The notes under the pieces were generated by a model that worked only from the letters and a program-made list of their open reading frames with translations, was not told where the DNA came from and made no database searches. Positions 1 to 64,000 of a stretch of DNA of 64,000 nt are shown here, in pieces (position 1 is the first letter of the stretch; every line of letters starts with the position of its first letter). The DNA is taken from the NCBI GenBank assembly GCA_902582875.1, contig CACHTV010000002.1, forward strand, positions 12,024-76,023, written 5' to 3'. The position numbers and the translations under genes were made by a program. Origin of the DNA: an uncultured Pelagibacteraceae bacterium (GTDB lineage: Bacteria > Pseudomonadota > Alphaproteobacteria > Pelagibacterales > Pelagibacteraceae).

Positions 1-772
1 TGGAGGTGCAGATATGCCAGTTGTTATATCTATGCTTAATTCTTATTCAGGATGGGCAGCAGCAGGAATTGGATTCACTTTAGAGAATACTGCTCTAATA
101 ATTACAGGAGCTCTTGTAGGGTCTTCTGGAGCAATTCTCTCTTATATTATGTGTAAAGCTATGAACAGATCTTTCATAAGTGTTATTCTTGGAGGATTTG
201 GTGCAGATAATTCTTCGAGTGACACAAAAGATAAACAAGATCAAAAACCAGTTAAAAGTGGAAATGCAGAGGATGCAGCTTTTTTAATGAAGAATGCATC
301 TTCAGTTATAATTGTTCCAGGTTATGGAATGGCTGTAGCTCAAGCACAACATGCTTTAAGAGAAATGGTAGATAAGTTAAAAAAGAATGATATTAAAGTA
401 ACCTATGCAATCCATCCCGTAGCTGGAAGGATGCCCGGCCATATGAATGTATTATTAGCTGAGGCAAACGTTCCTTACGATGAAGTTTTTGAATTAGAAG
501 ATATAAATAATGATTTTGCAAATTCAGACGTAGCATTTGTTATTGGAGCCAATGATGTAACAAATCCTGTTGCAAAAACTGATCCAAAAAGCCCTATCTT
601 TGGAATGCCTGTCCTCGATGTAGAAAAATGTAAATCTGTATTATTTGTGAAAAGAAGCTTATCACCTGGATACGCAGGTATAGACAATGAATTATTTTAT
701 AGAGATAATACTTTAATGTTATTTGCTGATGCAAAAAAAATGACAGAAGATATTGTAAAAAATTTAGATTAA
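1..772 (+). CDS. pntB: NAD(P) transhydrogenase subunit beta (5'-partial; reading frame enters from the window edge)
   Basis: [33 protein letters not shown] and [18 protein letters not shown] motifs of PntB; frame is open from position 2. Confidence 0.97.
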
Positions 773-1470
773 TGAAAACAAAAATATTTTGTGACAGCGC
801 AGACTATAAGATTATTAAATTTTTTAATAATAAAAATTTAGTTAATGGCTTTACAACTAACCCAAGTTTAATGAGACTTTCAGGGGCTAAAAACTATAAA
901 GATTATTCATTAAAAATTTTAAATATTTGTAAAAGAAAACCAATTTCATTTGAGGTTTTTGCAGACAATCCCAAAGAAATGCTTAAACAAGCATATAAAA
1001 TAAACAAATGGGGCAAGAATGTTTATGTCAAGATACCAGTTGTTAATTCAAAGGGATTTTTTATGGGTTCGGTAATTAGAGAATTAAGCAACAAAGATAT
1101 AAAATTAAATATAACAGCCGTATATACTTATGAGCAAACAGTGAAAATTTTTAAGTGTTTAAATAAAAAAACAAAATCAATAATATCTATATTTGCAGGT
1201 AGAATGGCAGATAAAGGTAAAGACCCGCTTCCAATATTTAAAAAAAGCATCGCCTTAACAAAAAAATTCAAAAATATTGAAATTCTTTGGGCTAGCACGA
1301 GAGAAGCTTATAATTTTATTCAAGCCAAAAAACTTAGATGCAATATTATAACTATGCCTCCAAAAGTGATTAATCAAATTAGTTCATTTGGTAAAAGTTA
1401 TAAATCTTTAACTCTTGATACAGTTAAAGGTTTTTTAACTGATAGTAAAAAATCTAAATTCAAAATTTAA
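772..1470 (+). CDS. tal: Transaldolase (short TalC/FSA-type)
   Basis: GFTTNPSL, ISFEV, VYVKIP (Schiff-base Lys), LNITA, SIFAGR, LWASTRE motifs. Confidence 0.9.
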   Translation: MKTKIFCDSADYKIIKFFNNKNLVNGFTTNPSLMRLSGAKNYKDYSLKILNICKRKPISFEVFADNPKEMLKQAYKINKWGKNVYVKIPVVNSKGFFMGSVIRELSNKDIKLNITAVYTYEQTVKIFKCLNKKTKSIISIFAGRMADKGKDPLPIFKKSIALTKKFKNIEILWASTREAYNFIQAKKLRCNIITMPPKVINQISSFGKSYKSLTLDTVKGFLTDSKKSKFKI

Positions 1471-3284
1471 GAAGCTCTAGAACGTCTTTTTCTTTCGTGA
1501 GGATCTAAAATTAATTTTCTTAATCTGCAGGACTTTGGAGTAATTTCAAGCGCTTCATCAGTGTTAAGCATACCTAGTTGTTCTGCTATTGCCATTTTTC
1601 TTACTGGAGTTAAAACAACATTTTCATCTGTTCCTTGCGTTCTCATATTTGTAAGCTTTTTTCCTTTCATGACATTTATTTCTAGATCTCCACTTTTAGA
1701 GGCTAGACCAACGATCATACCTTCATAGACCGGATCATTATGAGTGATAAACATTTCACCTCTTGCCTGAAGATTGAATATCGCAAAAGCAACAGCTTTT
1801 CCATCTTCCATAGAAATTAAAGCCCCATTTCTTCTTCCCTCCATATCTCCAGTGTATTTCCCATATGAGTTAAAAATTCTATTTATTACTCCAGTTCCCT
1901 TGGTTAAAGTTAAGAATCTACTTGTATAACCCATTAATCCTCTGGTTGGAGCGTGAAAGATTAATCTTTTTTTATTTTTACCAGTATCTTTTAGTTCAAT
2001 TAATTTCCCTTTTCTTCTGTTCATGGAGTCAATTATTTTTGAAGAGAATTCCTCATCTAGATCCATTGTAATTTCCTCTATTGGCTCTAGTTTATTTCCC
2101 TCTTTATCTTTTTGAAGCAATACTTTTGGCGGACTCACAGTCATTTCAAATCCTTCTCTTCTCATTTGAGTGAGTAAAATTTCTAGCATCAATTCTCCAC
2201 GTCCGCTTATTATAAAAGCATCTTTATTTTCATTTTCATCAAACGATATTCCAACGTTATTTTCTGCTTCTAAAATCAATCTTTCTCTTATTTGAGTGCT
2301 AGTTAATTTTTTACCTTCTGTTCCGGCAAGAGGTGAACTGTTAACTGTGATAGTTATAGACATTGTTGGGGGATCAATGGGAGTTGCGTCTATAGGTTTA
2401 TTTATCTCAAGATCACAAATAGTATCTGCTACATTTGCTTTTTCTAAACCAGCTATTATTACAATATCTCCTGCTTCTCCTATTTCAATGGGCACTCTTT
2501 TTGTTCCCTCATATCTAAAAATTTTTGTTAATCTTCCTTCATCAATTTTTTCACTTTTAAGATTAATCGCTTTAATTTGTTGATTTGCCCTAGCCGTACC
2601 TTGTGCAATTTTACCAATCAGACTTCTACCTAAAAAACTGTCAGCATAAAGCAATGTAGATAACATAGCGAAAGGTTTTGTTTTATCTAATGGAGCAGGA
2701 TTCACTTTTTCAATAATTAAATCTAATAAAGGATGCAAATTTTCTCTAGGTCCGTCTATTTCTTTGCAAGCCCATCCAGATCTTCCGCTTGCATATAATA
2801 CATGAAAATCCAATTGTTCTTCGTTAGCGTCTAAGCTAACAAATAAATCAAATGTTTCATCTAAAACTTCATTAGCTCTTTGGTCAGATTTATCTAATTT
2901 ATTTATAACCACTATAGGCTTTAAACCTTGTTTGAGAGCCTTAGCTAAAACAAATTTTGTTTGAGGCATCACTCCTTCTGCAGAGTCTATTAATAACAAA
3001 GCTCCATCTGCCATATGTAAAACTCTCTCTACTTCAGCAGCAAAATCTCTGTGACCTGGTGTATCTATAATATTTATTCTAGAATTTTTCCAATTTATCG
3101 AGGTTGGTTTTGCTAAAATTGTAATACCTCTTTCTTTTTCAAGTTCACCTGAGTCCATAAGCCTTTCTTCAACAACTTCATTGTCTCTAAATAAGCCGCT
3201 TTGTTTCATTAAACTATCAATCAAAGTTGTTTTGCCATGATCAACATGCGCAATGATTGTTATGTTTCTGATTGTATTCGTCAT
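1467..3284 (-). CDS. typA: Translational GTPase TypA/BipA
   Basis: IAHVDHGKTT, ERGITILAK, DTPGHRDF, GRGEL, C-terminal EITPKSCRLRK. Confidence 0.97.
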   Translation of the reverse strand: MTNTIRNITIIAHVDHGKTTLIDSLMKQSGLFRDNEVVEERLMDSGELEKERGITILAKPTSINWKNSRINIIDTPGHRDFAAEVERVLHMADGALLLIDSAEGVMPQTKFVLAKALKQGLKPIVVINKLDKSDQRANEVLDETFDLFVSLDANEEQLDFHVLYASGRSGWACKEIDGPRENLHPLLDLIIEKVNPAPLDKTKPFAMLSTLLYADSFLGRSLIGKIAQGTARANQQIKAINLKSEKIDEGRLTKIFRYEGTKRVPIEIGEAGDIVIIAGLEKANVADTICDLEINKPIDATPIDPPTMSITITVNSSPLAGTEGKKLTSTQIRERLILEAENNVGISFDENENKDAFIISGRGELMLEILLTQMRREGFEMTVSPPKVLLQKDKEGNKLEPIEEITMDLDEEFSSKIIDSMNRRKGKLIELKDTGKNKKRLIFHAPTRGLMGYTSRFLTLTKGTGVINRIFNSYGKYTGDMEGRRNGALISMEDGKAVAFAIFNLQARGEMFITHNDPVYEGMIVGLASKSGDLEINVMKGKKLTNMRTQGTDENVVLTPVRKMAIAEQLGMLNTDEALEITPKSCRLRKLILDPHERKRRSRAS

Positions 3285-3289
3285 TATTT

Positions 3290-3366
<77 letters not shown>

Positions 3367-3371
3367 TTGAA

Positions 3372-3575
3372 TTAAAATTTTTTAATATTTATTGCTTGGA
3401 GTTTATTTTTCTCTTCTTTTATATCAAACTTAATTTTTTGCTCTTCTTTTAATACTCTTAGCTTAGATTCCTCTAGCGCTGAAACATGTAAGAAAATATC
3501 TTTATTTGTTTCATCATCAGTAATAAATCCATAACCTTTTTTGGAATTAAACCATTTTACTTTACCAGATGGCAT
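3372..3575 (-). CDS. Cold-shock protein (CSD)
   Basis: GKVKWFNSKKGYGFI and DIFLHVSAL RNP motifs; start placed at ATG 3575 (MPSGK) after a GAGG SD rather than at 3590. Confidence 0.93.
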   Translation of the reverse strand: MPSGKVKWFNSKKGYGFITDDETNKDIFLHVSALEESKLRVLKEEQKIKFDIKEEKNKLQAINIKKF

Positions 3576-3604
3576 TATTGATCCTCTCATTTTATTTATT
3601 TTAA

Positions 3605-3799
3605 TTAGTACCTATTTTTTAGTTTTTGGAGTTTTTTTATTCTTTTAATATTTTCTGTTTGAACTCTTTTTTTTCTTTCTGAGGGTTTTTCATAAGTGCT
3701 TTTCATTTTCATAATTTTGAAAAAACCTTCCTTTTGAAGCTTTCTTTTTAAAATTCTAATAGCCTGTTCAACATTATTATCTTTTACTTCTATTTTAAT
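3605..3799 (-). CDS. rpsU: 30S ribosomal protein bS21, ATT start (not in the ORF track)
   Basis: Manual translation (M)KIEVKDNNVEQAIRILKRKLQKEGFFKIMKMKSTYEKPSERKKRVQTENIKRIKKLQKLKNRY*, with the S21 signature V.DNNVEQA.R.LK.K...EG...YEKPS; AGGAGG 5 nt upstream; in-frame TAA at 3814-3812. Confidence 0.93.
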   Translation of the reverse strand: MKIEVKDNNVEQAIRILKRKLQKEGFFKIMKMKSTYEKPSERKKRVQTENIKRIKKLQKLKNRY

Positions 3800-3803
3800 A
3801 AAA

Positions 3804-3810
3804 ACCTCCT
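3804..3810 (-). promoter_or_regulatory. Strong Shine-Dalgarno (AGGAGGT) of rpsU
   Basis: Minus strand reads AACAGGAGGTTTTT-ATT. Confidence 0.85.
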
Positions 3811-3849
3811 GTTAATTTCACGTTAGTTATCATCTGTTTAGGTAATTGT

Positions 3850-4434
3850 CTAGACTGAAGCTGCTTGCGCTTTTTTTTCTTCTCTAATTTTGGCTTTTCT
3901 TTCTCTTTCAACTCTTCTTTTGGCTTTTTCAAGACTCTTTTGAAAAGTTTCTTGAGTGCAAAGTGCTAAAATTACTGGATCTCTAGGTTTGAGATTAGAA
4001 AAATTCCAATAACTTCTTTTTCTAATTAGTGATACAGTGCTTTTTGTGCTTCCAACTAATTTTGAGATCTGTCCGTCTGTTAATTCAGAGGCGTTTTTAC
4101 ATAACCATAAGATAGCGTCAGGCCTATCCTGTCTTTTAGATAAAGGTGTATATTTAGGTTTTTTTCTTTCTTTAACTTCTACTTCATCAACTTTTTTTAG
4201 TAACTTTAATTCTTTTTCAGGATTTTTTGAACATTCCTCTATTTCCTCCCTAGATAATTGCCCAGCTAAAATTGGATTATAAGCCTTAATTCCTTTTGCT
4301 ACATCTCCGTCAGCAATTCCTTTAATCTCTAATTCATGTAGATTACAAAATTCTGCAATCTGTTTAAAAGTTAATGTTGTATTTTCTACCAACCAAACAG
4401 CAGTGGCTTTTGGCATAAATGGTGCTTCAGGCAT
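3850..4434 (-). CDS. trcR: DUF1013 family protein (TrcR-like RNA polymerase-associated regulator)
   Basis: MPKATAVWLVENTTLTFKQIAEFC, KYTPLSKRQDRPDAILW, LKPRDPVILALC, typical of alphaproteobacterial DUF1013. Confidence 0.88.
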   Translation of the reverse strand: MPEAPFMPKATAVWLVENTTLTFKQIAEFCNLHELEIKGIADGDVAKGIKAYNPILAGQLSREEIEECSKNPEKELKLLKKVDEVEVKERKKPKYTPLSKRQDRPDAILWLCKNASELTDGQISKLVGSTKSTVSLIRKRSYWNFSNLKPRDPVILALCTQETFQKSLEKAKRRVERERKAKIREEKKAQAASV

Positions 4435-4437
4435 ATT

Positions 4438-4662
4438 CTATTTTTTTGTTCTTAGGTTGCTAAATTTTTTATTATACTTGCTTACTCTTCCTTTATCGAG
4501 AACTTTTTGTGCGCCACCTGTCCATGCATAATGAGACTTTGGATCAATATCTAATTTTAAAATATCATTTTCTTTACCCCAAGTAGACCTAGTTTCAAAT
4601 TCTGTACCATCAGTCATAACCACCTTAATTTTGTGATAATTTGGATGTATGTTTTTTTTCAT
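4438..4662 (-). CDS. rpmE: 50S ribosomal protein bL31 (Cys-free alphaproteobacterial type)
   Basis: [10 protein letters not shown]...[14 protein letters not shown]...[13 protein letters not shown]. Confidence 0.96.
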
Positions 4663-4690
4663 TTTGGGAGTTTTATATTATTACAGGTTT

Positions 4691-5491
4691 TTACTCAATA
4701 TTTTTTTTTAGAATTAAATCCCTTAATTCTTCATGAATATTTGAATTTGAAGCTAAAATGTTCCTTTTCAACGGAACTTTATTATCAGGATCAAAAATAT
4801 TAATAAATCCACCTGCTTCTTTTAAAATAATTATACCTGCTGCAATATCCCAATAATTTAATTCTCTTTGCCAATAACCATCAAATCTCCCGCAGGCAAC
4901 GTAAGCCATATCTAAAGCAGCACTGCCATACCTTCTTACATTAGGAATATTTTTTGTAACTTTAATATAATCTGAAAAAATTTCATCTTTTATTTTACTA
5001 GAGAGTTTAGGGCCTCCAGTTACAAGCAAAGCATCCTTTATATTTTTTTTATTGGAAACTCTTATTCTAGAGTTATTTAAATAAGCACCATTTCCTTTTT
5101 CTGCACTGAACAATTCATTTTTAATTGGATCAAAAATCACTCCACACTTAAGTTCTTCTTTTTCTTCGTAGCCAATAGAAATAGCAAAGTGTGGTACTCC
5201 GTTTAAAAAATTTACTGTCCCATCTATTGGATCAACTACCCATCTATTATTTACATTTTTTTCATTAATTATTCCAGTTTCTTCAGTAATAATTCCATAA
5301 TCCGGATGAGCTTTAAGTAATTCATCAATAATTATTTTTTCAGTTCTTTTGTCAGCTGAAGTAACAAAATCTCCAGGTCCTTTTGATGAAACTTGTAAAT
5401 TTTCTATTTCACCAAAATCTCTTATTAAAGATCTCGAAGCTTTCATGCAGGCTTTAGTAATAATGTTTATCTGAGGGGAGTTTAATCTCAT
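4691..5491 (-). CDS. suhB: Inositol monophosphatase SuhB
   Basis: DFVTSAD, WVVDPIDGTVNF, GSAALDMAYVACG, WDIAAG. Confidence 0.95.
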   Translation of the reverse strand: MRLNSPQINIITKACMKASRSLIRDFGEIENLQVSSKGPGDFVTSADKRTEKIIIDELLKAHPDYGIITEETGIINEKNVNNRWVVDPIDGTVNFLNGVPHFAISIGYEEKEELKCGVIFDPIKNELFSAEKGNGAYLNNSRIRVSNKKNIKDALLVTGGPKLSSKIKDEIFSDYIKVTKNIPNVRRYGSAALDMAYVACGRFDGYWQRELNYWDIAAGIIILKEAGGFINIFDPDNKVPLKRNILASNSNIHEELRDLILKKNIE

Positions 5492-6054
5492 TAATTTACT
5501 CTCTTTACGTACTCTAAGGTGCGAGTATCTAAAATAATTTTTTCCCCACTTTCAATAAAAGGAGGTACATCTATTTTTATACCACAATCTAATATTGCGG
5601 GCTTATAAGAAGAAGAAGCAGTTTGATTTTTTATGGCAGAATCAGTGCTTTCAATAGTGCATTCTATGTTATTGGGAAGTTCTATTGAAATTGGTTTTTC
5701 TTCCATAAAAGAAATTGTGACCTCTAGATTTTCTTTTAATAGTTTATATTGTTCTCCAACTATAAATTTTTTAATTTCGACTTGTTCAAAAGTTTTGTTA
5801 TCCATAAAATGACAATTATCTCCATCAATATATAAAAAATTAAACTTTTTCTCATTAACCTCGGCTTTTTCTACTGTTTCACTTGATCTAAATCTTTCAT
5901 TTAATTTTGTACCTTTAATTATACTTTTCAATTCTACTTGGTTGAATGCTCCGCCTTTTCCAGGTTTAACATGTTGTGTTTTTAATACACTCCAGTAATC
6001 ATTTTTATGCTCAATAATCATCCCTGGTTTTATTTCGATAGCAGTAATTTTCAT
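5491..6054 (-). CDS. efp: Elongation factor P
   Basis: HVKPGKGGAF, ERFRS, VPPFIESGEKI..DTR. Confidence 0.97.
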   Translation of the reverse strand: MKITAIEIKPGMIIEHKNDYWSVLKTQHVKPGKGGAFNQVELKSIIKGTKLNERFRSSETVEKAEVNEKKFNFLYIDGDNCHFMDNKTFEQVEIKKFIVGEQYKLLKENLEVTISFMEEKPISIELPNNIECTIESTDSAIKNQTASSSYKPAILDCGIKIDVPPFIESGEKIILDTRTLEYVKRVN

Positions 6055-6653
6055 TTAAATTTCCTAATTGCAATTTCTGGTTTTAATTTTGGGTTATCCC
6101 AAATATAACTCGATATTGCAATATATTTAGCTCCAGATTTAATTATTTTTCTATAGTTAGAATTATTAATTCCACCTATCGCAATAATTGGTTTTTTTAT
6201 ATTTCTTTTTGCCCACTTTAAAATATTTAAACTAGCTTTTTTAGCGTTTGGTTTTAACTTTGATTGAGCAAAAGATCCAAAGGCTAAATAACTAGCCTTA
6301 TCTTTAATTGCAATTTTAGCTAGTGATTTAGAATTATGACAAGTAACACCAATAATTTTCTTTTTAAGATATCTTTTTGCTTCTACTACTAAACCATCTT
6401 TTTGACCCAAATGGCATCCATCAGCATTAACAATTTTAGCAATATTAATACTGTCGTTAATTATAAATTTGACTTTATATTTTCTAGTAACTTTTCTTAT
6501 CCTTTTTCCAATTTGAATAATTTTACTTTTTCTTACATTTTTAAGTCTTAATTGAAAATATTTTACATTTTTTTGAGATAGAACTTTTTCAAGATGATTG
6601 TAAAAATCTTTATGAATCTTATTTGGGGATATTAAATATACTAACTTTCTCAA
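6051..6653 (-). CDS. thiE: Thiamine-phosphate synthase (TTG start)
   Basis: FQLRLK, FIIND, ADGCHLGQKD, IIGVTCH, IAIGGIN. Confidence 0.92.
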   Translation of the reverse strand: MRKLVYLISPNKIHKDFYNHLEKVLSQKNVKYFQLRLKNVRKSKIIQIGKRIRKVTRKYKVKFIINDSINIAKIVNADGCHLGQKDGLVVEAKRYLKKKIIGVTCHNSKSLAKIAIKDKASYLAFGSFAQSKLKPNAKKASLNILKWAKRNIKKPIIAIGGINNSNYRKIIKSGAKYIAISSYIWDNPKLKPEIAIRKFK

Positions 6654-6658
6654 GTTAA

Positions 6659-7448
6659 TTAAGCTGAAGCTTCTTTTTCTAAATTTTCAGACCATTCTCC
6701 TTTTGAAGAAAGACCATTCATTTTTGCTCTATGATCAAAAGCTTTTTGAATACCATTTTGATTTTTTTGTTGAAGCAGACCCAGGAATAATCATATTCGG
6801 TTTTAAAACAGTTCCTTTTAAGTTTACTTTATGAATTGAAAGTTCGTTATAACATTCATTTAAAACGTTGGTTGTAACTTGATAACATTTATCGATATCA
6901 TGAGATCCGTCCATTAATACTTCTGGCTCTACTATAGGAACCATATTTGCCTCTTGTACAAGAGCGGCATATCTAGCTAGAGAATGTGCATTTGATTTTA
7001 TAGATTGAGAAGATGGATATTTATCTCCAATTTTATAAACCGCTCTCCATTTTGTAAATCTTGCACCAAGTTCATAATATTCTTTTAATCTTTCTCTCAA
7101 GCCATCTAGGCCTTCCGTTACGGTTTCTTCTGGTGATCCAGCAAGAGTTTTAGCACCTTTATCAACTTTAATACCTGGAAGGGCATTATTTTTTGAAATT
7201 AACTCAGGTATAGTTGGTCCAAGTGTAGTTTTTTGTTTAATAGTCTCGTCAAAAAGAATTACTCCACCAATATAATTTTTCATGGCATCAGAGTTAAAAA
7301 GAGTTTGTCTAAAAATTAATCTATTTTTTTCTGTATTTTCTACATTTATACTTTTAAATCTTTTTGCTATTGTGCCGGTGCTTTCATCTGCTGCTAGTAT
7401 TCCTTTTCCTTTTGCACACATTTTTTTTGCAATTTCTTCTAATGTCAT
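6659..7448 (-). pseudogene. Class I fructose-bisphosphate aldolase with internal deletion and frameshift
   Basis: N-part (KGILAADES, PGIKVDKG, PIVEPEV, LKPNM) runs to about 6765. The true C-terminus NQNGIQKAFDHRAKMNGLSSKGEWSENLEKEASA* is in another frame, ending at 6659. The FLSGGQ and SYGRALQ segments are absent, and the 790-nt span is not a multiple of 3. Confidence 0.85.
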
Positions 7449-7457
7449 AGCTGATAT

Positions 7458-8648
7458 TTATTTTAAAACATTGATACCGGGCAAGTCTTTTCCTTCAAGA
7501 AATTCTAAAAATGCGCCACCTGCTGTTGATAAGTGTGTAAAAGCAAATTTATCATTACTTTTATTTATTGCTGAAATGGTATCTCCACCGCCTAGTATTG
7601 ATATAAGAGATTTTCTAGATGTGCTCTCAGAAATCTTCTTAGCTATAGCCAAGGTACCGGTAGAAAAGTTCTTATTTTCAAAATATCCCGCAGGTCCATT
7701 CCACAAAACTGTACTAGATTGATCTATTATATTTTCTATCTTTTTAACTGTTTTTGGACCGATATCTAAGATTATTTCATCTTTACCAATTGAATCTAAT
7801 TCTTTTATTTTTCCTGAACCTTTAAAATCTATTGAAACAGAGCAGTCTTCAGGAATAAAAATATTACAATTATGTCTTTTAGCCTCAGTATAGATGTTGT
7901 CAATTATTTTTTTAGAATCTTTTTCTATAAGTGACTTTCCAATTTTAAACCCTTTGAAGATTAAAAAATTATTAGCCATAGCACCGACAATAATAATATT
8001 ATTTACATTTTTGATTAAATTAGTAATTATATTAATTTTTGTTGAGACTTTTGACCCTCCAATAATACAACTCACTGGTTCTTTTTTATTTTGAATAATA
8101 GAACTTATTGCTTTTACTTCCTTTTTTAGAAGAGGTCCTGCGTACGACTCTTTTATATATTTAGTAATTTTATGAATTGAAGCCTGAGCCCTGTGAGAAC
8201 AAGAAAAAGCATCATTAATATAAATATCACCTAGCGAAGCAAGTATTTTTGCAAAATTATCATCATTTTCCCTCTCTCCTTTAAAGAATCTAATATTTTC
8301 TATTAAAATAATTTCTCCTTCTTTTAGGTATGAAAACTTGTTTTTCGTTTCCTCATTAATATCTCCCATAAAAAAATACACATTTGTTTGCAGTTGTTCT
8401 TTTAAAAATTTATATATTGGCGATAAAGACAATTCATTATTCTTTACACCTTTTGGTCTTCCTAGATGGCTTATAATAATTATCTTTGCTTTTTTTTTTA
8501 TTAAATCTTTTAAAAAAGGCAGGCTAGATACAATTCTATTTTTATCCTGAATTTCTTTTTTATCTAATGGTACATTTAAATCGAGTCTAAGCATTATTCT
8601 TTTATTTTGAACATCCATATCTTCAGGAAAATATTTTATTTTACTCAT
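7458..8648 (-). CDS. pgk: Phosphoglycerate kinase
   Basis: RLDLNVP, SHLGRP, ENIRF, NDAFSCSHR, GGSKVSTK, WNGPAG, GGGDT, STAGGAFLEFLEG. Confidence 0.97.
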   Translation of the reverse strand: MSKIKYFPEDMDVQNKRIMLRLDLNVPLDKKEIQDKNRIVSSLPFLKDLIKKKAKIIIISHLGRPKGVKNNELSLSPIYKFLKEQLQTNVYFFMGDINEETKNKFSYLKEGEIILIENIRFFKGERENDDNFAKILASLGDIYINDAFSCSHRAQASIHKITKYIKESYAGPLLKKEVKAISSIIQNKKEPVSCIIGGSKVSTKINIITNLIKNVNNIIIVGAMANNFLIFKGFKIGKSLIEKDSKKIIDNIYTEAKRHNCNIFIPEDCSVSIDFKGSGKIKELDSIGKDEIILDIGPKTVKKIENIIDQSSTVLWNGPAGYFENKNFSTGTLAIAKKISESTSRKSLISILGGGDTISAINKSNDKFAFTHLSTAGGAFLEFLEGKDLPGINVLK

Positions 8649-8659
8649 TTAAATTGTGG

Positions 8660-10642
8660 TTATTTTCTAAGTTTTTCTTGGATAACAAGCACTATTTTTT
8701 CCACTGATAAATTAAGATGCTCGTATATTTTTTTATAGGGTGCGCTTTCACCAAATCTATCAATACCTAGAGTTATACCTTTATTCCCTAAATATTTTTT
8801 CCAGGAAGAAACATTACCTGCTTCAATTGTAACTATTAAAGATTCTTCATCTAGAATATCTTTTTTAAAATCATCTGATTGTTTATCAAAAAGTTCTTGA
8901 CAAGGCATCGAGACTACTTTGGAGTTAATACTATTTTCTTTTAATGCATTTTGAACTTCTAATGCAAGCTCGACTTCTGATCCAGAGGCAACTAATGTTA
9001 CTTGGTTGCTGTGGGAAATCATCTTGACTATGTAGGCTCCATTTTCGCATTTATTCTTTTCTGACAATTTAGGATTAATGTAAGGTAATTTTTGTCTTGA
9101 TAGAGCAATTACACTAGGAGTATTTTTACTTTTTAAGGCTATTTCCCAACATTCAAGAGTTTCATTTATATCTGCTGGGCGAAATACATTAAGATTTGGA
9201 ATTGCTCTTAAACCGTTTAATTGTTCTATAGGTTGATGTGTTGGACCATCTTCACCAAGTCCAATAGAGTCATGAGAGAAAATATAAATTACTTTTAAAC
9301 CCATTAAAGCAGATAGTCTTATTGATGGCTTACAATAATCAGAAAAAATTAAAAAAGTTCCACCATAAGGAATTAATCCACTGTATAATGCTAATCCATT
9401 CATAACAGCCGCCATTCCATGTTCTCTAACACCGTAATGAATATAATTTCCATCAAAGTTTTTTGAATTAATTACTTTAGAGTTATTCGTTTTAGTATTA
9501 TTTGATCCACTGAGATCTGCAGAACCACCAATTAGCTGAGGTAAGATAGTTGAAATACTCTCTATAGCGGCTGAAGAACATTGTCTTGTTGCCATGATCG
9601 GTTTTGACTCAAAATATTTTGTTTTTTCTCTTGTAATTAAACTTTCAAGATCTTTTAGATTTGATTTTATATATGTATCTTGCAATGAAGATTTAACACT
9701 AGAGTTTTTTTTGTCAAAAGTTTCTAACCATTTTTCTTCTAATCTAATTCCTTTTTCACCAATTACTTTCCAAGCGTTTAAAATATCTTCAGGCATTTCA
9801 AATGGCTTATTATTCCATTTTAATTTTTTCCTCACTAAAGCAATTTCTTCATCACCAAGAGGAGATCCATGCGATGAAGCTTTGCCAGATTTATTTGGAG
9901 ATCCAAATCCGATAATTGTCTTGCAAGATATTATAGTAGGCTTATTAGCTTTAGATGCTTTAGTTATCGCTTTTGAAATTTGTTTTTCATTATGACCGTT
10001 AATTTCTAAAAAGTTCCATCCATAACCTTCAAATCTTTTTTTATAATTATCAGATACGCTTAATGAGGTAGAACCATCTATTGAGATCTTATTATTATCA
10101 AAAAAAACTATTAAATTTTTAAGCTTCAGATGGCCCGCTAAACTCATTGTTTCGTGACTAATTCCTTCCATTAAATCTCCGTCACTTGCTATTACATATG
10201 TTTTATTATTGATTAAAGAAGGTCCAAATTTTTTTCTTAATATTTCTTCAGCAACTGCCATTCCTACCGCATTACCAAGACCTTGTCCTAAAGGACCAGT
10301 AGTAGTTTCAATACCAGTTCCTTTTTTATATTCTGGATGACCAGCACATATAGAATTTAGTTGTCTAAAATTTTTTATATCTTCAATTGAAATGCTTTTA
10401 TAACCAGTTAAATAAAGCAAAGAATATAAAAGCATCGAACCATGTCCTGCCGATAAAATAAATCTATCTCTATTTATCCAGTTGGGATTTTTAGGATTAA
10501 ACCTGAGGTGGTATTTAAATAAAACTGTCGCAACGTCAGCCATACCCATAGGCATTCCTGGATGACCAGAATTTGCTTTTTGCACAGCATCGATTGATAA
10601 AAATCTTATTGCGTTTGATAATTGATTAAATTTTACGTTCAC
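8660..10642 (-). CDS. tkt: Transketolase (GTG start)
   Basis: SGHPGMPMG, SAGHGSMLLY, TTGPLGQG, SDGDLMEG, HYGVREHGM, GEDGPTHQP. Confidence 0.97.
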   Translation of the reverse strand: MNVKFNQLSNAIRFLSIDAVQKANSGHPGMPMGMADVATVLFKYHLRFNPKNPNWINRDRFILSAGHGSMLLYSLLYLTGYKSISIEDIKNFRQLNSICAGHPEYKKGTGIETTTGPLGQGLGNAVGMAVAEEILRKKFGPSLINNKTYVIASDGDLMEGISHETMSLAGHLKLKNLIVFFDNNKISIDGSTSLSVSDNYKKRFEGYGWNFLEINGHNEKQISKAITKASKANKPTIISCKTIIGFGSPNKSGKASSHGSPLGDEEIALVRKKLKWNNKPFEMPEDILNAWKVIGEKGIRLEEKWLETFDKKNSSVKSSLQDTYIKSNLKDLESLITREKTKYFESKPIMATRQCSSAAIESISTILPQLIGGSADLSGSNNTKTNNSKVINSKNFDGNYIHYGVREHGMAAVMNGLALYSGLIPYGGTFLIFSDYCKPSIRLSALMGLKVIYIFSHDSIGLGEDGPTHQPIEQLNGLRAIPNLNVFRPADINETLECWEIALKSKNTPSVIALSRQKLPYINPKLSEKNKCENGAYIVKMISHSNQVTLVASGSEVELALEVQNALKENSINSKVVSMPCQELFDKQSDDFKKDILDEESLIVTIEAGNVSSWKKYLGNKGITLGIDRFGESAPYKKIYEHLNLSVEKIVLVIQEKLRK

Positions 10643-10704
10643 AGTTTAAATACCTATATAGACTTAAACTAAGTAAATCAATAATATGGTATAAAAGAAA
10701 CACT

Positions 10705-10947
10705 ATGAGCATTATCGAAAAAAAAGAAAAAACTGAAAAAAATGAAATACTTAGACAAAAATCAGAAATTGAAAAAAAAAATCAAGAGCTAATGAGAGAG
10801 CATAAATATTTAAAGGAAAAAATAGATAATCTTCAAAAAGAGGTAAATAAACAATCAGCTCTGGAAGATAAGTTTAACCAGGATATTGATGAATTGAGCC
10901 AGGAGACTGAAAATTTGGTGAGTGAAATTGAGAAATGGCAAACGTAA
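10705..10947 (+). CDS. Small coiled-coil protein upstream of zapA (position of ZapB/ZauP-like genes)
   Basis: 80 aa, heptad-rich and E/K-rich; overlaps the zapA start. Confidence 0.6.
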   Translation: MSIIEKKEKTEKNEILRQKSEIEKKNQELMREHKYLKEKIDNLQKEVNKQSALEDKFNQDIDELSQETENLVSEIEKWQT

Positions 10948-11381
10948 ATATTAAATTTAATAACAAAGATTATCTCTTGTCTTGTGATGAAGGACAGGAA
11001 GAGTCATTAAAGAGTTTAACTAAATTTCTTGATAAGAAATACGAACAATTAAAGGACAAACTAGGAAATATTGGAGAGAACAAACTTTTATTAATTACTA
11101 CAATACAATTAATTGATGATTATTTTGATTTAAAACAAAGAGTTACACAACAAAAAAAAAAATTAGATGATTTGGCGAGCAAATTTCAAGAACTTAAAAG
11201 ACTAGCAATTAAATATAAAGAAGGAAAAGACAAGGAAATAGGACAACTTAATGAAGAGCTAGACAGCTTTAAAAAAACTATTGAAGAAAACAATAATCTT
11301 TATGAGTCAATGTTAGATAAAACGACAAAGTCTTTAGAAAAAATATTATTGAACACTGAATCAATTTCTAAAATTCAGTAA
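10935..11381 (+). CDS. zapA: Cell division protein ZapA
   Basis: MANVNIKFNNKDYLLSCDEGQEE...LGNIGENKLLL followed by a coiled coil; synteny with tkt and ygfA. Confidence 0.88.
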   Translation: MANVNIKFNNKDYLLSCDEGQEESLKSLTKFLDKKYEQLKDKLGNIGENKLLLITTIQLIDDYFDLKQRVTQQKKKLDDLASKFQELKRLAIKYKEGKDKEIGQLNEELDSFKKTIEENNNLYESMLDKTTKSLEKILLNTESISKIQ

Positions 11382-11936
11382 ATGCTTAATAAAGATAGAT
11401 TAAGAAAAAGATATTTTTTAATTAGAAAAAAAAAATATTTTGACATTAAACCTAGTTTTTTTAATCCGTTGGCTAGTTTAATAAAAAAAAAGTATAAGAA
11501 AAAACGTATTTGTATGTCCATTTATTATCCTTCCTCCTTTGAAGTAAATACTCTTAAATTGTTCGAAATAAGTATTATTAATAGATTAAAAATATTACTC
11601 CCAGTTATAATAGAAAATAATGAAATGCATTTTCACGAATGGAAGAAAAATAATGTCTTACAAATAAATCAATTTGGAATGTTAGAACCTGGGCTTTTAT
11701 CAGAACATATTGTGCCAGACGTAATGTTAGTTCCTTTATTAGCATATGATAATGAAAATAATAGATTAGGATATGGTGGAGGATTTTATGACAGATATCT
11801 TAATAAATATTTAGAGAAACATAAAAATATTTTGACAATTGGCATTGCCTTTTCATTTCAAAGATATGATAAAATTCCTGTGTCTAGCACTGATGTAAAA
11901 CTAGAGTATATTTTAACAGAAAAAGGCATCAATTAA
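11382..11936 (+). CDS. ygfA: 5-formyltetrahydrofolate cyclo-ligase
   Basis: FGMLEP, LVPLLAYD...RLGYGGGFYDR. Confidence 0.94.
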   Translation: MLNKDRLRKRYFLIRKKKYFDIKPSFFNPLASLIKKKYKKKRICMSIYYPSSFEVNTLKLFEISIINRLKILLPVIIENNEMHFHEWKKNNVLQINQFGMLEPGLLSEHIVPDVMLVPLLAYDNENNRLGYGGGFYDRYLNKYLEKHKNILTIGIAFSFQRYDKIPVSSTDVKLEYILTEKGIN

Positions 11937-12742
11937 TGAACATACTTATATTAGGTGACGTAATGGGCTCTTCTGGAAGAAAAGCAATTAAAAAAAATCT
12001 TTCTAAAATTATTAATGAAAATGAAATAGATTTTACTATCATTAATGGAGAAAATGCTGCAGATGATGGAAAGGGTATTACAAGTTCTATAGCAGAGGAA
12101 TTTTTTTTGCAGGGAGTAGATGTTATTACTTCTGGTAATCATATTTGGGATAAAAAGGAAACATCTGACTATATAAACAAAGAAAAAAGACTTCTTAGGC
12201 CTGCAAATCTTTTGGAAGACTCTCCTGGAAATGGATACGGAATTTATTTAACAAAAAACCAAAAATATAAAGTTGGAGTTATAAATCTGATGGGAAATGT
12301 GTTTATGAAAAAAACAGACGATGTTTTTCAAGTAGCACAAAAAATTAAAGACAAAATTATATTAAAAAAGAATGTTGATTTTATTGTGGTCGATTTTCAT
12401 GGTGAAATCACAAGTGAAAAAATGGCGATAGGACATTTCTTTGATGGATCATCTACTGGCGTAGTAGGAACTCATACTCATGTACCTACTGCAGATACAA
12501 GAATTTTAGAAAAGGGAACAGCTTATCAGACAGATATTGGTATGTGTGGAGATTATAATTCTGTAATAGGCATGAACAAAGAAAATTCACTAAAAAGATT
12601 TTTTAAATTAAAAGATGCAACTTCACATTTTCCTGCAGAAGGAGAAGCTACTTTATCAGGAATAATTATTGAAGCTAATAATGAAACAGGTTTAGCAAAA
12701 AAAATAACTAGATTTATCAAAGGTGGAAGTTTAATTAAATAA
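11936..12742 (+). CDS. YmdB/TIGR00282 metallophosphoesterase
   Basis: GDVMG, NGENA, TSGNHIWD, DFHGEITSEK, GTHTHVPTAD, TDIGMCG. Confidence 0.93.
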   Translation: MNILILGDVMGSSGRKAIKKNLSKIINENEIDFTIINGENAADDGKGITSSIAEEFFLQGVDVITSGNHIWDKKETSDYINKEKRLLRPANLLEDSPGNGYGIYLTKNQKYKVGVINLMGNVFMKKTDDVFQVAQKIKDKIILKKNVDFIVVDFHGEITSEKMAIGHFFDGSSTGVVGTHTHVPTADTRILEKGTAYQTDIGMCGDYNSVIGMNKENSLKRFFKLKDATSHFPAEGEATLSGIIIEANNETGLAKKITRFIKGGSLIK

Positions 12743-12744
12743 CT

Positions 12745-13476
12745 ATGGCGGGTCATTCACATTGGGCAGGAATTAAACACAAAAAAGGTCGAGCCGACAA
12801 AGAAAGATCAAAAATTTTTTCAAAGCTTTCAAGAGAAATTACAGTCTCCGCAAAATTGGGAGACAAAGATCCAGATATGAATCCAAGACTTAGAACTGCT
12901 ATTCAAGCTGCTAAGCAAGCTAATATGCCTAAAGATAATATCTCTCGAGCAATAAACAAATCGGAAACAAGCGATGATAAAAATTACGAAAATTTAAGAT
13001 ACGAAGGTTTTGGACCGTTTAATGTTGCTTTTATCATTGAGACATTAACAGACAATAAAAACAGATCAGCTTCAAGTATAAGGACGGTTTTGCAAAAAAA
13101 TGGAGGAAGACTTGGAGAAACAGGATCAACTACTCATTTGTTTTATAATTGTGGAGTGCTTCATATTGATAATAGCAAATGCAGTGAAGAGGAAATATTT
13201 GAACTGGCTTCAAATGCTGGAGCAAAAGATTGTTTTAATCTAAATAAATATCACGAAGTAATTTGTGAAAAAGAGGATTTTTATAAAGTTAAAAGTCAAT
13301 TTGAAAATAAACTAGATAGTTTCCAATATTCTGGCATAGAATGGAGATCTCTTAGTTATTTAGATTTAAATAAAGAGCAAAGTGAAAAAGTTTTGCAGAT
13401 TTTGGAGGCCTTGGAAGAGTTGGATGACGTTCAAAATATTTATACAAATGCTAACCTGAAAAATATTAAATTATGA
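12745..13476 (+). CDS. yebC: YebC/PmpR family protein
   Basis: MAGHSHWAGIKHKK, NPRLR, YEGFGP, TDNKNRS, DDVQNIYTN. Confidence 0.95.
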   Translation: MAGHSHWAGIKHKKGRADKERSKIFSKLSREITVSAKLGDKDPDMNPRLRTAIQAAKQANMPKDNISRAINKSETSDDKNYENLRYEGFGPFNVAFIIETLTDNKNRSASSIRTVLQKNGGRLGETGSTTHLFYNCGVLHIDNSKCSEEEIFELASNAGAKDCFNLNKYHEVICEKEDFYKVKSQFENKLDSFQYSGIEWRSLSYLDLNKEQSEKVLQILEALEELDDVQNIYTNANLKNIKL

Positions 13477-13964
13477 AAATTATAGGAATTGACCCAGGAT
13501 TAAGTGGAGCAATAGCTATTTTAGAAAATAACAAAGTTCTTAAAATTTTTGAAATGCCAGTGATGGCTGAAGGAAAAAAAAATAAAAGACAACTTAATAG
13601 TGCGCAGTTAGTAAAATTATTAAAGAATAATATTTCAGAAAATGAAGAAGTTTCAGTGATAGTTGAGCAGGTAAATGCAATGCCTGGGCAAGGGGTTACC
13701 AGTATGTTTAATTTTGGCCAAACTTTTGGAGCTATAAAAGGGGTATGTGCCGCTTTAGGATTGCCAATTTTTTTTGTAAGACCATCAAAATGGAAAAAAC
13801 ATTTTGAATTGATAAATTCATCAAAAGACTCTAGCAGAACTAAAGCAATAGAAATGTATCCTTCATTGTCAGAAGATTTAGCTAAAAAAAAAGATGTAAA
13901 TAAATCAGATGCTATTTTAATAGCAAGATTTTACAGCGAGACTAGATTAAATAAAGGCAATTAA
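13473..13964 (+). CDS. RuvC-superfamily Holliday junction resolvase, MOC1/phage-like subtype
   Basis: IIGIDPGLSGAIA, IVEQV, GQGVTSMFNFG, VRPSKWKK, KKDVNKSDAILIA; sits at the ruvC position after yebC. Confidence 0.8.
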   Translation: MKIIGIDPGLSGAIAILENNKVLKIFEMPVMAEGKKNKRQLNSAQLVKLLKNNISENEEVSVIVEQVNAMPGQGVTSMFNFGQTFGAIKGVCAALGLPIFFVRPSKWKKHFELINSSKDSSRTKAIEMYPSLSEDLAKKKDVNKSDAILIARFYSETRLNKGN

Positions 13965-14033
13965 ATAAATTAATCGTATATTTAACTTTAAAAGCGCCAA
14001 ATTCATGACACATTCTAAAAGTAATTAAACTCA

Positions 14034-14714
14034 ATGGAACAAGAAATAGCAGCTCAAGTTGTTGGCCTGGGAGGAAGTTCAGATTTTTCTTTATGGAAAC
14101 TTTTTATGCGAGCTGATTTTGTTGTTAAATCAGTAATTATTCTTTTAATTGTTAGTTCAATTTTTTCGTGGGCATTAATATTTGATAAATTTAAATTATT
14201 TAAAAGTATTAATGCTTCTACAGCAGATTTTGAAAAAAAATTTTGGAAGGCAAAATCAGCTGAAAGTTTTAACAATAACCTTCCTTCTACTTCAAAAGAT
14301 CCTGCAACAATAATCTTTAAGACAGCGATGAATGAATTAATAAAAACTAAGAGACAATCATCAGCAGTTCAAGCTGCAAGAGTTGAAAGAATTTTAGAAA
14401 TTGCTACAGATAATGAAATTAAAAAAATAGAAAAAAATTTTACTTTTCTTGCTACCGTAGGTTCTACGGCTCCATTTATAGGTTTATTTGGAACTGTATG
14501 GGGGATCATGAATTCTTTTCAATCAATTGCAATTTCTAGGAATACAAGTTTAGCAATAGTAGCCCCTGGTATTGCAGAAGCTTTGTTTGCAACTGCTTTA
14601 GGTTTATTAGCGGCTATCCCTGCTGTAGTGGCTTATAATAAATTTAACAGTGACTCAAAAAGATATATTTCAAAAATAGAGAATTTTTCAAAAAGATTTT
14701 TATCAATTATATAA
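14034..14714 (+). CDS. tolQ: Tol-Pal system protein TolQ
   Basis: LATVGSTAPFIGLFGTVWGIM, VAPGIAEALFATALGL. Confidence 0.96.
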   Translation: MEQEIAAQVVGLGGSSDFSLWKLFMRADFVVKSVIILLIVSSIFSWALIFDKFKLFKSINASTADFEKKFWKAKSAESFNNNLPSTSKDPATIIFKTAMNELIKTKRQSSAVQAARVERILEIATDNEIKKIEKNFTFLATVGSTAPFIGLFGTVWGIMNSFQSIAISRNTSLAIVAPGIAEALFATALGLLAAIPAVVAYNKFNSDSKRYISKIENFSKRFLSII

Positions 14715-14717
14715 AAA

Positions 14718-15131
14718 ATGGCTTTTAAATTTAATCGCTCAAGAAATGAACCCATGAGTGAAATAAATGTAACGCCTTTCGTGGATGTTATGTTGGTTTT
14801 GTTAATTATTTTTATGGTGACGGCCCCACTTTTAACAGTAGGTGTACAAGTCGATTTACCAGAGTCGGCCGCAGACTCTTTGCCAGATGATCAAGAACCC
14901 TTGACAATAACTATTAATTCAAAAGGAGAAATTTATATTCAAGAGCATAAAGTCAAATATCAAAAGATTGTACCAAAACTTTTAGCTATTGCAAAAAATA
15001 GAACTGATACAAGAATTTACGTTAGAGGAGATAAAACTATTAACTATGGTAGAGTTTTAGAGGTTATGGGAACGTTGTCCGGCGCAGGCTTTTCAAAAGT
15101 TGCATTAATATCTGAGCCCTACAAGAACTAA
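14718..15131 (+). CDS. tolR: Tol-Pal system protein TolR
   Basis: SEINVTPFVDVMLVLLIIFMVTAP. Confidence 0.95.
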   Translation: MAFKFNRSRNEPMSEINVTPFVDVMLVLLIIFMVTAPLLTVGVQVDLPESAADSLPDDQEPLTITINSKGEIYIQEHKVKYQKIVPKLLAIAKNRTDTRIYVRGDKTINYGRVLEVMGTLSGAGFSKVALISEPYKN

Positions 15132-15138
15132 ATGACAA

Positions 15139-15945
15139 ATGACAAAAAGTTTAATTTATTCTTTAATATTTCATTCAGTTATGATTTTACTAACTGTTTT
15201 AACTTTGCCATTCATGATTAGACAACCAGTAGATTTACCTCCGATAGTCTCAGTTGAGTTAATTCAAATTTCGGATAAAACAAATATTCCATTTGCTCCT
15301 AAAGCTAGGAAAATTATAGAAGAAACAAAAAAGAAAGAAGAAAGAGTAGTTTCAGAGCAAGCTCCACCTGCAGCAAAAGCAAAAGAGAAACCTGATAGAA
15401 TTCCTTTACCAGATGAAAAAAAGGAAAAAAAACAAATAGTTAAAAAAAAACAGAATCCTGAAGAAATAGAGCCTGAGATTAGACAATCTTCAGAATTTGA
15501 AAAAAAAGAAATTATAGACACTAATCAAATCGCAGCTTTAATCGATAAAGCTAAAGAAGAAGAGGCAGTAAAAAAGAATAAAATTGATAAATTAACCCAA
15601 AGTAATGTTAAAAATTCTTTTGCTACTGGATTAACATTATCTGAAGAAGACGCTTTAAGAGCTCAGATATTTGGTTGTTGGAGTGTACCTCTTGGTTTAC
15701 CTTACGACGAGGATTTATTAGTTAGAATAAAATTAAAATTAAAAAAAGATGGAACTATAATGAAATCTGAAATTTTAGACCATCAAAGAATGAATAGACC
15801 TGGACAAAAATTCTATAAAGTTTTAGCTGAAAGTGCATTAAGGGCAGTGAGATTATGTCAACCTCTTAAGGTTCCTCCTACAGGTTATGAAAAATGGAAA
15901 GATATTCAATTAAATTTTAATCCAGTAGAAATGTTAAAAGGATAA
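15139..15945 (+). CDS. tolA: TolA-like envelope protein
   Basis: N-terminal TM with SxxxH, charged linker, C-terminal TonB_2-like domain (CWSVP...[13 protein letters not shown]); lies between tolR and tolB. Confidence 0.85.
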
Positions 15946-15946
15946 T

Positions 15947-17284
15947 ATGAAAAATTTTTTTTTAGCTCTAACGATATATTTTATTTCCTTAAACTCTTTA
16001 TATGCTTTAATAGAAGTTGATATTACTAGAGGTAATTTAGATCCTTTGCCAATTGCTGTTTCTCCTTTACACGTTGATATAAAGTCAGATGAACAAGAAG
16101 GCATAAAGGTTAAGGAGTTAGGAAATAATATTTCTTCAATTATTGAACGAAATTTTAAAAACACAGGTTTATTTAACCCATTAAAAAAAGAAGCATTTGT
16201 CCAAAAACCAGATATTGCACATTTAAAACCTCGTTTCGAAGACTGGAGATTAATCAAAGCCCAAGCATTAGTTACTGGAAAGTTATTAGTTAAAGAAGGA
16301 AAGTTAAAAGTTGAATTTAGGCTTTGGGATTTAACAGCCGCTAAAGAAATGACAGCTTTAGCTTTTACCACAACACCCTCCAACTGGAGAAGAGTAGCTC
16401 ATATAATATCTGATAAAATATATGAACGTTTAACAGGTGAGGAAGGGTACTTTGATACTAGAATTATTTATGTTTCTGAAACTGGGCCTAAAAGTCAAAG
16501 AGTAAAGAAGTTAGCCATTATGGATCAAGATGGTGCTAATACAAAATATCTTACATTAGGAAATGAACTTGTATTAACTCCAAGATTTAATCCTACTAAT
16601 CAAATGGTTACCTATCTCTCTTATTTTAGAAATATGCCGAGAGTTTATTTGCTTGATATAGAAACTGGAATGCAAGAGGTTGTTGGAAATTTTCCAGGTA
16701 TGACCTTTGCTCCTAGATTCTCACCAGATGGAAGAAAGATAATTATGAGTTTTGCAGAAGATGGAAATTCAGATATTTATACAATGGATTTAGAAACTAG
16801 AGTTGTTGAGAGAATAACAAATCATTCATCAATAGATACTTCTCCTTCTTTTTCACCTGATGGAAAGTATATTGCTTTTAATTCTGACAGAAGTGGTCTT
16901 CAACAACTTTATGTCATGAGAAGTGATGGCAGCAATGTAAAAAGAATTACTTTTGGAAAAGGAATTTATGGAACTCCTGTATGGTCTCCAAGAGGTGACT
17001 TAATAGCTTTTACTAAAATGCGAAAAGGAAGATTTTATATTGGTGTGATGAGAACCGATGGTTCTGGAGAAAGATTGTTAACCGAAAATTATTATCAAGA
17101 GGCTCCATCCTGGTCTCCCAATGGAAGAGTCTTGGTTTTTTATAGAGAAACTAAAGCTGGTTCTAAAGGGGAAGGTTTTTCTGCAACACTTTGGTCAATA
17201 GATATAACTGGTTACAATGAGAGAAAACTAAGCACTAAAACAGATGCCTCCGACCCATCTTGGTCTTCATTGCTATCAAAGTGA
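15947..17284 (+). CDS. tolB: Tol-Pal beta-propeller protein TolB
   Basis: Signal peptide, [14 protein letters not shown], repeated PxFSPDG (PD40) motifs. Confidence 0.96.
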
Positions 17285-17362
17285 AGGCATTTTCTATATA
17301 ATTTAAGGCTTGAATAATGTTTAATAATTTGAAATATTTCGATAATCAACCCAGGGGAAAAA

Positions 17363-17839
17363 ATGACATTTAATAGGAATTTGAAAAATATATTTTTAGT
17401 AGTTTTTACAACCTTGATTTTAAGTGCGTGTTCGACAGCTAAAAAATCAGGAGACATGGAAGGCGATGTTTATACTGGCAAAGAGACAGTAAAATATTTA
17501 GCTAAAGGTGTTCCAGACAGAGTATTTTTTGCTACGAATAAATCTTCATTAACAACAGCTTCAAGAGCTACTCTTAGAAAACAAGCAACTTATTTAAGAA
17601 AAAATAAAAAGCTTAATGTGACAATAGAAGGTCACGCAGACGAAAGAGGAACTAGAGAATACAACTTAGCTCTAGGTGAAAGAAGAGCAAATGCTGCAAG
17701 AGATTATTTAATGACTTATGGAATCTCAGGTAAAAGAATTTCTGTAATAAGTTATGGAAAAGAAAAACCTGTTAATCCTGCTTCAAGCACTTTAGCTTGG
17801 TCTCAGAATAGAAGATCAGTTACAGTTAAAGTAAATTAA
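17363..17839 (+). CDS. pal: Peptidoglycan-associated lipoprotein Pal
   Basis: Lipobox LSAC; IEGHADERGTREYNLALGERRA; SYGKEKP; NRR. Confidence 0.96.
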   Translation: MTFNRNLKNIFLVVFTTLILSACSTAKKSGDMEGDVYTGKETVKYLAKGVPDRVFFATNKSSLTTASRATLRKQATYLRKNKKLNVTIEGHADERGTREYNLALGERRANAARDYLMTYGISGKRISVISYGKEKPVNPASSTLAWSQNRRSVTVKVN

Positions 17840-17854
17840 TCTTCTTAAAAATTT

Positions 17855-17895
17855 AAGACCCTTTAATAAATAAACTATTAAAGGGTCTTTTTTTT
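17855..17895 (+). terminator. Rho-independent terminator after pal
   Basis: 14-bp stem AAGACCCTTTAATA / TATTAAAGGGTCTT followed by a T run. Confidence 0.85.
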
Positions 17896-17922
17896 GCCAT
17901 TTTGTATATTTAAAGAATCATT

Positions 17923-18891
17923 ATGGATTTAGTTAGAAAAAGTTATTTAATTTTTTTTATAATTTTAACAGTTTCATCAAATTCTTTTTTAAAAGCAGAA
18001 GAAGAGGACATACTAATTCAATCAATTAATGATCAACTTCAAGTCTTAATTAAAGATCTAAAAACATTAGAGAAAGCTGTTTATAAAAAATCAGATATAG
18101 TTTCATCTTCAACTCAATCTACAATGAAATCTGATGGGCTTAATGAAGATATTTTAACTAAACATCTTTTAAAATTAAATGAAATTGAAGATCAATTTAG
18201 AGAACTTACAAATAAGTTTGAAGAAGTTAATTTTAAATTAGATAAATTATCTTCAAGAGTTACAAAAATACAATCAGATAACCAATTAAGATTTTCTGAT
18301 ATTGAAAATAATACAAATACAGAAATAAAAAAAACAAAAGTAAAAAAGGATTTACCTGGATCTAGTCAACCAGCCGACTTTGGAGCAAACCCAGGATATT
18401 CTGTTTCTAATTTGCCTCAAAAACAAGAAACTAATTCTATAGAAAGTGCACAAACTGTTATTACAGAAGAAGCTGAAAAAAAAGAATCTTTATTGCCTGA
18501 TAAACCTCCCCAAGATCAGTATGAATTTGCAGTGAGTTTTATGAAAATAGGAGACTATGAAACTGCGGAATTCGCTTTGAAAGAGTTTATTCAAAAAAAT
18601 AAAGATCACGATTTAGCAGGGAATGCTCAATACTGGTATGGTGAAACATTTAGAATTAGACAACTTTATTCGGATGCAGCTACGGCATATTTAGATGGTT
18701 ATCAGAATTATCCAAAAAGTAAAAAGGCCCCAGATAATCTTTTGAAACTTGGAATCACTATGGTTCAATTAGGTGAAAAAGATCAAGGCTGTAAAATGAT
18801 ATCTGGAGTAAAAAAAGAATATCCCAAAGCAAGCAAGTCTGTGTTACAAAAAGCTCAATATGAGCAAAAAAAATTCAAATGTAATTCTTAA
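17923..18891 (+). CDS. cpoB: Tol-Pal protein YbgF/CpoB
   Basis: Signal peptide, coiled coil, TPR (AGNAQYWYGE, KAPDNLLKLG). Confidence 0.92.
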   Translation: MDLVRKSYLIFFIILTVSSNSFLKAEEEDILIQSINDQLQVLIKDLKTLEKAVYKKSDIVSSSTQSTMKSDGLNEDILTKHLLKLNEIEDQFRELTNKFEEVNFKLDKLSSRVTKIQSDNQLRFSDIENNTNTEIKKTKVKKDLPGSSQPADFGANPGYSVSNLPQKQETNSIESAQTVITEEAEKKESLLPDKPPQDQYEFAVSFMKIGDYETAEFALKEFIQKNKDHDLAGNAQYWYGETFRIRQLYSDAATAYLDGYQNYPKSKKAPDNLLKLGITMVQLGEKDQGCKMISGVKKEYPKASKSVLQKAQYEQKKFKCNS

Positions 18892-19882
18892 AGATAATTT
18901 TAGGAATTACGAAGAATTATTTCATATTTATTCAAAATTTAAAAAGCAATTAAGTTCTTTTAAAAAAAAAACTTTTTTAGTTGCTGTATCAGGTGGTCCA
19001 GACAGTTTAGCTTTGGCAGCTTTGGCAAAGTCTTATAGCTATGAAAAGAAATGTAGAATTTATTATGCATTAATTGATCATAATATTAGAAAAAATTCAT
19101 CTAGAGAAGCTCAATCCGTAAAAAGGTTGTTAAAAAAATATGGAATCAGTCTAAATATTTTAAAAAATAAACAATTAATAAAAAAAAATATTCAAAGTCA
19201 AGCTAGAGAAATTCGTTACAATTTATTAACAAATTTTTGTAAAAAGAAAAAAATTCAAACTATTTTAACTGCTCATAATTTAGAGGATCAAGTAGAAACA
19301 TTTTTCATTAGATTATCGAGAGGTAGTGGTTTGGACGGTCTATCTTCCATGAAACAAGTTAATAAGATTAATAAAGATATTCTTTTGGTAAGACCATTAT
19401 TGGATTTTAAGAAAATTCAATTAATAAAGATATCAAAGATTATATTTGGTAAATTTTATATAGACCCAACAAACAAAGATACAAAATATTTGCGAACTAG
19501 AATAAGAAATCTAAAAAATTCCCTTGAAAAAAGTGGAATTAATTATGATCAAATTTTTCGATCGATTAAAAATCTAGCCTCAAGCAGGGATACTCTAGAT
19601 TTATATTTTAATAGTATTTATAAAGATATGATTGACAAAAAGAGGGACAAGATTTTAATTAATTTAGAGAGTTTTAATTCTCTTAATAAAGAGATGAAAA
19701 TGAGAGTATTCAAAAAATCAATTAAAGATTTTAGCAATGCCTACTATTCACCGCGCTCAAAAAAGATATTTAACTTAATAAATCAAATTAAAAGAAAAAA
19801 AAATACAAAACTCACTCTTGGAGGGTGTATAATTTTGGGGGAGAAAAATCACATAATTTTAAAAAAAGAGAACAAAAATTAG
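18860..19882 (+). CDS. tilS: tRNA(Ile)-lysidine synthase
   Basis: AVSGGPDS, DHNIR, AREIRY, TAHNLEDQVET, RPLL, DPTN. Confidence 0.95.
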   Translation: MSKKNSNVILKDNFRNYEELFHIYSKFKKQLSSFKKKTFLVAVSGGPDSLALAALAKSYSYEKKCRIYYALIDHNIRKNSSREAQSVKRLLKKYGISLNILKNKQLIKKNIQSQAREIRYNLLTNFCKKKKIQTILTAHNLEDQVETFFIRLSRGSGLDGLSSMKQVNKINKDILLVRPLLDFKKIQLIKISKIIFGKFYIDPTNKDTKYLRTRIRNLKNSLEKSGINYDQIFRSIKNLASSRDTLDLYFNSIYKDMIDKKRDKILINLESFNSLNKEMKMRVFKKSIKDFSNAYYSPRSKKIFNLINQIKRKKNTKLTLGGCIILGEKNHIILKKENKN

Positions 19883-19977
19883 ATATTTTTCTAGATTTGT
19901 TACATTTTGACTTATTTATAACCTAATTGTGGTTAAGATATACTTGTTATATAAAATATAATGCTTATTTAAACTAT

Positions 19978-21873
19978 ATGAATTTAAAAAATTTAATTAT
20001 GTGGGTAATAATAGTCTTACTTTCAGTAGGGTTATTTAATATGTTTCAGGATCCACAAAAAATAAATGCTGAGAAGAATAAACTTCCTTTTTCTAACTTT
20101 CTAAATGAAGTTGAGGCTGGAAGAGTGGTTGAAGTTCAAATACAAGGAAATAATATTTCTGGGGTTTTATCTGATGGAAAAACTTTCAACACTTATTCTC
20201 CAAATTATCCAGAATTAGTAGAAAAATTATCTTCTAAGAATATAAGTATTAATGCTACTCCTTTAGAAGATAAGATGCCTTCACTTTTAGGTATTTTATT
20301 ATCATGGTTCCCAATGTTATTGCTTATCGGAGTTTGGATTTTCTTTATGCGTCAAATGCAGGGAGGAAAAGGTGGAGCAATGGGTTTTGGAAGGTCGAAA
20401 GCAAAATTATTAAATGAAGCTCAAGGCAAAGTTACTTTCAATGATGTAGCAGGAGTAGAAGAAGCAAAAGAAGAAGTTGAAGAGATAGTTGAATTTTTAA
20501 AAGATCCAAAAAAATTTAGTAGACTAGGTGGAAAGATTCCGAAAGGAGCATTGTTAATAGGCCCTCCAGGAACTGGAAAAACTTTATTAGCAAAAGCAAT
20601 TGCTGGTGAAGCTAATGTGCCTTTCTTTTCTATTTCTGGATCAGATTTTGTAGAAATGTTTGTTGGAGTAGGAGCGTCAAGAGTTAGAGATATGTTCGAA
20701 CAAGGAAAAAAACATTCACCGTGTATAATATTTATTGATGAAATTGATGCAGTAGGAAGAAGTAGAGGAGCAGGTCTTGGTGGAGGTAATGATGAAAGAG
20801 AACAAACTCTTAACCAGCTTTTAGTTGAGATGGATGGTTTTGATACCAACGAAGGAATTATTTTAATTGCAGCAACAAACAGACCAGATGTTTTAGATCC
20901 AGCCTTATTAAGGCCAGGGAGATTTGATAGACAAGTCGTAGTTGCTAATCCAGATATTATTGGAAGAGAAGCAATTTTAAAGGTTCACGTTAAAAAAATA
21001 AGTATTGGTCCTGATGTAAAATTAAGAACTATAGCAAGAGGCACTCCAGGATTTTCTGGAGCAGATTTGGCCAATCTAGTAAATGAGTCTGCTTTATTAG
21101 CTGCAAGAAAAAATAAAAGAGTAGTTACAATGTCAGACGTAGAAGAAGCTAAAGATAAAGTAATGATGGGAGCAGAAAGAAGATCAATGGTTATGACAGA
21201 AGAAGAAAAAAAACTTACTGCCTATCATGAAGCTGGTCATGCCATAGTAACTTTGAATGAAAAAGCAGCTCATCCGATACATAAAGCAACAATAATACCT
21301 AGAGGTAGAGCATTAGGAATGGTAATGCAATTACCAGAAAGAGACGAGCTTTCACAAACTAGAGAACAATTGCATGCACAAATGGCTATAGCTATGGGAG
21401 GTAGAGTAGCCGAGGAAATAATTTTTGGTCACGACAAAGTAACTACTGGAGCATCTAGTGATATTGAACAAGCGACAAAAAGAGCTAGAGCTATGGTAAT
21501 GAGAGCAGGTTTGAGTAAAGAACTCGGCCCAGTTCTTTATGGAGAGAATGAAGAAGAGGTATTTCTTGGAAGATCAGTAGCAAGACAACAGAATATGTCT
21601 GAAGAAACTGCAAAAAAAGTAGATGCAGAAATAAGAAAATTTGTTGAAATGGGATACGAAAGAGCTAAAAAAGTTCTTACGGACAAAATTGATGATCTTC
21701 ACAAACTTGCAAAGGCTCTTTTGATATACGAAACTTTATCTGGAGACGAGATAAGAGATTTAGTCTTAAAAAACATAAAACCAACGAGATCTTTTAAAGA
21801 GGATGAACAGGATGATGGTAAATCATCATCAGCTCTTGGTTCATTAGGTTTAAAACCAAAACCCGCAATCTAA
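19978..21873 (+). CDS. ftsH: ATP-dependent zinc metalloprotease FtsH
   Basis: Two TMs, [23 protein letters not shown]; start placed at ATG 19978 (MNLKNL). Confidence 0.97.
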
Positions 21874-21879
21874 ATAAGC

Positions 21880-22947
21880 ATGACAAAATATTACACAAGA
21901 GCGTGTAATTTTTATTATGGTATTAACGCAAAGGAACTAATCAAAAAAAAGCTAGCTTTACCACTTTGTGGCAATACAAATATTGCTTTTGATAAAGTAG
22001 AAATTACTATAAGAAAAAAACATAAAGTTTCATCTAAGATGATTAATCTTAAAAAGATTGATACTTTAAGCACTTCCTCTAGAAAAAAAGTTAAGCAAGA
22101 TTTAAAAAAGATAGTTTTGAAAAGAAAAAATTTTTTAAAGAATGTAAACTTTTTAGAGCCATCGATTATGGGGATTTTAAATTTAACTCCAGATAGTTTT
22201 TCAGATGGAGGAAAATTTAATAATCAAAGAAAAGCAAAAAATCATATTTTTAATATGATAAAAGCTGGAGCAAACATCATCGATATAGGAGGTGAGTCTA
22301 CTAGACCTGGTTCAAAAACAGTTTTAACAAATATGGAATGGAAAAGAATTGAGAATGTTGTAAAAAATTTTAAAAAAAAACATAAGAAAACTTGTTTGTC
22401 CATAGACACTAGAAAATCAGAAGTAATGGTTAAAGCAATAAAATATCGTGCAGATTTAATTAATGATGTTTCCGGCTTTAATTATGATAGTCAATCTTTA
22501 TCAAAATTAAAAAAATTTAACATTGCAAAAGTTCTTCATCATATGCAAGGCACACCTAAAACTATGCAAAAAAGTCCAAAATACAAAAATGTTTTATTAG
22601 ATATTTATGATTTTTTTGAAAAAAGTATAAAAAAAATTCATAATAAAAAAATAGTTATAGATCCTGGCATTGGTTTTGGTAAAAATTTGAAACATAATTT
22701 GACTTTAATTTCAAAGATATCTTTGTTTCATAGTCTTGGGCTACCTATATTGATAGGCACCTCTAGAAAAAGATTTATTAGTCAAATTTCTGGTGTTAAT
22801 GATAGTGAGGAAAGAATTGGAGGAACTATTGCTTCTGTTTTATATTTGTTATCTCAGGGAGTTCAGATTTTTAGAGTACACAATGTTAATGAAGTCAAAC
22901 AAGGAATTTTAGTATTTAGGAAAATTTTATCTAATCTTAAAAATTAA
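21880..22947 (+). CDS. folP: Dihydropteroate synthase
   Basis: MGILNLTPDSFSDGG, DIGGESTRPG, DPGIGFGK, GTSRKRF, RVHNV. Confidence 0.96.
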   Translation: MTKYYTRACNFYYGINAKELIKKKLALPLCGNTNIAFDKVEITIRKKHKVSSKMINLKKIDTLSTSSRKKVKQDLKKIVLKRKNFLKNVNFLEPSIMGILNLTPDSFSDGGKFNNQRKAKNHIFNMIKAGANIIDIGGESTRPGSKTVLTNMEWKRIENVVKNFKKKHKKTCLSIDTRKSEVMVKAIKYRADLINDVSGFNYDSQSLSKLKKFNIAKVLHHMQGTPKTMQKSPKYKNVLLDIYDFFEKSIKKIHNKKIVIDPGIGFGKNLKHNLTLISKISLFHSLGLPILIGTSRKRFISQISGVNDSEERIGGTIASVLYLLSQGVQIFRVHNVNEVKQGILVFRKILSNLKN

Positions 22948-24281
22948 TGAAAAACAAATATTTTGGAACCGATGGAATTCGAGGGACTGTTAATCAAGGA
23001 AATATTACTGGTGAAAAATTTTTTAAATTTGGTTTAGCTTCTGGAACATATTTTAAGAATCAAAAAAAATCTAAACAAGTTGCAATTATAGCTAAAGATA
23101 CCAGGCTATCAGGATATACTCTGGAACCCGCATTAGTATCTGGTTTAGTATCTGGAGGAATGCATGTTTTTACATTAGGACCATTACCAACAAATGGCCT
23201 TGCAATGTTAACAAAGTCTATGAAAGCTAATATGGGGATTATGATTACTGCTTCTCATAATCCTTATCATGATAACGGTCTTAAATTGTTTGGACCAGAT
23301 GGTATGAAATTATCCGATCAGATAGAAAAAAAAATTGAAAAACTTATTGATGCAAAAAACACAAAACAACTTACTAACCCCAAATCACTAGGGAGAGTTA
23401 AAAGATTAGAAGATGGAAATGATAAATATATTAATATTTTAAGAAAAAATTTTCCAAAAAACTTTCATTTAAAAGGCACAAAAATAGTTCTGGATTGTGC
23501 TAATGGAGCTGGATATAAGGCTGCTCCAAAATTGTTAAAAGAGCTAGGAGCAAAAGTAATATCTTTAGGCATAAACCCTAACGGTTTTAATATTAACGAG
23601 AAGTGTGGTTCTATGAATCCCTCTAAAATCAGATCAGCTGTTAAAAAATTTAAAGCTCATGTTGGAATTTCGTTTGATGGAGATGCTGACAGAATTATTA
23701 TGTGTGATGAAAAAGGAAAGCTTATAGATGGAGATCAAATTATTGCTATGTTAGCTAGAAGATGGAAGTCAAAAAAAATTTTAAGAGGAGGAGTAGTAGG
23801 AACTCTGATGTCTAATTATGGTTTGGAAAATTTTTTAAGAGAAGAAAAGATAAAATTTCATAGGTCCAAAGTAGGGGACAGATACGTCAAAGAAAAAATG
23901 AAGAAGTTTAATTTTAATTTAGGTGGAGAACAGTCTGGACATATAATTTTAGGAAAGTTTGCAACCACTGGAGACGGATTAATGGTAGCTTTAGAAGTTT
24001 TATTTTCTTTAAGGAAAAGAAAAAAAGCAAGTAAATTATTAAATGTCTTTAAACCTTTACCTCAAATTTTAGAAAATATTATTGTTAAAGATAAAAATAT
24101 AATTAACAAAACTAAATGTAAAAATGCAATTAAAAAAGCTAATAAGCTTATGAGTAATAATGGAAGAATTTTAGTTAGAAAATCTGGAACTGAACCTAAA
24201 ATTAGAGTCATGGCTGAGTCACATAATAAAAGTTTAATTTTAAAATGCATCAAAACAATTAAACAATCAATAAAAAATTGA
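22947..24281 (+). CDS. glmM: Phosphoglucosamine mutase
   Basis: FGTDGIRG, ITASHNP, DGDADR, GGEQSGH, RKSGTEP. Confidence 0.96.
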   Translation: MKNKYFGTDGIRGTVNQGNITGEKFFKFGLASGTYFKNQKKSKQVAIIAKDTRLSGYTLEPALVSGLVSGGMHVFTLGPLPTNGLAMLTKSMKANMGIMITASHNPYHDNGLKLFGPDGMKLSDQIEKKIEKLIDAKNTKQLTNPKSLGRVKRLEDGNDKYINILRKNFPKNFHLKGTKIVLDCANGAGYKAAPKLLKELGAKVISLGINPNGFNINEKCGSMNPSKIRSAVKKFKAHVGISFDGDADRIIMCDEKGKLIDGDQIIAMLARRWKSKKILRGGVVGTLMSNYGLENFLREEKIKFHRSKVGDRYVKEKMKKFNFNLGGEQSGHIILGKFATTGDGLMVALEVLFSLRKRKKASKLLNVFKPLPQILENIIVKDKNIINKTKCKNAIKKANKLMSNNGRILVRKSGTEPKIRVMAESHNKSLILKCIKTIKQSIKN

Positions 24282-25090
24282 AAATCAAATCTAAAATTTT
24301 AATAATCGCTGGTTCTGATTCTTCAGGGGGAGCAGGAATCCAGGCAGATATTAAAACAGTTACCGCACTAGGTTGCTATGCAATGACCGCAGTAACTGCT
24401 GTTACAATTCAAAACACAAAAGGATTAACAGCTGTTATTCCTATCAAACCTAAAGAGATATCAAGTCAAATTCTTTTTACATGTAAAGATATAAAACCTA
24501 ATGGAATAAAGATTGGTATGCTTCATTCGTCTCAAGTGATTAAATCTGTAGCAAATACCTTAAAGAGAATAAAAGCTACTAATATAGTTTTAGACCCTGT
24601 TATGGTTGCTAAAGGTGGGGCTAGATTAATCAGTCAATCAGCAATTAAAACTTTAAAAGATAGATTGATAAAAAAAGCTTATTTGATAACACCAAACATT
24701 CCTGAAGCAGAAGTTTTAACAAATATAAAAATCAAAAGCCTCAAGGATATGATTCATGCTGCCAATATTTTGCTGAAGTTAGGAGCTAAGAATATTTTAT
24801 TGAAAGGAGGCCATAGAAAATCAAAATATATGCAAGATATTCTTTTAAATAGAAAAGAGATCATCATTTTTAAAAACAAAAAAATTAAAACTAAAAATAC
24901 TCATGGAACTGGTTGTACTTTATCTAGTGCAATTGCAACATTTTTATCATGTGGAAAACCTTTAAAGAAATCCTGTGAGTTAGGAATTAAATATGTTAAC
25001 CAAGCTATAGGATCTAATCCTAATTATGGTAAAGGACATGGCCCTATAAACCATTTAAACTCAATAATAATAAATAAAAAATTTAGATAA
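24278..25090 (+). CDS. thiD: HMP/HMP-P kinase (TTG start)
   Basis: [44 protein letters not shown]. Confidence 0.96.
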
Positions 25091-26382
25091 TGAAAAATGT
25101 AGTTGTAGTAGGTTCGCAGTGGGGAGATGAAGGCAAAGGAAAAATAGTTGACTGGTTATCTAGTGAAGCTGATGTAGTTGTACGTTTTCAAGGAGGACAT
25201 AATGCTGGACATACTTTAGTTATTGACAAAAAAGTTTTTAAGTTAAGACTGCTACCTTCCGGTATAGTTAGAGTTGGAAAGATTTCAGTTTTGGGTAATG
25301 GCGTAGTTATAGATCCTTGGGCTTTACTAGATGAGATTAATGAAATTAAAAAAAAAGGAATAAATGTAAGTCCAGACAATTTTATGATTTCAGAGTCTGC
25401 GTCTTTAATACTCCCATTTCATAAAGAAATGGATGAAATAAGAGAAGATGCTGCAGGTAAAAGTAAAATTGGAACGACAAGGAGAGGCATTGGACCTTGT
25501 TATGAAGACAAAGTTGGAAGACGCTCTATTCGCGTGATGGACTTAAGATCAAAAAGTAATCTAGATAGAAGATTGGAAAATGTTTTATTACACCACAACG
25601 CTATTAGAAAAGGTTTAAAAAAAAAGGTTTATAAAAAAGATATTCTTAAAAAAAAATTATTAAAAATTGCTCCTGACATTTTAAAATTTGCGCAACCTGT
25701 TTGGTTAAAATTAGATGAATTTATAAAAGATAGAAAAAAAATATTATTTGAGGGAGCTCAAGGAATACTTCTAGACGTAGACCATGGAACCTATCCTTAT
25801 GTTACTTCATCTAATACAGTTCCTGCAATGGCTGCAACAGGATCTGGATTGGGGCCTAATAATATAAATTATGTCTTAGGCATAACAAAAGCCTATACAA
25901 CCAGAGTTGGTAGCGGGCCTTTTCCCACTGAACTTAAAAATAAGATAGGTGAAAGCTTAGGTAAAAGAGGAAAAGAGTTTGGAACTGTTACTGCAAGAAA
26001 GAGGAGATGTGGTTGGTTTGATGGAGTTTTAGTTCGTCAAACAATCAAAATTGCAGGCATAAATGCGATTGCGTTAACTAAACTAGATGTTTTAGATGAA
26101 TTAGATGAAATTAAAATGTGCGTAGATTATGAATTAAATGGAAAAAAAATAAATTATTTACCTACATCTTCTGAAGATCAATCTAAAATTAAACCTATTT
26201 ATAAAACTTTCCCAGGATGGAAAACTTCAACTCAAGGCGTAAGAAACATTAAAGATTTACCAGAAAAAGCTAAAAACTACATCTATGCTTTAGAAGATTT
26301 TATTGGTGCTAAGGTTTCAAGTATTTCTACAAGTCCAGAAAGAGACGATACAATTTTAATTGAAGATCCTTTTAAAGTTTAA
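25090..26382 (+). CDS. purA: Adenylosuccinate synthetase
   Basis: [38 protein letters not shown]. Confidence 0.98.
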
Positions 26383-27275
26383 TTTGCAGGTAGTAAATTT
26401 TTTGATTTACTAGCATTAATCATAGATTTCTGTAATTTTTCAAAAGCTTTAGTTTCTATTTGTCTTATTCTTTCTCTGCTAATTTTGTATTTCTTACTTA
26501 ATTCTTCTAAAGTTTTTGGATTTTCAGAAAGTCTTCGCTCATTAATAATTTCTTTTTCTCTATCATCTAAAATTTTCATTGCACTATTCAACAATTCTTT
26601 TTTGTCATCATATTCTTGTTTTTGAGAAACTATTAATTCTTGATCCAAACTTTTATCGACCAACCAATCTTGCCATTCATCTGTTTCACCACTTTTAATT
26701 GGATCATTTAAAGATTCTTCTTTTCCCATCATTCTTCTGTTCATGTTTACTACTTCTTCGGAGTTAACATCTAGTCTCTTTGAAATTTCATCAACTTGTT
26801 CATCTTTTAAATCACCTTCCTGACCAGGAGCTATTTGATTTTTAAGTTTCTTTAAATTAAAAAAAAGTTTTTTTTGAGCAGTTGTAGTTCCCATTTTAAC
26901 TAGACTCCAAGATCTTAAAACATATTCTTGTATTGACGCTTTAATCCACCACATTGCATAAGTAGCTAGTCTAAAACCTTTATCTGGGTCAAATTTTTTT
27001 ACAGCTTGCATTAAACCTATATTTCCCTCTGATATTAATTCATTTACAGGCAATCCATATCCGCGATAACCCATAGCAATTTTTGCAACTAACCTTAAGT
27101 GGCTGGTAACTAATTTATGAGCAGACTGCAAATTTCCATTCTCTCTCCAATTTTTTGCTAACATATATTCCTCTTCAGCGTCCAACATTGGAAATTTTTT
27201 GATTTGAGCTAAATACAAAGAAAGACCTCCCACTGTAGGGGTAGGCAAATTACTTATCGTTTTTTCTTTACTCAT
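26379..27275 (-). CDS. rpoH: RNA polymerase sigma-32 factor
   Basis: [13 protein letters not shown], RpoH box [17 protein letters not shown]. Confidence 0.96.
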
Positions 27276-27305
27276 ATTTTTGATTTATATATTAAAATTT
27301 ATTTT

Positions 27306-28286
27306 TCAACCAGAGAGATTTTTTAATAATTCCAACAATTTCTTAAAATCATTAGGTAATTCAGACTCAAAATTAACCCTTTTATTTTTGGAAGGATGAA
27401 TAAAACCTAAACTTTTTGCATGCAGAGCTTGACCGTTAAGAACAGAAAGTTTTTCAAAAAAATCTTCATTTATTTTTTTAAATTTGATATTTTTTTTTCC
27501 ATATTGATTATCACCTAGTAAAGATGTGCCTTTGTATTTCATATGCACTCTTATCTGATGTGTTCTTCCAGTTTCCAATTCACATTCAATTAAACTAATT
27601 TTTGGAATATCTTTTATATTAAACACTTTAATTGTTTTATAATTTGTAATTGCTTTTTTTCCATTAAAATCACTAACCATCATTAACTGCCTATTTTTTT
27701 TATTTCTAGCAATTAATGTCTCTATTCGACCTTGCAGCGGTCTTATAATTCCCCAGACTAAGCATAAATATTTTCTTTTAATAGAATGTTCACTAAATTG
27801 TTTTCCAAGATTTGAGTGAGATAAATTATTTTTTGCAATTACTAATAAGCCACTAGTTTCTTTATCTATTCTATGGACTATTCCAGGTCTTAATTCACCA
27901 TTAATATTAGATAATTTATTTTTATATTTATAAACTAACGCATTTGCTAAAGTATTTTCATAATTACTAGCACCTGGATGGACAACCATTCCTTTTGGCT
28001 TATTTATAATCAAAATATCTTTATCTTCAAAACGAATATCTAATTTAATTTTGCTGGGCAATAATTTATCTGAGCTTTTAATTAAAAATTCAACTATTAC
28101 TGAGTCATTGGTCTTAACTTTTTTTGATGGTGAATCAGTTATTTTTTTATTGATTTTTACATTGTTAGACTCAATAATTTTTTTGATATTTGATCTCGTC
28201 AAATGGTATATTTGTTCTGATAAAAAAATATCTAGTCTTTTACCATTATCTTTTTTTCTTACTAAGAATTTCATTGAGTTATTCAT
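27306..28286 (-). CDS. rluD: RluA/RluD-family pseudouridine synthase
   Basis: S4 domain, NKPKGMVVHP, HRIDKETSG, GRTHQIRVH, QALHA. Confidence 0.92.
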   Translation of the reverse strand: MNNSMKFLVRKKDNGKRLDIFLSEQIYHLTRSNIKKIIESNNVKINKKITDSPSKKVKTNDSVIVEFLIKSSDKLLPSKIKLDIRFEDKDILIINKPKGMVVHPGASNYENTLANALVYKYKNKLSNINGELRPGIVHRIDKETSGLLVIAKNNLSHSNLGKQFSEHSIKRKYLCLVWGIIRPLQGRIETLIARNKKNRQLMMVSDFNGKKAITNYKTIKVFNIKDIPKISLIECELETGRTHQIRVHMKYKGTSLLGDNQYGKKNIKFKKINEDFFEKLSVLNGQALHAKSLGFIHPSKNKRVNFESELPNDFKKLLELLKNLSG

Positions 28287-28311
28287 GATTTAATTTAGAT
28301 TATAGCCAAAT

Positions 28312-28388
28312 GCGTTCGTAGCTCAACTGGATAGAGCGCCTGACTTCGGATCAGGAGGTTGAGGGTTCAAATCCTTCCGGGCGCACCA
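28312..28388 (+). tRNA. tRNA-Arg (anticodon TCG)
   Basis: GCGTTCGTAGCTCAACTGGATAGAGCGCCTGACTTCGGATCAGGAGGTTGAGGGTTCAAATCCTTCCGGGCGCACCA; anticodon stem CCTGA/TCAGG, loop CT-TCG-GA; A20 Arg identity element. Confidence 0.95.
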
Positions 28389-28392
28389 CAAA

Positions 28393-29199
28393 TTAGATAA
28401 TCCATTTTTTTAATTTATCTTTATTTTCAAGAATATATTTTGGAAACGATGAATCAACTTCTATTTTCTTTAAGTTATAACCTCTTTCAAAAATATCTTG
28501 TCCTTTTTTAATTTTCAAACTTATATTTTCTTCATTTGCTATATCATCTTTATTAAATTCTCCGTGAGCGAATGATTTTATTTTTTTTGATATATTTTCT
28601 GGAGTCTGAAGATAGGCAAAATGCCAGCCTCCATTTTTAATTATCTGTAAATTTCTTGTTTTATCAATTCTCCAAAAAGAATATTTCTTAAATTTTAAAT
28701 TTCTTAACCATTGAGGGGATTTAAAATTTTTTTTTAAACAAATTTTTGATCCATGCCAATTATTTTCTTTTAAATTTAGAAAGTTCAATTTGTACATAAA
28801 CATTTTTTGAGAAAAAACAGCATACTTGTTTTTATCATATTCATTAAGTTTATTTAGATCAGGTATTTCATCTACGTCTGATAAAATAATTAAATCATTA
28901 TCATTAGCATCCTTTAAACCTTTCATAATAGAATTTCTTTGGTGTTGTTCTACTAAAGATTCACCGCCTTCATGAGGTTTTTTTATGTTTTCAGGAGTAT
29001 CATCTACTACAATATAATTTATTTTATCTTTAAATTTTTTATATTTATTAATATCGAAATGTAATTTTTTTTGTTTCCCTTGATGGTTAACTGTGGACTC
29101 CACTATTACAAATTTATCTACGAATTCATTTAAAATATTAAACCTCAAATCGACTATATAATCTTCGTTAAAATATTGGAAGCAGTCAAATATTGCCAT
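28393..29199 (-). CDS. Glycosyltransferase family 17 (beta-1,4-GlcNAc transferase-like)
   Basis: IFDCFQYFNE, LRFNILNEFVDKFVIVES, EQHQRN, ILSDVDEIP, GGWHF, KIKSFAH. Confidence 0.85.
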   Translation of the reverse strand: MAIFDCFQYFNEDYIVDLRFNILNEFVDKFVIVESTVNHQGKQKKLHFDINKYKKFKDKINYIVVDDTPENIKKPHEGGESLVEQHQRNSIMKGLKDANDNDLIILSDVDEIPDLNKLNEYDKNKYAVFSQKMFMYKLNFLNLKENNWHGSKICLKKNFKSPQWLRNLKFKKYSFWRIDKTRNLQIIKNGGWHFAYLQTPENISKKIKSFAHGEFNKDDIANEENISLKIKKGQDIFERGYNLKKIEVDSSFPKYILENKDKLKKWII

Positions 29200-29205
29200 A
29201 TATTT

Positions 29206-30144
29206 TTAATTAAAGTACCTGTCTTCAGTTTTCATATAAAACTCAGAATGTCCTAAATTTAGGATTTTAGAAACTTTTTTTAAAAGTTTTATTTGGCCAG
29301 TTATAAGCATTAAACTAATAAATTCTTTCTCTTTTTCGACGATTAATTTCTTTCCAGATTCTATTAAAAAATTTGGGATAAATATCATGTCCATCTCTGC
29401 AGGGGTTCTTGTAATATGAGGTCCTATTTTTTGCCAATCAGAAACTATATATCCTAATTTATACAAAAGATCTGTTACTTCTGTCCAGGCAGGTTCTTTT
29501 TTGTACATCGGAAATATCTGAACTTCACATTTTATGATTAGAGGCCTATAACTTTCTAAACCTTTTAGAATTTCTAATTCAGCTCCTTGAGTATCGATCT
29601 TTAAATAGTCTAATGTATTAATATTTAATTCTTTTAGACTTGAAGACAAAGTATCACATTCAACCATTTCAGTTTTACTTACATCAAATAAATGAAAGTC
29701 TTTTTCTTTAAAACCATAAATTGTTAATGATTTTTTATTAGGTTCATACATCGAAGAACTTTGAGGTCTTTTGCTGAGAATATAAAGTTTTCTTACGCCT
29801 TTAGAACTCCAAAGTCCTTTATTAATGGTATGTTTGCTTTGTTCACCTTGTAAAGAATTTTTTAATGGATCAACCAAGATAGTCTCGAAGTATTTATTAT
29901 ATTTATCTGGAAAAAATTTATCTGAATTAAATCCTCCTTGAGCTCCCACATCTAGACCAATTAATTTTTTATTTTTTAGCAATACTTCAATATTTTTTTG
30001 AAAATTATATGTGTTGTTTGCGTTAATTTTTTTATCTTTAAGAAAATTTATTGTTCTTGTATTAGCCTTTAATAATTGAAGAATTTTATGTAAAAATGGT
30101 AATAATAGTTTCGTTATACTTATTCTTATTTTTCTTAGAAACAT
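29206..30144 (-). CDS. FkbM-family SAM-dependent methyltransferase
   Basis: LDVGAQGG and DYLKIDTQGAELEILKG. Confidence 0.85.
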   Translation of the reverse strand: MFLRKIRISITKLLLPFLHKILQLLKANTRTINFLKDKKINANNTYNFQKNIEVLLKNKKLIGLDVGAQGGFNSDKFFPDKYNKYFETILVDPLKNSLQGEQSKHTINKGLWSSKGVRKLYILSKRPQSSSMYEPNKKSLTIYGFKEKDFHLFDVSKTEMVECDTLSSSLKELNINTLDYLKIDTQGAELEILKGLESYRPLIIKCEVQIFPMYKKEPAWTEVTDLLYKLGYIVSDWQKIGPHITRTPAEMDMIFIPNFLIESGKKLIVEKEKEFISLMLITGQIKLLKKVSKILNLGHSEFYMKTEDRYFN

Positions 30145-30154
30145 AAAAGATTTT

Positions 30155-30862
30155 TTATTTTTTCGTAAATGTTGCTATACCTATTTTATTACCTTCAATT
30201 ATTGATGATGAGCAATGTAAATGAGTTCTATCAAAAATCAACATTGAACCAACTTCCCATTCATAAATCAGCTCTACTTCTAAACCTTTTAAATTATTTA
30301 TATTTTCATGTTTTAAATATTTTGTGTGTATTTCTTTATCAAACGGTTTATCACCGTATAAGTTTAAATGCTCAGATGATCTTTTATTTTGTCCATAACC
30401 TAAATTTTTTTTTTTCAATTCTTCAGGGTCTTGAGTAAAACTAGTTGAACCTTCATAGAATCTGTTTTTAAAAATTACTGTGCTACCAACAGAAGTTAGA
30501 GGAATTAGGCTTTGTTTGTAAATTTGATTTTTTAATTCAAAACCACCATCTACGTGTAAACCGATCGGAGCACGACTTTCTTGTATAAGTCCAAAAATAT
30601 CTTTACCATTCTCATCTTGAAGATTATCCATTTTAAAATCTCCAATTTCTTTTTTAAGTCTTTCACAAAATATTTTTTCTAATTTTTCATTATAGCCTTG
30701 TAACCATCTTTTTTTGATAACATTTTGTTTTTTGTTATGAACTGTGGTTGGAAGATCTCTAAATAATTTTAAAAATTCCCCAATTTCTTCTTTATTATAT
30801 AAATTTTTTATTACTTTTGGAGATGATTCAAGTTTCTTTATTTCTTTAATTCTTTCATTCAT
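30155..30862 (-). CDS. Hypothetical protein, probable 2OG-Fe(II) oxygenase-like fold
   Basis: HxD (GLHVD), distal GSMLIFDRTHLHCS and a basic residue downstream; family not recognised. Confidence 0.5.
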   Translation of the reverse strand: MNERIKEIKKLESSPKVIKNLYNKEEIGEFLKLFRDLPTTVHNKKQNVIKKRWLQGYNEKLEKIFCERLKKEIGDFKMDNLQDENGKDIFGLIQESRAPIGLHVDGGFELKNQIYKQSLIPLTSVGSTVIFKNRFYEGSTSFTQDPEELKKKNLGYGQNKRSSEHLNLYGDKPFDKEIHTKYLKHENINNLKGLEVELIYEWEVGSMLIFDRTHLHCSSSIIEGNKIGIATFTKK

Positions 30863-30867
30863 TTTTA

Positions 30868-31659
30868 TTATTCACCCATGTTTATTAATGTTCCTCTTTG
30901 CTTGGCTCCTAAATAAGAAGAATAAAAAATTATAACACCTAAAATAAAATAAACTATAGATATAGATATTGATTTAATTATGTCGAAATAATTAACTGTA
31001 TTATTTAATAGAATATTTCTCATTTCTTCAAATATATGAACCAAAGGAAGACCTTTTGCTAAAATTTGAAGAGAATAAGGTAAAATTTCTATAGGATAAT
31101 ATATGCACCCTAAAGGAGCTAAAAAAAATAAACTTGCCCATGCAATGTTCTCAAATGAAGGGCCAAATCTTAATAATCCTGAAGTTACTAAAAGTCCTAA
31201 AGTAACACCAAAAAGATATAACGGTAATAATAAAAATAATAGTGGCAATCCGAGTTTAAAAACTGAAACGCCAAAAAGAGGTATTGCCAAAATTGCAGCA
31301 GGAACTAAACCAATAAGTGCTCTTAAAATTGCTGTTAATGTAAGGGAAGTAATAATTTCGCTTATTCTAATTGGTGCTATAAACAAATTTGTAAAATTTC
31401 TACTCCAAATTTCCTCCAAAAACATCATATTAAAACTTATACTAACTCTAAATAGGAAGTCATATAATATTGCAGCAGTCAAAATAATGCCTACCGTGTT
31501 GCTATAATAATCAGAACTTAAAGTAAAAAATTTAGATATAAAACCCCAAAGAAAAATCTGAACTGTCGGCCAGTAAATTAAATCTATAATTCTTGGTAAA
31601 GAGTTACTTATTAAATAAATATGTCTAAGTCCTAAAGCGTAAATTTTACTGAAGTTCAT
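30868..31659 (-). CDS. ABC-2 type exporter permease
   Basis: Six hydrophobic segments, FLEEIWSRNFTNLFIAP, IYYPIEILP. Confidence 0.9.
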   Translation of the reverse strand: MNFSKIYALGLRHIYLISNSLPRIIDLIYWPTVQIFLWGFISKFFTLSSDYYSNTVGIILTAAILYDFLFRVSISFNMMFLEEIWSRNFTNLFIAPIRISEIITSLTLTAILRALIGLVPAAILAIPLFGVSVFKLGLPLLFLLLPLYLFGVTLGLLVTSGLLRFGPSFENIAWASLFFLAPLGCIYYPIEILPYSLQILAKGLPLVHIFEEMRNILLNNTVNYFDIIKSISISIVYFILGVIIFYSSYLGAKQRGTLINMGE

Positions 31660-32380
31660 CTCTGCTCCTAGCTAGTTTGAGAAACGTTTCTTCAAGATTA
31701 TTCCTTCCATGTTTCTTGATTATTTCATTACAAGTTCCTCTATCTATGATTTTTCCTTTCTTCATCATTATTATACTGTCACAAAGCCTCTCAACTTCAT
31801 TCATATTGTGAGAAGCAAGAAGAATAGTGACTTGATTTTTTGCTCTATATTCTTGAATATAACTTCTTACAAAGTCACCAATATCGGGATCTAGACTTGC
31901 AGTTGGTTCATCTAAAAGTAAAATTTCTGGTTTGTTAATTAATGATTTAGCTAAGGACACTCTATTTTTTTGTCCAGATGATAACTCTCCAGTTTTTCTT
32001 TTAAAAAAATTTTTAATGTCTAAATCTTCTGATATTTCTAATATTCGTTCACTCAAGTTTTTAACTCCGTACAATCTTCCATATACTTCTAAATTTTGCT
32101 TTACTGTCAGTTTTTTTGGTAGTTCAATGTATGGAGAGCAAAAATTTATTCTAGCTAATATATCATCTCTCTTAAAAGAGACTAAATTTTTATTATCTAT
32201 AATTATTTCACCTTCAGAAGGCTCAATTAGACCAAGCATCATACCAATGGACGTAGTTTTTCCACATCCATTTGGTCCTAATAAACCTACAGTTTTATTT
32301 TTCTCAATATGAAAATTAATTTTGTCTACTGCCAAATTTTTTTTAAATACTTTAGAAAGATTTTTAACTTGAATAAACAT
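31646..32380 (-). CDS. ABC exporter ATP-binding protein
   Basis: GPNGCGKTT, LSSGQ, LLLDEPTASLD, SHNM. Confidence 0.93.
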   Translation of the reverse strand: MFIQVKNLSKVFKKNLAVDKINFHIEKNKTVGLLGPNGCGKTTSIGMMLGLIEPSEGEIIIDNKNLVSFKRDDILARINFCSPYIELPKKLTVKQNLEVYGRLYGVKNLSERILEISEDLDIKNFFKRKTGELSSGQKNRVSLAKSLINKPEILLLDEPTASLDPDIGDFVRSYIQEYRAKNQVTILLASHNMNEVERLCDSIIMMKKGKIIDRGTCNEIIKKHGRNNLEETFLKLARSRDELQ

Positions 32381-33328
32381 TTAATTTGCAGCCCTTTTTA
32401 ATCGATCATTTATTGCTATACCTGCATCTACGTTTGGTATTTTCACAACATAAATCTTTTTAAATCTTAGTTTTTTTATTTTTCTGAAAGTTTTGTATAA
32501 ATTAGATGCAGCTTCTTTCAAGTCTGATTTTTTACTCAGATTGAAATAATTTATCTTATTCTTGTATTTTTTTCCAAATGTAATTAAAGCAGAATTTTTA
32601 TCCGCCCTTTTTTGATTTAATAATACTGGAATACCAGGCGAGTAATGTTTTTTTAGCATACCAGGTGAACTAATTTTTGAACTTTTTCTAATAATATTAA
32701 TTTTTAAAAATTTATTAATTGTTTTAATTCCAATTATTCCAGGTCTTAAAATTTTTGGTTTTCCAATTAAGCTAACTACCGTAGATTCAATCCCAATTTT
32801 TGACTTTCCACTATTAATAATAATTTTAATCTTTTTTTTAAATTCATCTGATACATCCATGGCATTTACTGGGCTTATTCCTGAAGACAAATTAGCACTG
32901 GGCATAGCTAAAGGAAAATTAAGTTTTTTAAGAATAGATCTAGTCGTCTTATGGTTTGGAAATCTAATCGCAACTGTATTTAATCTTGCAGTGACAGAAG
33001 GTTGAATTTTTGATCTATCTTTTTTTTTTAAAACAAAAGTAATAGGTCCTGGGCAAAATTTTTTATACAATTTATAAAAATTTGGATTAAAAATCACGTC
33101 TTGATGAGCATCTTTATAATTTAAATAATGTACGATTAATGGATTTTTTTTTGGTCTTTTTTTTAGGTTATATATTTTTTGGACAGCTACCTTTGAGTAA
33201 GCATTTCCAGCTAATCCATAAACTGTTTCCGTAGGTAAACCGACTACATTTCCCTTTTTTAAATTAGCAATAGATTTGTTAAGAGTTTTTTTATTAAAAG
33301 TAAATATATTTGAATAGATATTTTTCAT
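32381..33328 (-). CDS. tsaC: Threonylcarbamoyl-AMP synthase (Sua5 type)
   Basis: PTETVYGL, KKRPKKNPLIVH, PSANLS, GIESTV, SPGMLKKHYSP, AINDRLKRAA. Confidence 0.94.
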   Translation of the reverse strand: MKNIYSNIFTFNKKTLNKSIANLKKGNVVGLPTETVYGLAGNAYSKVAVQKIYNLKKRPKKNPLIVHYLNYKDAHQDVIFNPNFYKLYKKFCPGPITFVLKKKDRSKIQPSVTARLNTVAIRFPNHKTTRSILKKLNFPLAMPSANLSSGISPVNAMDVSDEFKKKIKIIINSGKSKIGIESTVVSLIGKPKILRPGIIGIKTINKFLKINIIRKSSKISSPGMLKKHYSPGIPVLLNQKRADKNSALITFGKKYKNKINYFNLSKKSDLKEAASNLYKTFRKIKKLRFKKIYVVKIPNVDAGIAINDRLKRAAN

Positions 33329-33349
33329 AATATTATTATTATAAGACCA

Positions 33350-33583
33350 ATGAAAAATGAAAATATTCCAGCTGACGTTAAAAGTAAATCATTAAAAGAA
33401 GCAAGAGATGAAATTAAAGACATTTTAAATAAACTTGAAAGTAAAGATGCGGATCTTAGTAGTTCTATTGATGACTACAAAAGGTTGATCCAGCTAAATA
33501 ATCATATTGACCTATTATTCAAAAAAAAAGTTAAAGAAATTTCATCGATTGGAAAAAAAATTAAAAAAAATGATAAAAACTAG
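33350..33583 (+). CDS. xseB: Exodeoxyribonuclease VII small subunit
   Basis: SLKEARDEIKDILNKLES...LSSSIDDY; xseB-ispA-dxs synteny. Confidence 0.8.
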   Translation: MKNENIPADVKSKSLKEARDEIKDILNKLESKDADLSSSIDDYKRLIQLNNHIDLLFKKKVKEISSIGKKIKKNDKN

Positions 33584-34445
33584 ATTAATTAAAAATTCAA
33601 AAAAAATCGACAAGTTTTTAATTAAATATTTAAACAGACAAGATAGATCTTTATTAATCAATCCTATGAAGTACGGAGTTATATCTGGAGGAAAAAAAGT
33701 AAGGTCTACAATTATATTAAGTGCAGGAAAACTATTTAATTTAGATCAAAAAAAACTAATTAATATTTGTGCTTCTGTAGAGTGTATTCATTCGTATTCT
33801 TTAATTCATGACGACCTTCCTTGTATGGACAATGACTCTATTAGAAGAGGAAAGCCATCAACGCATATAAAATTTGGTGAGGCATCTGCTGTATTAGCAG
33901 GTAACTCTTTGTTGACTTTAGCATTTGAAATTATTGCAGATAAAAGATACTTGCTTAATCCAAAATTGAAAAATGAGATTATAAACTCACTAGCTTTTTG
34001 TTCAGGTCACACAGGTATAGCTGGAGGGCAAGAACTTGATCTTAAATTTGAAAATAAGAAAAAAAATTTAAAACAAATTATATTGATGCAAAAGAAAAAA
34101 ACAGGAAAATTATTTAGTTTTTGTCTTTATGCTGTAGGAGTGTTGGCAAAAAAAGATAACAAGGAAAAAAAATTTTTAAGTGTTTTAGGAGAAGAAATAG
34201 GACTCTTATTTCAGCTCGCAGATGATTTTTTGGATGTAAAAGGTTCAAAAAAATTAGTTGGAAAACCTATAAAAAAAGATAAAAAAAAAGGTAAATCAAC
34301 ATTAGTTAATTTAATGGGATATGAAAAAGCACATAATTATGCAAATAATCTTAAGAAAAAAATATTGCTTAAATTAAAAAAACATGGAAAAAAAGCAAAA
34401 GATTTATCGGATATAATAGAATTTATACTTAAAAGAAATTTTTAA
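33570..34445 (+). CDS. ispA: Farnesyl diphosphate synthase
   Basis: [39 protein letters not shown]; start placed at ATG 33570. Confidence 0.93.
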
Positions 34446-36364
34446 TGACAAGGTTAATTAGACAAATAAATTTTCCATCGGATTTGAGAACGTTTAAGAA
34501 AGATCAACTTAGACAAATATCAGATGAGCTAAGAGATGAATTAATTGATGTAGTATCAGAAACTGGAGGTCATCTCGGAGCTGGTTTGGGCGTAGTAGAA
34601 TTAACGATAGCTTTACATTATGTCTTTAATACTCCAAAAGATAAATTAGTTTGGGATGTAAGCCACCAATGCTATCCGCATAAAATTATAACTGGAAGAA
34701 GAGATAGAATTAAAACTTTAAGAAAAGGAGGTGGTTTGTCAGGATTTACCAAAAGATCTGAAAGTGAGTACGATCCATTTGGAGCAGCTCATAGTTCAAC
34801 CTCTATCTCTTCAACTCTTGGTATGGCAGTAGCTAAAAAGTTATCAAATAATAATAATAATGTAATTGCAGTTATAGGAGATGGTGCTATGAGCGCTGGT
34901 ATGGCCTATGAAGCCATGAATAATGCTGGCGCATTAAAATCTAAACTTATAGTAGTCCTAAACGATAATGATATGTCTATAGCAAAACCTGTAGGAGCTA
35001 TGAGCAAGTATCTTGCAAAACTTTTATCAGGAAAATTATATTTTAGTTTTAGAGAAACAGTCAAAATGGTTATTTCTGCTTTTTCAAAAAGATTTAGTCA
35101 AAAAGCAGGAAAAGCAGAAGATTTACTTAGAGGCATTGTAACTGGAGGAACTTTATTTAGCGAATTAGGTTTTTACTACATTGGTCCTGTAGATGGACAT
35201 GATGTTGATAATCTAGTTCAGATATTTGAAAATGTTAAAAATTCAAATCATCAAGGTCCAGTATTAATTCATGTTAGAACTCAAAAGGGAAAAGGATATA
35301 AACCAGCCGAAGATTCAGGTGATAAATATCATGGAGTATCTAAGTTTAATATAGCCACTGGTGAGCAAAGCAAGTCTAAATCAAACTCTCCTTCTTATAC
35401 CAAAGTTTTTGCTGAAACTTTGATTAAACATGCTGAACAAGATACTAAAATTATTGGAATTACTGGAGCTATGCCCTCAGGAACAGGGCTAAACCTATTT
35501 GAAAAAAAATTTCCTGATAGAACTTTTGATGTTGGAATAGCTGAACAGCATGCTGTAACTTTTGCTGCAGGTTTAGCAACAGAAGGATATAAGCCGTATG
35601 CTGCGATTTATTCTACTTTTCTTCAAAGAGCTTATGATCAAGTTGTTCACGACGTTGCTATTCAATCATTGCCAGTTAGATTTGCAATAGATAGAGCGGG
35701 TCTCGTTGGTGCTGATGGCCCTACACATGCAGGCTCATTTGATATTACATATTTATCTACTTTACCCAACTTTATAGTCATGGCCGCTAGCGATGAGTCT
35801 GAATTAGTAAAAATGATAAATACTTCAGTTCATATAAACGATCGACCCTTAGCATTTAGATATCCAAGAGGAAATGGAGTTGGAACTGAAATACCTTCAA
35901 TTAATGAAGTGTTAGAAATTGGAAAAGGTAGAATTATTAAAGAAGGAAAAAAAGCTGCAATTTTAAACTTTGGAACTAGATTAGAGGAATGTAAAAAAGC
36001 TTCAGAGATACTGTCCAAAAAAGGAATAGATATTTCCATTATAGATGCAAGATTTGCCAAGCCCTTAGATGAAAAATTAATTATGGAAGTTGCAAATAAT
36101 CATGAAGTCTTGGTTTCAATTGAGGAAGGTTCAGTTGGAGGGTTCGGCTCTCATGTAATGCAGTTTTTATCTAATAGAGGAGTATTTGATAGAGGATTGA
36201 AATTTAGATCTATGATTTTACCTGATTTATTTATTGACCAAGATACTCCAGAAAAAATGTATGAGAAAGCTGGACTAGACAGCTTATCGATTGCAAATAG
36301 AATCGAAGAAACTTTAAATTCAAATATTATTTTAGCTAAAAATAAAAATAAGATATCTAATTAA
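34445..36364 (+). CDS. dxs: 1-deoxy-D-xylulose-5-phosphate synthase
   Basis: [45 protein letters not shown]. Confidence 0.97.
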
Positions 36365-37443
36365 CCACACTGAGCTCGATGCATTAGAAGATGATCAAGA
36401 ATAACGCAGCTCATCATTGCTTCTCCAATAGGAACTGCTCTTATTCCAACACAGGGGTCGTGTCTTCCTTTAACAGAAATTTTTGTATTTTTACCTTTCT
36501 TATCTATAGTCTCTCTACTAGTTAAAATTGATGAAGTCGGTTTTACCGCAAAAGAAGCAATAATATCTTGACCAGAGGAAATTCCACCTAAAATTCCACC
36601 TGCATGATTAGTCCTGAATTTTACTTTTCCAGCTTTTTTTCTTATCTCATCTGAATTTTCTTCACCACTTAAAAAAGCTGCATTCATTCCAGATCCAATA
36701 TTCACTCCTTTAACAGCATTTATACTCATAAGAGCTGCAGCAATATCCGTATCCAACTTTGAGTAGACTGGAGCACCCAACCCTACAGGAACTCCAGATG
36801 CTCTTAATTCTATTACCGCTCCACATGAAGAACCTGCTTTTCTTACTGCTAAAAGATATTTTTCCCATAATTTTATTGATTTTTTATCAGGGCAGAAAAA
36901 AGGATTTTTTCTAATTTCAGAGTCTTTCCAATTTTGTTTATTGCATGACATTAGCCCTAATTGTGTTACTGCTCCAATGATATTAAATTTCATTCCTAAA
37001 GTTTTTTTTAAAACTATTTTAGCTACGGCTCCAGCTGCAACTCTACAAGCAGTCTCTCTTGCTGACTGTCTTCCACCACCTCTAAAATCTCTGATACCAT
37101 ATTTTTTAAAATAAGTGTAATCAGCATGTCCAGGTCTAAATTTGTTTTTAATCGTTTCATAATCTCTAGATTTTTTATCTTCATTGTAAATTATAATTGA
37201 AATTGGTGTCCCAGTCGTTTTGCCCCCAAACACTCCAGAGAGAATAATCACTTTATCTGACTCTTTTCTTTGAGTGGTAAATTTAGACTGTCCTGGCCTA
37301 CGTCTATCCATGTCTTTTTGGATATCTTTCTCAGATATAGGGATATTAGGAGGACAGCCGTCAATTACACAGCCAATTGCAGGACCATGAGACTCGCCCC
37401 ATGTAGTAAATCTAAATATTTTTCCAAAAGTATTAAAAGACAT
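36361..37443 (-). CDS. aroC: Chorismate synthase
   Basis: [36 protein letters not shown]. Confidence 0.97.
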
Positions 37444-37477
37444 AGTTATTTAATGTATAAATTATTTTATAGAATAT

Positions 37478-38110
37478 ATGAATCAAAAAAATGGCAAAAA
37501 TTCACTTGGAATAGATAGTTGTTTCGAAGAAGCAGATAATCCTATCGATTTGTTCAAAAAATGGTTTTCTGAAGCGGAGAAGAAGGAAATAAACGATCCA
37601 AATGCAGTTACCTTAGCAACCTCTAACAAAATGAATCAGCCAAATGCAAGAATGGTTTTGCTCAAAGGGTTAAGCGATAAAGGTTTTGTCTTTTATACAA
37701 ATTTTAATAGCAAAAAAGGAGGTGAGCTAAAAAGTAACCAGAAAGCTTCAATGTGCTTTCATTGGAAAAGTTTGAGAAGACAGGTAAGAATATTAGGAAA
37801 AGTTGAGGAAGTAACATCTAAGGAAGCTGATGATTATTATAATTCAAGACCTTATAAGAATAAAATAGGCGCATGGGCTTCATCTCAGTCTCAAGTTTTA
37901 GATAAGAGGGAAACTTTTTTAGAAAAAATAAAAGAATTTGAAAAAAAATATCCAGACACTAAAGATGTACCAAGACCACCGAATTGGTCCGGATGGAGAT
38001 TATTGCCGAATGAAATTGAATTTTGGTTAGATGGTGAAGGCAGAATTCATGAAAGATTGAATTATAAAAAATCTAACAACAATTGGATCAAAGAACTTCT
38101 TTATCCTTAA
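37478..38110 (+). CDS. pdxH: Pyridoxine/pyridoxamine 5'-phosphate oxidase
   Basis: ARMVLLKG, FYTNFNSKKG, RQVRI, GAWASSQS, EFWLDGEGRIHER. Confidence 0.95.
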   Translation: MNQKNGKNSLGIDSCFEEADNPIDLFKKWFSEAEKKEINDPNAVTLATSNKMNQPNARMVLLKGLSDKGFVFYTNFNSKKGGELKSNQKASMCFHWKSLRRQVRILGKVEEVTSKEADDYYNSRPYKNKIGAWASSQSQVLDKRETFLEKIKEFEKKYPDTKDVPRPPNWSGWRLLPNEIEFWLDGEGRIHERLNYKKSNNNWIKELLYP

Positions 38111-39120
38111 AAAGATCTATTAAGACTGAAGCTAGTTAGATTTTGGAGAATTTTTTTTTCTTCATTATCTGGAAAAATTCCTAAAGAGTCATAAGATACA
38201 TTAACAAAATATTCAGCTCTTTTTAAACTTGCTTCAACAGCTTTATATTTATAAATCAAAGCCAGCGTTTCGCTAAAGTCTTCTTCATTTCTTTTCTTTT
38301 TTTTTAAAACGTCAGATAAAAAAACTCTTTCTTCTTCATTGCCTTTTTGAAACACTATAATTAAAGGAAGAGTTACTTTTCCTTCAAAAAAGTCTTTACC
38401 GATTTCTTTTCCAAAAAACTTATCTTTTCCATAATAATCAAGAGCATCATCTGCTATTTGAAAGGCAAGACCAAGATTTTTACCATAAGACTCTAAAGCT
38501 TTTTTTTCTTTTTCATCAACTTTTGCAAGACATGCTCCTGTTTTTGTTGCAGCAGAAAAAAGTGAAGCTGTTTTTAAATTAATAATATCTATATAAGTGT
38601 CCTCTAGAAGATCGGCTTCACCCTTATGTTGAAGTTGTAAAACTTCACCTTGAGCAATCTTTGCTGAAGTGGAGGATAATAGTTTTAAAACTTCCAAATC
38701 TCCATCATCAACCATAATTTCGAAACATCTGCTTAAAAGATAGTCCCCAACTAATATAGATGATTGATTTCCCCAAATTGAATTAGTAGTTTTTACTCCT
38801 CTACGTAAAGAACTTTCATCAATTACATCATCATGTAACAATGTTGCAGAATGAATAAGTTCTACACAGGCAGCAAGATTAATATCTCGATCTCCTAGTT
38901 CATAACCAGATAATTTTGCAGATCCTAAAGTAAGTAGTGCTCTTAGTCTTTTGCCGCCAGACTTTAGATGATGTTCTCCCATTTTTTGGATTAAGTTGAC
39001 ATCACTCTTTAATTTAAGTTCTATTAAACTTTCTACTTTTTCAAGCTTACTTCCCAATAGGTTTTTCAGCTCCAAGTAGGCTGAATTAGCAGATTTTTTT
39101 AGCGGTATTACAGATCCCAT
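38107..39120 (-). CDS. ispB: Long-chain polyprenyl diphosphate synthase
   Basis: GGKRLR, ELIHSATLLHDDVID, LVGDYL, FQIADDALDY. Confidence 0.92.
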   Translation of the reverse strand: MGSVIPLKKSANSAYLELKNLLGSKLEKVESLIELKLKSDVNLIQKMGEHHLKSGGKRLRALLTLGSAKLSGYELGDRDINLAACVELIHSATLLHDDVIDESSLRRGVKTTNSIWGNQSSILVGDYLLSRCFEIMVDDGDLEVLKLLSSTSAKIAQGEVLQLQHKGEADLLEDTYIDIINLKTASLFSAATKTGACLAKVDEKEKKALESYGKNLGLAFQIADDALDYYGKDKFFGKEIGKDFFEGKVTLPLIIVFQKGNEEERVFLSDVLKKKKRNEEDFSETLALIYKYKAVEASLKRAEYFVNVSYDSLGIFPDNEEKKILQNLTSFSLNRSF

Positions 39121-39268
39121 ATTTATTAACTATAATTGATTTTTATAATAATAAATTTTTAAATGAAACCGTGGTGACGCACCCACAATTCAACTAGAAG
39201 TAGCGTAATAAAATAATTAAAATTTAATTTATTACTGTTATAAGAATAATTGTAACGATCATAAAAAT

Positions 39269-40081
39269 ATGTTTTCTATTTTCAAAAAAAAGACCGTTGT
39301 ACCTCATGTAAGATTAACAGGAGTTATTGGTTCAGCAGGTCGATTTAGACAAGGAATGGATCTTTCAGGACAAAAAGACATTCTTAAAAAAGCCTTTTCT
39401 TTAAAGAAAATTAGTCACGTAGCTATCTCGATTAATTCACCTGGAGGATCACCTGTTCAGTCTCATTTAATTTATAGTTATATAAGAGAATTAGCTGATA
39501 AGAAAAAAGTTAAAGTTTTAATTTTTGCTGAAGATGTTGCAGCATCAGGTGGTTACTTAATCTCGTGTGCTGGAGATGAAATTTATGCAAATTCAAGTTC
39601 TATTATAGGATCCATTGGTGTTATTTCTGCATCTTTTGGCTTTAAAGATTTAATTCAAAAGATAGGAGTTGAACGTAGAGTTTATACAGCTGGAAAAAAC
39701 AAAAGCACGTTAGATCCTTTTGTAGAAGAAAAAGAAGAAGATGTAAAAAGACTTAAAAACATTCAACTAGAATTACACGATGATTTTATTAAAGTGGTTG
39801 AAACTAGTAGAGGATCAAAAATAAAAGATCCTGAAAAGAATAATATTTTTACAGGTGAATTTTGGACTGGAAAGACAGCATTAAAATTAGGTTTAATTGA
39901 TGGAATTGGCAATGCGGATCAAGTTTTAAAAGAAAAATTTGGAGATAAAGTTGTAATTAAAAAATTCGAAAAACAAAAAAGCTTTATTGCAAAAAAATTA
40001 TCTTCTTCAATTCAAGATCCAGTAGAGAGTCTTTCAAATATTTTAGAAGAAAAATCGATGTGGCAAAAATTTGGTTTATAG
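39269..40081 (+). CDS. S49 family peptidase (SppA-like)
   Basis: INSPGGSPVQS, DVAASGGY, GSIGVI. Confidence 0.92.
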   Translation: MFSIFKKKTVVPHVRLTGVIGSAGRFRQGMDLSGQKDILKKAFSLKKISHVAISINSPGGSPVQSHLIYSYIRELADKKKVKVLIFAEDVAASGGYLISCAGDEIYANSSSIIGSIGVISASFGFKDLIQKIGVERRVYTAGKNKSTLDPFVEEKEEDVKRLKNIQLELHDDFIKVVETSRGSKIKDPEKNNIFTGEFWTGKTALKLGLIDGIGNADQVLKEKFGDKVVIKKFEKQKSFIAKKLSSSIQDPVESLSNILEEKSMWQKFGL

Positions 40082-40954
40082 ATGCCAGCTAAAAAAAAAT
40101 TAAAATTTTTATCTTTTCAAGAGATCATAATGAATCTGCAAAAATTTTGGGGCAAATATGGTTGTATAATTTTACAACCTTATGACTTAGAGGTAGGGGC
40201 AGGCACATTTCACCCTGCAACAACTTTAAGATCTTTAGGACCTAGACCGTGGAAGGCAGCTTATGTTCAACCTTCTAGAAGACCAACTGATGGAAGATAT
40301 GGAGAAAATCCAAATCGATTACAACATTATTATCAGTATCAAGTTATAATCAAACCATCTCCAGATAATATTAAGCAAACTTATTTAAAAAGTTTGTCTG
40401 CAATTGGTATTGATGTAAAAAATCATGACATACGTTTTGTTGAAGATGATTGGGAAAGTCCAACTTTGGGCGCTGCTGGTTTGGGCTGGGAAGTCTGGTG
40501 CGATGGTATGGAGATAACTCAGTTCACTTATTTTCAACAGATGACAGGATTAGAATGTAATCCAGTTCCAGTTGAAATGACTTATGGTTTAGAAAGATTG
40601 TGTATGTTTGTTCAAGGAAAAAAGAATGTATTTGATTTGGATTGGAATAATGAAGGAGTAAAATATAAGGAAGTTTTTTTTCAAGCTGAAAAAGAATTTT
40701 CTGCATATAATTTTGAGTTTGCTAATACCGAAACTTTATTAAAAAGCTTTCAATCAATTGAGATCGAATGTAAATCTTTATTAGATAAAAAACTTTCTTT
40801 ACCTGCTTATGACCAATGTTTGAAGGCAAGTCATATTTTTAATTTACTTGATGCTAGAGGAGTAATTGGTGTTGCAGAAAGAACTGGTTACATTAATAGA
40901 ATAAGAGAACTCGCTAAAGGATGTGGAGCACTTTGGTTAAGTACACAAATTTAA
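40082..40954 (+). CDS. glyQ: Glycine--tRNA ligase alpha subunit
   Basis: [35 protein letters not shown]. Confidence 0.98.
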
Positions 40955-40960
40955 TAAATT

Positions 40961-43015
40961 ATGTCTGAATTTTTGCTTGAACTTTATAGCGAAGAAATAC
41001 CACCCCAACTTCAAATTAATGCCAGAACCCAACTTAAACAACTAATTGAAAAATCTTTTGAAGAAAAAGGAATTCATTATAAAGCATGTTTAGAATACTC
41101 GAGTCCAACTAGACTAAGTATTTATATAAAAGGTTTACCAGAAAAGATTAAAGTTAAAGCTAAAGAAGTTAAAGGACCTAAAGTAGGAGTAACAGAAAAT
41201 ATTCTACAAGGCTTTACTAAGTCTCATAATGTTTCTGAAAACAAGCTATTTAAAAAAGAAATAGATAAAGGTGAATTTTATTTTATAAAAGCTCCAGAAA
41301 AAAATCTTTTAGTAGAAGATTTGTTGATTGATATTTTACCAAAAACTATATCAGCAATTAGTTGGAAAAAATCTATGAAATGGTCGACGAATAGCTTGAT
41401 GTGGGGAAGACCACTTAGATCAATATTTGCTCTATTTAATGGTAAAAGACTGCCCTTTAAGTATCAGCATTTAAATTCCACAGATAATATTATTATTGAG
41501 CAAGACTTACTTACAAGTTCTCAAAAGATCAAAAGTTTTAAAGAATATTTTTTGTTTCTTAAAAAGAATAATATTATTTTAGACCAAAACGAAAGAAAAA
41601 AAATAATATTAAAAAGATTTAATGCAATTTCAAAATCAAAAAATTATAAAGAAAAATATAATCAACATCTTTTGGAGGAAGTTGTTAACATTGTAGAAAA
41701 TCCTAATGTATTATTAATAAATTTTGATAAAGAGTATTTAAAAATTCCTCAAGAAATAATTATTTCTACACTTGAAAAACATCAAAGATACTTTCCTATT
41801 TTTGATAGTCGGGAAAAATTGACAAATTATTTTTTTGTAGTTGCTAACAAAAAAGATGGAAAAAAACTTATCACAGAAGGAAACAAAAGAGTTGTAGATG
41901 CAAGACTTTCAGATGCCAAATTCTTTTGGGAAAAAGATAGATCTAAGAACCTTATAAAACAAATAGCAAATCTTAAAACAATTACTTTCTATGAAAAAAT
42001 TGGAACTATTTATGATAAGACTCAAAGAATCAGAAATTTGGCTGCATTACTCTCAGATGAATTAAATATAAATAAAGAAAAAGTTCAAGTGGCAGCATCT
42101 ATTTCAAAATCGGATTTATGTTCAGATTTAGTGGGAGAGTATCCAGAATTACAAGGAGTGATGGGAAAATATTTTGCACTAGCCCAAGGCTTTGAAGAAG
42201 ATGTTGCTAACTCAATAAGCGAACATTATCTTCCAACAGGTTTAACTTCTGCAATACCAAAGAAGCCTTTTAGCTATTCAATCGCTATTGTAGATAAGAT
42301 AGACAGCTTAGTAGGTTTTTTTCTTATAAACGAAAAACCAACCAGCTCAAAAGATCCTTTTGCACTTAGAAGAGCAGCAATAGGTTTGCTAAGAATTCTT
42401 ATAGAGAACAAACTGTCAATTAGACTGAAAGATCTTATTAACTATGCGATCAGACTTTATGAAGAACAAGGAGTTAAAATTAAAAATGAAAATACTGAAG
42501 TGGAAGTGCTTAATTTTTTAAAAGAGAGAATAAGAAATATATTAAAACTAAAAAATATAAAAATTGATATTATTGAAGCTTCAATCAGCTCTCATACTGG
42601 AGATAATTTTTTAGATCTTTATACAAAAAATCTATTGATGAACAAATATATTAATAAAGATGTAGGAATAAATGCCATAAGTTCATACAAAAGAGCTTCT
42701 AATATTAGTGATAAGGCGGAGAAAGGAATCACCGGTAGGCCAGACGCAGTACTTTTTAGAACTGAAGAAGAAAAAATACTATTTGAGAAGATTAATGAAA
42801 TAAGAAAAGCTTTTACAGTAAAAGAAAGCAATAAAGATTATGAAAACTTATTAATTAGGTTATCAGAAACAAAACAATTTACAGATAATTTTTTTGACAA
42901 TGTGGTTGTAAATGATGAAAATCAAGATATTAAGAACAATAGATTAGAACTATTAAAAATGTTTTGTAACACATTTAATAATTTTATTAATTTTTCGAAA
43001 TTAGAAGGTCTTTAA
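40961..43015 (+). CDS. glyS: Glycine--tRNA ligase beta subunit
   Basis: LLELYSEEIP, RLSDAKFFW, EYPELQGVMG, SKDPFALRRAA, NRLELL. Confidence 0.96.
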   Translation: MSEFLLELYSEEIPPQLQINARTQLKQLIEKSFEEKGIHYKACLEYSSPTRLSIYIKGLPEKIKVKAKEVKGPKVGVTENILQGFTKSHNVSENKLFKKEIDKGEFYFIKAPEKNLLVEDLLIDILPKTISAISWKKSMKWSTNSLMWGRPLRSIFALFNGKRLPFKYQHLNSTDNIIIEQDLLTSSQKIKSFKEYFLFLKKNNIILDQNERKKIILKRFNAISKSKNYKEKYNQHLLEEVVNIVENPNVLLINFDKEYLKIPQEIIISTLEKHQRYFPIFDSREKLTNYFFVVANKKDGKKLITEGNKRVVDARLSDAKFFWEKDRSKNLIKQIANLKTITFYEKIGTIYDKTQRIRNLAALLSDELNINKEKVQVAASISKSDLCSDLVGEYPELQGVMGKYFALAQGFEEDVANSISEHYLPTGLTSAIPKKPFSYSIAIVDKIDSLVGFFLINEKPTSSKDPFALRRAAIGLLRILIENKLSIRLKDLINYAIRLYEEQGVKIKNENTEVEVLNFLKERIRNILKLKNIKIDIIEASISSHTGDNFLDLYTKNLLMNKYINKDVGINAISSYKRASNISDKAEKGITGRPDAVLFRTEEEKILFEKINEIRKAFTVKESNKDYENLLIRLSETKQFTDNFFDNVVVNDENQDIKNNRLELLKMFCNTFNNFINFSKLEGL

Positions 43016-45675
43016 TGGCAAAAGTAATATTTAGTTTTGATGATAAGTCAGCAAAAAAACTGAAAAATAAAAAACATATTTTAGGTGGTAAAGGAGCAAA
43101 CCTTGGTGAGATGGGAAGGTTAGGTTTACCAGTTCCTCCAGGTTTTACTATATCTACTAATGTATGTGATATTTTTTACAAAAATAAAAAAAAATTAACT
43201 AATAAGATAATAAAAAATGTTGAAGAAGAGTTAAAGAAAATTGAAAAAAAAACCAAAAAAAAATTTGGTGATTTAAAAAATCCTTTACTTGTTTCAGTAA
43301 GATCTGGTGCAAGAGTTTCAATGCCGGGGATGATGGATACAATATTAAACCTTGGTCTTAATGATAAAACTGTAGAAGCTCTAAGCAAAAAAACATTAAA
43401 TGGTCGATTTGCCAAAGATAGCTACAGAAGATTTATTCAAATGTATAGCAATGTAGTACTAGGTGTCGAATCTCATTTATTTGAAGAATTAATTGATAAT
43501 TACAAACTTACCAAAGGAGTTTTGTTAGATACTGATCTTGATGAAAGTGATTGGGATGGATTAATTAAAAATTTTAAAGAATTAGTCAAAAAAGAAAAAA
43601 AAATTAACTTTCCTCAAGATGTTAAACAACAACTTTATGGAGCCATTAATGCTGTATTTTTATCTTGGGAAAGTCAAAGAGCTAAGACTTATAGAAAATT
43701 AAATCAGATCCCTGATCATTGGGGAACTGCTGTAAATGTTCAGGCAATGGTTTTTGGAAACATGGGAAAAGATTGTTCAACTGGAGTAGCTTTTACTCGA
43801 AACCCCTCAACAGGAGAAAAATTATTCTTTGGTGAATTTTTAATTAACGCTCAAGGAGAAGATGTAGTTGCTGGAACAAGAACGCCTCAATACATAACAA
43901 AAAAAGCAAAAATAGACTCTGGATCAAATGAACTTTCAATGGAAGAAGTTATGCCTAAAGTTTATCAGCAACTTGCAAAAGTTTTTGTCAAACTAGAAAA
44001 ACATTACCGAGACATGCAAGATATTGAGTTTACTGTTGAAAATAAAAAACTATGGATGCTACAGACTAGATCTGGAAAAAGAACAGCAAAGGCAGCAATT
44101 AAAATTGCTGTAGATATGGTTAAAGAAAAACTTATTTCAAAAAAAGAAGCAATATTAAGAATTGATCCAAATACTCTTGATACCTTATTGCATCCAACTT
44201 TAGATGACAAAGTTAAAAAAGAAATTATTGCATCTGGTTTACCTGCATCACCTGGAGCCGCAAGTGGAAAAGTTGTTTTTACTGCCGATGAAGCTGAAAG
44301 GCTTAATGGAATGATGCAAGATACAATATTGGTCAGATTAGAAACTTCTCCTGAAGATATTCATGGAATGCACGCAGCTAAAGGAATTTTAACAGCGCGA
44401 GGCGGAATGACAAGCCATGCGGCTGTAGTTGCTAGAGGCATGGGAAGGCCTTGCGTATCTGGTTCAAGTGAAATCACAATTGATTATGAAACAAAACAAT
44501 TGAAGGCAGGAAACGAGATTATAAAAGAAGGTGACGTCATAACTATTGATGGAGGAAGTGGAAAAGTTATGAAAGGTTTAGTTCCAACGGTTCAGCCTGA
44601 AATATCAGGATATTTTTCTACAATTATGAAATGGGCTGATGAATTCAGAAAATTAAGAGTTAGAACCAATGCTGAAACAGAAGCTGATAGTAAGACAGCG
44701 AGAGAATTTGGCGCCGAAGGCATAGGTCTTTGTAGAACTGAACATATGTTTTTTGATGAAGAAAGAATTTTATCAGTAAGACAAATGATTTTATCTAGAT
44801 CTATAGAAGATAGAAATCATGCATTATTAAAGCTCTTACCTCATCAAAAAGATGATTTTAAAAAGATATTTAAAGTTATGTCAGGTTTACCAGTAACTGT
44901 AAGGTTGTTAGACCCACCTTTGCATGAATTTTTGCCTAAAGCAGAAAAAGATATAGAAGAAGTTGCTAGATCTTTAAATTTACCATCTAAAGAAATTAAA
45001 GATAGAATTGCTGAGCTTCATGAAGAAAATCCAATGTTAGGGCATAGAGGATGTAGACTAGGAATTTCCTTCCCTGAAATTTACGAGATGCAATGCGAAG
45101 CTATTTTTGAGTCATTAGTTGAGCTAAAGAAAGAAAAAACAAAAACAGCGTTTGTTGAAATAATGATACCTCTAGTATCAACTGAAACAGAATTAAAAAT
45201 CTTAAGAACCTTAGTAAAAAGAATAGCTAAAAAAATTGAATTAAAAAACAAAACTAAATTAGATTATATTGTTGGAACAATGATTGAATTGCCAAGAGCC
45301 GCTTTACAAGCCAAATCAATTTCAAAACATGCAGACTTTTTTAGCTTTGGAACTAATGATTTAACACAAACTACATTAGGTATTAGTCGTGATGACTCAG
45401 GTAAATTTTTAAATGATTATATAGATAATAAAATTTTTGAAATTGATCCCTTTGTAAGCATAGACCAAAGCGGAGTTGGAGAGCTTGTTGAACTAGCTTC
45501 TTCTAGAGGTAGAAAAGCAAATAAAAAACTTAAACTAGGAATTTGTGGTGAACATGGTGGAGATCCAAAAAGCATTGAGTTTTGTTCAAGAACAGGTTTG
45601 AATTATGTTTCTTGTTCTCCTTTTAGAGTTCCAGTTGCAAGGTTAGCTGCAGCTCAAGCAGAATTAAGAAAATAA
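43015..45675 (+). CDS. ppdK: Pyruvate, phosphate dikinase
   Basis: LGGKGANL, SMPGMMDTILNLG, GGMTSHAAVVARG, GTNDLTQ, CGEHGGDP. Confidence 0.98.
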   Translation: MAKVIFSFDDKSAKKLKNKKHILGGKGANLGEMGRLGLPVPPGFTISTNVCDIFYKNKKKLTNKIIKNVEEELKKIEKKTKKKFGDLKNPLLVSVRSGARVSMPGMMDTILNLGLNDKTVEALSKKTLNGRFAKDSYRRFIQMYSNVVLGVESHLFEELIDNYKLTKGVLLDTDLDESDWDGLIKNFKELVKKEKKINFPQDVKQQLYGAINAVFLSWESQRAKTYRKLNQIPDHWGTAVNVQAMVFGNMGKDCSTGVAFTRNPSTGEKLFFGEFLINAQGEDVVAGTRTPQYITKKAKIDSGSNELSMEEVMPKVYQQLAKVFVKLEKHYRDMQDIEFTVENKKLWMLQTRSGKRTAKAAIKIAVDMVKEKLISKKEAILRIDPNTLDTLLHPTLDDKVKKEIIASGLPASPGAASGKVVFTADEAERLNGMMQDTILVRLETSPEDIHGMHAAKGILTARGGMTSHAAVVARGMGRPCVSGSSEITIDYETKQLKAGNEIIKEGDVITIDGGSGKVMKGLVPTVQPEISGYFSTIMKWADEFRKLRVRTNAETEADSKTAREFGAEGIGLCRTEHMFFDEERILSVRQMILSRSIEDRNHALLKLLPHQKDDFKKIFKVMSGLPVTVRLLDPPLHEFLPKAEKDIEEVARSLNLPSKEIKDRIAELHEENPMLGHRGCRLGISFPEIYEMQCEAIFESLVELKKEKTKTAFVEIMIPLVSTETELKILRTLVKRIAKKIELKNKTKLDYIVGTMIELPRAALQAKSISKHADFFSFGTNDLTQTTLGISRDDSGKFLNDYIDNKIFEIDPFVSIDQSGVGELVELASSRGRKANKKLKLGICGEHGGDPKSIEFCSRTGLNYVSCSPFRVPVARLAAAQAELRK

Positions 45676-46497
45676 TTCTAAACTAACATCAAAAGATTTG
45701 GCGCTATGCGTTATAGCTCCTATCGAAATTCTATTAATTCCTGTGTTTGAAATTTTCTTAATATTTTTGAGAGTAGCATTGCCAGAATACTCGGTTTCAT
45801 ATTTATTTTTGCAAATTTTTAAACATTTTTTTAATTGTTTAGGGCTCATATTATCGAATAATATTCTTTTAAATTTTATACCTAAAACTTGATTTAATTG
45901 TTTTAAGTTTTCTATTTCAACAGTAATGATTTTTTTAGTTTTGACAGCTTTTTTGATTAATTTTTTTAAATTATTTTCAGCGTTTATATGATTGTCTTTA
46001 ATTAATATTTCATCACTTAGATTGTAGCGATGATTATATCCTCCACCTTTTTTTACAGCATATTTTTCTAACAATCTTAGATTTGGTGTAGTTTTGCGTG
46101 TACAGCATATTTTAGTTTTTTTATTTACTTTTTTTACAAATTGACTAGTCAGAGTAGCTATACCTGAGGCATGATTTAAAAAATTTAATGCAGTCCTTTC
46201 CGCAATTAAAATTGTTTTTGTTTTAGCTTTTATTTCTGCAATAACTTTGTTTTTTTTAATCTTTTTTCCATCTTTTATTTTTGTCTTAAAACTTGCTTCT
46301 TTGCCGATTAATTTGAAAGCTGCTTTACAAAATTCTAGTCCAGCAATTACTCCATTTTGTTTAGCAATGATTTTTGCTCTTGATTTTTTATTTTTAAAAC
46401 TAATTAAATTAGTTGTGATATCGCCTCTAGGTTTTAAATCTTCATCTAGAGCCTTTTTAACGACAGAATTAATATATTTTTGATTTAATTTTTGCAC
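45664..46497 (-). CDS. nadC: Nicotinate-nucleotide diphosphorylase (start probably GTG 46497; track uses 46512)
   Basis: EDLKPRGDITT, ERTALNFL, TRKTTP, HRYNLSDEILIKDNH, ISIGAITHS. Confidence 0.93.
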   Translation of the reverse strand: MQKLNQKYINSVVKKALDEDLKPRGDITTNLISFKNKKSRAKIIAKQNGVIAGLEFCKAAFKLIGKEASFKTKIKDGKKIKKNKVIAEIKAKTKTILIAERTALNFLNHASGIATLTSQFVKKVNKKTKICCTRKTTPNLRLLEKYAVKKGGGYNHRYNLSDEILIKDNHINAENNLKKLIKKAVKTKKIITVEIENLKQLNQVLGIKFKRILFDNMSPKQLKKCLKICKNKYETEYSGNATLKNIKKISNTGINRISIGAITHSAKSFDVSLELFS

Positions 46498-46501
46498 TGA
46501 T

Positions 46502-47491
46502 CTAACGACCAATTTCAGTCATTCTAATTACAGATTTTCGAGCAGCTTTGATAGTTTTGTCGTCTAATAGTATTTCGTTCGTTTCATTCTCTAAACAGTC
46601 TAAAATTTTCTCTAAGTCTATTTTTTTCATGTAAGGACATAAATTACAAGGTTTGATAAATGATACGTTTGGATTATCTGCTTCAACGTTATCACTCATT
46701 GAACATTCAGTAACTAGCATAACTTTTTTAGGTTGATTATCTTTTACGTATTTTACCATACCAGAAGTAGATCCTGCAAAATCTGAGGCTTTAATTACAT
46801 CTGGCGGACATTCAGGATGTGCAATAATTTTAATACCTGGGTTTTGAGATTTAATGTCTTCAATTTCTTTTCCTGTAAATTGTTCGTGAACTATACAAGT
46901 TCCTTTCCATGAAATGATTTTAACTTTAGTATTTTTAGAGACATAATCTGCAAGATATTGATCAGGAAGAAAAATTACTTTATCAACATCAAGTGACTCA
47001 ACAACTTTTACAGCATTAGCAGACGTACAACACACATCTGTTTCGGCTTTAACATCGGCTGATGTGTTTACATATGATACAACTGGAACACCTGGGTATT
47101 TTTCTTTTAATAATCTTACATCTTTACCAGTAATTGAACTTGCTAAAGAACAACCGGCTTGCATATCTGGCAAATAAACTTTTTTAGTTGGGCTCATTAA
47201 TTTTGCTGTTTCAGCCATAAAATGAACTCCACAGAGAATAATTTTATCAGCAGATGTTTTAGAAGCTTCAACTGCTAGAGCTAGAGAGTCAGCAGCGATA
47301 TCTGCTACTCCATGATAAATTTCAGGTGTTTGATAATTATGGGCAAGAATAATTGCATTTTTTTCTTTTTTTAATTTATTAATTTTTTCAATCAATGGAG
47401 CGTGAATTTTCCATTCAGCATCAGGAATAAATTTAGAGATTTTTTTATAAATCTCTCTTGAACTTGGCATACTTTGTTGTTGCACAGACAT
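46502..47491 (-). CDS. nadA: Quinolinate synthase
   Basis: ILAHNYQ, CGVHFMAET, GCSLA, YVNTSA, CIVH, HPEC, CPYMK. Confidence 0.96.
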   Translation of the reverse strand: MSVQQQSMPSSREIYKKISKFIPDAEWKIHAPLIEKINKLKKEKNAIILAHNYQTPEIYHGVADIAADSLALAVEASKTSADKIILCGVHFMAETAKLMSPTKKVYLPDMQAGCSLASSITGKDVRLLKEKYPGVPVVSYVNTSADVKAETDVCCTSANAVKVVESLDVDKVIFLPDQYLADYVSKNTKVKIISWKGTCIVHEQFTGKEIEDIKSQNPGIKIIAHPECPPDVIKASDFAGSTSGMVKYVKDNQPKKVMLVTECSMSDNVEADNPNVSFIKPCNLCPYMKKIDLEKILDCLENETNEILLDDKTIKAARKSVIRMTEIGR

Positions 47492-47552
47492 ACTTATTCT
47501 AATCTATCAACTTGAACTAAAATTGTCATTCATTTATTGTCGCATAATATAT

Positions 47553-47636
47553 GCGGTCGTGCTGAAATTGGTAGACAGGCACGCTTGAGGGGCGTGTGGG
47601 CTTCCCGTGAGAGTTCGAGTCTCTCCGACCGCACCA
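47553..47636 (+). tRNA. tRNA-Leu (anticodon GAG)
   Basis: GCGGTCGTGCTGAAATTGGTAGACAGGCACGCTTGAGGGGCGTGTGGGCTTCCCGTGAGAGTTCGAGTCTCTCCGACCGCACCA; long variable arm, encoded CCA. Confidence 0.96.
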
Positions 47637-47723
47637 AAAAATATGCAGTATTTCTTTGCTCCAATACTTTTTTTGATTATATTCATTCTTATCTTGATGT
47701 TGGCCTGAGTTGACCGCACCAAA
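47627..47723 (+). repeat. 12-bp direct repeat GACCGCACCAAA (tRNA-Leu 3' end; att-like) at 47627-47638 and 47712-47723
   Basis: Exact GC-rich 12-mer repeated at 85-bp spacing in an AT-rich background. Confidence 0.85.
47643..47708 (+). CDS. Putative 21-aa hydrophobic micropeptide MQYFFAPILFLIIFILILMLA
   Basis: ATG..TGA fills almost the whole interval between the two repeats; no SD, and T-rich DNA can give such ORFs by chance. Confidence 0.4.
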   Translation: MQYFFAPILFLIIFILILMLA

Positions 47724-47739
47724 TAAAAAAGGAGAAAAT

Positions 47740-47856
47740 ATGGAATTTTTCCATAAGCATAAAAAGATAATATTAATTGTTTTAATAGTTTTATTTATTG
47801 AATTAAGTGGTTACGGAATTCTTGCTTCTTTATCTAGACTTTTAAATGTTTTATAA
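47740..47856 (+). CDS. Putative 38-aa small membrane protein MEFFHKHKKIILIVLIVLFIELSGYGILASLSRLLNVL
   Basis: AAGGAG SD 5 nt before ATG; basic N-terminus then hydrophobic segment; stop abuts the convergent gene stop at 47860. Confidence 0.65.
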   Translation: MEFFHKHKKIILIVLIVLFIELSGYGILASLSRLLNVL

Positions 47857-47859
47857 ATT

Positions 47860-48303
47860 TTAATGACAGGCTTCGTTAAATTTTTTTAATCTCCAATAAT
47901 TATAAGGCCATGGGGTTAAGAAACCGGCTGTTAACATAAAAGGTATTACCCACCAAGTTAATTTTGCATCACCTACTAAAAGATAATCCACCAAATTCAT
48001 TGCAATTTCCATGCTTATCATTGAAATGAAACTCATTCCTAAAGCTGTTTTTAAAGCTTCTGAAAATTTAAATTTTTGTCTCATCATAATAATTGTTTCA
48101 AGAATAATACTAGTAATTAATCCATTGATTATTGCCAGAATCATTATTCCCATTACAGCAAAAGGTATTTTAGTTAACTGAAAAAATAAAATAGTTCCGA
48201 AGTCTCCTATAGAACAACCTAATAAGCACCATAGAGTATTCTTTGCGCTTAGACTCCAAGTCTGTTTACAAGACCAATTAAAATTTTCATTGGTGTTTTT
48301 CAA
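47860..48303 (-). CDS. DUF4396-like membrane protein
   Basis: TLWCLLGCSIGDFG, SFISMISMEIAMN, AGFLTPWPYNYW, C-terminal CH. Confidence 0.75.
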   Translation of the reverse strand: MKNTNENFNWSCKQTWSLSAKNTLWCLLGCSIGDFGTILFFQLTKIPFAVMGIMILAIINGLITSIILETIIMMRQKFKFSEALKTALGMSFISMISMEIAMNLVDYLLVGDAKLTWWVIPFMLTAGFLTPWPYNYWRLKKFNEACH

Positions 48304-49175
48304 GATATTATCTCGACATTATTACTATTAATTTTTAATTTTTTATCTTTAAACAATGAAAACTCTGGATCAAATAACTTAATAATTGCAAAGGGATAAG
48401 GTTTATCAATTAAGATTCTTCCTATTACACTATCATTGTATTTAATTTCATCCCCAATTTTTACATTTGCATCTGTTTTAATAGACATTAATTGTCTTCT
48501 GATTTTATTTTTTAATTTCATTCTAGCGGTATTTTCTTGCCCAACATAACAACCTTTTTTAAAATCAATTGCATTTAATTTTTCAAAATTTATTTCAAGT
48601 CCAAATAATTGATTTTGCAAATTATTTAAACCCTCAATTGGAATTCCTTTAAGGAAACCCTTTTCAAGATAAGATTTATTTTCAACGATTTTTAAATTTA
48701 GCTTTTTTATAGTTAAATAAAGTTTTTCTAAAGGAGATATTATTCTTGCTCCTAGATCATTATCTCTTGGATCAACAAAAACTGGGCTTTCTCTATAACG
48801 AAGAGTTGACTCTTCTATATTTAGCTCTTTTTGTAATGACTTAAAATTTTCGAAATTCACTATTCCGACAACATAGTTAGCAGTTAAATCTTTTATTTCT
48901 ACTTTTGATCTAAGTTTATATTTTGACAAATTATTAATAAGTTCTTTTGAAGAGCTGCCTTCGCAATCTAATAAATAACCTTCTTGATCTTTAATTACAA
49001 AAAAATCAAAAAGATATTTTCCTTGAGGACTTAATAAAGCCGCGAATATAGAATTAGAATTAGATACTTTATGTATGTCGTTAGTGATTATATTCTGAAG
49101 ATAATCCTTCGCATCCTCTCCAGTAACAGATATTAATCCTCTATTTTCTAAAATAATAATCTGGTCTTTTTCCAT
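48300..49175 (-). CDS. ygfZ: Folate-binding Fe-S repair protein YgfZ/Iba57
   Basis: GEDAKDYLQNIITND, LLSPQGK, KGCYVGQE signature. Confidence 0.93.
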   Translation of the reverse strand: MEKDQIIILENRGLISVTGEDAKDYLQNIITNDIHKVSNSNSIFAALLSPQGKYLFDFFVIKDQEGYLLDCEGSSSKELINNLSKYKLRSKVEIKDLTANYVVGIVNFENFKSLQKELNIEESTLRYRESPVFVDPRDNDLGARIISPLEKLYLTIKKLNLKIVENKSYLEKGFLKGIPIEGLNNLQNQLFGLEINFEKLNAIDFKKGCYVGQENTARMKLKNKIRRQLMSIKTDANVKIGDEIKYNDSVIGRILIDKPYPFAIIKLFDPEFSLFKDKKLKINSNNVEIIS

Positions 49176-49211
49176 ATTAATAGAGTATATAGTATAATAA
49201 TTATTTAAAAT

Positions 49212-50531
49212 ATGTCTGATAATTATAGTCTCATCATTAAAAATGGATCTTGCTATATTGACGGTAAGTTAACCAAGGTAGATTTAGGCCTATCCGGCAA
49301 TAAGATTAAAAAAATAGGTAAAATAGAATTAAATAGCTCAAAAGTTTTTGACGCTTCTAATAAAGTAGTTCTTCCTGGAATAATTGATACTCAAGTTCAT
49401 TTTAGAGAGCCAGGATCTACAAATGCTGAAGATCTAGAGAGCGGAAGTAGAGCTGCTGTATTAGGAGGTGTTACCTCTCTATTTGAAATGCCAAATACCA
49501 ATCCTCCTACTTCTAATTTAGTGGAATTTGAAAAAAAACTTCAATTAGCAAAAAATAGAATGCATAGTAATTATGCTTTTTATTTTGGAGCTACTCCGGA
49601 AAATACAGAACAATTATCTCAACTTAAAAATTTAAAAGGCTGTTGTGGAGTTAAACTTTTTGCAGGTTCTTCCACAGGTAATTTATTAGTTGATAAAGAA
49701 AAAGATATAGAAAAAGTTATTTCTAATAGTGATAGAGTGGTTTCAATTCACTCAGAGGATGAAGAAATATTAAAATTAAGGAAAAAGTTTATTAAAAAAG
49801 GGGATGTTCATTCACATCCAGAATGGAGAAACACCGAGTCCGCAATGTCATCTACTCGTAGAGTCGTAAAAATTGCTGAGCGCTATAATAAAAAGATTCA
49901 TGTTTTACATGTCACGACAAAAGAAGAAGTGGATTTTTTAGCAATGCACAAAAAAAACGTAACTTTTGAAACCACACCTCAACACCTAACTTTATATGCG
50001 CCAGATTGTTACGATAAATTAGGTACGTATGCTCAAATGAATCCTCCTTTAAGAACAAAAGATCACTATGATAGATTATGGACAGCAATTAAAAATAATA
50101 TTGTGGACGTGCTAGGCTCAGATCATGCGCCTCATACAAAAGAAAATAAGCAAAAAGAATATCCAAATTCACCTTCAGGAATGCCAGGGGTTCAAACCAT
50201 TTTTCCAGTGATGTTAGATCATGTAAATAATAATAAGCTTTCTTTAGAACAGTTAATAAAATTAATGTGTGAAAATCCTTGTAGAATATTTGGAATTAAA
50301 GATAAGGGTTTTATTAAAGAGGAGTTTGATGCTGATTTTACAATAGTAGATATGCAAAAAGAACAAACTATTAAAGATGAAATGATCGCAAGTAAATGTG
50401 GATGGACACCATTTAATAATTATAAAGTTAAAGGATTTCCTATAGCGACAATTATTAACGGTTCAATTGTGATGGATAATGGTAAGATAGTTTCTAATCA
50501 AGTTGGCAAACCGCTTGATTTTAAACTATGA
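49212..50531 (+). CDS. pyrC: Dihydroorotase
   Basis: PGIIDTQVHFREPG, EMPNTNP, HSED, MNPPLR, GSDHAPH. Confidence 0.9.
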   Translation: MSDNYSLIIKNGSCYIDGKLTKVDLGLSGNKIKKIGKIELNSSKVFDASNKVVLPGIIDTQVHFREPGSTNAEDLESGSRAAVLGGVTSLFEMPNTNPPTSNLVEFEKKLQLAKNRMHSNYAFYFGATPENTEQLSQLKNLKGCCGVKLFAGSSTGNLLVDKEKDIEKVISNSDRVVSIHSEDEEILKLRKKFIKKGDVHSHPEWRNTESAMSSTRRVVKIAERYNKKIHVLHVTTKEEVDFLAMHKKNVTFETTPQHLTLYAPDCYDKLGTYAQMNPPLRTKDHYDRLWTAIKNNIVDVLGSDHAPHTKENKQKEYPNSPSGMPGVQTIFPVMLDHVNNNKLSLEQLIKLMCENPCRIFGIKDKGFIKEEFDADFTIVDMQKEQTIKDEMIASKCGWTPFNNYKVKGFPIATIINGSIVMDNGKIVSNQVGKPLDFKL

Positions 50532-51025
50532 AAAAATTAATACTTATTTTTATAATTATTCCCAATATTCTTTTTGCCGGATCAATGAAAGTGATAGGGG
50601 TTAAAGGAAATAAAGCAAATGTTGATAGAGTTATTACTATTTTAATGTATGATAATTACTATGAACCAAATTTAATCAAGGTAAAAAAGAACGAAACAAT
50701 AAAATTTTTAGTGCAAAATAAAGGAGAATTAGTTCATGAATTTAATATTGCCACTAAAGAGATGCATATAAAACATCAACCCGAAATGATGAAGATGGCT
50801 GAAAATGAAATACTTTTAGTTGATAAAATCGACAAACAAAAAATGAAAGAGATGTCTAAAAAAAATCCATCAATGGCGCATTCTCATAATAATAGTGTTT
50901 TGCTATCACCTGGAGAAAGTGGTGAGTTAATTTGGAAATTTAGTAACTCTGTAGATATAGAAGCTGCGTGTAATGTTCCAGGCCACTATGAAGCAGGTAT
51001 GATAGCTAATATTAATAATATATAA
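50528..51025 (+). CDS. Periplasmic cupredoxin (CopI-like copper-binding protein)
   Basis: Signal peptide, VHEF, His/Met-rich loop, type-1 Cu motif CNVPGHYEAGM. Confidence 0.85.
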   Translation: MKKLILIFIIIPNILFAGSMKVIGVKGNKANVDRVITILMYDNYYEPNLIKVKKNETIKFLVQNKGELVHEFNIATKEMHIKHQPEMMKMAENEILLVDKIDKQKMKEMSKKNPSMAHSHNNSVLLSPGESGELIWKFSNSVDIEAACNVPGHYEAGMIANINNI

Positions 51026-51027
51026 AT

Positions 51028-52926
51028 TTAACTTTTTAAAATATTGTTATCTTTAAGATCTTTTTTTATTTCATCTAAAATTGCAGGATCATCAATAGTA
51101 GCAGGCATTTTATAAGGTTCATTATCAGCAATTTTTCTTACAGTTCCTCTTAATATTTTACCAGATCTAGTTTTAGGTAATCTTTTTACAATAATTGCAA
51201 TTTTAAAAGCAGCAACTGGACCAACTTTATCTCTTACCATTTTCACGCATTCAGAAATTATTTCTTTTTTATCCTTAGTTACACCAGCTTTTAAAGCTAA
51301 TAATCCTATTGGTATTTGACCTTTTAGTTTATCGGCAATTCCAAGGACTGCACATTCGGCAACATCCTTATGTTCAGCTAAAACTTCTTCTATTGCTCCA
51401 GTTGAAAGTCTGTGACCAGCTACGTTAATAATATCATCCGTTCTTGACATGATCCAAACATATCCATCTTCATCAATGTGACCTGCATCGTATGTTAGAT
51501 AGTAACCCGGGTAAGTTGACATATAATTTTCTTTATACCTTTTATCTGCACCCCAAAGTGTAGGAAAAGTACCTGGAGGCAAAGGAAGTTTTACAACTAT
51601 ATCACCCATTTTTCCTGGACCTACTTCTTTGCCTTCTGAGTTTAGAACTTTTAAATCATAACCCGGCACAGGTTTAAAGGCTGAACCGTATTTAACTGGG
51701 AAGGATTCTATACCAGTACAATCTGATGTAATTGCCCAACTTGTTTCAGTTTGCCACCAATGATCTATTACAGGCGAGTTTGAGAGTTTTTCAAACCATT
51801 TAATAGTATCTGGATCAGCTCTTTCACCAGCTAGAAATAACTTTTCAAATTTGCTTAGATCATATTTTTTGAAAAATTCTCCATTAGGATCTTCTTTTTT
51901 AATTGCTCTTATAGCAGTAGGAGCAGTGAAGAGAGACTTAACATTATGTTCTGAAATAACTCTCCAAAAAACTCCTGCATCTGGTGTTCCTACAGGTTTT
52001 CCCTCAAATAAAATTGTTGTACATCCATAAAATAGTGGAGCATAAACGATATAAGAATGACCTACAATCCATCCAATATCACTTGCTGACCACCAAACAT
52101 CATCTTGATTGATGTTATAAATATTTTTCATGGTCCATTTAAGTGCAACAATGTGTCCTCCAATGTCTCTTACTATCCCTTTAGGTAGTCCAGTAGTACC
52201 CGATGTATAAAGTATGTATGCATAATCATTAGCATTCATTTTTTCACACTCAGCTGGTTGACTGTCTTTGAGCGCTTCGTCCCATGTAATATCCATAGAC
52301 GGATTTAGTTCTGCTTTGTCTTTTTCTCTCTGAAAAATTATGCATTTATCTGGTCTATGATTAGCAAGTTCTAATGCCTTGTTTACTAAAGGTTTATAAT
52401 GAACTGTTCTACCAGGTTCGTAGCCACAAGATGCTGAAACAATTAATTTTGCTTTAGAGTCATCAATTCTGCTAGCGAGTTCATTAGCTGCAAAACCGCC
52501 AAATACTACAGAATGCACTGCTCCTATTCGTCCACAAGCTAACATTGCAATAGCAGCTTCAGGAATCATTGGCATATAGATAATTACTCTATCTCCTTTA
52601 TTAATACCTTGTTTTTTTAAAGCTCCAGCAAATAAAGCTACTTTGTCTCTTAATTCTTTATAAGAAATTTTCTTTTTTGTTCCAGTGATAGGACTATCGT
52701 AAATTATTGCTAATTTTTCTCCTCTACCTTGGTCAATGTGATGATCTAAAGCATTATAACAAGTATTGGTTATCCCATCCTCGAACCATTTATAAAAAGG
52801 GGGGTTACTAGAATTTAATATTTTAGTAGGTTTTTTATACCAAAATATGTTCTCAGAGATATTTTGCCAAAATTCCTCTCTGTTATTTATAGAATTATCG
52901 TAAATTTCTTGATATTTTCGACTCAA
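51028..52926 (-). CDS. prpE: Propionyl-CoA/acyl-CoA synthetase (TTG start)
   Basis: NTCYNALD, YTSGTTGLPKG, SDIGWIVGHSY, DHWWQTE, LPKTRSGK. Confidence 0.88.
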   Translation of the reverse strand: MSRKYQEIYDNSINNREEFWQNISENIFWYKKPTKILNSSNPPFYKWFEDGITNTCYNALDHHIDQGRGEKLAIIYDSPITGTKKKISYKELRDKVALFAGALKKQGINKGDRVIIYMPMIPEAAIAMLACGRIGAVHSVVFGGFAANELASRIDDSKAKLIVSASCGYEPGRTVHYKPLVNKALELANHRPDKCIIFQREKDKAELNPSMDITWDEALKDSQPAECEKMNANDYAYILYTSGTTGLPKGIVRDIGGHIVALKWTMKNIYNINQDDVWWSASDIGWIVGHSYIVYAPLFYGCTTILFEGKPVGTPDAGVFWRVISEHNVKSLFTAPTAIRAIKKEDPNGEFFKKYDLSKFEKLFLAGERADPDTIKWFEKLSNSPVIDHWWQTETSWAITSDCTGIESFPVKYGSAFKPVPGYDLKVLNSEGKEVGPGKMGDIVVKLPLPPGTFPTLWGADKRYKENYMSTYPGYYLTYDAGHIDEDGYVWIMSRTDDIINVAGHRLSTGAIEEVLAEHKDVAECAVLGIADKLKGQIPIGLLALKAGVTKDKKEIISECVKMVRDKVGPVAAFKIAIIVKRLPKTRSGKILRGTVRKIADNEPYKMPATIDDPAILDEIKKDLKDNNILKS

Positions 52927-53065
52927 ATCACTCTCCCAAAAAAGTTAATTTATTTACGAGTATTTCATAAATATCCCCAAAAAAAAACAGAAAATCCAAT
53001 AAATAAAGGGTTTTTTAAGCAAAAAAACGCTTCACTGTAACTTCAATATTTATTAAGGTTCGTCC

Positions 53066-53121
53066 AACTAATTCAAAAAACGAAGAGTTAATCGTTTATT
53101 GAATAGTTTAATATTAAACTA
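53066..53121 (+). promoter_or_regulatory. Overlapping hairpin and 18-bp perfect palindrome upstream of proteorhodopsin
   Basis: AACTAATTCAAAAAACGA / TCGTTTATTGAATAGTT stem (53066-53108) overlaps TAGTTTAATATTAAACTA (53104-53121). Confidence 0.5.
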
Positions 53122-53152
53122 AATAGAAAACTAACTAACGAGGGAGGTTTTC

Positions 53153-53923
53153 ATGAGAAAATTAAGTCTAATTGCTTTAGCGGCAGTTGCCTTTTTAGGT
53201 ATTACTGGCTCAGCTAATGCAGCGACTGCCATGTTACAGACAAATGATTTCGTAGGAATATCATTTTGGCTTGTATCTATGGGAATGATCGCTACTACAG
53301 TATTCTTCTTTGCTGAAAGAAATACAGTAGCAGCATCGTGGAGAACTTCAATTTCAGTAGCTGGACTAGTTACTGGTGTTGCGTTCATCCATTACATGTA
53401 CATGAGAGAAGTTTGGGTGACTACAGGTGATACTCCAACAGTATACAGATATATTGACTGGTTAATCACTGTTCCACTTCAAATGGTAGAATTCTATCTA
53501 ATCTTGGCAGCTGTAAGAAAGGTGCCAACTTCTATATTCTGGAAACTATTAATTGGTTCATTAGTAATGTTAGTCGGCGGATACTTAGGTGAAGCTGGTT
53601 TCATTCAACCGTTTGTAGGTTTTGTAATAGGAATGGCTGGATGGATCTACATCTTGTTTGAAATATTCTCAGGTGAAGCAGGAACAATGGCTTCTAAAAC
53701 TGGAAACAGAGCAATGACAACTGCTTTCGGTGCTATGAGAGTAATCGTAACTATTGGTTGGGCGATATATCCTTTAGGATATGTATTCGGTTATCTAACT
53801 GGTGGTGTAGATGCTAATGCATTGAACATTATTTACAACTTAGCTGACTTTATTAACAAGATCGCATTCGGTCTAGTTATCTGGGCAGCAGCAATGCAAA
53901 ACACAAGATTATCTTCTAGATAA
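53153..53923 (+). CDS. Proteorhodopsin, predicted blue-absorbing
   Basis: Signal peptide, FIHY (His75), RYIDWLITVPLQMVEF (DTE pump motif, Gln at tuning site 105), DFINKIAFG retinal Lys; GGAGGT SD. Confidence 0.98.
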   Translation: MRKLSLIALAAVAFLGITGSANAATAMLQTNDFVGISFWLVSMGMIATTVFFFAERNTVAASWRTSISVAGLVTGVAFIHYMYMREVWVTTGDTPTVYRYIDWLITVPLQMVEFYLILAAVRKVPTSIFWKLLIGSLVMLVGGYLGEAGFIQPFVGFVIGMAGWIYILFEIFSGEAGTMASKTGNRAMTTAFGAMRVIVTIGWAIYPLGYVFGYLTGGVDANALNIIYNLADFINKIAFGLVIWAAAMQNTRLSSR

Positions 53924-53939
53924 TAGATTATAAACTTTT

Positions 53940-53979
53940 AAAAGGGCGAGTATGTTTTACATACTTGCCCTTTTTTTTT
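53940..53979 (+). terminator. Rho-independent terminator after proteorhodopsin
   Basis: AAAAGGGCGAGTATG-TTTTA-CATACTTGCCC followed by T9. Confidence 0.92.
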
Positions 53980-54006
53980 AGATACTTATATTGACTATTA
54001 AACTTT

Positions 54007-54327
54007 ATGACTAAAATCACATATAAAGATATTGAGGGAAATTCTAAAACTTTAGAAGTAGAAAATGGCCTTACAGTGATGGAAGGGGCTATACAAAACA
54101 ATGTTCCTGGTATTGATGCTGATTGTGGAGGGTCGATGGCTTGTGCGACTTGCCATGTTTATGTCGAAGAAAAATGGTTAGATAAGCTACCTAAAGCAGA
54201 AGAAGCAGAAGTAGATATGATAGATATGGCTTTCGAACCAAAAAAAAATAGCAGACTTAGTTGCCAAATAATAGTTACAGATGAACTTGATGGTTTAGTT
54301 GTCACAACTCCAAAAAAACAATCTTGA
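54007..54327 (+). CDS. 2Fe-2S ferredoxin (adrenodoxin type)
   Basis: [14 protein letters not shown]...SRLSCQ. Confidence 0.95.
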
Positions 54328-55340
54328 TGATTAAAAAAGACGTAATAATTATAGGAGCAGGTCCCGTTGGATTATTTGCAGTTCATCAATTAGGTATCAA
54401 AGGACTTACATCTGTAGTTATAGATAATTTAGATAAAGCTGGAGGACAATGTATCGAATTATATCCTGATAAACCTATTTATGATATTCCTGCAATTCCA
54501 GAGTGTACTGGTAAAGAGTTAACTGATAAGCTGTTGGAACAAATTAAGCCTTTCAAAACTAAATTTTATTTTAACGAGAGAGTTGAAGAAGTTAGAAAAG
54601 ATAAAGATAATTGGTTGATAAAAACGAATAACCAAAATGAATTTCAGGCTCCAAACATTATAATAGCTGGAGGAGTTGGATCCTTTGAGCCAAGAAAACT
54701 TTCACTAAAGGAAGCAGAAAACTTTGAGGGTAAATCAGTTTTTTATGCTGTAAAAAATAAGGATCAATTTAAAAACAAGAATATATCTATTTTTGGAGGA
54801 GGTGACTCTGCTTTAGACTGGGCATTAGAATTATCAAAATTTTCTAAGATAACTCTAGTACATAGAAGAAATGAATTCAGAGGTGCTCCTCATACTTTAA
54901 GTGAAATTAAAAAATTGGAAGATCAAGGAAAATTATCAATCAAGACTCCTTGCCAATTAGAAAGCATCGAAGGAGATAATAATATTACATCAATAACTTT
55001 AAAATATGATGATGGAAAAAAAGAAAAAGTTCAAACTAATATCATTTTAAGTTTTTTTGGTTTAATTATGAAACTTGGGCCTATAGCTGAATGGGGATTA
55101 AACATGGAAAAAAAAACAATTTCTGTTAATTCTGAAAATTTTGAGACAAGTGAAAAGGGAATATTTGCAGTAGGAGATATATGTACTTATCCCGGCAAGC
55201 TTAAACTTATATTATCTGGTTTTCATGAAGTTGCATTAGCAACTGTAGAATGTTTTAAAAGAGCAAGACCAAATGAAAAATATAGATTTGAATTCACTAC
55301 TTCTTCTAAAACTATTCAAGATCGTCTAGGAAAAAAATGA
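54327..55340 (+). CDS. Ferredoxin--NADP reductase (thioredoxin-reductase-like)
   Basis: GAGPVG, GGQCIELYPDKPIYDIP, GGGDSALDW, HRR, YPGKLKLILSGF. Confidence 0.92.
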   Translation: MIKKDVIIIGAGPVGLFAVHQLGIKGLTSVVIDNLDKAGGQCIELYPDKPIYDIPAIPECTGKELTDKLLEQIKPFKTKFYFNERVEEVRKDKDNWLIKTNNQNEFQAPNIIIAGGVGSFEPRKLSLKEAENFEGKSVFYAVKNKDQFKNKNISIFGGGDSALDWALELSKFSKITLVHRRNEFRGAPHTLSEIKKLEDQGKLSIKTPCQLESIEGDNNITSITLKYDDGKKEKVQTNIILSFFGLIMKLGPIAEWGLNMEKKTISVNSENFETSEKGIFAVGDICTYPGKLKLILSGFHEVALATVECFKRARPNEKYRFEFTTSSKTIQDRLGKK

Positions 55341-55963
55341 TTGAACTTTTAACCGCTGATACTCCTAACGGTAAAAAAATTTCAATAATGTTAGAAGAAA
55401 TAGAGTTTGATTATAAAATAAAAAAAATTAATATTTATAAAGATGAACAGTTTAAGCCAGAATTTAAAAAGATAAGTCCCTTTAGCAAAATACCCGTCAT
55501 AATTGATCATGATAATAACAAAAGTCTTTTTGAGTCAGGCGCAATATTGATCTATTTAGGAGAAAAAAGTGGAAAGTTTTATGATAAAGAACAAAGAACA
55601 ATTATTAATCAATGGTTAATGGGGCAAATGGCTTATGTGGGACCAATGTTGGGTCAACATCATCAGTTTCATCATTATAATCCTGGTAAAAGTGAATTTG
55701 GAGAAAAAAGATATTTTAAAATTGCTGAGCAGATTTATAAAGATTTAGACGAAAGACTTTCAGTATCGAAATTTCTTGCTGGAAAAAATTACACTATCGC
55801 TGATATTGCTACATTTCCTTGGGTAGCAAGACATGAATGGCATGATATCGGTTTAAAAAAATTTATTAATTTAACTAGATGGTACGAAGAAATTTCTGAA
55901 AGAAAAGCAGTGCAAAAAGGTTATGATTTCTTAAAAAAAGGAGAAATTATCCCAAAAGCCTAG
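55337..55963 (+). CDS. Glutathione S-transferase (YfcG-like)
   Basis: TPNG, SKIPVIID, FESGAIL, TIADIATFPW. Confidence 0.92.
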   Translation: MIELLTADTPNGKKISIMLEEIEFDYKIKKINIYKDEQFKPEFKKISPFSKIPVIIDHDNNKSLFESGAILIYLGEKSGKFYDKEQRTIINQWLMGQMAYVGPMLGQHHQFHHYNPGKSEFGEKRYFKIAEQIYKDLDERLSVSKFLAGKNYTIADIATFPWVARHEWHDIGLKKFINLTRWYEEISERKAVQKGYDFLKKGEIIPKA

Positions 55964-56385
55964 TCTTCAATAAAAATTTTTTCATCTCTTTCATGTTTTT
56001 CTTGAGCTTCTATCGAAAGAGTAGCCACTGGTCTAGCCATTAATCTTTTTAAACCAATAGGTTCTCCGGTTTCTTCACAATAACCATAAGTACCATCTTT
56101 TAATCTTTGTAATGCAGCGTTAATTTTAGAAATTAGTTTTCTGCTTCGGTTAAGAGCTTTCATTTCAACAGATTTATCCGTGTAAGATGACGCTTGATCT
56201 ACTATATCTGCTGATGAAACATTGTCATCAGATGAATTTAATATATTGCCCAGATTATTTGCTTTAATTATATCTTTTTTCCACTTAACTAATTCTTCAG
56301 TGAAAAATTTCATATGCTTAGCGCACATATATTTTTCTTTAGTACTGGGAGTATATTTTTTTCTAGTAGTTTTTTTTTTAAGCAT
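55960..56385 (-). CDS. dksA: RNA polymerase-binding protein DksA
   Basis: DIVDQA coiled-coil tip; YGYCEETGEPIGLKRLMARPVATLSIEAQEKHE. Confidence 0.93.
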   Translation of the reverse strand: MLKKKTTRKKYTPSTKEKYMCAKHMKFFTEELVKWKKDIIKANNLGNILNSSDDNVSSADIVDQASSYTDKSVEMKALNRSRKLISKINAALQRLKDGTYGYCEETGEPIGLKRLMARPVATLSIEAQEKHERDEKIFIED

Positions 56386-56457
56386 TTTTGAATTCGAGGG
56401 AGTATATGGCTCAATTTAATCGTGTCAATACCCTATAAATTGTATTAATTTGAGAAA

Positions 56458-57831
56458 ATGATTAATAAAAAAAATATACCTAATATTTTTGCATTATTCT
56501 TGCTGCTTCATTTAATAATTTGGACGTTGATACCAACTTTTTCAAATGTGAATTTACCTTTAGATACTATAGAGGCTTTGGCATGGGGAAGTGATTTAGA
56601 CTGGGGTTTTGAAAAACATCCTCCTCTTAGTGCTTTTGCAGTAGAATTCTTTTATCAAATTTTTGGCAATCAAGATTGGGCTTATTATTTATTAAGCCAA
56701 ATTTTTGTTATTACTGCTTTTTTCGGTGTTTATAAATTTTCAGAGGAAATTTTTAAGAATAAATATTATGCTCTTCTCTCTGTGCTTTTGATAGAGGGGA
56801 TTTATTTTTATAATTTTACAACACCAGAATTTAATGTAAATGTGTGTCAATTACCTCTTTGGTCTTTCAGTATATATTTTGCCTGGAGGTGTTTTAAATA
56901 TGATAAAACTAAAGACTATATATATTTAGGCATTTTAATGGGACTAGGTATTTTGTCGAAATATCTTTTTTTATATTTAATAATAGGAATAAAACTTTTT
57001 TTTATCTTTTTAATTAAAAGAGGAAAAAAAATAAAACTCAGAAACTATTTTATTGCTGGTCCTATAGCTATTCTTATTTTATTGCCTCATATAAAGTGGC
57101 TTAGTGATAATAATTTTAAAACTATTAGTTATGGCATGCATCGCACAGGTGGAACAGGAGAATTTTTTGACCATTTAATTTACCCTTTAATATTTTTAGG
57201 TAAACAGATTGGTATATTAATACCCTTTTTTTTAATGATTTTTTTTCTAATTAAAAAATTAAGATTTAAATTAAATTTTAAAGATAAAAATTTAATGTTT
57301 TTAATTTTTTCTACAATTATTCCTATACTAGGGATATTTTTAACGTCTATGATTGTAGGAATAAAAATCAGAACTATGTGGATGACTCCGTTTTATTTGT
57401 ATCTAGGTGTTTTAATGATTTATGTTTTTCATAAAAATATAACATTAAATAATTTAAAAAAATTTTTCTTTTTATTTATGTTCTTATTTTTGTTATCTCC
57501 AATAATGTATCTTAGTATTTCTTTAACAAATGATAAAAAAAGAACTGACTATCCTGGAAAAGAAATAGCACGTTTAGTTCAAGATAAGTGGGATAAAAAC
57601 TTTGTAAATGAAATCAAAATAGTTATAGGCGATGAGTGGTATGCTGGAAACCTGTCCTATCATTTAACCTCAAGACCAGTATGGATGAATGAACTAAAAA
57701 ATAAAACTTCTGAGATTAATAGCTCAGAAGGAGTGATTTATACTGGAAATCCTAAAATTTTAAAAAAAATTTGTCCAGGAGTTTACGGCACTATTAAACC
57801 AGTCGGATATTGTATGATAGGCCAAAAATGA
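56458..57831 (+). CDS. Membrane GT-C glycosyltransferase (GT39/ArnT-like)
   Basis: Multi-TM; DTIEALAWG, KHPPL, LSKY, PHIKW. Confidence 0.8.
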   Translation: MINKKNIPNIFALFLLLHLIIWTLIPTFSNVNLPLDTIEALAWGSDLDWGFEKHPPLSAFAVEFFYQIFGNQDWAYYLLSQIFVITAFFGVYKFSEEIFKNKYYALLSVLLIEGIYFYNFTTPEFNVNVCQLPLWSFSIYFAWRCFKYDKTKDYIYLGILMGLGILSKYLFLYLIIGIKLFFIFLIKRGKKIKLRNYFIAGPIAILILLPHIKWLSDNNFKTISYGMHRTGGTGEFFDHLIYPLIFLGKQIGILIPFFLMIFFLIKKLRFKLNFKDKNLMFLIFSTIIPILGIFLTSMIVGIKIRTMWMTPFYLYLGVLMIYVFHKNITLNNLKKFFFLFMFLFLLSPIMYLSISLTNDKKRTDYPGKEIARLVQDKWDKNFVNEIKIVIGDEWYAGNLSYHLTSRPVWMNELKNKTSEINSSEGVIYTGNPKILKKICPGVYGTIKPVGYCMIGQK

Positions 57832-58700
57832 AAAAAATTATCTTTTTGTTACCTGTTTATAATGACTGGGAGTCTCTTTTTAAAGTTTTAAATGAAATAA
57901 ATTCTGTCATAAAAGATATTCAGGAATACCAATTTAACTGTATCATTGTTAATGATAGCTCTACAATTGAAAAACCCAAAATTACTAAGCCAAAAAATTT
58001 TAATTCATTAAAAATTATTGATATGAAAGAAAACAGAGGACATGCAAGATGTAATGCTTTTGGATTAAGATATATTAATTCTGTAGAATCTTATGATTAT
58101 GTGATTGTTATGGATAGTGATGGAGAGGATAGACCATTTGAAATAAAAAGTTTAATTAATAAGATTAATGAAGAACCCAATGTTTCAGTTGTGGCAAAGA
58201 GAGTAAAAAGATCGGAAGGCGCAATTTTCCAGAACTTATATAGAGTTCATAAATTAGTTACTTATATTTTTACAGGAAAAAAAATTAATTTTGGAAACTA
58301 TACCTGTTTAACAAAAAAAGATATCGATATACTTTCTGATAAACCAAGTTTATGGAGCAGTTTTTCAGGATCAGTTAAAAAGTATTTAGCTAAACTAAAT
58401 GAAGTAGACTCTATTAGAGGTCTAAGATATTTTGGACCATCAAAAATGTCTCTTTTTAATCTTGCGATACACTCTTTTTCTATAATTGCTGTTTTTAAAT
58501 ATACAGTTTTTTTAAGATCAACTTTTATGATCATATTATTATCTTTTTTAACTAAGACATTTGGTTTGATTGCAATCACCTTTCAGGTTTTGATAATATC
58601 CTTTAATTTATTAATCTTTATTGTATCAATGAGAGAAAATGAGACAGCTTTTATGAAAAGTAATGAAAATATATTAAATGAATATGAGATTACAAGCTAA
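57828..58700 (+). CDS. Glycosyltransferase family 2 (polyprenol-phosphate type)
   Basis: LPVYND, VNDSS, NRGH, MDSDGED, RYFGPSKM, C-terminal TMs; start placed at ATG 57828. Confidence 0.85.
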   Translation: MKKIIFLLPVYNDWESLFKVLNEINSVIKDIQEYQFNCIIVNDSSTIEKPKITKPKNFNSLKIIDMKENRGHARCNAFGLRYINSVESYDYVIVMDSDGEDRPFEIKSLINKINEEPNVSVVAKRVKRSEGAIFQNLYRVHKLVTYIFTGKKINFGNYTCLTKKDIDILSDKPSLWSSFSGSVKKYLAKLNEVDSIRGLRYFGPSKMSLFNLAIHSFSIIAVFKYTVFLRSTFMIILLSFLTKTFGLIAITFQVLIISFNLLIFIVSMRENETAFMKSNENILNEYEITS

Positions 58701-58825
58701 TAGGTTGCATTTAGAGTCCCTAAAGGAATCAAAGGGGAATCAAAAGGTGAACATTTGTTTTCAATATTTTTTCATTGTGGATAGATCTAAAATTTAAGAT
58801 ATCTATTAATATTAAAGGAGAATTT

Positions 58826-59188
58826 ATGAAAAAACTAACTTGTCATTGTGGAGAAGTAGAAGCAGAAATAAATATTTCTGATCAATTAGAAAAGACTCTT
58901 AGGTGCAATTGCTCAATTTGTAAAAGAAAAGGTGCGATTATGTCTATTGTAAAAAATGAAGATTTTAAGATTATTAAAGGACAGGATAAATTAAAGCTTT
59001 ATCAATTTCATTCAAAAGTAGCTAAACATTATTTTTGTTCCAATTGTGGAATTTATACCCACCATCATCCAAGAATTAATCCTGCACTAACAGGTTTTAA
59101 TCTAGGATGTCTTGAGGATATAGATACTTTTAAATTAAATGATGTAAGTTTAGCTGATGGTCAAAATCATCCATTAGATAAAAAATAA
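58826..59188 (+). CDS. GFA/CENP-V family zinc protein
   Basis: CHCG, CNCSIC, FCSNCG; AAGGAG SD before ATG 58826. Confidence 0.9.
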   Translation: MKKLTCHCGEVEAEINISDQLEKTLRCNCSICKRKGAIMSIVKNEDFKIIKGQDKLKLYQFHSKVAKHYFCSNCGIYTHHHPRINPALTGFNLGCLEDIDTFKLNDVSLADGQNHPLDKK

Positions 59189-59193
59189 AAACG

Positions 59194-60114
59194 ATGAACT
59201 TAAATAAAACTGATTATTCAAGTATAAAAAAAGTGTATCTAGAATTTTTAAAAAAGAAAGAAGTGGCTGGCAAACCTATAGTAGATAAAATTGGGAAATT
59301 AAATACATTTTATTTACCGCTTTCTCAATGGATTTACTCTATTTACAAAAAAGATAATAAAACAAAAATTATTGGACTATCTGGAGGGCAAGGGGCTGGA
59401 AAAAGCACTATCACTGGAATTTTAAAATTTATTTTAAAAAAAAAATACGGTCTAGAACTTTGTGTATTTTCAATAGATGATTTTTATAAAACCAAAGCTG
59501 AAAGAAAAAAAATGGCTAAACATGTTCATCCATTATTTCTTACAAGGGGAGTTCCAGGAACACATGATGTTAGCTTAATTAGCAAAACATTTAAAAGTCT
59601 TAAAAAAAAATTGTTTAAACCTGTTATCATTCCACAATTTGATAAATCCATAGACGATAGGTCTAAAAAATCAAAATGGATTAAGTTTACTAAACCACCG
59701 AGCATTATTATTTTTGAAGGCTGGTGTGTAGGAGCAACCCATCAAAAAGATAGTTCTCTTAGAAAACCTTTAAACATAATTGAAAAAAAATATGACAAAA
59801 ATCTTAAATGGAGAAGAAAAGTCAACGATCAACTAAAAAAACATTATAAAAAACTTTTTAATAAAATTGATAAACTTGTTTATTTGAAAGCCCCTAGTTT
59901 TAATCATATATTTCAATGGCGCTTACTTCAGGAACAAAAATTAAAATTGACATCAAAAAGTAAAAAGACTATGTCAAAAACTAAAGTGAGAGAATTTATA
60001 ATGTTTTATGAAAGAATAACGAAACATATGATGAAAGATTTTTCTAAATTATCTGATTTAACGATTTTTTTAGATAAAAATCATAGATCAAAAAAAATGA
60101 ATTTTTATAAATAA
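59194..60114 (+). CDS. P-loop kinase, D-glycerate 3-kinase (GLYK)-like
   Basis: GGQGAGKST, SIDDFY, RGVPGTHD, PQFDKS, FEGWCVG, WRLLQE. Confidence 0.8.
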   Translation: MNLNKTDYSSIKKVYLEFLKKKEVAGKPIVDKIGKLNTFYLPLSQWIYSIYKKDNKTKIIGLSGGQGAGKSTITGILKFILKKKYGLELCVFSIDDFYKTKAERKKMAKHVHPLFLTRGVPGTHDVSLISKTFKSLKKKLFKPVIIPQFDKSIDDRSKKSKWIKFTKPPSIIIFEGWCVGATHQKDSSLRKPLNIIEKKYDKNLKWRRKVNDQLKKHYKKLFNKIDKLVYLKAPSFNHIFQWRLLQEQKLKLTSKSKKTMSKTKVREFIMFYERITKHMMKDFSKLSDLTIFLDKNHRSKKMNFYK

Positions 60115-61413
60115 ATGAAACTATTATTAAATATAATTTTTATATTCTTTTCTTTCAATATTTTAACAGCAGAAAATCACCTTAAATTTTTTATTGATTC
60201 TGCTTTAAAAAATAATTTAAAATTAAATGCAGAAAGAAAAAACCAACAATCAATAAAACAAAATATAAATATTTCAAGAAGCGAATTTTTACCAAGCATT
60301 TCACTTTCCGGAGATCAAAGTAGTTCTCAATCAACAAACAAAACTAATCAAAGCGGATCAAGTTTATCTGACTCTAATCTAGATACTGAAACAACAACTG
60401 TATCAGTAGATCAAAAAATATTTCAAGGATTTAAAGGTTATAACTCTTTAAAAAAATCTGAATTAGAATTTAAAAAAGCTAATTTACAACTTAAACAAGT
60501 TGAACAAGAAACGATTTTAAATACAGTGTCTGCATATTTTGATTTTATATTTAAAACTAAAAATGAAAGATTTAATTTATCAAATGTGAATCTATTTGAG
60601 AGACAAGTAGAGTCAGATAGTGCCAGATTGCAAAAAGGTGAAATTACTTTAACAGATTTAGCTCAATCCGAGTCTTCTCTCGCAGGAGCTAATGCAAACT
60701 TAATTAAAGCTACCACAGAACTACTTTCTTCAAAAACAAATTTTGAGAGAGTGGTTAGAGAAAAAGCGCCTAGTTCCATCAATACTAATGAAAAGGTTTT
60801 AGTTAAACTGCCTAACTCATTGAATGAAGCAATAAATATTGCAAAATTGAATAATTCAGATTTATTGATTGCTAAATTGAATTACCAGATAGCTGAAAAA
60901 GATTTAAATATAGAAAAAGCTAAACTATCTCCATCTGCATCAATCAACTACTCTAAATCAGAAAATAAAGATTACAGTTCAACAGTTGATGAACTAGATC
61001 AAGAAACAGTTAAAGCAACTATAAGTTGGCCAATAATCAAAGGAGGTGAAAATATTTCATCAATAAAAAAATCATCTTTGAAAAAACAAAGATCTTTACT
61101 TTTATCAGAAGATGCTGAAAATAGAGTTATTACTGACACCACTAATGCATGGTCTAATTACCAATCTTCTGAAAGTGTGTTATTAGCTACAGAAGCTCAA
61201 TTAAAAGCCGCTGAAATTGCTAATGAAGGAATTACATTAGAATATGACTCAGGCAACACAAGAACTACTCTTGAAGTCATTCAGTCTAGAAGCTTACTTT
61301 TAGACTCCAGAATAGCATTTGCCAAAGCTGAGAGAGATTTCATGATTTCTAAATTTGAATTATCCTTTCAACTAGGCACTTTATCTTCAAGTTCCATTAT
61401 TAGCTCTCTATAA
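60115..61413 (+). CDS. TolC-family outer membrane protein
   Basis: Signal peptide, SEFLPSISL, TVSAYF, GEITLTDLAQSESSL, GNTRTTLEVI. Confidence 0.88.
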   Translation: MKLLLNIIFIFFSFNILTAENHLKFFIDSALKNNLKLNAERKNQQSIKQNINISRSEFLPSISLSGDQSSSQSTNKTNQSGSSLSDSNLDTETTTVSVDQKIFQGFKGYNSLKKSELEFKKANLQLKQVEQETILNTVSAYFDFIFKTKNERFNLSNVNLFERQVESDSARLQKGEITLTDLAQSESSLAGANANLIKATTELLSSKTNFERVVREKAPSSINTNEKVLVKLPNSLNEAINIAKLNNSDLLIAKLNYQIAEKDLNIEKAKLSPSASINYSKSENKDYSSTVDELDQETVKATISWPIIKGGENISSIKKSSLKKQRSLLLSEDAENRVITDTTNAWSNYQSSESVLLATEAQLKAAEIANEGITLEYDSGNTRTTLEVIQSRSLLLDSRIAFAKAERDFMISKFELSFQLGTLSSSSIISSL

Positions 61414-61438
61414 ATCCCTATTTTAAAGGGTTTTTTAA
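61412..61438 (+). terminator. Hairpin plus T run after the TolC-family gene (also matches a motif at 52992-53018)
   Basis: AAATCCCT-ATTTTAA-AGGGTTTTTT. Confidence 0.5.
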
Positions 61439-61444
61439 TACTTC

Positions 61445-61472
61445 TTGCAAAAAAGAACAAAATGTGTACATT
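61445..61472 (+). promoter_or_regulatory. Putative recA promoter with alphaproteobacterial LexA box GAAC-N7-GTAC (61455-61469)
   Basis: TTGCAA-16-TACATT with GAACAAAATGTGTAC in the spacer and -10; matches the rhizobial SOS box. Confidence 0.75.
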
Positions 61473-61507
61473 TATTATAACGATTCGAAACAATAAAAGG
61501 ATAAAAA

Positions 61508-62611
61508 ATGAGTAAAAATAATTTAAAAGTTGTTAAGTCAGACAGCAAGAAAGAGCAAGAATTAAAGGAAAAAAATAAGTCTTTAGAGGCAGCCATTAGC
61601 CAAATAGATCAAAACTTTGGAAAAGGTTCAGTAATGAGGCTTGGACAACAACAAGCTTTAGATGTTGAAGCTATTTCGACAGGATCATTAAGCTTAGACC
61701 TAGCCTTAGGAATAGGTGGTTTACCAAAAGGAAGAATTATTGAGATATATGGGCCAGAATCATCTGGTAAAACAACGTTAGCATTACAAGTTGTTGCTGA
61801 AGCACAAAAAGCAGGCGGAATATGCGCTTTTGTAGATGCTGAACATGCAATGGATCCAGTATATGCAAAAAAACTTGGAGTGAAAACAGAAGAACTTCTA
61901 ATCTCACAGCCAGATACAGGGGAACAAGCTTTAGAAATAACTGATACATTAATTAAATCAGGTTCTGTTTCTGTATTAGTTGTTGACTCTGTTGCAGCAT
62001 TGACACCAAAAGCTGAATTAGAAGGAGAAATGGGAGATCATCATGTTGGTCTTCAATCTAGGCTTATGAGTCAGGCTTTAAGAAAATTAACTGGTTCAGT
62101 TTCTAAATCAAACACGATGGTAATATTTATAAATCAAATTAGAATGAAAATTGGTGTGATGTTTGGAAATCCAGAAACAACATCAGGTGGAAATGCATTA
62201 AAATTCTATTCATCTGTAAGAATGGATATAAGAAGAATAGGTGCAATTAAAGATAAAGATCAGATAATTGGAAACTCAACAAGAGTAAAGGTTATAAAAA
62301 ATAAAGTAGCTCCACCGTTTAAAGTTGTTGAATTTGATTTAATGTATGGAAAAGGAATCAGTAAAGTTGGAGAACTAGTTGATCTTGGTGCGAAAGCAGG
62401 TGTGGTTGAAAAATCTGGTGCTTGGTATGCATATAAAGGGGAAAAGATTGGTCAAGGTAGAGAAAATGCTAAAGTCTACTTGGAAAAAAATCCAAAAGTA
62501 GCAGCTGAAATTGAACAAGTAATTCGAGATCAAGCTACAGCAATTTCTAAAGAATTAGAAGGAAACCCTTCTCCAAACGAAAAAAATACCGAAGAAAAAG
62601 AAGATAAGTAA
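61508..62611 (+). CDS. recA: Recombinase RecA
   Basis: [35 protein letters not shown]. Confidence 0.99.
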
Positions 62612-62634
62612 CTTTTCTGCCATCTTAAAACTTT

Positions 62635-62659
62635 AACGGGAGATTTAATTCTCCCGTTT
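62635..62659 (+). terminator. Hairpin after recA (probable terminator, short U tail)
   Basis: AACGGGAGA-TTTAAT-TCTCCCGTT. Confidence 0.6.
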
Positions 62660-62787
62660 CCCATGAAACGACAACTAATAATTGATTCATTCAATATATA
62701 GTATGTAATACTCCTAGTTGAAAAATTAATAGTGTACAATTAAATCTATATCTAGTTCAATGTAATGTTCGTTAACAAGGAGGGAAA

Positions 62788-64000
62788 ATGAGCACACAAC
62801 AAGCAAAAAGCTCGAAAGTGTCTTCAGCTCTAGATACCTCTCATTTAAAGGTAAAATTTCCATTTAAAGCTAAATACGGCAACTTTATTAATGGTAAATT
62901 TGTAGAACCAAAATCAGGTAAATATTTTGATAATGTTAGCCCGATATCTAATGAGAAGATCTGTTCGGTTGCACGATCGAATGAAAAAGACGTAGAGGCC
63001 GCATTAGACGCAGCCCACGCTGCTTTCTCAGAGTGGGGAAAGACAGACATCACTACTAGATCAAACATTTTGAATAAAATAGCTGATGTTATTGAAAAAA
63101 ATCTAAACTTATTAGCAACTGCTGAATGTTTAGATAATGGAAAGCCAATTAGAGAGTGTATGGCAGCAGACTTGCCATTAGTAGTTGATCATTGGAGATA
63201 TTTTGCTGGAGTAATAAGAGCAGAAGAAGGATCAATCGCTGAAATAAGTAATAATCAATACTCTTACAACTTTCATGAACCTTTAGGAGTTGTAGGTCAG
63301 ATTATTCCTTGGAACTTTCCATTATTAATGGCGACATGGAAATTAGCTCCAGCTCTAGCAGCAGGAAACTGTGTTGTATTAAAACCAGCTGAACAAACAC
63401 CAGCGTCTATTAATGTTTTAATGGAACTTATTGGAGATTTGTTACCTCCAGGTGTTGTTAACATTGTTAGTGGTTATGGATTGGAAGCAGGTAAACCTTT
63501 AGCATCTTCTAAAAGAGTTGCCAAAGTTGCTTTTACTGGCGAAACTACTACCGGAAGATTGATTATGCAGTATGCTGCACAAAACATAATTCCAATTACT
63601 TTAGAGTTAGGTGGAAAATCTCCAAACATTTTCTTTGAAGACGTCATGGAAAAAGATGATGACTTCTTTGATAAGTGTATTGAAGGTTTTGTTATGTTCA
63701 ATCTTAACCAAGGTGAAGTTTGTACTTGTCCAAGCAGAGCTTTAATCCAAGAGTCAATCTATGATAAATTCATGGAGAGAGCTATTGCAAGAACTAAAGC
63801 TGTAAAACAAGACAATCCTTTAAAAATGGAAACAATGATTGGAGCGCAAGCCTCAGTGGAGCAAATGGAAAAGATTAAATCTTATCTTGAACTGGGTAAA
63901 AAAGAGGGCGCTAAAGTTCTAACCGGAGGAAGTGTTGCTAAACTTAATAGTGGATTGGAAAGAGGCAACTATATTCAACCAACTATTTTTGAAGCTACTA
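62788..64000 (+). CDS. Aldehyde dehydrogenase, AldB/ExaC/AcoD type (3'-partial; not in the ORF track)
   Basis: Manual translation: [62 protein letters not shown]; AAGGAGG SD; no stop before the window end. Confidence 0.95.

Follow-up and report, generated by a model that had tools for sequence, protein, structure and literature searches.

To our knowledge, confirmed AUU-type start codons in bacteria are few. The closest described cases are Escherichia coli infC and pcnB, in which, as in the gene considered here, AUU opens the frame of a translation-machinery gene (10.1101/063800, PMC7797042). Initiation at near-cognate codons is lowered by IF3, hence the autoregulation of infC (PMC7797042), and in E. 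coli reporters AUU, AUA, and AUC reach 1–2% of AUG (10.1101/063800). In Staphylococcus aureus, AUU-type codons behind extended Shine-Dalgarno (SD) sequences give approximately 10–30% of AUG; cvfC1, ccpN, and citZ, with AUU or AUA behind such SDs, yield about 10%, with ccpN being condition-dependent (PMC13009471). For rpsU itself, encoding ribosomal protein bS21, the precedent is autoregulation by bS21-lacking ribosomes in Bacteroidia (PMC9976891, PMC13000457), where the rpsU SD spans 9–13 bp, lies below −13 kcal/mol, and is nearly unique, and where the anti-SD pocket involves bS21 Tyr54. In E. coli, rpsU regulation is described as an open question (PMC10931766), bS21 binds late and loosely, is exchangeable, and promotes SD pairing (section 2.10 of the same article), and immature 30S particles under-represent it (PMC9032327). 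E. coli rpsT (bS20), like rpsU, stands alone as a ribosomal protein gene and has a weak start codon, a UUG proposed to permit autoregulation and, according to section 2.9 of PMC10931766, neither confirmed nor refuted in that role. UUG is a canonical start, however, bS20 is a primary rRNA binder, and alphaproteobacterial rpsT uses AUG (same section), as does rpsT in the genome described below (ATG).

Here we describe rpsU of an uncultured Pelagibacteraceae bacterium (SAR11) within a window of 64,000 nucleotides (GCA_902582875.1, contig CACHTV010000002.1, positions 12,024 to 76,023 of the forward strand; Table 1). The original prediction placed an intact 64-codon bS21 frame, absent from the list of open reading frames, behind a strong SD and an AUU start. 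The frame is indeed intact, its 64-residue product exceeds the curated cut-offs of both TIGR00030 (57 bits against 28.95) and PF01165 (56 against 27), and the assembly (73% complete) contains no second copy. On the minus strand it reads TAA(3814-3812) CAG GAG GTT TTT ATT(3799) AAA ATA GAA GTA AAA GAT AAT AAT and stays open to the TAA at 3607-3605, translating as stop-Q-E-V-F-IKIEVKDNNV...NRY-stop. As had been claimed, no ATG, GTG, or TTG lies between the upstream TAA and the ATT (3799-3797). The gene is thus hidden to callers restricted to those three codons, but not everywhere, as for locus L101 the NCBI record P0131 already assigns its initial M to the ATT. ATT 3799 is almost certainly the start of rpsU: a near-cognate codon stands at the N-terminal position where a canonical start is absent, as in infC and pcnB, here on comparative evidence. 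GGAGG precedes the near-cognate codon by 4–9 nt in 121 of 121 unique family loci, a spacing suited to initiation, and since the SD-to-codon distance takes values of 4, 5, 6, or 9 nt among these loci, the leader is read as non-coding.

Table 1. Features of the rpsU locus, in coordinates of the window
Feature	Coordinates	Strand	Basis
typA/bipA	1467..3284	-	TIGR01394
Initiator tRNA-fMet	3290..3366	-	tRNA-Met(CAT); C1:A72 initiator mismatch; A29-U41
Cold-shock protein gene (csp, downstream)	3372..3575	-	profile match
rpsU (bS21) CDS, 64 codons + TAA	3605..3799	-	frame intact, profile matches, single copy
ATT start codon (inferred)	3797..3799	-	homologous codon in all 263 unique order loci is AUG or one base off
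Shine-Dalgarno AGGAGGT, GGAGG 5 nt ahead of ATT	3804..3810	-	pairs with own 16S tail
In-frame TAA, rules out upstream start in this genome	3812..3814	-	sequence
Predicted sigma70-type promoter	3824..3852	-	-35 TAGACA 3852-3847, 17 nt, TG-n-TAACTA 3832-3824
trcR (upstream neighbor)	3850..4434	-	PF06242

The claimed strength of the SD was borne out as well. AGGAGGT pairs with the 16S tail of this genome, GGATTACCTCCTTT, at −11.4 kcal/mol (RNAduplex), a value that only 4 of 657 confidently ATG-started genes (a subset of 845 crude ORF calls) equal and that places the rpsU SD in the top 1%. SD use in this genome is low but real, with 40 of the 657 genes (6%) at or below −7 kcal/mol versus 14 (2%) in a mock window, again on crude calls. 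Strong SDs also precede rplV (−11.3 kcal/mol) and rplN (−10.1 kcal/mol), both with ATG, and a proteorhodopsin-like gene. The strongest among confidently started genes (−13.0) stands before a 257-residue gene at about 53152 of the window (C2:65175) on the plus strand, which we take to be proteorhodopsin-like. Other ribosomal genes checked in the genome start with ATG, mostly without an SD, with rplP and rpsK being uncertain. A scan of the same genome (73% complete) for further SDs of −8 kcal/mol or better ahead of near-cognate starts returned 62 non-ATG matches, nearly all of them internal, beside an ATG, or in unrecognized frames; judged by eye and without homologue comparison, rpsU is the sole clear ATH start. 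The SD does not extend toward the start codon, given that TTTT follows AGGAGGT where the 16S tail needs AAT. By eye, the 16S tail is GGATTACCTCC in family f1 and GGATCACCTCC in sister family f2 (own genome and L523-L527), and the commonest leader in g6, GGAGGTAGT, could form 9 bp with the tail of f1 up to 1 nt ahead of the ATT, making it a possible extended, start-proximal SD.

Upstream, the −35 element of the predicted promoter overlaps the trcR stop, and a promoter-like TAGACA-17-TGnTA motif recurs in 219 of 220 unique rpsU leaders; a consensus scanner that demands T at the last −10 position omits it. Such a promoter would imply a leader of approximately 18 nt. Of four runs with RNA contigs, two from the same study show summed depth dropping beyond about 3832 in the upstream direction, a drop that we do not count as evidence because RNA contigs cannot place a transcription start. 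The rpsU leader folds no better than shuffles (z −0.73), with no stable structure, and its region has no Rfam match, leaving no sign of a structured leader or known RNA element. With a leader this short, unstructured, and free of Rfam elements, any control would therefore have to act at initiation itself.

The predicted trcR-rpsU-csp-tRNAfMet-typA cluster was confirmed in full. The csp start is likelier the ATG at 3575, with a weak SD, than 3590; csp is missing in some environmental relatives (RNA contigs, joint 3366/3612), in which rpsU directly adjoins tRNA-fMet, and from many fetched loci too. In the initiator tRNA, A29-U41 replaces the first of the three G-C pairs of the anticodon stem, a variant that is natural in alpha-proteobacteria (PMC5389676). 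It was found in 215 of 235 tRNA matches of the fetched loci, the other 20 having a different stem.

Comparison across relatives, proposed at the outset as a check, revealed a near-cognate codon in 29 of 29 same-genus loci (ATT 27, ATA 1, ATC 1; own included), and the best 80 loci of the genome collection, partly from the same genomes, gave ATT 77, ATA 2, and ATC 1. A pattern search (GGRG, 3–10 nt, then ATH and the N-terminus) matched SD + ATT/ATC/ATA in 247 of 301 family genomes, a count that includes the unpublished G137 and G553. The original prediction had named ATG in reads or close relatives as one observation that would undo it; ATG is absent from the genus (0 of 68 genomes), but occupies the same codon in 29 further genomes of the 301. 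The remaining 25 match neither pattern. Re-searching 18 of them yielded no rpsU match in 17, which is not evidence of absence as the assemblies are incomplete, and SD+ACG in G187; G542 carries SD+ATT with a protein variant, and searches of the other 6 gave no rpsU match. In all 33 unique loci of sister family f2, AGGAGG is followed by an ATA or ATC that is shifted upstream by one codon. Across the order, 302 loci reduce to 263 unique ones (ATT 146, ATA 34, ATC 3, ACG 8, ATG 72; not frequencies, as ATG loci were fetched deliberately), and the start codon is in every case AUG or a single-base variant of it. A-rich stretches carry what look like frameshifts in rpsU of L290 and L292 and in infC of G078, probably assembly errors. 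On this comparative sequence evidence, the near-cognate rpsU start with its SD is a real, conserved, and apparently selected feature of SAR11.

Start codon and SD covary. All 191 near-cognate loci of the order pool (ATT, ATA, ATC, ACG) keep an SD of −6.5 kcal/mol or better, while among the 72 ATG loci the SD is absent in 67, decayed in 4, and intact in 1. The 16S tail is identical in ATG, ACG, and ATT genomes (four of four family genomes checked). The claimed pairing of strong SD with weak codon is therefore obligatory in one direction, but a common Pelagibacter lineage uses ATG without SD. The single SD+ATG locus (L414), the decay steps GGAAGT and AAAGGT, and the eight SD+ACG loci (L413 of G187, L437, L439-L444) all fall among close kin of the ATG type. 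Since ATT cannot become ACG in one step, ACG presumably arose via ATG, a route that stays a usable start throughout. ATG together with an SD thus appears rare or short-lived, relieved by loss of the SD or by a weaker codon, and this suggests selection against over-strong initiation. For ACG-start loci, databases give an extended protein with Thr.

The number of events behind this pattern was assessed with a tree of flanking genes (trcR, rpmE, suhB; of 231 loci, 163 were usable and gave 152 unique rows). The tree separates the ATG loci into two or more groups; on a subtree of 89 rows, the AU test rejected a single ATG clade (p = 1.4e-4). In promoter distance, however, the two ATG groups are 0.19 apart versus 0.36 between group A and its ATT kin, and over codons 2–27 they are closer to each other than one group is to its own ATT kin, the trend being opposite over codons 28–40. 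Independent origins of the ATG/no-SD form are rejected, as the promoter and first 27 codons show common ancestry of the ATG/ACG leader despite the split in the tree; this leader looks like a single allele that recombination has spread. An apparent recombination breakpoint lies in rpsU near codon 27 (L271-L299, L414-L465), with the promoter and 5′ part common to two Pelagibacter lineages and the 3′ part not. On this reading, the ATG groups are not counted as replication, and the covariation rests on roughly one event.

Outside SAR11, 90 alphaproteobacterial rpsU loci (the best 30 plus 60 picked among 150 matches listed, hence biased to typical sequences) start with GTG in 45, TTG in 22, ATG in 13, and a near-cognate codon in 10, two of which are ambiguous and the other eight spread over seven families. 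In the same 30 genomes, ATG starts 5 of 30 rpsU genes, 27 of 29 parsed rpsP genes, and 28 of 28 parsed rpmA genes; in other classes of the phylum, 27 of 28 rpsU loci have ATG. Avoidance of ATG extends across the class but, of the three ribosomal genes compared, is confined to rpsU. A class-wide compensation between codon and SD was not seen, with SD strength being alike between start classes (medians of −8.0 kcal/mol for ATG, −9.1 for GTG/TTG, and −8.8 for near-cognate).

By analogy with infC, pcnB, and the near-cognate genes of S. aureus, SD and AUU on rpsU may act as an IF3-gated throttle on bS21 synthesis, the reading that we consider the strongest candidate while placing it slightly short of an even chance. 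The gene would have its own promoter and a leader that, at approximately 18 nt, is too short to accommodate an operator; the SD would park the 30S subunit such that AUU is placed in the P site, where acceptance of fMet-tRNA would run at a few percent of that on AUG and where, judging from E. coli infC, IF3 would reject the AUU complexes. The occupancy of IF3 would then set the leak, with bS21 synthesis rising whenever IF3 is outnumbered by 30S subunits or proofreads less strictly, and output would track the 30S-to-IF3 balance, which fits a protein that binds late and is loosely held. The ATG/no-SD allele would reach a tolerable bS21 level without the IF3 gate. Support comes from the near-cognate codon never occurring without an SD and ATG mostly doing so, and from the class-wide, rpsU-specific avoidance of ATG. 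On the other side, the gate would be dispensable in a successful lineage, given that the ATG/no-SD allele holds in those 29 family genomes, and most rpsU starts in the class (67 of 90) are GTG or TTG, canonical codons whose SDs are no different in strength.

The proposed parallel with infC is itself partial: the AUU start and SD spacing agree, but the product here is a ribosomal protein rather than IF3, so any loop would be indirect, and infC of this very genome (L302, C7) starts with GTG straight after a TAA, without an SD. Among 33 infC loci (L300-L338), GTG without SD recurs in the same genus and in g6, ATG is found in g5, and ATA or ATT probably stands behind an SD in f2 and g7; classic IF3 autoregulation may thus have been lost in part of SAR11. 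That infC has no near-cognate start either here or in g6 counts against the IF3-gated throttle. The S. aureus genes share the conserved weak codon and strong SD but are different genes in another phylum, and the SD in the window lacks their extension toward the start codon. Three Pelagibacter phage bS21 genes have canonical starts (HTVC008M ATG, Kolga SD+ATG, Mosig SD+TTG) and would thus escape a host throttle. A viral contig scan found only 2 loci, and G536 (8% contamination) carries two additional divergent copies of S21, of which one resembles the Kolga protein.

A less probable explanation, though one that accounts for SAR11 as well as the IF3-gated throttle does, is that SD and AUU merely fix the right amount of bS21 and respond to nothing, being kept by a fitness valley in which any single step would abolish the protein (AUU without SD) or overproduce it (AUG with SD). 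The near-empty corners of the distribution, with no near-cognate locus lacking an SD and one ATG locus with an intact SD, are what such a valley predicts, as is the stepwise decay of the SD after ATG; the ATG/no-SD allele is viable, has spread, and matches the default for genes of this genome with its low SD use. A fixed amount leaves unexplained, however, why rpsU but not rpsP or rpmA avoids ATG class-wide and why near-cognate starts recur in seven other families.

Autoregulation by bS21 itself seems unlikely to us. Here, 30S subunits without bS21 would initiate better on SD+AUU, through a freer anti-SD or relaxed start-codon selection, closing a negative loop as in Flavobacterium. In common with Flavobacterium johnsoniae and other Bacteroidia are the gene and the unusually strong rpsU SD, here in a genome whose SD use is low but real, and neither rpsP nor rpmA shows the trait. 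The distinctive element in SAR11 is instead the start codon. Its SD is 7 bp long at −11.4 kcal/mol (by RNAduplex, not the program of the Bacteroidia study) and does not stand alone, since the SDs of rplV and rplN show that the anti-SD is not reserved for rpsU. The residue equivalent to Tyr54 (residue 53, placed from the equal-length match ranges of query 3-56 and 7JIL chain 4-57) is Arg in 118 of 121 loci, and the C-terminal tail is Lys/Arg-rich where that of Bacteroidia is less basic. Membership in the Bacteroidia circuit, the parallel drawn originally, is therefore rejected. Moreover, as E. coli bS21 promotes SD pairing (PMC10931766 section 2.10), the loop would be positive rather than negative.

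Equally doubtful is an extension of this idea to the whole class, in which the weak rpsU start codon would be an alphaproteobacterial feedback device and bS21-lacking 30S subunits, whether still late in assembly or stripped in the course of a phage infection, would relax start-codon selection and prefer the SD+AUU rpsU.

That translation starts elsewhere is very improbable. An ATA stands at codon 3 in 117 of 121 loci, many Pelagibacter loci have an in-frame TTG four codons upstream, and 99 of 111 parsed database matches carry an N-terminal extension, as an upstream TTG start would produce. Against this, the ATG and ACG alleles occupy precisely the ATT position; the ATA lies 11 nt from GGAGG and is retained in genes of the ATG type; the upstream TTG, missing in this genome, overlaps the SD; and the SD-to-ATT distance differs by non-multiples of three. 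A sequencing error or private mutation of ATG, for which nothing was found in support, is as good as eliminated by the near-cognate codons of all 29 same-genus loci and of 247 of the 301 family genomes.

In the literature consulted, no non-AUG rpsU start is described for SAR11 or Alphaproteobacteria, although supplementary tables of start codons and SDs might mention one. The 90% cluster of the ATG-type protein includes AAZ21399.1, which we take to be bS21 of the reference strain HTCC1062. If that is correct, the strain studied most carries the atypical allele, and this would account for the trait having gone unremarked; gene callers restricted to ATG, GTG, and TTG miss or mis-extend SAR11 bS21. 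Nature also supplies an allele series on near-identical proteins (SD+ATT, SD+ACG, SD+ATG, decayed SD+ATG, and ATG without SD), which makes the readings directly testable with short reporter leaders. Across most of SAR11, an AUU-type start is placed on a core ribosomal protein gene, and across Alphaproteobacteria rpsU avoids AUG where two control ribosomal genes do not. Should bS21-lacking subunits indeed favor such starts, this would constitute a second, codon-based route to bS21 autoregulation via specialized ribosomes, outside Bacteroidota.
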